Shown here: positions 1 to 64,000 of the stretch, one piece after another
Numbering within the stretch: position 1 is the stretch's first letter
How the letters are laid out: each line of letters begins with the position of its first letter
Assembly (NCBI GenBank): GCA_965644295.1
Contig: CBFFRP010000091.1
Coordinates: 1-64,000, forward strand
DNA length: 64,000 nt
DNA from: Paraphysomonas bandaiensis
Lineage: Eukaryota; Protista; Chrysophyceae
Direction of reading: 5' to 3'
Position numbers and translations under genes: made by a program
The notes under the pieces: generated by a model
The model's database searches: none
Seen by the model: the letters and a program-made list of their open reading frames with translations, nothing else
What the model was told of the DNA's origin: nothing

Positions 1-2250
1 AGGGACAGATGTCGGTACCGACGTAGGAACCGACGTAGGAACGGACGATGGCATAGAGGTCGGTACAGATGTTGGAACAGAAGTGGGAACAGATGTAGGC
101 AATGAGGTTGGCATAGAGGTAGGAACAGAAGTGGGAACGGATGTTGGTAATGATGTAGGAATAGAAGTGGGAACAGATGTCGGTATGGACGATGGTATGG
201 AGGTAGGGGTGGAGGTGGGAATCGAGGTAGGGACAGATGTCGGTACTGACGTAGGAACGGACGATGGCATAGAGGTCGGTAAAGATGTTGGAACGGATGT
301 TGGTATCGAGGTAGGCAATGAGGTTGGCATAGAGGTAGGAACAGAAGTGGGAACGGATGTTGGTAATGATGTAGGAATAGAAGTAGGAACAGATGTCGGT
401 ATGGACGATGGTATGGAGGTAGGGGTGGAGGTAGGGACAGATGTCGGTACCGACGTAGGAACCGACGTAGGAACGGACGATGGCATAGAGGTCGGTACAG
501 ATGTTGGAACAGAAGTGGGAACAGATGTAGGCAATGAGGTTGGCATAGAGGTAGGAACAGAAGTGGGAACGGATGTTGGTAATGATGTAGGAATAGAAGT
601 GGGAACAGATGTCGGTATGGACGATGGTATGGAGGTAGGGGTGGAGGTGGGAATCGAGGTAGGGACAGATGTCGGTACTGACGTAGGAACGGACGATGGC
701 ATAGAGGTCGGTACAGATGTTGGAACAGATGTTGGTAATGATGTCGGAGCAGAAGTGGGAACAGATGTAGGCATTGCTGTTGGTGACGACGAAGGGGTAG
801 AGGTAGGAATAGTAGTGGGAACAGATGTCGGTATGGACGATGGTATGGAGGTAGGGGTGGAGGTGGGAATCGAGGTAGGGACAGATGTCGGTACTGACGT
901 AGGAACGGACGATGGCATAGAGGTCGGTAAAGAGGTTGGAACGGATGTTGGTATCGATGTAGGAACAGAAGTGGGAACAGATGTCGGTATAGACGTCGGA
1001 ATAGATGACGGTGCGGAGGTTGGTATTGACGATGGTGTTGACGTTGGTACGGAGGTAGGGGTGGAAGTAGGTAGAGACGTTGGTACGGAGGTGGGGGTAG
1101 ATGTTGGTACAGACGTAGGAGTAGATGTAGGAAGAGATGTAGGAAGAGATGTAGGAACTGAGGTAGGGACAGAAGTGGGGATAGAGGAAGGAGCAGATGT
1201 AGGTACGGAGGTAGGGACGGAAGTGGGCACAGACGTCGGAAGAGTTGATGGCACAGAAGTCGGGAGAGAGGTAGGAAAAGATGATGGGACAGAGGAGGGT
1301 ATAGAGGTGGGAACAGCTGTTGGAATAGAAGTTGGGACAGAAGAGGGTAAAGACGTAGGGACTGAAGTGGGCATAGATGTGGGGCTAGATGTAGGAACAG
1401 AAGTGGGAACAGATGAAGGTATTGAGGTTGGCACGGACGTGGGAACTGAAGTTGGAACAGATGTTGGTATTGAGGTTGGAATACCTGTCGGAGAAGATGT
1501 AGGAACTGAGGTAGGAATTGATGTCGGAATGGAAGTCGGCACTGAGGTAGGAACAGATGTTGGAATGGATGTTGGTGTCGCCGTGGGTATAGAACTGGGG
1601 GGCGACGTCGGCACAGATGTCGGTACTGCCGTCGGAACAGACGTTGGAACCGCTGTTGGAACTGACGAGGGTAAGGAAGTAGGTATTGATGTTGGAACCG
1701 ATGTCGGGACCGATGTCGGAATAGACGTTGGCAGTGAAGTGGGTGTCGACGTTGGAACCGATGATGGTACAGATGTGGGCAACGAAGTCGGATATGAAGT
1801 AGGAATGGAAGTAGGTAAAGAACTTGGGGTGGATGTAGGGACTGATGATGGCAAAGAGGTTGGTATGGATGTAGGCATTGAAGTTGGTGTGGATGTAGGT
1901 ACAGATGTTGGTACGGAAGAAGGGACGGCGGTTGGGATTGTCGTAGGAACAGCAGTGGGCACACACGTGGGCATCGAAGACGGTATAGACGTGGGAACAG
2001 ATGTCGGAATCGAAGTTGGTACCGATGTTGGAACTGTGGTGGGAACACAAGTGGGAATCGACGTCGGGACAGAAGTAGGAACAGTTGTAGGAACTGACGT
2101 GGGAACACAAGTGGGAACAGACGTGGGTATGCAAGTGGGTAAAGACGTTGGTACTGAGGTTGGAACAAAAGTAGGAGATGACGTCGGTATTCCTGTCGGT
2201 ACCGAAGTGGGGATTGACGACGGCGTGTAGGTGGGGACAGTGGAAGGAGA
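1..2250. repeat. Coding 12-bp-period tandem repeat with higher-order duplications
   Basis: GGNACNGANGTN-type units throughout; 1-281 is repeated exactly at 433-713. Confidence 0.9.
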
Positions 2251-2481
2251 AGAAGTTGGTATAAACACCTGGCTGCACGTACAGCTCCACTCCCCCTCAC
2301 CCTCCGGAGAGCTATCAGTGTTTTGATTACTATCCAGCTGCTCTTTTATTTCAATGTATGTCCCACTCGCAGAGTAACTATTTGAAAGAATCGACACGGA
2401 CGCTCCATCAGTGTCATGTACTCCTACACAGAGCAGTGTGACCGTCAAGATAACGCTATCAATAGCAGATAAGCGGAGCAT
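1..2481 (-). CDS. Secreted/surface PT-repeat (PTSxPT) mucin-like protein, C-terminus runs off the window
   Basis: Minus-strand frame from ATG at 2481 reads MLRLSAIDSVILTVTLLCVGVHD (signal-peptide-like), then hundreds of PTSV/PTSI/PSSV units. No stop seen before position 1. Absent from the ORF track because it has no stop in the window. Confidence 0.85.
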   Translation of the reverse strand, partial: MLRLSAIDSVILTVTLLCVGVHDTDGASVSILSNSYSASGTYIEIKEQLDSNQNTDSSPEGEGEWSCTCSQVFIPTSSPSTVPTYTPSSIPTSVPTGIPTSSPTFVPTSVPTSLPTCIPTSVPTCVPTSVPTTVPTSVPTSIPTCVPTTVPTSVPTSIPTSVPTSIPSSMPTCVPTAVPTTIPTAVPSSVPTSVPTSTPTSMPTSIPTSLPSSVPTSTPSSLPTSIPTSYPTSLPTSVPSSVPTSTPTSLPTSIPTSVPTSVPTSIPTSLPSSVPTAVPTSVPTAVPTSVPTSPPSSIPTATPTSIPTSVPTSVPTSIPTSIPTSVPTSSPTGIPTSIPTSVPTSVPTSVPTSIPSSVPTSVPTSSPTSMPTSVPTSLPSSVPTSIPTAVPTSIPSSVPSSFPTSLPTSVPSTLPTSVPTSVPTSVPTSAPSSIPTSVPTSVPTSLPTSLPTSTPTSVPTSTPTSVPTSLPTSTPTSVPTSTPSSIPTSAPSSIPTSIPTSVPTSVPTSIPTSVPTSLPTSMPSSVPTSVPTSVPTSIPTSTPTSIPSSIPTSVPTTIPTSTPSSSPTAMPTSVPTSAPTSLPTSVPTSVPTSMPSSVPTSVPTSVPTSIPTSTPTSIPSSIPTSVPTSIPTSLPTSVPTSVPTSMPTSLPTSVPTSVPTSVPTSMPSSVPTSVPTSVPTSVPTSTPTSIPSSIPTSVPTSIPTSLPTSVPTSVPTSMPTSLPTSIPTSVPTSLPTSMPSSVPTSVPTSVPTSIPTSTPTSIPSSIPTSVPTSIPTSLPTSVPTSVPTSMPTSLPTSVPTSVPTSVPTSMPSSVPTSVPTSVPTSVP

Positions 2482-3326
2482 TAGCAGGCAATATATATGT
2501 GGCCTGAATGTAGAGAGATGTTTGTCTCGCTATTGCGAACAATCACGATTATTGTACAGAGGGTAGACAGAAGTATAAGTATGTATCTATATTATATCCA
2601 TGAGCGGCCATCCAACTCTATAGTCCACCATACGACATATACACATACAGCAGTATCCACAGCTACATACAGCAGTATCTCTACTAGTTATACCATATAG
2701 CTGTATGCTATAGCAACACCCACTAGGACGTACAAACAGAACACTTCCACACTTCAAGATACTGTGGATCCAATCCAGCGTCGGATGGGATCATATCCAT
2801 ATGGATATTGCAGTGACGACTGGGTGCGTGTCCAGTGGAAGTGTGAACTTCCCTCACCCTCCACCCACAGACACCGCCCACAACAATCCCCCTGTATACC
2901 ATCGTATACCATGCATAATACAGAATTTAGTCGAAACTCCAATTATCTGCATAATTAACCTACAGGAAATGCAGGACAACAAGGAAATGTGGGTTTTTAG
3001 GATATTGTATGCAGAAAAGAGCAGAGGGATTCTTTATGCACGATGAGCTATACTTTATTTCTTCTGTACTGTATTGTGCGTGCAGTATACCGGTATGGTA
3101 TACCATGCACATAATCATCCCCTTAAAACAGCAGTGCATATGTATGTATACACACATATCCCTCCGTGTATTTATGTTCATGTGCTAAAGCTATCCCATA
3201 AGGAAGCTGGCTGCTTGAGCTACAGCATATCGTAGTTACAGGTACCTCATAAGCGGAATGAGTGATATCGTCAGTTCTATTTAATATTCCCGTTCTTGTT
3301 ACTGATATTCATTAGCGTTATCTGAT

Positions 3327-6982
<3,656 letters not shown>

Positions 6983-7716
6983 ACACATGGTATTGTACAT
7001 GCTCCAGCACATTTGTTCATATCGAATCGACACTTTGATCTTTTTGGATGCAATGTTGATGCCAATGGCGGAGTGCACTGTTGACTGGAGTGAAGTAATA
7101 ATAATATAAGTAATCATAGTAGGCGCAGTATATATTGTAATGCGTTTAGTCGAGTATGTGGTATGTGGTCACGAACTACACATCATACAAGAAGTGGTCA
7201 TTTCCGGCCGAAATGCTACTGTTCATATAATTTTATTAAATCACTCATGGTAATATATATGCAAGCCAGTTGATGAAAACTAAGAGATGTAAAATTTTCT
7301 TACAATTCAAAAATTCACTCAGAATTCGTTAAAATTGGTGGTAATGTACTTTGGGCCCAAATTCAATTAATTATTACATCACAGTTAACTCTCTACTATG
7401 TTATGGTTTAGTTTAAAAAGTTAAACAAGTAGTATAATTAATAAGATACAATGAAGTAACACACCACTATGTAAAGGTGAGATGTGAAATATACTCATGA
7501 TTCCTGTTTGATAAGAAATAAAGCATCAGCACTTCTAATTTCGAGAACAGTTTGATTGGTATATTTTATATCAATACGAATTCCACACAGGCATTGTTAG
7601 AATTGGACATTACACTGAAGTTAACCTTGCTTTGTTGCACAAGTACATTAACAGATGTTTCTGAGGACAGCTGTACCAGATGCTACATGAATATGTTTGT
7701 GTAGTCTTGAGATTAG

Positions 7717-7954
7717 TCATATTGAAAGTCTCATTATTAGCAATATAGGCGTCAAAAATCATCACTAGTTTAGTAGCTAGAAGAAAACTAGTCAACCTAG
7801 ATAGGCGTCTCCCTGTAACTAACTATAGTACAAACTCTATTATCCTACTATTTAACGCTACGGAGGCTGCTTGTGCTTCACCACAAGCACCAAGATGCAA
7901 CCACTGCGCTCTATCACTCAAAGCAAACGCCGTGAGCAAGCAGAATTTTGATAT
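7717..7954 (-). repeat. Dispersed repeat family A, partial copy
   Basis: Shares ATTATTAGCAATA(T)AGGCGT and TCCTACTATTTAACGCTA..GCTGCTTGTGC..CACC.CAAGCACCAAG with the copies at 8.4k, 21k, 44-46k and 63k. Confidence 0.8.
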
Positions 7955-7979
7955 CCTGTCCCTAAGCACGACGTGATCC

Positions 7980-8390
7980 TATCCCTGAAAGGAGTGAGGG
8001 CCACTGCTCCCAATCGCCTTCAGCATGAGCTGTGGCATTTGAACTCTCAAATATAATGCTTGAAGTATTGCTGTGCAGACTGTGTTTCGAATACAGACCA
8101 CTTGCATTGATGTCATTCTGGTCTTTGATATCGGCCAAAGGACCGAATATATTTTGCAGTGCATTTGAAAGTTGATTCATCATTGCCCGTTGCGTAGCCT
8201 TGTGTAGTATAATATAACAATAGCGCCGTTAAACTGTCAATATCATAATTAATAAAAAATATCTTCTTTCTCAAACAGAACGTTGAGGTTGCATGTCTAT
8301 ATATTCTTATATTCCCAGTGCGGATGTGAATGTTCTGTTGAACCCAAGTCAGGATAAGAAAATACATTGCTTTTTTAGACCAATACTTCT
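7980..8390. repeat. Dispersed repeat family B, degenerate copy
   Basis: AACTGTCAATATCATAATT, TGAGGTTGCATGTCTATAT and GTTCTGTTGAACCCA resemble 46.6k (same strand) and 56k/62k (opposite strand). Confidence 0.6.
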
Positions 8391-8427
8391 GAGCTATGTT
8401 AGATAAGAATGCGTTTTATTTAATGCA

Positions 8428-8797
8428 TAGTGGTGAATGACTGATTATTAGCAATAGGCGTGTAAGAGTTAGAACTAATGTAGCAAAACATTTTAACTAA
8501 CTAGTGCTTAACTCTTATGTCATACTATATTTAGAATTTAGATATTTAGAGCTACGAAAGCTGCTTGTGCGTCACCGCAAGTACCACGGTGTTATCACTG
8601 CGCTCTATCACTCAAAGCAAACGCCGTGAGCAAAGCAGAATTTTGATATACCTCACATCTGTTGACATCAGGATTTTTCAGTCCTTAAGGTCAACATCTA
8701 CTGACTACATATGCGGCTCACATTAGTTTCCTGGAGAAATATCTCCGGTGCTTATCCCCAGAACTCCACAAAAAGTGCGAGCCCGACTTTGTTGAAG
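8428..8797 (-). repeat. Dispersed repeat family A, internally deleted copy with both ends
   Basis: Has the GTGAATGACTGATTATTAGCAATAGGCGTGTAAGAG end and the GTGCGAGCCCGACTTTGTTGAAG end. Confidence 0.8.
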
Positions 8798-9424
8798 GAA
8801 AATGATTCATACAACGATATCATACGGACAAGAAGGAAGTGAAGCAATGTCGCTTGGGCCGCGTAGGCCTTCTTCCTGAGCCAGTAAGGCTCTCGAATCG
8901 TAATAATTACATAAAAACTTAGAGTGATAAGGATATTACGACATGGACAGCCTTTCTGGCTCAAGAAGAAGCCTAAAAAGCAGCTCAAGCAACCATTGCC
9001 TTTCTTCCTTCTTGTGTGTATCATGTTCGCAGTTAGGTGCTGGCTATCTAGAAAGTAAACTAATTTTATTGTCTTTCTCTTCATTAAATTCTCCTTCATC
9101 TGCAGGTATATCATTTATATTAAGAAACGTTGCACTTATGTGCTTCTCTAGTGTGGTTCAGTTATTCTTCTCAACCATCGAAATCTTCGTTACTGATGAT
9201 AATTACAATGGAATAAGTCAACTTAAAACAATTAATTTAATTGGCCTGTTAAATATCGCATATCACTGTTTTTGCTGTTGATTAAAAATGGCGAGCCGTA
9301 ACTAATTTGGTCCAATAGTTGCCCGGTGTAAGCAGGAATATTAGTTGTAAGTACTATAACTGTTTCTACCTGCTTAATTACCAAATACTCCCGAAGTGTT
9401 GTTATCCTACTGGCTACACATTTC

Positions 9425-11444
9425 TCACTTGAACCTTGATTTTTTTCTATCATTTTTAGTATTTGTTGTGTTCTTTTTTCTCTTCACAACTCTTTTACTG
9501 GTGGAACTCTCCGAGGTATTATTAGTCTCCACCGTAGTTATTGGTCTAAACGCATCCACCAGCAATTGTACAGACGATTCGTCCAGTGGATACTTACGCT
9601 TGGCTTTTGATGTCTGATCAAAACTATAAGTTCAGATATGTGCAGGTGTGAATGCTTGGTACGCAGGTCTATGCGCTATCACCAGTACAAATGCAAGTAC
9701 TATTGTGTGGCAGCAATACACTGACTATACCTGCAGAAAAAATATTGACGTATCTTGAGATGAGACTCGGTGCTGGTTTTTCTTCGCGTGTTGAGCACCC
9801 TGAAATAAAATGTTACGATGGATATATAACTTCGTGCACGTTGCTCTATTATAGTGTGCTGTATAATGCTGCGACTTGATACGAGTATACACACCTCCAT
9901 ATAACCATGTTGACTAGCTTCCAATCTCAATGACTTCGAAAGGAATTGTGACTCCGCGATTTCTGTCCACGCATTGCGCTTGGTAACTCTGTTAGCACTT
10001 TCCTCTCTATAAAAGGTCACGAGCTCTTCCGGATCCGAACTTTCTGCCTCTTCCCAGTATGGCATTATGATTACAAACATCAGTACCTTACGTCTTTCCT
10101 CTGCAGTGGCCAATAGGCCGTGCATGCGAGCGTACATGTTGTGAACTATAAGAGGATCAAATGGAGGATTCGCTTCGTAACATCCATGCGTAGGTGTGAA
10201 TGAGTCAAAAGAACCAACACTACCAAACACAGTATCTGTATCCGGAAAGGCTGAGCAGTATGTATAAGCTAAATCTTGGCCTGCTATGACATCATCTATT
10301 ACTGCTACACATATGAACGCGAATTGTAAATACTGGCCAATGCAACTGTGAGATATATCACTACGAAAGAGCACATATAATCAACGGAAATATAACACAA
10401 AACCACGAGATATCGCATCTTATACATCATCATAGACTACAACCCATATACACCCCCTGTGACCTGGATAGTAGCAATTCATTGGCGACGCAAAACATTC
10501 CCCCTTAACCCCGAATTTAGAGACCAGTACATCCATACACCGAGGGTGGATAGCTGCCTGATTGCCACCAGCCTGGTAACAAGCTCCTTGAGCTGTAAAA
10601 ATAGATTAACTACATACTTACACTACAAGTTGAAGCAATATAATATTAGTACAAAACAACAGAGTATACCGCAGATAACGTCTACAGATACAGTGGCCAT
10701 GCATTAAACTTCACGGTCGATTATATTTTGACGAAGGAGTACACGCACCTGAGGAGTATCGCACGAGAAGCTTAAACATGTTGCTAAGCAACTTAGTACG
10801 CTCCCCCCCAGCGTTTTTGTGCAGCATATCCAACTTCCTGTAACTGTCGCTATTTATTTCCACTGCCGTATCCTTATATGTCAGTCGGATTTTGGTATCA
10901 CCATTGGGTAGTTGTATCGTAGACTGCTTAACGATACTGTACTTCACATCTAATGATAGCTCAGATATCTTACGTGATAAAAAGGTAGATTTTTCTCCAA
11001 TTGTACGACAAATGGCTGCAGCATTCTCCACCGTGGCCCCATTCTTTACTAACTTTCGACAGAGTTCATAATCCACAGTGCACGCTGGAGTATCTGGTAG
11101 GACACTATCTGTATTCGAAGCTCCTGAAATTGCTCGCTGATGCCATAGCCACGACTCAAAGTGCTAATCGTATGTATTTAATATAAGAGATGAGCATATA
11201 CGCAGTGCACCGCAGTCACCTTATACCACCTCTTGGGGTTAAAGTATGGAGTACACAGCTCCTGAAACACTCCACTCAAACTACTAACCGCCTTATGTCT
11301 TGCTGCCTCTATTTCGACGTATCTGATTGGAGGAGGCTCTGTGTTGGACAGAGACAGAGACAGCTGAGGCACGAGAGGGCCGCTGGTGCCGTACATCTCA
11401 CTGGACATACTCATAAGGAGACCATCGATATCGTCAGAGGACAT
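9425..11444 (-). CDS. PCIF1/CAPAM-like cap-specific adenosine N6-methyltransferase domain protein, multi-exon
   Basis: Exons encode GGNQAAIHP..MDVL...GVKGECFASPMN, YCSAFPDTDTVFGSVGSF and catalytic-type YEANPPF. Lys-rich C-terminus; stop at 9425-9427. Confidence 0.85.
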
Positions 11445-11843
11445 GATGATAGAGGGGGGGTGATGGCGATGTATGTGTACAGTGCTGTGAGGTGTGTGTA
11501 TAGACAGCTACAGCGTGTTGTGTTGTGAGGGTCTGTCCTTTAAGAGCATGTTGTTCTGCTGTCTCACTGCTCTGTACCATGCACAGTGGACGTACTGTGT
11601 GCTATGTGTACCAAGTGAAGGAGTGGAGTACAGCGGTACATCTCTTCTAGCAGTACTGTACTAGTGAGCAGTACACATATGTAGCACCAGAGCAAGTATA
11701 CACAATATACAGCAGTACAGTACAGTAGTACAAGAGACATAGCAGTACATTCGATGAGAAGTCCGCCGGTGAGTGTTCCACACACTTAACACACGCATCG
11801 TCTTGACCCTCATCCACTAGTGCCCCATCTATCGTATCTAACC
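11445..11843. promoter_or_regulatory. Putative bidirectional promoter between the PCIF1-like gene and the PDF-HutF gene
   Basis: 399-bp gap between divergent start codons, rich in GTAC/CAGTA and containing one GTATAC, like other upstream regions in the window. Confidence 0.5.
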
Positions 11844-14181
11844 ATGCCCATTCGATCGATTAAAACCCTGGGGTCTCCCGTCCTTCGAGTGGCGGCTAAC
11901 AGCGTCCCCAAGTCGATGTTTGGCCCTCAGCTGAATAGTCTGGTGCAGGATATGATCGACACTATGAAACACGCCAATGGGGCAGGAATTGCAGCCCCTC
12001 AAATAGGCGAACCATGGCGGGTGTTTGTGGTTCATGGGACGGGAAACAATCCCCGATACCCGTACAAACCAGCCATACCGCTAACCGTCTTTGTCAATCC
12101 AGAAATAGAAGTGCTAGACCCCACCCCTATGCATATGATAGAGGGATGCCTGAGTGTACCTGGAATGAGAGGTAAGGTGTCCCGTGCTGCTAAGGTTCGG
12201 TGTCGCGCTCTTCGTCCCGATGGAACTCCGTTTGTACTGAGGGCAGAAGGGCACGCTGCAGGCACACTGCAGCATGAGTTAGACCATTTGAATGGCACAT
12301 TGTTTCCTGATTTGGCCTCGTCGGACGGTTTAATGACGTGGGACTCCTTTGATGAGCATCATAAAAGTGATTTCTTTAAGTATGCTGCTGAGATTAATAG
12401 ACTGTACCCCACGCCGTTAACGTGGGAACTAGGTGGGCCAGAAGACAGTGGTAATGGAAATGTGGGATCAGCATTTGAACTCAATAAAAGTTCTCAAGTC
12501 GAAGTCAAGGATTCATCAAAAAGCACCACTTCAGCTACTTCTGGAAGAGCTTCACCTGTTGTAACTTATAAAGCTGATTTGACTTGGGTAAATAGTTCGT
12601 TTCAACCGAATGTTTACGTGACAGTCACCGATGGGAAAATTACTAATATCACCACTGACAAAGGGATAGGAAGTGATTCAGGTACTGTTTCGCAATATGG
12701 TAGAAGCAGAATGTGCCATGGGGTCTTGCATTCATGTTGGATATTCTTCATTATGTTTTTGTCTTTTGATATATGCATGTGTTGTAGATGTTGTTACACT
12801 ACCTGGCGTGGCTCTAACACCAGGCTTCGTCAACGCGCACAGCCATGCGTTTCAGAGAGCTTTGAGGGGTAGAGGGGAGACCTATCCCACGTCTAGCACA
12901 GGCGAAGCGAAGCCCTCTTTTTGGACTTGGAGAAATGCCATGTATAGTCTCGTGAACGACTTAGATTCAGTAGAAGCATTCAAGCAACAGACCAAACAAT
13001 GCTTTGTCGAAATGGCGAGCAGTGGTATTACCACTTGCGGAGAGTTTCACTACTTTCGCCATTCTAAATCTTCATCTGAAGAGGATTATGCGATGGACAA
13101 TGCGGTGGTCGAAGCTGCAAGGGAAGCCAATGTCCGGTTAGTTTTGCTCTCTGCTTGTTATCAGAGGGGTGGGTTTGACAACAGACCCTTGAATGAGAAC
13201 CAGCAGCGATTTAAGACGGCCAGTATGGACAGATATTTAAGTCAGCTAGACAATCTTTCGGTGTATATGGATGGTTCATTCGGTGAAGGAATAGGTATGC
13301 TCCTGTATATACTGTGCGAAATGTGAATGTGCTTTACATAACTCGTGAATAATACTGCCATTTAGGAATTGTTGTGCATTCTTTGAGAGCTGTTGACGTT
13401 CCCACGTTGCAAAAATTATCCAGAGAAGCTAATACACGAAAGATACCATTACACATACACATTGAAGAGCAGCCGCTGGAGATAGAGGATTGCCTTACGA
13501 CACACGGAGTGACCCCGATGAGACTTCTGTTGGATTCACTTCCCAGAGCAGAAATTCAGAATATATGTGCCGTACATTGCACCCACTCTGACTCCGCCGA
13601 TCTAAAGGAGTTCATAGAGGCAGGTGGAAAAGTGTGCATTTGCCCCCTCACAGAAGCCTCTCTTGGGGATGGGGTCTTCAAATCTCTTGAGTGTACTAAA
13701 GGGGTGGTTAGTCTGGGCTCAGATTGCAATGCTCGTATCGACATGTTTGAAGAGATGCGTTGGTTGGAGTACTCCCAGAGGTTGCAAAGGGGACAACGAG
13801 GAGTATTTGCATCTGTCTCTGAAAATGAGAAGGGAGAGTTGGCAAACCAGTTGTTCGCATGCGCAACAGAACATGGCGCCCATCACCTAGGTATATGGAG
13901 TATATAGTACATGATAAATAGCATTCCATGTTTTAAACTTCTTATTTTTATACAACCATGGTACTGGTTTAGAGCTTATTTGCCTCATAGGTGTCAATGC
14001 TGGCACTCTGGCTGTCGGAAAATGGGCAGACTTTTGCTTATTGAATCTATCTGCCCCTGCTCTGAAAGCTTCCACTGCTGGGGATCTTATGGGTGCAGCT
14101 GTGTTTGGAGGGAGTTCTGAGGGCCTTGTAGTTGATACTTGCGTAGCAGGAAAATGGACAAAAAAGCACTTGCAGCATTGA
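11844..14181 (+). CDS. Peptide deformylase - formiminoglutamate deiminase (HutF) fusion, exons 11844-12681, 12788-13294, 13366-13890, 13991-14181 (686 aa)
   Basis: PDF motifs GAGIAAPQ, EGCLS, QHELDH. HutF-type motifs PGFVNAHSHAFQRA, SFWTWR..MY, EFHY, HSLRAV, HIHIEEQ, TEASLGDG, GSD, EEMRWLEYSQRL. Three phase-1 GT-AG introns join the frames into 2061 nt ending in TGA. Confidence 0.9.
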
Positions 14182-15416
14182 TTTAGGCAAAATATGGTAG
14201 TTAATGTTGAAAATAATAGCTTTTGACCTATGATAGATCGCTACAAGTGCAGTAAATGCGTACAATTATTAGCACGCTGAATATCAATGAATGTCATGTT
14301 GGACACGTACTTATGATTCGCTTAGTGCTTACTTAGCATTATACTTACGAGCTTCCTTGAAAGTGATTAGTTAATGACACAGACATAGATAGTTAGTATG
14401 TCACAATATTTACGTCATACACCGATATAACTAACCAGTATTTAATAGGGGTCTTAGCATATATTTTGAACGTTCAATTTAGTGAACTTTTCGATATCAT
14501 ACGTAGTTGTCATCTTTATCTCATTTTCCATTATAGCCGAGAACTAAATTTCTTAACTGGTCACACAGATTTCGTCTGACCATATGATAATTTACGATTT
14601 CCTATATGTTACATTCTACTTATGACATACTTATATTAACAGTGACTAGAACAAAATATTAGAAGCCTATTATCAGAAGTCTAATAACATCACTGTAGCA
14701 AATATGGTGGTGTATTGATCCAATATGGTCCCTAGGTAGTAAAGAAATAGCTAGAACAGTGAAGTGTTAGTGCGTTACTTCTTAACCTATATTACCTGTT
14801 CATATGAAATGGAAGATAATGCTATCAGCTACTCATGATGTCAGACACTACGAGTAGAGTCATTACGATATCTATGGTGCGCTGTAGGTTACTCATTCCT
14901 TCATATATCTTTCATTTTGAGACGACTACTCGATAAGACACTGTATAGTTACCTTTAATCGATTCTATCGTGATATTAATATTCCCTATCTACTCCTGGA
15001 GGCGATGTCCACAGTGGTGGCTTGATATATGCAGTTGATATCCAGACATCCCAACACAGACCTGCATGACATCGTCCTCAGTGAGTCACATGCTACAGAG
15101 CCGATAATGGGACAAACGGGCCGCATCAACCATTGTTATGAAAGTGGTACAGTACAACTACTGTACAATGAGGGTTATACTGCTGTAGTACCCCGTATAC
15201 AGCCCACATAGCCGTTGGGATTAGTCGTTGGAGTGCAGGAACACACACATATATATACATGCATCCATACATGCCTGCACCTCCCTCATCTCTTGCCTGG
15301 TCGCATCATATTCCTTGCAACACAACATCACCTCACCTCATTTTGATAGCTACATATATACCAACATATACTTCTAATTGCGAGCGGCATTGTCTTCTGT
15401 ACTTGTTCCTACTGCC

Positions 15417-18400
15417 ATGACCTCTGCTAATCGGCAAACTCGCATTCAGCTCCTGATCAAGAATCCTGAAGGAGTCGAAGAGTCGGAGAAGAAGGCTGAA
15501 AAAACACTTTCGCTGAGTGTCAACTACTATCAGAAAGACTTTCCATCTCTTGTTAATGCACTTCAAAGAGATTTTAGGACATCTAAAGAAGATCCTTATT
15601 ACGCCATTGACCAGTTGAAATATAAGAGCCTCAAAGACGGGGCCTTCGTTGTATTCGACGAAAGTAGATTCGAAGAAATCAAAGATGAAGTTTTATCCAC
15701 AGGAAATATTAATGTCATACGCCTAAAAGTATGTCTGTGATGTTATAGTGTCTGCATTTATAACTGTTGAATGCGCAGGCTTATGTGAGGATGACTGAAA
15801 CCGAGCAAGTGTATGCGGGGTGCAAGAAACTCCGCCAGTCAATAGAAAGGCTATCTCATTATGATGAAAACACATCAGACAATACACGAGATTCTACTTT
15901 TTCTGGTAAGTCTACCACACTTACTTATGTAGCGGCCCTATAGTGTGAAATACACAGTGTTTACGTGCATTAAAAGCAGCCTATCTAATAGTAATCGTTA
16001 GGGTCGTCAAGGCGTTGTTCTCCATTACGTCGTGCATCTCCACAGCGACGCTGTTCTCCTCAACGAAGAGGATCTCCTATGTCCCAGCGTCGCTCGTCTA
16101 CTGTTTCAAATGCGGTGTCAGGTACAACAGCAAGTGCTATTGCAGACTCTGGTAGAGCTTCGAGTCGTAAAACTCGTCCTTCAAGCCCTAGACTTCTTCG
16201 CAAACCTTCTCCATCTCGACAGGCTCCGAGTCCGTCGTCAACACGTCCACAATCTCCGGTAAAACATCTTCACACAGCTGTCGTGAGTAATTCGAAGTCT
16301 TCGGTGAAAAGTTCTGGGAAGCAAGCAGCAGCTGGATCCTTGACTCCTGGAGGCTTTATTAACAGGCCTATTCGAACGAAGGACAGAACGTCTCCAACTA
16401 AGACTCCCAAAAAGACTGGAGCTACAGGTATATATATGACCCTCAGGTTGAAGATTGTTATATATATGTCCTGTGGTGCATGACTAAGTGCTTGTAGTAG
16501 AGACTCGCTGAGTTGGTGATAGTATAGTATTCAGTTTATGTATAATAGTTTGCTTATACTATCCACTGTATAATATGCTTATTAACAGAAAGCACTTTGA
16601 AAGCAGAGAGCAGTACATTTCCCGAAGATGGTACTGCTGAAGAGCCCGATGAGATTGCAGCTGCTCTTGACTCTATGTGCCTCACGGACATTTGTATGGA
16701 TGACGAGGAACCAACGTCTAACATTTCTTCTAAAAAACTATTCGAAGATGAAACGGAAGGAATTACTGGTAAAAGTATTGAGGAAGATATTAACCATAAA
16801 AAGGTTGCTGAGGGGGACAATAACTGTAACAATCAAGAGCTAGTCGGTATTTGCGATGAAGTCAGTGATGTATATTCTAGCTGCCCGGCATCTTCTCGCC
16901 CAACTGATGATGATTGTATTTTTGATGACCTTCCTGAGGGTGAAGAACCCCCAGATATGGGACATAATGTGTGGCGAGAGAGTATCGGTTGTGGGAAAAC
17001 TGAGTTACAGGAATATTATCAAGGGACTGGCGACCACAAGGCAACAGAGAATAGTTTAACTGATACAGAAGCTCCTGCTAATAGCATTGTGCCATCCATG
17101 AGCCAAGATGAATCCTCAAATAAGTCTTGCAACGACACGCAGCAGTTCGAATGTGGTACTACTGATTCAACTCCCTCTAAAACTTCTGGAGTTGTCAGTG
17201 CCATGGATGCCGTCGATAGCATGACCACCTCAGGTTTGAAACATCATAAGATATCTTGTCCGTAACAGCTGTAATAAGTGTAGTGGAATGCTAGAAACAC
17301 AATATGTAATACATATTTTAAGTCTAACAGCTCTTCACAGATATAGTTATGTCTGAAGACTTACTGGATCCGGTTACCCCGTCTGAAAAAACTCGTTCTC
17401 GTTCAGCTTCGACAACTAAAAAGCGATCTCCACGTGCGTCACGTCGTGACACATCTGCTACTAAACCTAAATTGGATACTAAGCAGAGAATGAAAGAATT
17501 AGCTTCCACAATGACTTCGTCTTCGTCTGCAGTCAAGGCGTATAAGCCAAGTTACCTTCAGTCTACTAGTTCAAGTAGAGGAGGGATTGATATACCGACG
17601 GCTCAATGCCAGCAAGTATGGCAGAAGAGTCTGCGCTCTGATAATTCAAGTACACTTGATCGTATGAAGAGTCATACCCATCAGTCCAAAGGTCGAAAAG
17701 CGACTAACTCTAGCGTGGGAGCCCTGAAGGCAATGCGCCATGATACGAAAGGGCTGGAAGAAGACGGTCGTCCTTCGTATGCAACCATGACAGCACAGTG
17801 GGAATTTTTGCGAGGGCAGTTTATGGAAAACGACAACGAGAAGCTGGTAAGTTGGAATTACTGAAGCGTGGAATTAGTTAAGACCAATTTAACGTTTTTA
17901 CCCCTATTAGTGTTGCAATGCAACAATATCATATGTTTCTACAGTTTTAGTGTAAATATGACTGTTTAGGAATGGGCTATGGCTGCGAAAGAGGGTGGCG
18001 AGAAAGCATATAAGAAAGCGTTTAAGAAGTCCGAGATGGCTGAAGACCAGTAAGTCATCTCAATATGCTCCATAGTATATATTTCTGGTGTGCTAAATTC
18101 GATATAGGTACTACAAAGCTCTTTATGATATTGATGTTATCCAGTCAAAGCTACAACTCATTCAAGGGAGTGACCTCGCTAGTATACTGAAGGTAGCGTA
18201 GTAAACATACATAATTTCTAGTCTGACATGTGTTCTATAGGAAATGACATCATGTGAATCTACACTTCGTATAAACCCTCATGATCCGGACAGCTGCGCT
18301 ACCGTTAATTTCCGCAAAGAATCATTGCGTGAACTTGTTGAGGGAGACCTGAAAGGAATATGTTGCGTCTCCTTGGATTCCAAGCTTAAAGATATTTATA

Positions 18401-20350
18401 ATGCAGCTGATGCAAATAAAAGTGCGATGCTTGCTAAGACAGTATTAGCGCATCAATATCCAGCGGAACTGTCGGGACTAAAAGAGAGACTCAAGGTAGT
18501 CGCATGAATACTATGCGCACATTGTAGGGTTCTGGAGTTTTCATCTTTTTTGTTGTAATTCTTTATATATACTTGTCAACACAACTTTTAAAAACTATAT
18601 ATTTAGACTGCCACCACAGCCTCAAATGAGTCGCTGGCTGAATTCGAGAAATGGTCTACTCGACTAAAGGAAACTGCACACTACGCTATTGTTCAAGCCG
18701 ACGAAGACGCTGATTGGATGATCAATAATAGTGACAAGAATATAGCTGCCTTGGAGACTATGAGATCTATTATTCCTGTAGGAGTAAGAGAGATGTCTAT
18801 TGATGCGATTCATCAGAGTGTTCAAGAAAAATGCGGTCTTTACACTTCGGAACTTGCAACAGAAATTAAGACCAATAAATTACTGCACTGGATAGTCACT
18901 CATCCTGATGATATCGCAACTTCAAACTTTTTGTCAGGCGAATTTCGACAATATTTTGTTAATCTGGAAGCACTAGATGTAGTAGAAATGAGAGCTTTAC
19001 GGCTCGTGCTACCGGATAAGTTTGAGCCAGATCTAAATGGCCAGAAAGCAGAGTGGCGAGAGCGCTTTATTGGGCGGCTTAAGCAATTAGTTTCTCAAGA
19101 AAACGGCGATTGTGTTAAGGGTGGTTGGGATGCTGAATCTGGGAGACGCCTCCAAGTACAGCTTCCCGCCCTCAAAGAAGAGCAACAACGACGTGCTGTG
19201 TACTACTATAAAACAAATGAAACCATGAAAAAGCGTCTCAAGCAGTACGAAGAAAAGGAAGCACTATTGGCGAAGAAGCAAGAAGCTTTACAGTCTGCCA
19301 TTCAAAAGGAATCTGAATGTCAAGCAGATTACAACGATGTATTAGATGAGATTCGAGATCCTTCACTTAAGGCACAGTTTAGCTCTGAAAAGCTTGCTCA
19401 AGCAAAGACTAATGCGGCGCGTGACTTAAAAAATGCAAGAGAACAAAGAAAATATCTTACTCTTGATGTGGACCGCATTCAGAAAACTATAAGCAATTAT
19501 ACTATATCCAAGGATCAGTTTGTTCGATTTATGGAGCAGCAAGCCGATTTCTTAGCCGAATACGACTGGGTAAATTCTAATGAGTCTATTTTGATCAAAG
19601 GAGTTTTCGACAAGCGCCCTGTAATTGAGAAAACTGTGCGTAGTTCTGCAAAGTTCGCCACTGCTGAACAAGAGGCAATACAACGCAAGTTAGAACTTTC
19701 TAAAATGGCTTCTGGTTCTGGGATTTCTATTGTTTCAGAAGTTAAAGAAGTTCCTACTGATGAAGAAGGAGCCAGTGCTGTTTCTACCGTACCAGTTTCG
19801 GCTATGAAACCTGTTCCTGATGTCGATATGAAGCCTTCTTCAGAGACTGATGTTGATAGTCTACTGCCACCACAACAGCCAACATCAACTCCAAGAAGAG
19901 GAAGTGTATTGGACCGTGTCAATCCTGATATGCTAAAATCTATAAATTCTATGCTGAGCAGCACATCAGAAAGGGCGGATTCAGTACCGATTTATAGAAC
20001 ACCCAGAAAGGATCTCAAGCATCAAGCATCTCAAGAGAAAGATAGTGCTTCTATGTCTTCCTCAGCCTCTATAACCCCATCTGAGCCTCGGAAAGTCAAA
20101 TCAAAGCACTTAAAGGTATGGTGATATACTGTATCATTGTACTAGTTCTGACATTTGAAATCAGCGCGTGTTGGAGTTAGAGTCACCAACAAAGGATGCG
20201 CGAATGACCCCTCGTGCATCTGCCCCCCAGTTATCTTTTCTTGATCAAATCAAGAATAAAGGTAAGAAGCATGCATCCACTAATGACATTGCTTCTACCG
20301 CCCCACCCAACTTTCTCGAAGCCATTCGAAAGCGCAGAATCGAAGAATGA
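15417..20350 (+). CDS. Large multi-exon hypothetical protein (low-complexity middle, coiled coil, C-terminal WH2-like motifs)
   Basis: Chain of + strand ORFs (15378, 16079, 16597, 17349, 18244, 18718, 20168) bounded by GT/AG. Ends LSFLDQIKNK...PNFLEAIRKRRIEE*. Confidence 0.65.
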
Positions 20351-20975
20351 ATTTTGGTTATTATAGTAGAGAAATCTTTTAAACCGTCGTGTTCAGAATT
20401 TGGACTCTAACAGATGCCTTTATGCACTCAGTTATGTTCCTGTTAAAGTTGCCCAACATTTTGTTGGTTAAGGATTACTGTTTATCATGTACCATAAGAC
20501 AGTACGCATAATAGCCAGGAGAGTATCAATTAAGTCAATATATATATATCTATACCTATTTAAACCATATTTTATTAGCTTTTGTTAACATACAACACAA
20601 TTTATAAAGCACATCAGAAAACCGATATGCAAGGGTATAACCGATAAATAGTTGTAAATTTTTCCAACTATTAAGATTCATCTTAATATATGAAAATTAT
20701 ATTGTTTAATGACATATATCACAAACTGAATTAATGAATGTCATTGTCAGTTACAATTCTAACTTCTAACTAATCTGTTGTACGTGATAGTTACGTTCTA
20801 TATTATTAGTCACTTCTTACTTGCTTCAAAAATTGCATTTCTACATGAAGTATCAGTTATCTTTCATTTCCTCCTTTAAATAATGATGACCTTTGTTTTC
20901 AACTCCGGTCCCTGGTTGCTAGTAACAACTCCTATGCACTATGTACGATAGACATCTATGAATAAGTGATATAGA

Positions 20976-21357
20976 ATGTCACTTGTGTAGAAGTCTTTGA
21001 GCCTTGACTAATTAACAAATATAGTTCTGCCCACTCATAGCCAAGCGCTTGTGTGATACAACTTAGGAACACTACTAAGTGTCTCTTGTGTAGACGTCAT
21101 TGGGCCTTTACGAATAAACATGTATCCGGGAATGGGCCCACCTCAAGGGCATCCGGGGTATTGGGCTGCCTGCTGAAGTCAAGCATCCGTGAAGTTCACT
21201 TTGAGGACAGAGAGCGAGAGTGGTTGCATCTTGATGCTTACGGTGACGCAGAAGCAGCTTTCGTAGGGCTAAATAGTAGGATATCAGAGTTACGCAGCAG
21301 TTTGTTAAATGTTTTGCTACATTAGTTCTAACTCTTACACGCCTATTGCTAATAATA
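20976..21357 (+). repeat. Dispersed repeat family A copy
   Basis: CTGCCCACTCATAGCC...GGGAATGGGCCCACC...CTGCTGAAGTCAAGCATCCG...CTCTTACACGCCTATTGCTAATAAT matches 44-46k directly and 63k in reverse. Confidence 0.85.
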
Positions 21358-22437
21358 GAACATCTTTTTTGGTATCACAGGGTTCCCAGAATAATAGTTC
21401 CCAATTATACAATAGTTTCATGACAAGAAATTATGTCATCGGCACATATACCAATAGCTATTAATGAAGCACGGCTGTTTCTTTCATAACATAACACAAG
21501 CAAAAATCCTTATTACTCATAGATTTTCATGTAGTGCTCAGACCAAGCTGTTGAATAATTGCATCACTGGTACATTGATGTCTACGGTATAAAGGAGTTG
21601 TAAATTTGGACTATAGTTGAACATGTAAATCACTACTATAGCTACGACAATTTTGGGGATGCTGGGGGTTATTATTTGCGGAATTGTTCATACATTAAGA
21701 GAACTGTACTAATCAGTGTTGTTATTTCTTATATTTTACAGTTGTACGGAAGAAGACAAGCCCGTATGTTTGATTTTATATTCACTTGAGTAGCACCGCG
21801 CAGAGCTATCCGGCCATGTAGCAACATGCGATTCTATTGTAACGGCGCGAATCGAGAGATCGACTGCTGCAACATACCATCTTGCGTCTCCTTATAGGAT
21901 GATGCGATACGCTGATAGCGGCTTGTTTATGTAAGGCTTGTTTATATACACACTATCAGGCCATGAGCGATGGTCTTGCCTTAGACTACTCTGATATCGC
22001 GACTGTAGGGTTGAGGTGCTCTGCAGCAATCACCATTGAGGCGTCCTGTCACTGGTGTTATAATACTGCAGCTATTAGCCACACGGACACTCTTTATGGG
22101 GCCACATGTGCACAGGAGATACGAATATGGTGCATAAGAGCGACTGGCATGCTTCGCTGTGTAGAGTAGAGAGGCAGGCAGATGCATATCTACATGGATC
22201 TACAGATATACAGATACCGTATACCGGTATACCGGATGCGTATCCGAATCACGAGGATGTGGGTGCATACACCAGCAGTATATACAACAGGAGTATACAT
22301 AATACTGCAGTGTATTTCCTGTAGCTACACACCAGTGCACGGTGTATCTTGACTTGACAGAGTAGCTTATAACACTGCACTGCACTGCACTGCACATCCA
22401 CTGCAACCTCATCTCAGTAACCAAACTAGCACTATCC

Positions 22438-24721
22438 ATGTTTTCAAGAAGCGCAAGAACACCTCTATCAGAACGCACAGTGGGTGTGGTTGAGAGGAAG
22501 GAGGGGCTCTGTCAGCCAGGGCTCAACTTAATGTCAGTGGGAAGAGAGACATACCTCTTCGATGAAGATGGAAGAGTTGTGCATGAGTGGACCAGCGACA
22601 GGGTTGTTTTTTGTAGCTACCTTCTACCGAATGGAAATCTTCTTAGGGATGGTTCAGAGAATATCATTGCTGTGGGGTTTCGCACAGGTGGAGCGGCTGG
22701 GTTTATAGAAGAGGTAACATGGGAAGGAGAGCGTGTATGGTCTTTTAATCACTACCCCATTGCATCATATCTAACACACCACGCGCTTTGCCCCCTTCCT
22801 AATGGTAATATCTTGATGCTCTCTTGGGAGCGGAAGACCAAAGAAGAGGCCATTAAAGCTGGGCGTCGACCGGAGCTTATCCCTGATGGTGAAGTTTGGG
22901 ATAATTTAGTTGTTGAACTGCGCCCCAACGGCTCTGGGGGAGCAGATATTGTGTGGAAATGGAGTGTTTGGGATCACTTAATTCAAGATTATGACCCTTC
23001 AAAGGATAACTATGGAGTTGTGGCTGATCATCCGGAAAGATATGACATAAACTTTTGTCCACCTCTAGGTACACCTTTAGTTGTTACTATCTAGCACACG
23101 TTTTGCATGCATGCATTTTTCAATTATATTATTAAACTTATAATGGGGATAGGAAAAGCTGGTTCAAGAGACCAAACATTTTTAAAACAGGGCAACGAGA
23201 ATAAATCATCTGTTTTTGGTAAACCGGCAACCGGAGAGCGTGATTGGCTGCATGTAAATTCCGTGTCGTACGATGAGCAAAGAGATCAGATAATACTCAG
23301 CTTCAATGTGCCGAGCGAGATTATAGTAATTGATCATAGTACAACTATGGTGAGTTATTGTGTTTTTTCGTAGGCAGTGTTGCTAGGCAGTGTTTCCGCT
23401 ATCCGTGGGTATTGCAGTTGCCTCGTGTCTAAACCTGCGTGCCCATTTGTGCTACCATATTGTATAATGTGCTCAACATATTAGGTCATAGATTTCGGTT
23501 TCGTGTTCCATTTGGTGCCTTTTGGATATGTCTTTCGAGAAATGTAACGTTGACTCTTTGTGTTGCCTGCAGGAGGAAAGTGCTTCGGAAAGTGGTGGGA
23601 AAAGTGGTAAGGGCGGTTCCATACTGTACAGGTAGCTGATTAATTGAACACTCAATGCTTGTGATCTGTTCTTTACAGTGTACATATGCCGTTTGATTGC
23701 CTTTGAATACAGTATATATTTCAAATGTATAGTCACACTTGTTAATGCAGATGGGGCAACCCTCAGGCGTACAGAATGGGAAGTAGGCTTGATCAGAGGC
23801 TCTTTTGTCAACATTCTGTGCATTTTATAAGAAATGTTCCTGGGGACGGCAATATTATTCTTTTCAACAACGGAAGGTGGGGTTTTGTTTCCGTTTGCTT
23901 TCATTTATCACTACGTATTCGACCACAGGTATCCGGACCGACACTGGTCAACAGTTGATGAGCTTGTTCTCCCAGAAACCTATCATAATTCTGGAGAATA
24001 TGTGTACAATGGACAATGTAAAGGGCTTCAGCCATATGGCCCCAGTGAACCTGTGTGGTCCTATGGGGACAGGGTTGGAAGGAAAGACTCTTTTTACTGC
24101 ACACATATTTCCAGCTGTCAGAGGTTAAGCAACGGGAACACGCTTAGTAAGTATTCACGATTTCAATAATACTATAGTATATATATATATGTTGCTCTGC
24201 TGTACGTAGCATCTAGGTAGGCCACCAAGAGTTTATGTCTAATCATCACGTAGTTACCCAAGGACCACAAGGAATAGTGTTTGAAGTTACCCCCCATGGC
24301 GAGGAAGTGTGGAGGTATCGTTTAGTCAACACTATTATTGATGTATTTTCGTGTTACATTTCACAGGTACATCAGTCCAGTGGTGAGCCATGTTGAAGGG
24401 AGCGGGTCCGCCGTTTGTTTCCTTCGTCAGGGCGATACTAATTTGTCTGATATTGGCAGAAGATCACTGTTTATGTGAGTTGATATGTATACAGAGCTTA
24501 TCATACATGTGGCGTATATACGGAATGCACTGTATTAGATTGCATTTAGACTTTCATGGTGAAGTCGTTGCGAAAATGAAAGATATATATTGGGTTTTCT
24601 GCGATGACCCCATTATCACGTGCCATACTAATATTGGGTGTGTAGTGTCCAACGTTATGACCTTGACTATGCGGCATTCGTCGGTCGTGAGATAGTGCCA
24701 TTACGATACTTGGAAGCTTAA
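22438..24721 (+). CDS. Arylsulfotransferase (ASST-like beta-propeller), multi-exon
   Basis: Motifs YLLPNGNLLR, THHAL..LPNGNIL, DWLHVNSVSYD, QHSVHF, ILFNNG, SSCQRLSNGNTL, EVTPHGEEVW. Last exon ends LRYLEA* at 24719-24721. Confidence 0.8.
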
Positions 24722-25378
24722 AGTTTATTACTAGACGCAGGATCTATTCGATCGAATTCGTGGTCTAAAACATTGCTCTAAACGTTGGTAAGACAGCAGA
24801 ATGGAAGTTATGTTGAAGATTGGTCGATAATAAAGTAGGCGCTAAAATCAAATGATCATAGTTCTACAGAGTGTATTAATACCGCACAATGCCTACAACT
24901 TATAAATCTATATGGATATGTATTGATCGTAAATAATTGAATTGCTATATGAATATTCTTTTTTATTTATTAACTCGCGCAACACTGCACATAACGTAAC
25001 TCTCACTATTTTTTACTCTCCGACAAGTGCTGCATTTAGCTACATGGATTTAGTTACGACATGGTTGAGTTAGCTACATGGATACACCATGAGTTGAATC
25101 ATACTCAGTAGTAGGATTGCGTAACAATTAATTCGTGAGAGGTATCCAACAATAATAATTTCAATCAATATTTATCCAAGCGTCTAATTCATATTAGATA
25201 TTGCACTTAATCGCTTTCAATTCTATTTCTGGCTTTTCAAAGAATAGCTCTTTGGGCGGCAATCTTATCCCAAAGATGTCGACTAGCATGGAGAAACATC
25301 AACATTTCAAGGTATCTAGGTGCCATTCGATTGCAAAATTGTCATAACACTTTTTATAAGTAAACGAATGATAGCCTC

Positions 25379-25606
25379 TTATTCCTCATCATCTCCTTTC
25401 ATTGCATCGATCTCACCTTCGTCTGCAGCTTGAGCCTTGTAACTCCGACCCGCATGAAACTTGGAGTGGTTTGCAAATTGCGTCCACCCTGATCCATCCT
25501 TGGACTTCAATTGGCCCTTCCCGTAGGACTGCCATACACTACCCCGTTGGTAGTTCCTCCTGTAGTTCAAAAATACTCGCGAAATTCGTTCTTTTGATGT
25601 AATCCT
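25379..25606 (-). CDS. Possible terminal exon of a small hypothetical protein
   Basis: Open frame ITSKERISRVFLNYRRNYQRGSVWQSYGKGQLKSKDGSGWTQFANHSKFHAG...DDEE* looks coding against AT-rich flanks. First exon not identified. Confidence 0.3.
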   Translation of the reverse strand, partial: RITSKERISRVFLNYRRNYQRGSVWQSYGKGQLKSKDGSGWTQFANHSKFHAGRSYKAQAADEGEIDAMKGDDEE

Positions 25607-26203
25607 CATGAGTAATGCAACAATACATAAGGTTAAAGTGTATACTGACCCCTTTACTGTCACGCAATTATAAAGTGACTGTGCACATACAATTATAATA
25701 CGTACCAATAATCAGTGGCTGTATATCTTTATATAATTAAGCTAGCCAATATATAATAACAATAACTGCAATTAGTATTTTCTAAACAATTAATTTAACA
25801 ATTGCCAATTGTTACCCAAGCCTGCTCAGTAATGGTGTAGTTGTAGTGCTCAATACCTAACGTTACAGGGCTCTACGGTTACCGCATGCATTTATATACT
25901 TAAGACTATATATCTATATATATGTTTAATTTAACACTACATATAAGATTGAAAAAAATTTCCGGCGATTGTATATCTTACATTACTGCTACTCTTCCCT
26001 TGAAATGACTCATTCAGTTTATATACATGAAAACACACAGAGAGTGCTAGCAAGAACTTCATCAATATATATGAAACTACTATTAATAGCTGATAGTACA
26101 GCTTTCAACATCCACTGTGTTTCAGGTATCAGTTATCAAGCTCTTTATTAAAAAGTTCGGTGCAAACTATTTGTTCGAATTTACCTATCGCGATACATAG
26201 CTA

Positions 26204-27999
26204 CTAAAACACTGCGCTATCTTCTTCCAAAAAATATCCTTCGGGTCCTCCGCTGCTGTTGAACGACTTTTTATTCGATCTACTACTCATGCTATCAGAA
26301 TACCCATCCACAATGGAATCTAATGACTTTCGGCCATAAACGCTACCATCCAGCTCCAATGCATCCTCACCAAGTCGCTTCCCCACATCGCGAAGGCGTA
26401 GGATGGGGATGCTATATAAACAGCAAGCTAATCCCAGAACAAAGCACGCGACAGTAAAACCTCGTGTTCCTGTGAAAAGAGAAAATTGAGGATTGAACTT
26501 TATCGCAAGATCCATTCATCACAAGTATTACTCACTCAGGCTTCTGAAAATAAGAAACGGGTATTAACATATCTTACCTCCACCGCTTGCAACCTGCAAA
26601 CCTGGCCCCAATATAGGCCCTATCGCAAGTCCCACATATATACTCAGCTCGTATATGGTACATGAGTTGGATGATATCTCAAAGCCTTGCCACTACAAAA
26701 TAAATTTCATGAATAGGTTGTATACGGATGTTGTACGAGCCATACAGCAGTGTCACCAAAACAATATATACAAAACTATTTTACCTCAGCTATCTCTGCT
26801 ACCAATGTTAACACTGGAGCTTGCATACACATGAGCCCAATTCCTATACAACCGACCAGTACAGCCAGCACATAAACGCTTATTACCCAAACCACGCAGC
26901 ACATAGCCAGGCCCGTTACAATAACACCCGAATACATTAAAGTTCGACTTCGTGAAGGGAACTTCGAGCTTCGGAGTTGAAGAGTGTACTTCGAAGATGA
27001 TGTCTGACCAGTAATTGGTGAAACTATTACTCCTGCCAGGTAAAGCAGACCGACCAACCCTCCCTGTACTGTGATACTGTATCCGAATTGCCGACGTATG
27101 TATACTACCCCATAAGGACACACAAACCCTAGTATTATGCCTGTTAAAATGCAACACCCTACAGTTATCAATATATAGGAATTGCTTAACAAATCGCATA
27201 TAGATTGATTGGCTTTGGAGGCAAATCGCCATTCCGAAGGAAGTAGCCTTGAAGATACACTCTCACTCTCAATTTCCACTTCGTCTTCAACTTCGCTCAC
27301 TAGTATAGCGTGCCCATTGTTGTAAACCGTCATAAAAACCAAGGTATCCATTATCAATGGTACTAATAGTAGAGCATAGCAAGTATACGGGTTCGTATAG
27401 TCATATAATGCCCCTGATGCTGGTGCCCCAATCAATATCCCTAGCGTGGACGCTAATGATATGATGTACACCGCACGTAATCTACAGGACTCAACGTGAG
27501 ACATTGTGTTCAGAGCCATTCCACTAACATATACAAACGGCGACGCCAGTCCGTGCATACACTGCGCTACACACATGAACACATAGGCAACCGATATATC
27601 ACTCAGAGTTAGACCATATATTACACACCCAAGAGATATCGACAGCAGAAGTAATCCGTAAAGTAACGGAGTTTTCGGGCCCTGATTATCAACTGCACAT
27701 ACTGCTGCAGGGTATGACACTAAACATACTACAGGATGTAATGCAAACAGCAATCCAATGCCCATGGGTCCGAATTCGGCGTCAAAAAAATTGGGAAACA
27801 CAGGAATGCAAGATGTGAGAAAGAATCCATCGACGAAATAAGCGAGGCACACGATGAAGAGAATGTGGCAGTTCAAATATTTGTCTGATTCATTTAAAGG
27901 TACACTTTGAACATGCAGGTATGCCTCTGAGTAACGCGATAGGCTGCGCGTGTGCCGGACAGCCAGCTCCGCACCATCTTGAGAGGTATATCTCAGCAT
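26204..27999 (-). CDS. Major facilitator superfamily transporter, multi-exon
   Basis: 407-aa ORF with about 10 hydrophobic helices and MFS-like motifs (IGLLFA, GILIGAPASGALYD). Further exons (YVGLAIGPILGPGL; GFTVACFVLGLACCLYSIP) end at 26204. Start tentative. Confidence 0.8.
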
Positions 28000-28581
28000 A
28001 CCTACCAGTTAAGTTACCCAATTGAAGTGATATACAGACTCTACTGAAAGACAGGAGTAGAGATATCGGAACTAGTCATGTTTCCTTGAGATTATTCTCC
28101 TGAGTGTGTCGGAATGCCAGTGGAGCGGATACCGCATCACATAAAGTTGCCATCCCACATCCGACTCTTATGGCACTGTACACAGCGCTGTATATTATTG
28201 TATATGGTATACTGTACTGTACTCTGCTGTACTGTACGTATACTGCTGGAACGAAGAGTAGCCCATGTCTATACGTAACAGCAGTATACAGTACCATGGT
28301 ATACTTGCGTATTTGATGTATACAACATTTGCTTTGGAGATTCTCGTTTTTTTCTCTGCTATTTCTGGCTTCACTCGTACAGCACATGTACACGCACATG
28401 CACATGGGTATGGGTAGTACCAGTATGTACGTCTGCACTGCTCTGTGCGGAGTGGATATCTTCTCATCGCTCACGTCGCTCACATCTCAACCCTCTGACA
28501 GACAAGATTCAGATATACACCTGCAACAAGTGATCAGGAAGTGTTGACCAGAGAGTTACCTTAATCTACGAATACAGTATC

Positions 28582-28939
28582 ATGTCAACGATATCCGCCC
28601 AGTGTATTCGCTGTGGATACGTAAAGTCTGATATGACCTGCATGCTACCCTCGATCGATCAAACCGGTCAAGCCCGTGGCTGTGGAGGGTTGCTTATGTA
28701 TGATCGTTCTAAAGGGACAATATCATGTAAATTTTGTGACCGCATTAACGGAAAAGAGTTTTCGAATGACAAGGTTAACTTCCGCTGTCCTAACTGCGCC
28801 TCTATTCGCCTTGTTTCCATAACTAGGAATCAACCTACAACTCAAGTAATATCCATGTATGAGACTAGTAAGTTTTAGTTACACAAGACTTGCTTTTCCA
28901 GCGCACTATTAGGATCCACCGCAAAGCCAGATTCTATGA
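28582..28939 (+). CDS. Small Cys-rich zinc-ribbon-like hypothetical protein
   Basis: CIRC, C..(GC)GG, CKFC, CPNC motifs. Probable intron after ...PTTQ, then a short last exon DPPQSQIL*. Confidence 0.6.
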
Positions 28940-29332
28940 CGCTGATCTTAAGTAGAAATATTTATTTAATGGTCTGAACTGCTGTATTATTATATGCATT
29001 TAGTATACTTGGTTTATATACATAGTCTAAGTCAACCGTAGCGGTGTATTTTATCCAGGGCCTTGCTGTAAGCATGTGTGATTGTTCCTTTTGGGTTTAT
29101 GATATACTCCTTATAACTTATCTCCATGACAAGTATATACCAAGTTTAATAAAAAGTCGGAAGATTATTGAAGCTGGTGAACTGTTGTTATGTAGTTGGT
29201 AATTGTCTACAGGGTTAATAGTTCACTATATTATCCCGGTGACGATGAGTATGTCATTGAACCTACAGCAGGTCCAAAAAACACATTGTGAAACGAAATG
29301 GGAATTAAAATGCAACATGTATTATTTAGTTA

Positions 29333-32300
29333 TCACATAAAACCACCAAATTTTCGCGTGCTTTTGTCCTTCTGATGATGCTTATCAAAAGTTTTGGTTC
29401 GAAATTTCGACTTTTTACCACCGCCAATGCCATCAGCAGCACCGGCTGAAGAACCCTGTTGGGCTTTTTTCTTCGATTTCGTAGCTTGCCTCGAAGTCAA
29501 CCCAGAATGTGGCTGGGTATTTTTCGTGGCTGTCATCGCACCCACATTCTTTGCTTTGCTATTAATTTCATTTCCTATTGCTTTTGTGGCTGCCTCACTT
29601 TGTATATCTTCTTCGCCGCTACCAGAATTATCAAACTCATCGTCACTGCTATTAGTGATTGTCCTTCGATTCCCTTTCTTGTTAGTGTTTTTCATGTCTT
29701 CCCAGTACTTGGCCTCAACTTCTTCACTTCGAATCATAGTATTCAGTCTGACCATAAAAAGGTGAGAAATACGTGCCCACCGAAAAATAGTTTGGAATAG
29801 ACGATATAATAAATACACATTTACAGCATAGTTTAGAGCGATAAAATGCAACTAAAAACTCACTTGATCACTCTATCTCTCGTTTGTTGCCAGGTTTCTG
29901 CTAATCCCGCATCGTCAAACTACAACATCATATGCTGTATTAGCACAGAAGCGCACTATTTTGAGAAAAAACAAAGATACAGTGCCACATCATCAAGCTG
30001 AATAGTACGAGAGTTGTCAAATTCAATTACAATTCAACAACCTGGTCGTCGTAGTCATCACCATACTCTTTTTCCAATATTCGCACTTCATCTTCCATCT
30101 GTTTATTAAGCATTCTGCATGGTACCAAGTTAATTGTCACATATACAAAAGCGCAATAGTGCAGAGAATTACACGTATTAATCAAATTGCTATAGATACT
30201 TCCAACTAAGTACATTCAACAAGCAACCCATGCCCTACCTCAGCCTCTCTTTTTGTTGCTGCTTATCCGCTCCTTTCAATTCTAGCTTATACACAACTTT
30301 ACCACCTGCAAGAAAATAAGAATGTGTTACCAGAAACATAAATCAAGAGATGGATAGCATACAGACACAAAATATATAATTGGTAGGGATTTCTATGTCA
30401 AATATAGTCGACTACACTAGCAACTTTTCATATGTACAATTCTCGCAGATGTAATAACCTTTAGCCCTTTTCGCAGACGTGTCTGAGTCAGTGGAGGATT
30501 TACCCATGAAAGCAGCTTTGACATTCCTATCGTAAACTTAAGATACAGAAATTCAAGTTCTTGACATTTTCAACTGCATATATCTAGTTCGTCCACAACG
30601 TGCACCCCACATAATAGGCATATATCCATAAATAGAATAATATCACCTATCCATATTTGCTAGGGTCGGTGGCAGGTTGTCCGTTAACAGTGCATCAATA
30701 GCCCGTTCCACACTGTAGTCATACGCCTGTAACGCGTTTTGAGTGTAGTAATCAAAATATTCTAACACAATCAAATATAGCCTAATTTTTTCATTCATAA
30801 CCACAAGTCACTTTATAGTCACAATCACCTTGAGTACGGCGGACACAAAAAAGTCGCCGTAATCGGGAAATATAGCTTTTACTTCCTGCATACTTCTTTC
30901 TAGTGCAGTTTGGGAATCATCTCCAGACTTTTGATTTTCAGGCGGCTGGTTTAATTGCTTTGGAGTACAATGTGGTTTCACGTCTGTGCGTAGATATCCG
31001 TCAAGATTGCCGATAACACTCAAGATGTAGCTCTTTTGCTCTGCGAAAATAAAAATGAGGAGCTTACAACATTTGTATATCATCTACGTCATTGCAATGA
31101 GCAACACAGGCCGTAGCTCTATAGAATATAACTGAGTACCATTCACCAGGTACAAAGCGAAATGAACACATTTCACGCAGTATAGAGCTCAGTAACACAA
31201 ACCAAATTAAACTACCTGGGTCATGAGAGCTGAACACAGCATCCAAGAGGGCTTGTACATACGCACCGTACACCTGAGAAGATATAATCGTCATCACTGG
31301 ATGAATCATTAAATACACGCATGAGCACGGTACTTGCTTGTAAGGTATCCGCCATCATAGCCCCAACAACAGCGCCTGACTTCTCCTCGTGGAAGTCTCC
31401 CATACTCAGTGATACTACTGCGTCAGTCCATGTCAGACCTTCTTCCACATCACCACTTGAGGCACAATCCTTACACACTCGGGGAGACACTGTTGGGGTT
31501 TGAATATCATACATTTCGCACGCAACCGATAACATTGAGAATAGATTCTACAAAACAAAAATTACACGTTTTTAATACTACTGTACAATGGATGTAATGC
31601 ACTTTTCACTAAATCATATATATACTAAATACCTGTAGACATCGCCGTTGAGAAGTCTTGTAGATAAATTTTAGTCTGTTGCAATCACTTGGAGAGAGGT
31701 CAGTACCAATACACTTTTGTAAAAGTGGAAGGATCTACAGCACATATCGCAATTAAAACACAACTGTATTTTACCATACATATACAGTTTCCATGTATTC
31801 ACGACGGTTATATATCAAGAAGACACACTACATAAAACAATAGGTCGGTAACATACAGCACTCATGCTCTGCACCTTTTCATATAAAATAACCAGTATCT
31901 TTAAGATTGACACGCCAGTTAAACCCAAGTTTCCTCCACCATTCCTGTTTACATAGTCAGCAACCAATCGAAACAGTTCTCATCACTCTTAAAAGCTACA
32001 ATGTTGATAATAGAGAAATGCAACGATGCGAAACTCACATATAAGTTTTAGACCGTGGGTCAAAAAGCCACCCGTGGCATCCGACCAAAAGCACGTGCAC
32101 TGAGTCACAGATATCCAAAACATACTCAGACAAGTCTAATAGGTTAATCGGAGCTCTAATGAATTTCTGTTTCTTAGAAAATCTTGGGGAGGTTATAGTC
32201 ACGTAGGCATCGTACACCTCCATCACGGTCTGCAGTTTACATATTTAGACATGTATAAATACAAAGTAGAAACCAGATAACTTGAGGTAGTTCAAAATGC

Positions 32301-33090
32301 AAGATATATACGTATGTCCACATTATCTTAACAGTATACATGTGCACACAAAAGTACCAGAAAACACTGACCTGCACAACTTCATCCACATTAGTTGCGA
32401 TTTCATTCAGAATTCCAGGAACAGAGCCCCGAATATCGCTGATTGCCTTAGCAAAGTACTCCATATTACTATCACCTACAAGTCAAAAATACGATAGTTA
32501 CACACACTACGAATCACAATTACTAGTGCTGAAGTTAAGGGTAGTGTTGACACAGATAAATACTCTAGAATATAATACACAGTGATATTACCCATAATGC
32601 AACCGAGGGAAAGAATGTTGGGTAAATTAATAACATCAATCTCTTCCAGCATTGCAGGATGATGAAAAAGCCTCATGAAACACCCGAACACCTGTACAGA
32701 TACTGTTATTAAAACACGAAATAGATATTCTACTTTGTGACATCAGCGTGTTACCAACTCTACTAATACATACCAGAGAGTCAAAGCTAAGCAGATCATT
32801 GGAGTCTTTTACCGAATCAGTTGGGCGGCAACGATGTGACAAATACGACTGAATAAACCTCTGGAAGGATAAATTCTGTTTCCACTCCCTGAGAATATAC
32901 TCATTACAACTGTATGTCAATAGGCTCGACAAAGATACCTAACAAACTCTGAATCATCCACACCCATTAAACTTGACAACTGCTTTCCATTATGCTCTAT
33001 AATTAGATCCGTATTGAACTTGTCGGCAGTGGAGTTATCTACTTCTGAAAAAGTATAAAACTCAAAGCGGTTAGAACCATGACGACTCAT
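29333..33090 (-). CDS. ASCC2: ASCC2-like CUE-domain protein (ASC-1 / ribosome quality control complex subunit), multi-exon
   Basis: CUE-like VKAIFPDYGDFFVSAVLK/AYDYSVERAIDALLTDNLPP, acidic EYGDDYDD motif and basic C-terminus KTFDKHHQKDKSTRKFGGFM. ATG at 33090 (MSRHGSNRFEFYTF). Confidence 0.7.
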
Positions 33091-33610
33091 CTCCTTTCTG
33101 AAACTAGAGTCAGTAATGCTTCTTCAGTTCCCAGCTTGATGCAAACTTGATTGAGAAGGCCAAGTACAGCGGACTTGACTTGACGCTGGCTATGTCTAGC
33201 GGGAGTGTGCACTGCTGTACCAGTCTGTGCGTGGAATGTACTGTGTATACGACTGTGTATAGTGTGCACATGCTGTACCTGCAGAAGAGTACTCTCTAGT
33301 TCTTCATGGCTACGCACAGTGGAATACGGCGAACTACATGTGTAGAAATGTGCTTCGGTATACGTGCTGTATTTATCGCTGTATTTCACAGTGTCCAAAA
33401 TGAAATTTGAATTTTGGAATGAAAATGAAGTGGGTCGGATCATACTGCTGGATGTGTATGTATGTATGTATAGTATACGTACAGAGTGGTGCTGTATGTG
33501 AATGATGCGATTGATCTTAATGAACGACATAAGTTTAGTGGAGCCTATCATACAAGAGGAGCGACAGAAGACACACCTGAAACGACAAGTTATTTGAAAA
33601 CATTGTCGGG

Positions 33611-36600
33611 ATGGTTCTCTCTGACGGTATGGGGTTTATTGTTAGTAAGCTGCTTCGACTGATTTGTATGTATGTTTCAACGCAGCGCACAAGTATCCGT
33701 TTTCTTTATTTTCAGAGAGCAAAGATGCTTCATCGGGCGCAAAAGTCGAGCGAGAGGGGAATGTTACCGATGCAATGGACAAATCTATTGGCCGGGCTGT
33801 TATTAAAATCAAAGGCGCCGTCTCGGCAAACAACTACATCGACTTCAGCAACCTCCAGCTGGAGGGGCAGCATGTGTGCATTCAGCTGTGCATGATGAAG
33901 TCAAACATCGCCACTATTCATATTGAGCTTCAGACTTCTCGAAGTATCTCTCTTCGTGTGACAATTTCCACTCTGTATGATGTGCCAAGATTCCTCGGAA
34001 GGTCGTTGCGGTTGCCCCTTCCGGTGAAGACAGGATGGGTTAACGTGCACATGGATATGAATGAAATGCTCAGACTGTATTGTCCTATGCAAGGATCTCA
34101 GTCCAAAGACTCATTTAAATGTATTCGGGTAATAGTGTGACAACACACCTGAAATATTTTTGTGTATGTTGTTTGTCCACTAGCTACCTGTTCCACTGAT
34201 ATATAATTCACTTATTTCTTCCCAATATTTACGTATAGAGTGGTGTATTTTGTTGATAGCTGCTTGATTTTTTGTGTGATTTTATAGAGGGTTCAGCTTT
34301 GTTCCAATCTGATTGTAAGAGATTTGGTCACCAGCAACCAACCGTTAATAAGCTACAAGGTAAACCGAATTCATGCTATGTTGATTGCTTCCATTTTGTT
34401 TTGTTTTCGTCTTCTTATGTATTTACAATTCCTTTGAAGATGCCTGTGAAAGATCTTGCTGTTGTGTCCAATGCCGCTGCTCGTGTCCAGAACATGAATA
34501 TAACAGTTGAGAATTACCATCACTCAACTCCATCTTCTAGAGACGCGAGTAATGGGGATGAAGTAAGTCCAGTCAAGTCCGCTCTCGCTACTACGTCGAG
34601 TCCGATGGATACCGTATTTACATATAGAGAAATTGCTGAGCAGGATTCAGTAAAATATTCTCAAGAAAATGCGGAGAGTAATTCTTCAAACCGGCCCTCT
34701 CAAAGGGACTTAAAAATAAATAAGAGGTCAGTGTCAGATGTTTCCGGCCAGTCTGTTGGCCGAGAATCTCCTGTGAAATCTCCAATAGCAAGTGTAAGTG
34801 CAAACGGGAGTATGAAGCTGAGATCCCCTATGGGAAGTCGGAGTGGTAGCCGAATTGAGAGTGTAGTAACACCGCATAAGAGCGGGGGTCGAAATGTTAA
34901 GGACATCGATACGCCAGATCTAATCAAAATGGAGGTAAGGAGACTTTCATATATACAATATGATATAACAAAGTACTGCTGTTGGAAATAATTTTGTGAT
35001 ATGCAAAAACATAGTGTTGCTGTAAAGTCTATAGAGTAGAGGCATATCCACATGTTTTTATTGCTGGCTGTGTGAAATAGGATAGCATGTGATTTAAGAA
35101 TTTGTTGTATGTGGTATTGCACTTCTTGATGTAGTACTTTTGTATCCCTATCTGTGTATCATAAATGTGAGACATAAGGTTATCGGGGGTCACTGAAGTG
35201 TGCCTAAATGTCATGTACTATACATGCATATATCGTATTGTATTTAGCATCGTGGCGAATTGGGATGGTAATATGGCAGCAGTGATTTTCGATACATCCG
35301 ACAACAACTTATTCTAACTGTGAACCAAATGTGTCTACGTGTAGGGCACCAGTCCTGCCACAGTGGCTGATGATACAGAATGCTCCTCCAGATATAAACA
35401 CAAGGCAACTACTCAGCCTTCGCGATCCCGCTTATACACACCGAAGCTAACCCCTCACAGAGTTACCAAATCAGATAAGAGCGTGAAGGCTAGTTCGTAT
35501 GGGAAGTCTACTCCCGGTTAGTTGGCATGTCTATATTTGGTTGTTACACTTCACGCAACATATATATTTCTATGCAATGCTGCACAGATTCTTCATTTGT
35601 TTGTAGTGTCACTCTATTGGCACTTTTGCTTGGAGGTGTACACATTTTGTGATTCGACGTATATGTGTAGTGACATCTACAATACCCTCGGAGCGGGTGA
35701 TAAGCATGGATCGAGCGTTAGGCTACTCGGGTGGTCCTGCAGTTCTTCTTTACAACGGCGAAATGGTAAGAGTGCATGGGTATAATGACCAGTGCATACT
35801 AGTATGAAGAGTGCATGGAATTGCTCATATGGATTCGTTCGTGCAGTTGTTAGGTTGATGTGTTGTTCTATGCACTGACACTGCGCTTTATTAGTTGCAT
35901 TTTTCTGTTGTTCTAATGCTATTGTGTGAGTAGATGGCAATGGCCAGTGGCTGTGTAATTGTTCTTTTGGACGTGAGAGCCAAAGAAGTGTCCAACCCAA
36001 GAGATCAAACTTACCAGCAGGAGTCTGGAAATTTAAAAAAGAAAGAGAAATACTCTATAGGTTCTTTTTTGTTTATTTTGAAGAGACACTTCACATCCCC
36101 AATTCGGTGTACTGTATCAATATATGCATATGCGTAACCGTTCAGGACTGTGCTGTGGGCACTGTTTAATATTATTGTGTAGGTCTATGGAAAGCCTTCA
36201 AACCTTCCGTAATTAGTGGAGTCTATGAGGCAGAGAACTACCCTCAGGCATACCTGAAGGGACACTCAAATAGCATAACAATTATAGAGGTAGGGGTTAA
36301 GCCTTGCTTAATTCGCATGCCATTTGCAATGTGTGCCTATTGCCTGTAATATGTATATATATGATCAGTTATATTAATTACTCTAATATGACCAGGTGTC
36401 TCTTGATGGCCGCCTGATGGCAACCTGTGAAAGCGGCGAGAAAGCCAGGGTCTTTATCTGGGATCTACAAGAAGGAAAGCGGATAGCTGTGCTGCAGCCA
36501 CATGCCGAGAGGTAACCACCCTTCAATATCTAAACCTTACGTACCATATATGTCCCACTGCTACACTGTACCGTACTGTGCCACAATACATGTGGTGAAA

Positions 36601-39600
36601 TGATATATTGCACAATGTCCTGTACTCCACAGCAATACACTACAGTAGACTGTTTGCCAATATAACCGTACGCGAAACTGTTCACAGTGTACATACGATA
36701 TGTTTTAATCTGGAGAGTACGATGCTATGCACCTCTGGTTGGGACCACGTCAGAAGAGAGCAGATCGTTGTGTGGGATGTAGCGGTAAGTTTTCACACCG
36801 CGACTGTTGAAATTGTAGCTCCGCATTGTCGACCTATATATTATACGACCGAGTTAGCTGTTCTTTTTTGTTCGCGTAGACGTACCTAATTTTGTGATGT
36901 AACTGCGACAGACGCTTGTTCAAGTTAGCTCGGGTACTTCCAGTTCAGCTCGCAAGACTTCCGCATCTTCTTCTCTTGTCGTTGCTCGACAGCTATCTGA
37001 CTTTCATATATCCAAACTGATGTTTTCTCCTTTCCAGGAACTGTCACTGGTTTCCTGTGGACGTGAGAATATCAGATTTTGGCGAGTTAAGAAAGGTCAC
37101 CTTCCTGGTCGACCAGTGCAACTGAATGAGTTTTCTCGGGGCTATCTCTTTACAGACGTGGCTTATGTTAATCTCCCACCTGTGGGATCAGAGGTTAACG
37201 ACGCACTCCTTCCCTGTGTGTTGGTATCTTCGTCGATGGGTCTCCTGCTACGGGTTGATTGTGGCCTGGAGCAGGTGGTATGTGCGTACACATTGCACAA
37301 CGGACCTATCCGTTCGTTGTCCGTGAATGCGGGATATTGTGTTACTGGCGGAGATGACTGTAGGATGAGAATATGGCCGTTGCACTTTACTGACTTTCTA
37401 ATGGAGGCCCATCATGAGGCCCCAGTCACTCACACGAGTGTGTCGCATGATTTAAAGTTGCTTTCTGTGGGCACAGCTTCTGGAACTCTTGGCATATTGG
37501 ATGTCACTGATCACAGGTATTTTCAATTAATATTATATTGTGTGTTTTATGATGTTCGTATAGTGGGTTGTTTAGATTTTATTGTGTTGCATAGTGTAGT
37601 CATCATATATTATTTTGGCGAATATCGATGCCTGATCTTCCACTATGTTTTAGATACTGGACAGTTTTGCGTTCACATGTTGGGGCTGTTGTTGCTACAT
37701 CGGTACGTCCCCCACTGGGGGAAGAATTTATGACTCTTGGTGCAGACAACACGGTTCGTCTATGGGACTGTCTTTCCGGTCAACAGAAATTTGAGTTCGA
37801 TTCGCCACACGATATTCCCCTCTGTGGAGTCTACCATCCGAACAAGCATATTCTTTCCTGCGGTTTCAGTAGCGGAACCATGAGAGTGTTTGATGTACAG
37901 ACAACTTCCACACTCTATGAGCGCTCGGAGCAGCCCCAGTTGTCCTCAGCTATAGTGAGGGTATTGTATTCGCATACAACATTTAGTACGTCAAACAGCA
38001 CCCAGTTGTGTCAGTTGCGGCTATATACTCTTTCCCTGCGGGGCAGATTGACTGTATATGACGTAAATGACAATTATACACCAATTCGATCGATAACACT
38101 TACCGGTAATCCGTGGGAAACAGCGGGTTCAGATGTATCACTCCTTCGGCACGCTGCCAGTCTGCATATGAGCTGTTCTCAGGATGGACGCTTATTGGCT
38201 GTTTCCTGTGGGTCTGTATACTCCCTGTGTGTTTTTGATGCTGCAGAGATGGTACCTGTTTATAAAGGATCTTCTCTATATTCAGGCACCAGTCCTCGGG
38301 CAGACCTAACAGCCACTTATATGGGAACCACGCAGCAATCAAGTGCAACACACATGAATGCGAAAGCGGCTTCGAATGTACCGCTGTTAGGAAATGTCTC
38401 GAGCGTGATTAACGGTCTGCTGTTTTGCGCCGATGAAGACCGCAGTAACACTGAAAATACTGATGGTCATGTGTTACTTATTGTTACTGACAAGAGGTTT
38501 ATATCTATCGACATCACTGTTCAAAACATGCCCGCAAACACCCCAGCTGCTGTTTTGGAAAGTGCGTATGCCAATTCTCTTTGTGCTGATGATGTAAGCT
38601 CCAGACGCATAGAAGGAGGAATGCAACCTGTTTCAGGTTCAATTACGCGTGATCACACTTCCGGTCTTGTATTTATGGGGGTTAATCGCGCGCCAAAGTT
38701 ATTGTCTGAAACAAGTAAAATGGGTACCAAGAGCAATACTCTTGTTCCTGTAGTAGGGGATGCCTTGGCAATTGTAGGAATATCGTTCCGCCGTGTGGTG
38801 GATAGCCATCGTTTCCGCCCTTGTCACGCAATGCACACGACTCCGATGCAGGTTATCACTGAGCTACCCGGCGATAAACATATTCTGTCAATTTCGCAGT
38901 GTGGTCCGGCCAGTAATCGTCTAATTGTGACTGACTCATCGGGCTGCGTGTGTGTATGGCATATGAAAGAAGATAGGATAGGGAGGCTAAAGGACAAAGC
39001 TTATGGAATTGATCAAGAAAACGATGATATATTTACACCTGATGAGGCTACATATGGTTTAAATGACCTGAATAAAGATGATAATGCATTGCAAAATGAA
39101 GTGAAAGTTTCACATGATGGAAATGAGACGATTAATCTGAAGGATCAATTTGAGTCCGAATTTGAAACTGGTGACACATGCCATTCTAACTCCAAATTAG
39201 CTGCTAGTTTCAAGCATACCTCTGATGCAACGTTATCAAATGCGCAGTTATCGAGTAGCATGGCGGATATGTATTGTGACTCAGATGAGGGCACAAGCGA
39301 TGACAAAGGATCATTAGACATCGAAACCCTCACTGTTGACCCCCTGCGGCCTCAGGAATATTCAGAAAGTATTACCAACTCGAAGTATCTACAGAGGTCA
39401 GAGGTGGAAGATGAAAAGCAATCTGGTACCAGTAGTAGCACAGTTACTTGGAAACAGAGTGTGAAAAGCAAAGGTTTTAAAACTTCTGACTCCAGGGTTT
39501 CTGGAAAGTCTACGACGAAAACAACTCTTGGAGATAAAGTTATCTGTCAAGCTAGAAAGAGCACCATCTCTAGCCGAGAGAAATTGTCCATAAAAAAGTC

Positions 39601-42600
39601 CAGTGTGACTTCAAATTCGCGTGCTTCTTCGAAAATAACAGAAAAAGACGCTCTGAAAGCTTTGCCTGTAAGTCCAGTTTCATCTGCCCCCGTCAACGCC
39701 AGTTTTGGGAGTAATACAGAATATGTTGGAAAACAAATGGAAAGTGTGAATTATAGTAGTCACTCTATTGACGAAGGTTACGGTTCTGATAGTGACAATG
39801 GATCTAAAACAGAGAGTGAAGATAAACCGCCGGGTATGACCTATCTATTGTTTCTTGAGCTGCGAATTGTGGATATGTCTAAGTGAATCGCATTACCTGT
39901 ACATTGCAAAGTTATATGCGAGGTTGACGATGATTTGTATGTATAGGTTTGGTACAGGAACTACCCTCTTATGAAATTTCGGCTGCTGTGTTGCCGGCTA
40001 GAGTTTTGGCACAGAAGATATCAAGTTAGTACAGTTGCTATGGATACCAACTATCTGCTACGCTTTGTATGTTACATTTCATTCGATCTATTGTTGCACT
40101 GCACCAAATAATTTAATTTTTGATTTTAGCGAAACCCTCGTTTTCTCCGGCAACGAGATCTCTTTTAACAACCAACGGCAATGAGGTGTGGCTTCGTAAT
40201 TATATTTGTTATGCGAATTTTACTGTATAAATTTTAGATGTCCATCGAAAACATCGACTCTAGATCTGGTTTTGCTGTCCTTTCCCCCCCTGCCACTTCT
40301 ACTGGTAGTCTTGACTGCTCAAATATATTGTCTGAGAGCCACGTGCAACATATACAAGCCGCTTCTTTGTCGCCATCTGGCCTGTTTGTGGCGGCTATTG
40401 TTGCATATTCGAGCGCCAAGAACAATACCAGTAATACAGTACCTGTTCAGAGTAGTACAACCACAGGAAAATCATCTGAATTGCATGTCTGGAGCTGCAG
40501 CAATGTGGATGAAGAGGAGAGTGGTTGTGTGTGGAGGCATCTTGGTGTGGTGGCCCTTCATACGTCGAGTGTAGATTCATCGGCTGCAGGCCCGACGATG
40601 AATTGGTCGTTTGACGATTGCTTAGTTCTTCTTGTTCCCGTACCTTTACCTTCCCAGGGAGACAATGCGCATCGGGATACGGAATATGCCCCCTCTGCAA
40701 GACATCTACATCAGTCGGGTGCTTTGTTGTCGATAACAAAGTGGGCTTCTGAGATGTCATTCGATGAGTCGATATCTCCGTCCCACACGGGCAATATTTG
40801 CAAGTCCATACCGCATATTGATATGCCTGGTTTACCTCTAGTGATTCCGTTCACTTGCCAGGTGGATGGTGTCATTGTGCTGCCGGAGTGGTATGGTGCT
40901 GGGGACTGTGGAGTTGTTGTATACGGTGGGTCTAAAATATCTCTCTTCGGGGTTTATACTATGGGGTCTGAAGTACACAGAGATGGCGTCAAACCATCAG
41001 TTCCGTTATGGATATCGGTAAGGCCAATATAAGCATCATGTTGTTGGTACATATCGACTCGATATCTAATAATCACATCCGCTAATTTATGTCTTGTAGG
41101 ATGCCGGCTCCAGTGGACCTTTTCTCTCGCTTCACCTGGCTGAGTACACACATACTCACACGATGTCGTCCTCTCATAGTACCAACACGTCCCTAAGATA
41201 CGGGACCATTGGCACAGCTGTGTCAACTCATACAAGTGATGCAATTGGTCACTCTTACAGTGAAAGCCTCACTGGGTGCCATTACGCGGGCACCGATGAA
41301 AGGGTATATGATATGTGCACCACCAGAAGAAGCCAAGCCATGCACAAGTCAAAAAATAGCTTCAAGTACTCTTCGTCGAGTAGAGTGAAGGAAACAGGTA
41401 CTATTTTATTGGTAATATTATTATTTAACTACTGTACTTGTCCCGCGATGCGGTAGTTTTTAAAACATACCCTTCTAATAATTACGTTTGTGACATACAG
41501 ATAATTTGGGGTACAGTTCCTGCGGGTGCACTGACGTTGTCTCTCACACATTTCCGCTCCTGGTAGCGCTGGATTCTTTGGGGTCCGTTCAGTGCTGCAG
41601 ACTAACTGTAGATGAGAGCGGTGACAGTACTTGCGTAAGCTGTATAGCGAAGGTGGCCGCGTCGCATATATCCGGGGTATGGTTCTGGAGTACTTGTGTG
41701 TTATAAATGGAGTATGTTTTATTGCTGACAACGTATGTTTGCGATTGTACTTTCACGCTTTTGACTGTATATTGTACAGCATAGATATTTTATAAATGTC
41801 GTGATAATCGTTGCATTCTTATCTTTTCTGTGTAGGCCCCTCGCACTCTTGCCCTTTCTTCTTCCGGGACGGTGCTTGTGATGGGGTCAAATAGCTCTCT
41901 GCAAGTATTTTTGGTCACAGTCAAGGACTCACCTGGAACTCCGTTTTCAGTATCGCTGACCCTCCATCATAAGGTACTCTTGTTGCGGAGTATTATACTG
42001 TGAAGTGCCGGTTCAAACTGTGTTGCATGATGTAGAGTGACTGCAATTGTTGTTCGCTAATTTGTGTAATACTGCAGGTGGTATCATCATTCCCATTGGA
42101 CAACGCGATCTTTACTTTGACACCTAATATTCCTAATATCGGATCGCACTCAACACTTGGTGTGTCCAATGTTGCCACGAAGGAGAAGGCGTATAAGCGC
42201 AAGCCGCAGCCAATTGATATGGAGTTATTAATTACTAGCTCACAGGGAGATATTGGGTAGGTAGTACGTAAGAATCACTTGTTTGCAATATAGTAGTAGT
42301 GTTGAGCTAATGCGCAAGTTATATATATATGATACCAACTTGACGAAATAGACAGTGTGCAACACTGACTCATTTTCATTTCACAGGCTTTACACGAGCA
42401 CGTCGAAAGCATATGATCGGCCCAAAGTAAATGTTTTGCGGTCTCCACCTCCCTATATACGAAAAGTGGATATTTGCACTATATACCCTTCGGATAGTAA
42501 TACAATGACTCCCATTGTATATGTACTGGATAAAAAGAGTGGAAGTGTAGGACTCGTAGACGCGACTACGGGCCGCAAGGTACGGGCATGAGCTATTCCT

Positions 42601-43866
42601 ATTGTCGTGGAATGGAAGTTTTTTTTATCGTGTTGATATGTGATGTGTTAGGCTTCTTGTCCAGAGAACATAGGTATCCACTCGTGCACGTGTATTGCTG
42701 CCTACGATACAATTCTCGCGACGGGCTCTCAGTGTGGTCGAGTGGCAATCTACAACGCCGTAACCATGACACTGCTCCATGTGACTTCATTCCCGTCGAA
42801 GCATACGACGCATAACATTTCCGCAGCACCTTCGAAATCGAGACCAGCTGCCAAATCCCCACCGATATTATCACTGAACTTCTTGTATGGAGGGAAACTA
42901 TTAGCTGTGTTACGAGCGGATAAGATGCTCTACATGTTACCCACGAGTGATTTCAACGCCTTTAGAGCGCCAGTGGGCGTGGAACTTGCGGAATCTGTAG
43001 ATGAATATAATATTGTCCCAATATACGGCGATTCCAGTTTGTGTGCTCTCTGTCGAGGTCATACTATGTATATGTATAGCACGAAATTGAAGCATCACTC
43101 CCACCCAATCCTTATTGGTCTATACAAGCTGACCACACAGTGCTTTGGATACAATACTCAACCGCGAGAGTCGGATGACATGCGACTGACGGCGAAGCAG
43201 CGTATGAATGCCGCCCAATTGACGTACCCAATACATATCCAGGCATTGTATATATCTCGTCCTACCATGCAGTTTGGTGAAAGTGTTTTGAACCTCACTG
43301 CTGTCGGTACCCTTCACTCAATGGGTTTCAAGTCAACGCAGTCGTTTGTGTGTACTGCAGCTTTAGATTTGTCCCAGAACGTTCTTTCGGAAAGCCCTCA
43401 CACGAAGGAAGAAATTCCGATGTACACCATTTTTCATCTCCCATCTCAACTGTTTACGTACAGCCAGAATAAACACGTATTGGGGTTGCTTTGCAGTTGT
43501 GGCGTCTACATTTTGGATCCACATGCCCTGCATTTATCTGCTAGTCAAGTACGAATGGGGATTCTTGAAGAATATTCTCGTGACCAGTGTGATGACGACG
43601 ATGTTTGGATACATGTCCAATCGAAGGAGAAAGTTCGAAGAAGCTTATTTTGCCACAAAGATATTCTGGCGGCGTCATTGAGGGGAACGTTTCAAGGATG
43701 TGTATCTAATTTGAATTCGTTGCCGTTTAGTCCACAGAGCAGGATTGCTCTTCCCTCTCACACCCACAATCATGGATTAGATACTGAGGAATGTATGGCT
43801 TCGTATGTATATGTGCCCACCGGAGAGTCTGCTACCCTTTACCAGCTCCTTCTATCTAGTCTGTAA
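33611..43866 (+). CDS. WDR90: WDR90/POC16-like centriolar protein (CFAP20-like N-terminal domain plus WD40 repeats), multi-exon
   Basis: N-terminus MVLSDAHKYPF...GNVTDAMDKSIGRAVIKIKGAVSANNYI..LQLEGQHVCIQ resembles the WDR90 N-terminal domain. LVSCGRENIRFWRVKKGHL, FLMEAHHEAPV and YWTVLRSH are WDR90-type WD segments. The C-terminal part is divergent and its exon structure is approximate. Confidence 0.8.
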
Positions 43867-44436
43867 TTGTCGAGGAAATATGAAGCAGCTGTGCAACCAA
43901 ATTTTGTGTCCTTTAAATCTGAAATTTGATATTTATGATACAAAAAGTGTCTGACGTGGAGAACACATTAGGTTGATGTATCACTGAATTGTTGGAATTG
44001 GACATATCACTGTAGTTAACCTCCTTCTACGTAAACCGTGACCGTGCTTTGTAGCACAGCAATTTAATTATCAAATATTCACTTTCGAGTATTGACTTTT
44101 GGTCCTTATATATACCTTAGATCGTTAAAAGAAGTTATGTCGTATTATTATCGCACACAAAATTGTATGTTATGGCATACATCACAAACATAATTTCATC
44201 ACATTGTGCACTATTAACTCACTTCAATTGCGGAATATACATCACACTGTAGAACTCAACTCTATCATCATTATTTGGAAAACCTAATGTCTAGATTGTA
44301 TAGTTATTGTCTCTTACTTGCTCTAAGAGAGTTAAGTTTTCCTTGATAAACATATTAACATTAGGTAAGCAAAGGAAAATCAACGTGTTGTTTCAAATCA
44401 ATGATATCTATATAAGGGAATAGCAGACCAGACGCC

Positions 44437-46473
44437 CTCGTCAACAAAGCCGAACTCGCACCATTTCGTGGTGTTCTGGGGAATAAGTACCGAAGATATT
44501 TCTTCGCCGGGAAAATTACGTGAGCCGCATATATAGTCAGCAGATATTGTCCTGCTCACTCATAGCCAAACGCTTGCGTGATACAACTTAGGAGCACTAA
44601 TAAGTGTCACTTTTGTAGACGTATTTGGGCCTTGTCGAATAAACAGGTATCCGGGAATAGGCCGACACACACACAACGACGACGAAAAATAATTTTCTCA
44701 ATTTCCTTTCTTTCATCAACTAATCTGTTATGTTAAACCAACTGTAATATATATTTATACTTTGTATTGCAAATAAACTACCTTTTAAATGTAATGATTG
44801 ATTAAAACTATACGTGAAGTATCCGTGCAGCTCACCTTAAGGACTGAGAGCGAAAGTGGTTGCATCTTAGTGCTTGCGGTGACGCATAAGCAGCTTTCGT
44901 AGAGTAAAATAGTAGGACATTAGAGTTATATATATAGGAAAGTCTGATTATTACATGAGAACGGTTGTGTACAGAAACTAGTTTATATCTATAGACTAAC
45001 TACAGTAATAACTAGATTTGCTAAATACTACTAGTGGCAGGCAACCGTCTCGGGACTGCTTGTGCATCGCTGCGAGCACCATGGTGCAACCGTCCCTCTT
45101 GTATTGAGGTTAGTCGGGGGGTCTACCTTTGGGCAAGTGTCTGGCGGGCCTGTGCCATGGATTATGTGAGGGGTGGATGAGGCGAGATCTATATGAGAGT
45201 GTAAGTCGGTGGTGGAGATGGTGCTGGTTGTTGAGGTGGGGTTTCGGCCACAAGTAAGGAGGAGTTGTTTCCGGAGTGGTTGCGCTTGCCTCTGTCGGGT
45301 CTGGACTCTTGCAGAGAGTGTAGTTATTGGGGTGGATGTCGCCTGGAGTAGTTGGAGTATTTTTGGTGTCGGGTGAGTATCCTGTGACTGGCGTTGCTGT
45401 GAATGTGTCGTGACCGGTGTCGCCGGTGCCGTGTCTGCGTTGTGGTGTCTGAATCCCCTATTGCGAAGCATGCGGAGCCCTCCATTATATAGGGGGAGCA
45501 GGATAGAGGTGATAAATTTGTCGAGGGCCTGGAACTGATGTTCGAGCAGTGAGCTGGATATGTGGCGTCCGAATGCGTCGGCCAATTGTGTGGCAGTAAT
45601 GTGGCCGGTCCAGTAGCGCTCAACCTGGGGGGTGGTTGGGTTCCATGCGGCTTTGGCTAGTTTGGTTATGGCGGTGTAAAACCAGGGATGGGGGAGCGTG
45701 CGTGTGCGAAATTTGTCAAGCTTATTGTGGTGTGCTTGGTGGACATCTTCACGTATATGAATGATGTCAGGATGAGTGCAGGTGAGAAGCATGTGCGCCA
45801 TGTTGTCTGTGGGGTGTGCACAATCTGTGCATGTGGAAGCCGTTGTGCGATCAGGTCCGGATTTTCGTTTGGCTCGGTTTCTTCCCATTGCGAAGGATTT
45901 GTCCCATACGTATGTCGTCTCGCGTATACGCTCTGCGAGGGAGATGTAGTGTTTGGAGGAGTTATGGGTACGGAGGGGGTGGAACTTGTGTGGGAGCGAC
46001 CCGCTGCGTTTGTGCAGCATACATGCTATCTCGTCGGAGGGTGTATTGATGGAGGTCCCACTGGTGGTGGAGATATGTGACGTCTCCTAGCATGGGACCG
46101 AGGTCTGTGAGGAGGTGTGTATCGTATCTTCGCCAGTGCCATTGACCCGTGGTAAATAATTCATCCAGTATATGCGTAGCGTCAGTTGTGACAACACTGT
46201 AGTTGGAGGCTCCGAGCACTCTGTCTAGTGTCTTCCAATCGCCGCTGGCGGCGGCGTCAGCTATATAAATGCCGTGGTCAGTGTAGGTCCAGTTGCTTTG
46301 ATCTTGTGTTCTACGTTCGGGGTGCGAGCGCGTCCATTTTGCGGTGACGCATAAGCAGCTTTCGTAGAGTAAAATAGTAGGACATTAGAGTTAAGCACTA
46401 GTTAGTTAAATTGTTATGCTACATTAGTTCTGACTCTTACACGCCTATTGCTAATAATCAGACATTCACTACT
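44437..46473 (+). repeat. Dispersed repeat family A, near full-length copy split by insertions (44437-44928 and 46339-46473)
   Basis: Begins TCAACAAAGCCGAACTCGCACCATTTCGTGG and ends CACGCCTATTGCTAATAATCAGACATTCACTACTA. Confidence 0.85.
44929..46338 (-). mobile_element. 5'-truncated non-LTR retrotransposon fragment (RNase H tail, CCHC knuckle, 3' UTR, (TA)n tail)
   Basis: Minus strand reads KWTRSHPERR...HGIYIADAAA (RNase H C-terminal WxxxH...AD motif), then after a frameshift CTDCAHPTDNMAHMLLTC (C-x2-C-x8-H-x4-C). More GC-rich than the flanks. Flanked by identical 55-bp repeats at 44874-44928 and 46339-46393. Confidence 0.8.
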
Positions 46474-46559
46474 ATTTACTACTGATCAGAGGGATAGGAT
46501 AAAACTTGGTGTGTTTCAGGATCTGCTCTTGAAACTGGACTCATCATTATGGTTTCCCT

Positions 46560-46745
46560 ACAATTGTGTAATATAATGAAAATCACATACATATAACTGT
46601 CAATATCATAATTATGGTAGAAGATAGTTTCTGTTGAGAACGAATATTGATGTTGAATGTCTATATTTACCCAATTCCAACTTGAGCGTTTTGTTCAACC
46701 CAATACGTGCAGAGAAACACCTTTGCTGAGACAAAATAGGGATAA
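46560..46745. repeat. Dispersed repeat family B, degenerate copy
   Basis: AACTGTCAATATCATAATT and TTGAGCGTTTTGTTCAACCCAA are similar to 8.2-8.35k and to the reverse complement of 56.37k and 62.2k. Confidence 0.6.
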
Positions 46746-47100
46746 TATGGCATATGGCATCACCTTTTCTGTTTTACCTCCGCCTTGTCACAAGGTAACT
46801 AGCTCGCCCCATCAACGCAGTGAACTTAATTCACAGATGGTTAATGTTAATGCCTAAATATGTACGAGAAAATATACACAAATAGTAATGATCTCTCTTA
46901 ATTACTATGAAAATAGTAAATAGTGCTAGCAGCAGCGATACTGTTATAAAACAACATGGCCGCGATATAACTTTTCTCCAACGCAAGCATGAATAGAAGA
47001 AGCATTCATATACACTACTTTCTATTTACTATACATTGGCAGCAAGCATTACATTGTGAAGTCAAAACGTGGTAGAAGTAATCAGTGCAAAAGTCTGAGT

Positions 47101-49176
47101 CTACTTCTTCTGCATGATGACAACACCATGATACGGGGTGAAAAAGGGCATGAAAGGTACTTGACCGCGGAACCTGTTGTCCCATATACGCTCCATCATA
47201 GGTTCTCCCATGCGAAGCTGCTTCTCGCCCAGCAAGTGGACGTGATCCATGGCAAACCAAGCCTTGTGCAGCTTACTCTCCACTTTTCTGACCCGGCGCG
47301 AGAAATGTGGTAAGCAGTCGTCAAAGTTCCCCTCAAGAAAGAAGTCAGCAATGGCCACAATTCCCTGTCCCTTATCCTTGATTAGGTGGGCAGCATTGGT
47401 CATGGCACCCTGCTGGTTAGGAATCATTGAAAAGGAGTACGACATGGTAACGGCATCTACAGTTCCCACAGGAGGGAGCTTGGAAAAGCACGACTTGTCC
47501 GTAAAATCGGCTTCAACGACGGAAACGATATCACCAAGACCCATGGTATCGATACGCCTCTGGGCAATCTCCAGCAGTGACGCGGAGATGTCCACCACCA
47601 CGATTTTCTTGAAATACTTGCGAATAACTTCCACTGGGAAAAACTCAAGGTTGCGTGCAGTTCCTCCGCCTACATCTACCCACACCATGTTGCCCTCCTT
47701 CTTCAAAGGAAAAGACTCCATGAGGACTGGTCTAGCATGTAGCAATCCCTCACGGAAAGCATCGTAGCCTTCCTTTTGGTAGCGGTAAAAAGACTCCATG
47801 TCTTTGGCGTGTCCGGAAGCCTTGATGGAGCTGGCAATCAGAGGCTTCAAAAAGGGAAAAGAGACAACCTTCAAACCCGTCCACAAATCAGCTATGAGTC
47901 CTTTCGACTGGTTTGTGTCAATTCTCTCTTCATAGGCGACTTTGCAATCCTTGAGGTTGGCAATCCACGTGGTCCAATACATACCCACACGATCATCGCT
48001 GTCATCTACCTTCTCCGGCTCTAACCATGCCAAAGGAGCGGAGTGGACGTCATCTGCAAAAGTGCGCCAGAAGATCTTTCCGCGCACAGGATCCATTTTC
48101 CTGACTAAATGGGTGATCTCCTCATTAATCATGCGGTCAGTCATCCAATCCATATGGTCGAGAAGAGAAGCCACAGTAATATCAGTCTTGACATTATCTA
48201 TCGCCTGAAGCATTGTTCCGTGTACAAGGTGAAGTTTGTCAGCTTTCAAGTGCTTGCGCATCTTCAAGTAGTTCTCCTTCTTCAGGTATCTAGGACAATT
48301 GTGGGGTTGGTAGTACCCAAGAATATAGCCGGAGTAGAAGTAGTTATCGTTCACCAAATCAGTGTTGAAGAAAATCCGCTCGATGACCATGGCGAGATTG
48401 TTGGGGCGGTGAAGACCCAGAGCCATCTGACGCTCCGGGACACCAGCCAAACAGCACCCACCCCGAAGTAAGATATTATCCATAATCCACGCCAAAGAGC
48501 GGAGGCGATACTCGCACCGAGCTAGCTTGCTACGCAGGGCTTCAGGAGTAGTACCAGTCACCAAATCACGACGGATGAACCCCAAACCAAAAATAGGCAG
48601 AATCCAACGGAACAGAACGTAGGACATATTTCCGGAGGTTCCAGAATACATAAATGACTTAATTCTATGAACACCGTCATCCCAAAATTCCTGAGAGGCA
48701 GCCGACAAGTGAGGACGGATCTTGGAAGGGTAAAGCTCGCGGAGGAGCTCCATATTGGACTTGGAAAAGATCTCGAAGAACTGCTCGAAATCAATGTTCA
48801 TGATAGCAACTTTCTTAATCTCCGTAAGAGCAATCTGACAAGAGTTGAAGTCGACAGCAGTCACTCTAGCGCCCTCAATGATATAGTCGAGCACATTACA
48901 TCCCGCTGATGCGATAGTGATAACATGATCGGACTCATTGAGATCGAACACTCTCTGATCCATACGAGGGTCCTCCCAACTCACGTTATAGATATAGGTC
49001 TTGTTGAGGAACTTAAACATGAGCTTGTCGTGTATCATGGCGAAGAGCATGATGAAGGGGCTCAACGACAGCATCACTATGCTCAGGACAAAGTCTGCCA
49101 CTGGATTCAGCTGACTCTTGAGCAGCTTCCTCCTCGTGTACTCCTCCTTGGACTCGCCAGGGATAGGCTTGGTCAT
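47101..49176 (-). CDS. BTA1: Betaine lipid (DGTS) synthase, BtaA-BtaB fusion, intronless
   Basis: 691-aa ORF. N-half has BtaA/DUF3419 motifs YNVSWEDP, IASAGCNVLDY, VDFNSCQ, LLDHMDWM. C-half has BtaB SAM-methyltransferase motifs FYRYQKEGYDAFREGLL, WVDVGGGTARN, SYSFSMIP. Confidence 0.9.
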   Translation of the reverse strand: MTKPIPGESKEEYTRRKLLKSQLNPVADFVLSIVMLSLSPFIMLFAMIHDKLMFKFLNKTYIYNVSWEDPRMDQRVFDLNESDHVITIASAGCNVLDYIIEGARVTAVDFNSCQIALTEIKKVAIMNIDFEQFFEIFSKSNMELLRELYPSKIRPHLSAASQEFWDDGVHRIKSFMYSGTSGNMSYVLFRWILPIFGLGFIRRDLVTGTTPEALRSKLARCEYRLRSLAWIMDNILLRGGCCLAGVPERQMALGLHRPNNLAMVIERIFFNTDLVNDNYFYSGYILGYYQPHNCPRYLKKENYLKMRKHLKADKLHLVHGTMLQAIDNVKTDITVASLLDHMDWMTDRMINEEITHLVRKMDPVRGKIFWRTFADDVHSAPLAWLEPEKVDDSDDRVGMYWTTWIANLKDCKVAYEERIDTNQSKGLIADLWTGLKVVSFPFLKPLIASSIKASGHAKDMESFYRYQKEGYDAFREGLLHARPVLMESFPLKKEGNMVWVDVGGGTARNLEFFPVEVIRKYFKKIVVVDISASLLEIAQRRIDTMGLGDIVSVVEADFTDKSCFSKLPPVGTVDAVTMSYSFSMIPNQQGAMTNAAHLIKDKGQGIVAIADFFLEGNFDDCLPHFSRRVRKVESKLHKAWFAMDHVHLLGEKQLRMGEPMMERIWDNRFRGQVPFMPFFTPYHGVVIMQKK

Positions 49177-50792
49177 GGTTAATAACCAATGGGAATAGCA
49201 CTATGAGAGATGGATAGTATTCACGCGAGAGAGACGTGAATAATAATGAGAATATAGTCCGGTGTGTGTGTATGTAGGGAGGCGGCTGGACGGTATGTAT
49301 GTATGTGTGTGTAGGTCTGCATATGAGGAATGGTTCCTACCATACTCACACACACACACACCATATCAACTACACGTGTACACGATACCATATCTACCGA
49401 ACTACACATACAAGATAAGAAGGAATGAATGGTAGGTAGGTAGGTACGTACTCCTTCGTACTACACATAATACATATACGTACTCTGCTACACCGACCAG
49501 CATACTCTGTATAAAGATGATATGTATGGTAGATTTCCTGGCCACTCGATGATGTGGTACGTACACACCGGTAAATTAGTACGGTGTGTACCGGTCTGTA
49601 GAATACTGTGAACTACAACCAATGCATACATTCCTGAAACACAGAACGGTCACGGTTGATTTGTCCTCACCTCATTAAAATAGTCGTCATTACGCGTACC
49701 ATTGCTGCTATGCTCGTAGGTGTATTCTCATCAACTTTGTTGTTATTGAATATATGCTGGGAATGTAACTAGAAGAATGCTAGCACCTTTTTCTTCTTGT
49801 GCTGGTGACATCAATATTACATACTCTTTTCAGTACCTTGACCTAACTATCGCCAGTCATCGCACAGCTGGTTTACTTTGTTTACGCAAACAACACAAAT
49901 ATATGACACAACACAAATATATGAACTTGAATTTCATGAGCGTGATTTACTCGTAATTTTAAAACATTATACTTATTGTTCCTTTTATAAGTACACTTTA
50001 CAACTTTACAGGATTTTTTCTCTGCCTTTACTCCTTTTCAAGGTCGTTATCTTATAAATTGGATACGGTAACTACTACGAAAAATGCTGACGCTATACCT
50101 GATTGTATGTATCCCGCCGAGCAAGCCGTTATAAGATTTACACAATGTTTGGGTATATTAAGAGTTAAGAATGTATTTCTTCTGATACGTGTATACTATC
50201 TGTCGGCACAGTTTCAAGATTTCCAATGATAATCAAAAATTTCTATGCAACTCTAAATAATTGTGTGAATAGCGTACTGTATACGACTTGAATAGTATTT
50301 ACGCAATAATTTTGGTATCATTACATATAGATTGAAATCATACGTAGTGCACACAAGGAACTGTGAAATATCACATAAGTGTGTCGTAACCTTAGTGTGG
50401 AATCAAAAGAGGGTAGGGGTATTTATATGGCCATAACCGCAGAGTAAGAGCAGAATTATGTGAACTATGACAGGAAGTACTTATTGTTTTTCTACTTATA
50501 GTAGCACCTACTCTTTATCTACTCTTTATTTCCTGACACAGATATCATACCTGGATTGTCTGACAACTCCATTCTTCACTTAACAATAAAAGATTTTGAA
50601 TGATGATGCCATTTCTATTCGCCGACGTCATAATGCCAAGTCAATAAAGTTGCATATCATTAAAGCACCAATCTTCTCCGGTGCATACATGCACACATAT
50701 ATACATCTTTTGGGAAATCACTAAACGCATGCATGCAGTATTAGTTGCATATACTGCAGACGAACAAACATTCTATCACTAAATATAATAGA

Positions 50793-51932
50793 CTAGGCTA
50801 TTATCTGAGCACAAGATCCGTTTGGATCTTCGCCGATAGTGACATTTAGGTAGACCATGTGATCTGCAATAGAAACTTCTCTGAGATGGTCCCATTGCTG
50901 CGCACAGGTCACGTCTTCGTACCCATCACATATCTGTACATACACCACCTGTGATACAGTCCACAAAGTGTCTATTGAAAGTTTACTACAGAAAATACAC
51001 CATAATATACTGCTTCTACCCTCTATATGTCATCGAACATACCTGTACGTGAACAACTCCATCACTATCTTCGGTGGTATAGTACTCCCCTGCTACGTGT
51101 TGGTACCTGAAGTAAATACATATACACGCACATCAGGTTTCTCAACTACGGGACAACACAACATCAGGTGTTTCGTTCTCAGAGATCACAGTGAACGATA
51201 AAATGAAGTCTACTATATTGTGGAAATACCTAGTATGCAGAGGGTAATGGGGCACGATATCTTGGTGATGTGTGACCCTGTAATGGTTTACGAGTTGTGT
51301 CGACGCCCATATAGAAAATTTGGTGTTTCCCACACGAGGCGAGCCGAAAGTATAAAGCTGCAATGGAGAAAAAACTGGTAGCATATCTATGTACGCTAAT
51401 GTAGCCAACGCAGCTCCTGTTAATTTAATTAGACAGTATGTAACAAGCATTATAAAATTATACCAAGCGAGTGTCCAGTTAATATAACTTCATAATCCGG
51501 ATATGTATCGCGCAGTTGTTTCAAATAATCTACAAGTGGCCCAATTATCCTTTGCTCAGCATTATACCACCCCTCATGAACACTGCAGTTCATACAGTAC
51601 GGATAATCAACGAGTAGCACATCAAGGTCATCAAGAGCATTCGCTGGGCTTTCAGTTCCTCGGAAAGACACAAAAATAGCCCCCTGAGTCGGGTTGTATC
51701 CCACATATCCATGAGTATCGTGTTCTGGATCATCTATGGTGTACGTCGGAACGAACCCTTGAAGAGCACCTTTGTAGGTTCTTGTCATGTACGACGGTGG
51801 ATCACAGTAGGCATTTTCGCTATGCCACACAGACAAATTAGCGTAATACCAGTCGAATTCTTGTGAAGTACATTCCACAGAGACAAGATGGAGAAATAAG
51901 TAAAACAGAAGATGAAGAGAGAGGTGCTTCAT
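50793..51932 (-). CDS. Secreted class 3 lipase, multi-exon
   Basis: Signal peptide MKHLSLHLLFYLFLHLVSVEC, then VSFRGT, VHEGW, GHSLG(G)A, TFGSPRVGN, RVTHHQDIVPHYP, DHMVYLNV. Confidence 0.88.
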
Positions 51933-52480
51933 TCGGTAGATTCCTGATCTTGAAGAGTTATCTGGACTATCAGGAGATTCTTAAGAACCGTTCCAAGAAC
52001 TAAGTGCGCGCTGTGCTACACACTCCTATAGCTAGCTACAAAGTAGCTACATCCAGCTACACCTACATACATTGTCGTTTACAGCATACATACAGCGTAG
52101 GAGTGTGACTGTAGAACAGAATACACTGCTGCTGTATTAATAAACGACTTCAAACTTCAACGACATATACCGCACTGTATACTGTTGTATACTGTTGTAC
52201 ACTGGTATACAGGCTCATACACACATTCCTACTGTATCTATTTTCGATGTGTTCCTTTTGCAGGAATACCGTGCTGTATACCGCCTACAGCAGTATTCCT
52301 ATGCCTTATTCAGCAGTATTTGGTAGTGTGTTCGTTGCTGTCTGTTGGATTTGAGTTGGCTGATCGTTATATTGCCGGTCCGGTTAGGTCCATGTGAAGA
52401 TATTGCTCACAGGAGCACCTGCAGACCCACCCTCCTACCTCACACACTATCATTGTATATCCTGTGTCCGTATCTGATCT

Positions 52481-55433
52481 ATGAGTTCGTCTAATCGCGC
52501 TCGACCTCAGTCAGCGTCAAGTCCCTCTCGAGATCACAATCAGGGCATCACATGTCCAGTACGACCCAAATCAGCAGCTCCAATACGTCAATCTCCGTCA
52601 CAAGGCATACTGGATGACCTTCGATTATCGAAGTCTTTATCTGCGGGTGTGTTACCGAAGCGCAGAAAGTCTCACACACACTCGAAGAACAACAGGAGCG
52701 GTAACACATCGAGTCATAAGAGTCTACCGACTATGCGAAGACCTCAGTCTGCTGCCTCATATGTTTCTAAATCGAAGAAATGCCCGGATGCGCTTTCGAG
52801 AGCATTATTATCTCGTGAGCTGTACATACGTACACCCACTATTCGCTCATCTAGACTACCTCTAAAGGAGAAAATTAAACGACTTGAAACTGCTATCATC
52901 AAGGAACGTGCCCATAGTCCACCTGCATCGCGCTCGCCGTCGCCCCATCAACGTCCTCCGTCTCCCATCCATGTCCCTGGAAACAACTACCCGCCTGTGC
53001 CTGAGAGTCCAGTGGTTATCCACAACACATGGGTGATGCCTTGCCACAAATCCGAAGACGAGATCATCGCCGAAGCTGATTATCGGATACGTAAACAGCT
53101 GTATGCAAAAGACATTCAAGTAAAAGTTTTAAATGGCATTCGCACCAGAGTAGATGCCAAGTTGCAGTTAAGACAGGAACGTATTGCCTCTGCTACTGAG
53201 AAGATAGAACTTATGCGTCGACAATCTACAGGGCTTACAATAATACAAGCAGTTAGGTTCGTATACTACTTATCCGCCAGATTAAAAGTACAAAGAAGAA
53301 TTGATGCTGCCAATAGAGTGCCAGTGTATAGTTTTGGGGGCACACAAGTAGTTATTAAAACCCAAGAGGATCTCAGCAAACACGAAGAGTTTAAAGAGAA
53401 ATACATAAGATTTTTGGAGGTATGAGACAATGAATGAAGTAGTTGCTCGGTAGATCTGTGGTTTTATTATGTATTAAGCAAATAAAACAAGCATTACTGT
53501 AAATAGTTAATGCATTCACCTGTCATTAAAGTGATATATCTTCTGCATTATCTGTGTATGTACTAATCTGATATTGGGCATGTAAATATCTACAGGTGGC
53601 CCACAAGTACAAATGGCGTTTGCAATTTGCTGTGAACATCATGCGCAAAAGAATGGCCACGAAAATAATTAAAACCTGGGCGCAAGAACTTCGGAGTGTT
53701 CCTACGGTATGAATTTTGTGATATAGAAACCTTGAGGGATTCAGTTGTAACATATATGTTGTGGTATTTGTATGTGGACTATCACAACTTTCGAATACAC
53801 TTCATCTCTATATTGCCTAGTTTGCAACTTCATTTCCTCATTAAGTTGTTGTGTACTCATACAGATTAAAAAAAGTGCACACAACTATATCGTCAAAGTA
53901 AATGTCATTCAGAGGGCTGTTCGGTCGTTTCTGTCCACTCGCCGGGCTAGAATACGAATGCTTGCCATAGTATGGGACAAAGAAGAATTTAAATATGTCA
54001 AAGTCAGTGTTAGCTTGTTCTAATGTTGTAAAGCACGTATACTAGAGTTGTGCGTATATAAGTTTTGTTCAGTCATTTGATGTAGATGCCGTACAATGTA
54101 GTAGTGGTATGTCGCCTTCATTACTCAGTGCCCTTACATAGTTAACCTATTTTCATCGCATGTCATTCGACAGAAACAACTCATTAAGCTGCGCAAGGAG
54201 AAAGAAGAGAAAAATCTTGATAAAACACTTGATGAGTATCAGACAGTTCCGCTATCAATACGGTGAGACATTCAATAGCAGATTTTGTGTGGATGTTGAG
54301 TGATCATAAACGTATTTCATATGTTTACAGTGTGCTAACGTTGCTTTTAGGAGGGGAATTCAAGATAGAGTAGCAAGATGGAAATACACTAACGCCAAAA
54401 TGAAGGCCTTATTAAAGGTGAGAAACTACTTTTGCTAAATGTTTATATATGTGCCAACGGAGTATAAATGACTGGTGTGTACGATATGGACTGAATTATT
54501 GATATTGAGGCTTCAACTCTTTTGTCAGTGTCGAGATAAACGATCACAGTGTATTTCAATACCAATATATTGTTGTGCTCACTTCTTCATGCCAGAAACA
54601 CGATGATGATTCAAGTGTCAAGGTCGATAGCCCTCTTGATGTGGAGTCTGATGACGAAGAATTTGTGTCTGATCCGTACGTTAGGCAACATCTAGCTCCT
54701 TACGATGTCAAAGAAAACGCATTGTTCGAGATTGTCAAAGAGAAGGTTTGTCGTGCAGCACAGTCTGTATTATTTAAAATTGATGTTATGGTGTTTCATG
54801 TCTGCATTATCTGTATTGGGTAATATTTTTTCTATGGTAGAGAAAAGAATACTTGGCGTACGTAGAGAAAAGAAAGTTGGCGTGTACTGTTCTCCAAACA
54901 TCGGTAAGCATTATACTTATATGCTAGTTGTACCACGTGGTATATCATAAAATTATGCCAATGTTTTGTATAGTTTTGAACATGACCGGTGTATTTATTG
55001 TTCTATTGTTGACAGTATACGGTGGACGACGCACGATTGTATATCGCCGGTCTGGGCACACAAGGTGGACCAGCCCCGGGAAGTCAAGTTATCACCGCTC
55101 TAATGAAATTCAATATGTTCAGGTAGTAATTTTCTTCCTCGTTACTTAGCAACCATGTACAGTCGTCTGTTAGCAAATTATGTGTTCGCAGTTGAGTATA
55201 AAAGCGATGTGTCTGTGATATTTATACTGTTATGTTTCTTATGTCGTATTTTCGTCGTTTTGGGCAGCATGCTTGGAGATACAGAAATTCGAGATCGCGT
55301 TATATTCATACATAAGCGATTGAAAACATTTGAGAGCAAGAAATTGTCCATATTCGACCGTAAAACGAGCGTACTTGCCGGGAGTATTTCAGCTGCTTTG
55401 AGATCGAAAGGTGGAAAGAGCACCAAGAAATGA
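52481..55433 (+). CDS. Hypothetical basic protein with RPxSA motifs and an IQ-like segment, multi-exon
   Basis: 314-aa first exon with RPQSA/RPKSA motifs. Downstream exons include VNVIQRAVRSFL. 3' end tentative. Confidence 0.55.
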
Positions 55434-56019
55434 GTACTAGCAATACTTTTGTCAAGACCATGCACAATATTGTATACTGTTGTCCATATCATATTGCTTG
55501 CTGTTATCATTTTATTGCAACGCTGTTTACTTTTATTTTTTGATATTTGAGGTTGAAATTATCTTACACAGCTATATACGACCTGATATATTATACAGTA
55601 TTGGCCCTTTAATAGTTATTAATATACAATTACAGCTGGCCAGTTTATCATCTACATTGAATTGATACCTAAATATATAAACGACACTACGATTCAGTAG
55701 TTCTTGGTCAGTAGAAATATTGTCATACAAGAAACTGTTGAGTTTCTCTAATACACAATCAATAAAAAGATGTATTTAAACTTTTGTTAATGCACAGTTA
55801 CTTGAAGAATGCACTAGTTTTAAAACTGCTCTACGTATTACATGAATTAATGATATGTTGACTGGATAAGATCGTGTCTATTTAAGATCTGATAACATTC
55901 ATTGGTAGTTGTGTCATAATACATAATACTATATTGAGTTTTTAATTATCCCCATTTTGTCTCTAAAAAGCTTTTTTTGACCTGATTTGAGCTCAGCAGG
56001 GCGCTCATAGCAGATAGCA

Positions 56020-56640
56020 GCACCGGACAAATATAGACATTTAACTTCAATATTCACTTCAACATAAACTCACTTCTGTTTTAATAGTAATACTAACTGT
56101 CATATGTGTGTTAATTAATTATATTACACATTTTTAGAGAACCCACAATGATGAGACAACCATTCATAACCAGGACTTGAAACAATTTCAAGATATTGCA
56201 GAAGATTTAAAATGCCAAATCTGATGCTGTATAGGTGGTTAAGAGCAGTGGCATCCAGCCCCTTTCTAAATTTTAAGCGCGGGACGATATTGCCTCCTCT
56301 TATTGCCCGTGGTTAAATATAACTATATCCCCCCATTTTTTCTTAAAAAAGTGTGTGTTGGGTTGAACAGAACGCTCAAGTTATCACGTCATGCTTCTCA
56401 GAATTGTGTGCCTCATATCATACAGTTGTTATATCAGCATTTGAGTCAGCTTCATTTGTGTTGTACATAAATGTGATGATGATGCCAACGACAAGACAAA
56501 GCCGTGCGACTACAGTTTTTTATTCATTATCACGCTCTTTACGAATTTCAATACCTCGAAATTGCTATTCTCTCAGTATCATTCTGTGGTTGAGGGGCTT
56601 TTGTTGAAACTTTTATTGAAATTTGGGGAATATAATCTTG
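56020..56640. repeat. Dispersed repeat family B copy
   Basis: Shares CAAATATAGACATT.AACTTCAATA, TTCATAA.CAGGACTTG.AACAATTTCAAGA and ATAAATGTGATGAT.ATGCCAACGACAA with 62.2-62.8k. 56265-56330 also resembles 63733-63792. Confidence 0.7.
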
Positions 56641-57104
56641 TACAATTGTCATTCTCTTATGTAGATACTATTGATTTGAAACAAATTTACTAACGACGAC
56701 ACTTCTAAAGCTTCCAACCACGGTCACTATGGATTTTTTTCAGTATACTACATGTTATATTCGGCTACATATTAATTTACAAAGTGGCCATAGTCTCTAA
56801 TCAATAGAGCTGAGGAGATAATTTGAAATAAGCTTTCAAGAGATTATTTAGCTGGATACCATAAATATGCTGCTTGTAACGAGAAAATAATGTATCAAAA
56901 AGCATGGCATTCATCGAATTGAAACAATGTAATGAAATAAAACAATGGATCACGAAATATTGTTGATTGTAAAAAACTAAATACCAGTACCGCAGTAATA
57001 TAACAATTAATCAAGACCACCCTGCTATGGCCACATAATAAAAAATATTAGGGGACCGACGATTAAACACTGACGTCGTCCACTCATGAAGTATATCAAC
57101 ATGA

Positions 57105-57827
57105 TTAAATGGATGCTGATAAGGGTGCAGAATGTCTGACGCGACCAAAAGGGTCTGTAATTCCGCGCGGACTGTCATTCGCGACGTTTTTTCCAGACGA
57201 AGGAGTCGTAAAAGTAACATTACTTGGTTTGCTGCAAGAGTACTGTGATGTCGACACACTGACCACTCCGCTCTTACAAGGAGCACAGGGGTCGTGATTT
57301 TTGGGTTGTTCAGCATCTTCAGCCGAGTGAAATGACGAATTAGTGGATCCGCCTTGATTGAATGGACTGTTCGATGTAGGTTGGTACAGTGAGTTCAGAG
57401 CGCCCTGCATATCGCCGTCGTGTTGCTGAAGCGCAATCACAGCCTCTAACTGAGCAGAACTTCTGAAGTAACGGTAATCATCCGGTCTCCACCACACATC
57501 TCCGAGTATCCCGTTGTCACTGTATTCCTTCCTACAGGGTACTAGAACAACAGAGGCCTTTGGACAGAATGACACATGCCTGTTTCTCTTCTTCCTCTCG
57601 GCTATGTACTGCCGCATAGCGGTGGGGTCCACTGGGACATCACTAAGAGACTTGCTCCTCTTTATCTCCACGCCACTTGATCCTCCTGATAGCCGTGCAG
57701 TGTCATACGAGGGGAGATTAGGGCTGGAGTTAGACCGATTGCGCTGCACTCGGCGCCACGTCTGTTTTCTCGTTAGCATCATGGTTAAGGCAGAGTGGGG
57801 GACATGGAGTGTGTGGTCACTTTTCAC
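57105..57827 (-). CDS. Hypothetical protein with RHVSF...VVLVP..EY...WW motif
   Basis: 240-aa ORF with coding-like composition. Start may be the ATG pair near 57782. Confidence 0.65.
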   Translation of the reverse strand: MKSDHTLHVPHSALTMMLTRKQTWRRVQRNRSNSSPNLPSYDTARLSGGSSGVEIKRSKSLSDVPVDPTAMRQYIAERKKRNRHVSFCPKASVVLVPCRKEYSDNGILGDVWWRPDDYRYFRSSAQLEAVIALQQHDGDMQGALNSLYQPTSNSPFNQGGSTNSSFHSAEDAEQPKNHDPCAPCKSGVVSVSTSQYSCSKPSNVTFTTPSSGKNVANDSPRGITDPFGRVRHSAPLSASI

Positions 57828-60186
57828 ATACCAGATATAAGTAGACAGAGTCGGGTGGGTCAGTGCAATGATACTGTCAGATGTCTGCAGATCTGCCTCT
57901 CACCATCTCGAAAACATAGAAGCTATGATGGTATACGGTATACGCCCACTACACAACACGCTACACACATTTCCATATATTACTGAGCGTATTCCATCGC
58001 TGTACTTGAGGATACACTGTTGCAGTTGATGATGTTCTTTGTTTGTCCACGTACACACATATCGTACTAGTTGAAGTTCATCACCAGCAGCACAATTCCT
58101 CATTCGGTTTACCCCATTAATCCACTTGAATTCCGCCCGCCGCTCACTCCTGCCAGCAAGCATCCTTACATTGAATATGAATGAGGCTGGAATATGCTAC
58201 CTACTAGGTTTAATGACCCACTGCAAACCGATTACGGCAAACAATGAATGCTGTGATAGCAGTATCTACACACGGTATATAGTTCAGGTGTTGAATGAGA
58301 AATGGAAGGATGTATTCCGTAAAAGGTGATACCGCTGCTGAAGGCATTATAGTGAGAGTATACGCCCGCGAGAAGAAGCCCTTCCACTGGAACCACTACA
58401 TTTCTGGAGAAAATGTAATTCAACGATGTGCGTCAATATAAAATAAAGTAATATATTTTAGAACTATTGTCACAACGAAAAGAATCAGAATGTCGAAGTA
58501 AGAAGTTTGGAAACGTGACGTTATCGTATTTTGAACAGTTCGAACCAATGCCCGGGGTAATTTTGATCTCACAAACAGCAAACACCTTTATCATCTTCAT
58601 CAAAGTGTCATTTTATCGTTGCCTTACGTTATATATACGTTGTCGAATTAGCATTTTCTGTTTGTGCAGGCCACACAAGAAGTCTTTTAAAGATGGTTTG
58701 ACAGAAGTATCTGGAAAAAAATAATCGCTGTATTGATTGTGCAGCCACAGAGAGCGATTGCTCTGAGTTTTGACAACGCTCTCTTGGTATGCAATTATAT
58801 TCTAACGAAGGTATGCGAGGATATCATGTGTGGCTTTGGTCTCAAGAATAGATGTTATATTCGTATCTGTCGAAACGGCGACATATCAATAATGCTCCGA
58901 GACTCTTGTGTTTGTGGTTAGCATATTTGTTATTTCCAATATATGCTGTTTCTCCCTATTTAATATCAATATTTAATTTACCAAACGAATTGATTTCTGT
59001 CGATGGCACACATTCCTCATGCGATGCTATTTGTGCTTTTATGCTTCTATTAGTGGTAATATTGATGCTGTAAAAGAAAGTATGGAACGTAGCCTTTAAG
59101 GTAGGGAAACTACTAGTAGTCGTCAACTTAAAGCAATATTTGTAACATGTTATATATTTATATATGTATAGGTCAAAGAATCATGGTGCCTTGATATTGA
59201 TGTCTGCGAGTCATTTACTGGTGTTCTTGAGTAGATAAGGGTGTCAGAATATAATGATTAAAAAGAAATTCTCTCGTGGTTTAAGGAGGAGTTGTTTATG
59301 TGATCTTGGGCGGTTACCACAGGTATACCTGTCCACAAGTGAGCAGCTACACTTTTTCGATGAAGTTGTTACAATTCATGCTGGAGTTGTTTTAAAATAT
59401 CGTATTTGTATATTTATACGCAGTCCTCTTTACGGTGAGAAGACAATTTTGGTCAGCTCGTTGAGAAAACTTCCAGATGGATTGTGAGATATAATTTCGG
59501 TGAAGATTTTGTGGTCGGTGATCAATGAAGTAGCCATTATTTCCAAAAAATGAAATCTATTACTTGTTACGCAAGCCTGATGCCAGACTATCCAACTACG
59601 TACTGAATAACCCCGAGAGCAACCCCGAGTTTCGAAACCTTGACTAGAGACGATATCCTTTACCCAATGCTTGAGTTGTAGCTTATCCCCATGATATGCA
59701 AATGCCAGCAGGTTTAATAAAAGAGAAATTTTATTGAAGTTGCTTTGTGTTTGTGAGCTGTCATTTTGTAGTAGGTTATTGTCTACCCGGTCAATAAGGG
59801 ATATAGGGCATTAAACTTTTTCACCCCGGTAGTAGTGCAAGGTACTATTGAACTAGACACAGACCAAAAAACGTAACTGTAGAGTTGTGACTAAAGTAAT
59901 GTCGACTAGGTTTCCGTTATTCCAAATTAAGAATCACGGAAACCTGCCAGACAGTTTTGTCTGTTTGTATCAATTGGGGCTTAATAATATTGAGCATGCA
60001 TTCTCAAAGAAGTCACTACAATTGCACCAAAAGCATTATCCTCAGCATAAACTCACTTTCCAGACAGTGAATAGGGCAAAATAATACTACATTATTAGTC
60101 CTTGTGCGTAACATGCTAAATCAGGCACACACGCGTCAAGAACAGTGTATTCACAACAATACCACCAACCCTACCACCTAATATAC

Positions 60187-60508
60187 CTAAGGGCGGTGAT
60201 TGTAGTGGACCCTCTCGTATTCGTAATTTCCCCAAGTGTATGCAGTGACACCCAAAATAAGTCCAGGAAATGCCTCCAACAACCATGACACAACCTTGCC
60301 AAACACTTTCTTCGGCATGTCCTTGAAAAGAGACTTCGTTATGTTCTGCTCGAACGGGGACAGGTGCTGTGTAACTTGTCCATCCACATGGTAGTGTTTC
60401 GTCCACCACTGCAGATATAAATTATAAGTGGAGGTGACTATTAAATTCCATATCTACCTTGTCCATGTGGGACTGCTTAAGCAATGCTACAGTTCTTCGG
60501 AATGCCAT
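60187..60508 (-). CDS. QCR8: Cytochrome b-c1 complex subunit 8 (QCR8/UQCRQ)-like, 2 exons (60508-60458, 60408-60187)
   Basis: Spliced 90 aa MAFRRTVALLKQSHMDK/WWTKHYHVDGQVTQHLSPFEQ... with the LSPFEQ motif, one TM helix and a W..YEYER C-terminus. Confidence 0.75.
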
Positions 60509-60902
60509 TTGATCTGTATTAAATATAAATGAGCGTCGATATTAATGACAATAGTGCATTAACTGCTATGTATATTAGTAAGTGTATGTATGGTATTGTG
60601 CACAGCATGTCTCCACATGCCAAATAAAACCCATTTTACAGTCAACTCAGCCAATGCGAACCTTCAACAGTCACGCATTCGCAAAACTGAAAATACAAGG
60701 AGGAAAATGGAAAGCAATGGAAAAAAAACAGTTTTTAGTCTACAGAGAATACAGAATTGTAGTGTGTTGTATTCTGTATGTCCAGTTATCAATGATCATG
60801 GTTTGGGGCATGTATATATATGTTTATATGGACCAGATGCAAGTGGCCACCATAGTAACACCCTGCATCTGCCCCGCATCGCATTCATTTCCTTAAATTA
60901 AC

Positions 60903-62152
60903 ATGGCGCCGGAGTTCTGGAAGAAGAAGAGAAGCAAAGACAGCAAGGGCGGGAGGGCTAACAAGAGACAAAACACTGGCCCAGGTCCCTCCCACACCCT
61001 GTCCCCTTGGTCCCAGTGCCTTACGATAGATTACCTGCATGCTCATGGGCGTCCTAGGAATTACACTATTTCTGTTGCTATTCCCGGATCGATATTAAAG
61101 AATTCATGTAAGTGTGGTAGCTGCTCCGATGAAAGCTAGTGATTGTTCTTTTGCAGTGACACAGGAGTTAAAAACAATCTTAGTCGGACAAATTGCTCGA
61201 TCATTGGCTTTATTTCAAGTTGACGAGGTATATCTGTGTTTGTTTTGCTTAAACACTTGTTCGGCTGATGACATGTGTGCAGATTGTGGTGTTTATGGAT
61301 ACCGGTTCTGAACAGGCTGGTGACCATGAAAAAGGTCCCTCTGCATTTTTCTCCCGCCTTCTACAGTATGCCGAAGCTCCACCACACCTTCGAAAAAAAC
61401 TTTTTCCAATGCATCATGATCTCAAATTTGCAGGATTATTGCCAACATTGGATGCACCTCATCACATGAGACGTGACGATCGCAGTTTATACCGGGAGGG
61501 TGTAGTTACGGACCGCCCGGCTCAGTCTGGAAAATGTTATGTAGATATTGGCCTTGGAACGGATGTTCTAATTGACCATGCACTGCGTCCTGGCGTTCGA
61601 GTTACAGTAGAAGTGCACTATGCTCCAGCTACTGGGCATGGCCCCCCTATTCCAGCCCGAGCCGAAGCTGTCTCCCCAAGCGCCCCTCGTGAACTGCACG
61701 GGCTGTATTGGGGGTACCAGACGCGACTTGCACGATCCTTGGGAGAAGTGTTTACGGGCTGCCCGTTCACATCACCTGCAGATGCTAAACAGGACTCGGC
61801 GCGTACACAGGGATACGATTATATGATTGGACATACAACAGAGAGTGCGACCCGGTGTCCTATGTCTGGCCCTGCAGATCAACAGCGACGTCAATGCTGC
61901 TTGGATGATCCCACATTCCAGCTTCCCCGTTGCAAACACTACCTTTTAGTCTTCGGTGGATTAAATGGCCTTGAGGCCTGTGTTGAGGCTGATGAGGCGC
62001 TCACAACAGCTGCGCGTGACGCCGATACACTCTTCGATGCGTATTGGAATTGCTGCCCCATCACTGGAAGTAGGTCGGTTCGAACAGAAGAGGAGCTATT
62101 AATGTCTCTATCAAAGTTAGTTCCAAGGATTAGAAGCTCCCATTCTTCTTAG
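60903..62152 (+). CDS. SPOUT1: SPOUT1/CENP-32 (C9orf114) family SPOUT methyltransferase, 3 exons
   Basis: YTISVAIPGSIL, GQIARSLALFQVDEIVVF, LLQYAEAPPHLRKKLFPMHHDLKFAGLLPTLDAPHH, GLYWGY, LLVFGG, GSRSVRTEE. Confidence 0.9.
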
Positions 62153-62199
62153 TCTATAACGAGAGTATTGACAACATAATTCTAATAATAGTTTCTCCC

Positions 62200-62790
62200 C
62201 ATTTAGCCTAAAAAGTGTTTTTTACCTGAACAGAACGCTCATGTTAATACCGGGCAAATATAGACATTCAACTTCAATAACCGGTTTAAACTGAAACTAT
62301 CTTCCATCTTTATCTCCATTTTTATTCTATCCTTTGTATGATGTAGAAGTTCATAATGACGACAGTGCAAGTGATCCATCTTCATAAGCAGGACTTGGAA
62401 ACAATTTCAAGAATTTTGCTGAAAATTCATATGCTACATCTGATCTGATGTCAGGGTTAGGGTCATGTCGTGCTCATCAGGATTATGTGCCTCACATCAA
62501 ACGAAAAGCAATCGTGTTAGTTGCACTGGCAGAGATTAAGCGCGTTGTTTATAAATGTGATGATAATGCCAACGACAACAAGAAGCCTCGCAACTACAAT
62601 ATTTCAAACTCATCATCACACTTTTATATTCCTCGCAGTTGCTGTATTGCCTCAGCAGACTTCTGTGATAGGGGTACACTTGCAGCTATTATTGGAATTA
62701 GGGGATTTATTGTTTTGAATACGTCTTGTGCGATTGCCATTCCCTTGTTTGAAACAGTACGTTGAATTTTTAATTGTTTTCTTAATGTTA
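62200..62790. repeat. Dispersed repeat family B copy
   Basis: Similar to 56.0-56.6k in several blocks (see that feature). Confidence 0.7.
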
Positions 62791-62900
62791 ATCAGGAAAC
62801 ACCTATTTTCTCTTACAGCAAGCAAGCAACAAACACCTATACGATCTAGGTATTAGGTTTTCAACATCATGAGGATAAGATATAATTAAACCTGGAGATA

Positions 62901-63672
62901 TATTGAAAGTCTTATTATTAGCAATAGGCGTTAAAAACCTGTACCAACTTAGTAGCTAGATGAATGCTAGACAAACTAGTTAGACCTCTACTTGTAGCTA
63001 ATCAGTACACACTTTTTTTGTCCTACTATTTAACGCTAGGGAAGCTGCTTGTGCGTCGCCGCAAGCACCAAGGTGTGACCACTTCCGCTCTGAGTTCTTA
63101 AGGTGAACATCCCGGATGCTTGACTTCAGCAGGCAGCCCAATACCCCGGTTACCCTTCAGGTGGGCCCATTCCCGGATGCCTATTTTTCGTCAGGGCCCA
63201 AAGACGCCTACACAAGTGACACTTATTGGTGTCCCTTGTACCACACAAGCATTCGGCTATGAGTGGGCAGAACAATATCTGCTGACTATGCTTGCGGCTC
63301 ACCTTAGTTTCCCAGAGAGAATCTCTTCGGTACTTATATCCTATAGAACACCACGAAAAGGTGCAAGTCCGACTTTGTTGAAGAAACCTGAAGATAAGTA
63401 GTAGTAGTAGTAGTACTAGTGAATGTCTTATTGTTAGCAATATAGGCGTTTGACGTCAGAGTTTTTGAGTCCTTAAGGTGAACAGCCCGGATGCTTGACT
63501 TCAGCAGGCAGACAAATACCTCGGATGCCTGTTTATTCGTCAAGGCCCAATACCCCAGTTCCCTTCAAGTGGGTCCAGTCCCGGATACCTGTTTATTGGT
63601 CAGGTGAAATAACTTCGGTACTTATCCCCCAAAATACCACGAAATGGTGCAATTCCGACGTTGTTGAGGGGG
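62901..63672 (-). repeat. Two head-to-tail copies of repeat family A separated by a (TAG)n run (~63397-63420)
   Basis: Both copies run from TTATT.TTAGCAATA..GGCGT to GGTGCAA.TCCGAC.TTGTTGA. The second is internally deleted and rearranged. Confidence 0.85.
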
Positions 63673-64000
63673 ATAAGGAATAAGGAGTATCGTCCTTTGT
63701 CAAAATATTAAAACTCGGGATTTTTGACCTCATTTCAAAATTTTGAGGGCGGGATGATAATCTCTTTATTACCCGTAATTAAATACAACTAACCCACAAT
63801 TGTGTTAACTGAACTATGTGTACCTATGCATCTAACATGACAAGTATACACTGTGTTAGAAATAGACATTTTTAGTAATAAGACCTTTGTTAACACTTAT
63901 ATGGAATATTATATAATTATAAGAGATACCATACTTCATTCATTGACGTTCACCAACTCTTTCTATCTCTACTACACCAACCATTTCTAGTACGATCTTA

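Follow-up and report, generated by a model that had tools for sequence, protein, structure and literature searches.

A peptide deformylase fused to HutF in Paraphysomonas bandaiensis: a candidate bifunctional enzyme for completing histidine catabolism

The chrysophyte Paraphysomonas bandaiensis carries a real, spliced and expressed gene in which a peptide deformylase (PDF) is fused in front of a complete HutF-type amidohydrolase. The gene occupies positions 11844-14181 of the plus strand of the window, i.e. the whole analyzed stretch of 64,000 nucleotides (positions 1 to 64,000 of contig CBFFRP010000091.1, assembly GCA_965644295.1). We propose, with a probability of roughly 0.7, that the PDF domain acts as a non-homologous N-formylglutamate deformylase, which would provide a folate-independent route from N-formimino-L-glutamate (FIGLU) to glutamate. 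This reading is based on the finding that a metal-dependent formamide hydrolase is tied to HutF where HutG is missing.

Structure, expression and domains of the fusion gene

The gene consists of four exons on the plus strand. Exon 1 (11844-12681) encodes the PDF domain (amino acids 1 to ~197), followed by a linker rich in Ser and Gly and by the initial strands of the small HutF domain. The remainder of HutF is encoded by exon 2 (12788-13294), with the HxH metal motif at 12832-12858 as well as FWTWR and EFHY, by exon 3 (13366-13890), with HSLR, HIHIEEQ, VHCTH, and GSD, and by exon 4 (13991-14181), which contributes the C-terminal strands and a TGA stop. All three introns are bounded by GT..AG and are in phase 1; they measure 106 nt (12682-12787, interrupting the N-terminal domain of HutF), 71 nt (13295-13365), and 100 nt (13891-13990). 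Joined, the exons form an unbroken frame of 2061 nt for a PDF-linker-HutF protein of 686 amino acids. The ATG at 11844 was assigned as the start, since an in-frame TAA is located at 11787 with no in-frame ATG in between.

Public sequencing runs from four studies were aligned to positions 10400-15600 of the window, and all three splice joints were present in each of the four runs. One run is recorded as a polyA metatranscriptome; the other three, presumed to be RNA, are shown to be so by their splicing. Two contigs, X8 (2366 nt, 11831-14451) and X11 (2134 nt, 11792-14202), cover the gene from 5' of the ATG to 3' of the stop, and the transcript extends to at least 14451. The single transcript over three introns predicted in the preliminary description is thus borne out. 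Transcripts ending in or retaining intron 1, which that description had named as grounds against it, were not seen in the four runs, and neither was an upstream exon; the contigs show the presence of a form rather than its absence and do not mark the ends of transcripts, so that rare forms may exist. The donor of intron 1 in use is 12682, and an alternative donor at 12700 was rejected, as none of the four runs contained it. A merge of neighboring genes was likewise rejected, in agreement with the earlier reading, because exon 1 holds both the PDF and the first HutF strands and spliced contigs traverse the whole frame. Contamination or unspliced bacterial DNA was rejected on account of the spliceosomal introns and the eukaryotic neighbors.

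No hut genes were found among the long open reading frames scanned elsewhere in the window, where the neighbors are ordinary eukaryotic genes, and a tblastn search with Rhizobium HutG gave no match in the window. A spliced and expressed PCIF1-like gene (9700-11529, minus strand; PF12237, E 5e-27) is positioned head-to-head with the fusion gene. Its transcript start at ~11529 lies ~260-300 bp from that of the fusion, so that the promoter between the two is probably bidirectional. Further genes in the window encode a kinesin motor (3657-6864), an MFS transporter (26776-27999), a WDR90/POC16-like propeller protein (37020-43866), and a SPOUT-type RNA methyltransferase (61268-62152; PF02598). An intron-free gene on the minus strand (47101-49176) encodes a 691-aa fusion of DUF3419 and a methyltransferase, an architecture that we take to be that of the betaine-lipid synthase BTA1. 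Positions 1-2300 comprise a repeat with a 12-nt period that is open on both strands; the long Pro/Thr/Ser mucin-like repeat on the minus strand is likelier to be coding than the 715-aa open reading frame on the plus strand.

Each exon of the spliced gene model was searched separately, and the natural database proteins P0155 and P0002 were used for full-length tests. Exon 1 matched PF01327 over amino acids 4-159 (E 5e-41, score of 140.4 versus a cut-off of 22.8) and exceeded the cut-offs of the NCBIfam PDF models NF001159 (143.1 versus 125) and TIGR00079 (108.2 versus 103.95). Compared to the motifs in PMC12690207, all three PDF motifs are intact: motif I (GAGIAAPQ, 11979-12002, amino acids 46-53), motif II (EGCLS, 12141-12155, amino acids 100-104) with the metal ligand Cys102, and motif III (amino acids 143-151) with His144, Glu145, and His148. 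The CD-loop signature NPRYPYKP (12048-12071, amino acids 69-76) is a mark of the hut-linked PDF clade described below. Directly before motif III, in a stretch that together with the motif spans 12258-12287, Gly140-Thr141 probably alters the wall of the methionine pocket. The predicted model of P0013 (pLDDT 96), a bacterial protein from this clade, adopts a PDF fold and superimposes on the Leptospira PDF 1SV2 with a Z score of 28.0 and an rmsd of 1.1 over 172 aligned residues.

In Arabidopsis PDF1B, the S1' (methionine) pocket is shaped by Ile42, Phe58, and Ile130 (PMC3101196). The equivalents in the fusion are Ala47, Val63, and Thr141 (motif numbering), and the place of Gly140 is taken by Arg or Ile in other PDFs. 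With these residues at pocket positions, the methionine pocket is probably smaller and more polar. Ala at the S1' position is also found in working PDFs, and it is the Gly-Thr pair that is specific to the hut-linked clade. All PDF motifs are kept, so that ordinary PDF activity may have been retained.

Exons 2 and 3 obtained their top scores with HutF models in the profile search. Against the PDB, the top match of exon 2 was 3MDU, the HutF of Pseudomonas aeruginosa (E 2e-22); with exon 3, 3MDU came second (E 2e-24), slightly below the Brucella amidohydrolase 4F0L. The exon 3 motifs HSLR, HIHIEEQ, VHCTH, and GSD align to His206/Arg209, His232/Glu235, His269, and Asp320 of 3MDU, and the HxH, FWTWR, and EFHY stretches of exon 2 also align to residues of its active site. 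Together with His56, His58, and Arg82, these nine residues are all identical in the fusion alignment; their roles in metal and substrate binding we take to be those known from the work of Raushel. The model of an orthologous fusion (pTM 0.69, with a disordered, low-confidence linker) had 3MDU as its top fold match (Foldseek E 5e-34, TM 0.86 by target, rmsd 2.8). P0155, a protein from MMETSP1103 (taxon 36769, Paraphysomonas) that is 98-100% identical to the window gene exon by exon, passed the HutF equivalog model NF006681 (388.7, cut-off 362). With TIGR02022 it scored 362.1, which is below the cut-off of 413.05 but still far above every other amidohydrolase model. Based on family membership and conserved active-site residues, we infer that the HutF domain is very likely active on N-formimino-L-glutamate.

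The preliminary description had pointed out that the protein starts directly at the PDF fold. This holds in that neither an extension nor an upstream exon was found, but a cytosolic location does not follow from it, as the N-terminus is basic and free of acidic residues. The first 35 residues contain four basic and no acidic residues, compared to 4-9 acidic residues in the bacterial operon copies, and several fusion orthologues carry short Arg-rich, presequence-like N-terminal extensions. For both reasons, a missing extension is no proof of a cytosolic protein, and the fusion protein may be mitochondrial.

Distribution of the fusion and of its PDF clade

A full-length search with an orthologue as query yielded 17 clusters at 90% identity in which the PDF precedes HutF; one cluster is the organism's own. 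The fusion is kept across distant eukaryotes and recurs in at least 16 further clusters. The named hosts are Paraphysomonas and the choanoflagellates Stephanoeca diplocostata and Acanthoeca spectabilis, and the rest are metagenome proteins; a partial fusion protein is present in Picozoa SAG11. The linker (approximately 12440-12557 in the window) is highly variable in length and sequence among the orthologues, ranging from ~15 to >80 residues. We also found the reverse order, HutF-PDF, on a Tara contig adjoining a WD40 gene (P0234), in a second cluster (P0294), and, frameshifted, on the long-read contig L086. In Diplonema japonicum, both domains are present as separate genes. Among long proteins with a PDF related to that of the fusion, the partner is HutF, apart from a few probable read-through calls with HutU or HutF-HutI as partner, whereas the partner in long proteins with ordinary PDFs is Fmt.

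The PDF clade is marked by the loop RYPYKP and by an AGT stretch preceding QHE. Among the 150 best HMMER matches of an unbiased search, Gly-Thr occurred in 28 of 32 sequences with the YKP loop and in none of the 93 without it. In a quick tree whose outgroup comprised other matches only, the RYPYKP group fell on one side of a branch with an SH-aLRT support of 96, and the support of the eukaryotic members was 100. The signature residues are identical in hut-linked and unlinked copies. Searches of structures and literature did not return a solved or characterized member of the clade, and a plasmid search with the operon PDF returned only ordinary PDFs (~40-46% identity).

At least 583 stretches in GTDB matched the clade patterns, some of which may fall outside the clade, and the best 80 of these were examined for neighbors. 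All 21 Actinomycetota loci, which are mainly from Thermoleophilia and Acidimicrobiia and are related by descent, turned out to be hut clusters, with hutF present in the fetched DNA of 20 of them. The usual order is hutH-hutU-def-hutF-hutI with abutting starts and stops (gene identities checked on L045). Neither HutG nor M20 deacylases gave a match in the fetched flanks of 81 PDF-bearing loci or of the loci from the metagenome scan. The prediction that bacterial relatives reside in hut operons without hutG thus applies to the actinobacterial ones, but not to most myxobacterial clade members: 59 of the 80 loci had no hut gene in their flanks, 54 of them from Myxococcota, where the copies keep every signature residue and have varied neighbors. 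Several of the bacterial PDFs closest to the eukaryotic clade also lack an adjoining hut gene. Since the loci share descent, these counts do not represent independent cases.

The metagenome scan provided a comparison with other PDFs. There, 28 of 63 RYPYKP-type PDFs were hut-linked versus none of 17 others; restricted to loci with flanks of 1 kb or more, the ratio was 24/44 versus 0/13 (Fisher p 3e-4, ignoring relatedness). The link occurs in the orders def-hutF, hutF-def-hutI, and hutI-def, and on one short contig (L056) def adjoins hutI without hutF. FtcD was found at one PDF locus only, as a possible alternative route: an FtcD-like formiminotransferase (L005:6055-6900, 196.5 bits, cut-off 221.25) lies ~1 kb after a def-hutF-hutI operon. 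Several actinobacterial hut operons contain an extra gene of ~265 amino acids, which was called a PhyH-family dioxygenase in one of them (L002:3622-4218) and has putative counterparts with similar N-termini in four others (L068:2488-3279, L070:7552-8340, L071:9186-10001, L074:843-1643). In a non-hut context (L095:8908-10582), a RYPYKP-type PDF is located directly 3' of aldolase-II and acireductone dioxygenase genes and 5' of a tRNA synthetase gene; the aldolase-II and dioxygenase genes belong to methionine salvage, a pathway that likewise releases formate.

Other deacylases were found beside hutF elsewhere. HutG is present in a Rhizobium hutF cluster, and an M20 gene immediately precedes hutF in Nonomuraea. 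For three of the four bacterial HutFs nearest to that of the fusion, M20 adjoins; the fourth is encoded within hutH-hutU-hutF (L088), the three others beside M20 only. COG0624/M20 had been predicted to be an alternative N-formylglutamate deformylase, but the Streptomyces avermitilis protein was inactive (PMC3223725, Table 3, case 20). In the oomycete Globisporangium ultimum, HutF is fused to an ArgE/DapE-like M20 deacylase (P0188, UniRef K3WGI3). The M20 part shares 30-32% identity with the M20 genes that immediately precede hutF in the bacterial loci L089-L091. This fusion is a parallel candidate for the N-formylglutamate deformylation step.

In the HutF tree, the HutFs of the forward fusions group with M20-partnered bacterial, oomycete, and diplonemid HutFs (support 98) and are separated from those of the actinobacterial operons. 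The reverse-fusion HutF forms a long branch that is also apart from the forward-fusion group, and a single clade for all PDF-linked HutFs was rejected (p-AU 4.6e-31). Tree grouping and AU rejection together indicate that the PDF is tied to HutF in three arrangements and in at least two HutF lineages. These results do not support an origin in which a def-hutF pair was simply taken over from Actinomycetota. The repeated tie could reflect either separate recruitment or the replacement of HutF inside an old partnership.

Proposed function and alternative explanations

N-formylglutamate, the product of HutF, is deformylated by HutG in Pseudomonas, whereas mammals use a folate-dependent transferase (PMC9002059). 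According to our proposal, the fusion would be a bifunctional enzyme that catalyzes the final two reactions of the five-step histidine pathway of the Pseudomonas type. The C-terminal HutF domain would hydrolyze N-formimino-L-glutamate to N-formyl-L-glutamate and ammonia, and the N-terminal PDF domain, with Cys102, His144, and His148 and with Glu145 as the base, would then cleave the formamide of N-formylglutamate to formate and glutamate. The chemistry of this second step would be that usual for PDFs, the PDF standing in for the unrelated HutG. The extra Tyr-Lys in the loop above the active site is predicted to be a possible binder of the substrate carboxylates.

Several lines of evidence from gene context and sequence comparison appear to favor this function. 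All 21 Actinomycetota loci with a PDF of this clade are hut clusters, and neither HutG nor M20 was found in the flanks fetched. The hut link persists despite the reordering of genes, other hutF loci hold a different deacylase, HutG or M20, in what would be the same role, and the PDF is joined to different HutF lineages with fusions in both orders. Ordinary PDFs, which serve as an internal control, were not hut-linked in any of 17 cases and fuse to Fmt instead. In addition, the Gly-Thr pocket change tracks the YKP loop, and Diplonema japonicum possesses both domains in unfused form. Against the proposal stand the many clade members without a hut gene nearby (59 of 80 GTDB loci and several of the copies nearest to the eukaryotic clade), as well as the bench failure of the analogous context-based prediction for M20 (PMC3223725). 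Moreover, ordinary PDFs rely on both a hydrophobic side chain at P1' and the peptide bond after it (PMC3101196); N-formylglutamate has neither.

In the first of the alternatives, the PDF serves histidine catabolism on another N-formyl compound, such as N-formylisoglutamine or N-formyl amino acids in general. N-formylisoglutamine is the spontaneous ring-opening product of imidazolonepropionate and has the alpha-amide that PDFs like. In that case, the PDF would deal with side products or act in scavenging, and a separate protein would clear N-formylglutamate. The hut linkage would be explained equally well, and the amide that PDFs require beyond P1' (PMC3101196), the def gene beside hutI on the short contig without hutF as well as the many copies outside hut operons would fit. 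However, both eukaryotic fusions join HutF, which yields N-formylglutamate, rather than HutI or HutU, and the hut operons would be left with a last step without a gene. We regard this explanation as unlikely.

A slightly more doubtful explanation assumes an ordinary fMet-peptide deformylase, either mitochondrial or of the accessory bacterial type, that became joined to HutF by neighborhood or shared targeting without a metabolic link. The three motifs agree with the updated PDF motifs (PMC12690207), and the nearest solved structures, with 1SV2 as the closest example, are working PDFs. Accessory PDFs are present in about half of bacterial genomes, the N-termini of several orthologues resemble presequences, and the myxobacterial copies stand alone, all of which would suit an ordinary enzyme. 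Yet it would leave unexplained why 21 of 21 Actinomycetota PDFs are within hut operons, why two fusion orders exist with different HutF lineages, why HutG and M20 are excluded, and why the clade has its own, probably polar pocket.

Paraphysomonas and choanoflagellates are bacterivores. This, the intact motifs, and the identical signature residues of hut-linked and unlinked copies would also agree with a dual role, in which useful fMet-peptide activity is kept, probably as the function in myxobacteria or else against formylated peptides of bacterial prey, and the enzyme is recruited for N-formylglutamate only where the PDF is tied to hutF. The pocket change common to all copies, however, suggests one altered specificity and not two, and we consider this the least likely of the alternatives.

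N-formylglutamate remains the substrate that we infer for the PDF domain. In its broader form, which we likewise consider probable, the proposal is that a previously unrecognized PDF clade, which numbers hundreds of members and is spread over Actinomycetota, Myxococcota, and several eukaryotic supergroups, would have left protein maturation for free N-formylglutamate. It would fill hut operons that lack hutG and, fused to HutF at least twice, would provide protists with a folate-independent, formate-releasing histidine pathway.

Comparison with known systems

PDFs are regarded as dedicated translation enzymes and antibiotic targets. If our reading is true, a clade acting on a small metabolite would clearly exemplify how enzymes are recruited to new tasks, and many 'def' genes would have to be annotated anew. 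It would also offer a testable candidate for the final reaction in hutF-type operons that lack hutG, for which the earlier candidate, M20, failed, and would add a third, folate-independent way to finish histidine breakdown in eukaryotes, among them abundant marine grazers. The two domains and the pathway are familiar, but the literature searched contains no description of the fusion, of the PDF clade, or of the proposed substrate. The preliminary description knew of no account of the fusion, and our search, with most subscription papers outside its reach, also found no report of a PDF-HutF fusion and none that places a PDF in a hut operon. According to a survey from 2025, the role of accessory PDFs is largely unexplored, and its text and the supplements examined contain no link to histidine or hut genes (PMC12690207).

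The HutF domain corresponds to 3MDU (EC 3.5.3.13; TIGR02022/NF006681) in sequence and fold match, and the metal and substrate residues align. In contrast to 3MDU, it is eukaryotic, encoded by an intron-containing gene, and fused behind a PDF, and the nearest bacterial members of its lineage mostly pair with an M20 deacylase. The PDF domain shares the fold (Z 26-28), the three motifs, and an RYP-containing loop with the long-CD-loop PDFs, i.e. Leptospira 1SV2, Burkholderia 5T8Z/5HGW, Xanthomonas 4NT8, and the Pseudomonas class I type b enzymes. It differs from them in its RYPYKP loop, in AGT instead of ARV before motif III, and in belonging to a separate, hut-linked clade.

With HutG (EC 3.5.1.68), the PDF domain would have the reaction and the pathway step in common (PMC9002059), although the two are unrelated in sequence; it would act like HutG from outside the HutG family. 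The M20 proteins, ArgE/DapE-like or allantoate-amidohydrolase-like, take the same position next to hutF and are fused to HutF in Globisporangium, but they have a different fold, and the bench test of the S. avermitilis COG0624 protein was negative (PMC3223725). Finally, the Def-Fmt fusions of Exiguobacterium and Patescibacteria also join a PDF to a functionally linked enzyme (PMC12690207). Their partner, however, is a translation enzyme and their PDF is of the ordinary type, whereas the PDF of Paraphysomonas belongs to the hut-linked clade and has HutF as its partner.
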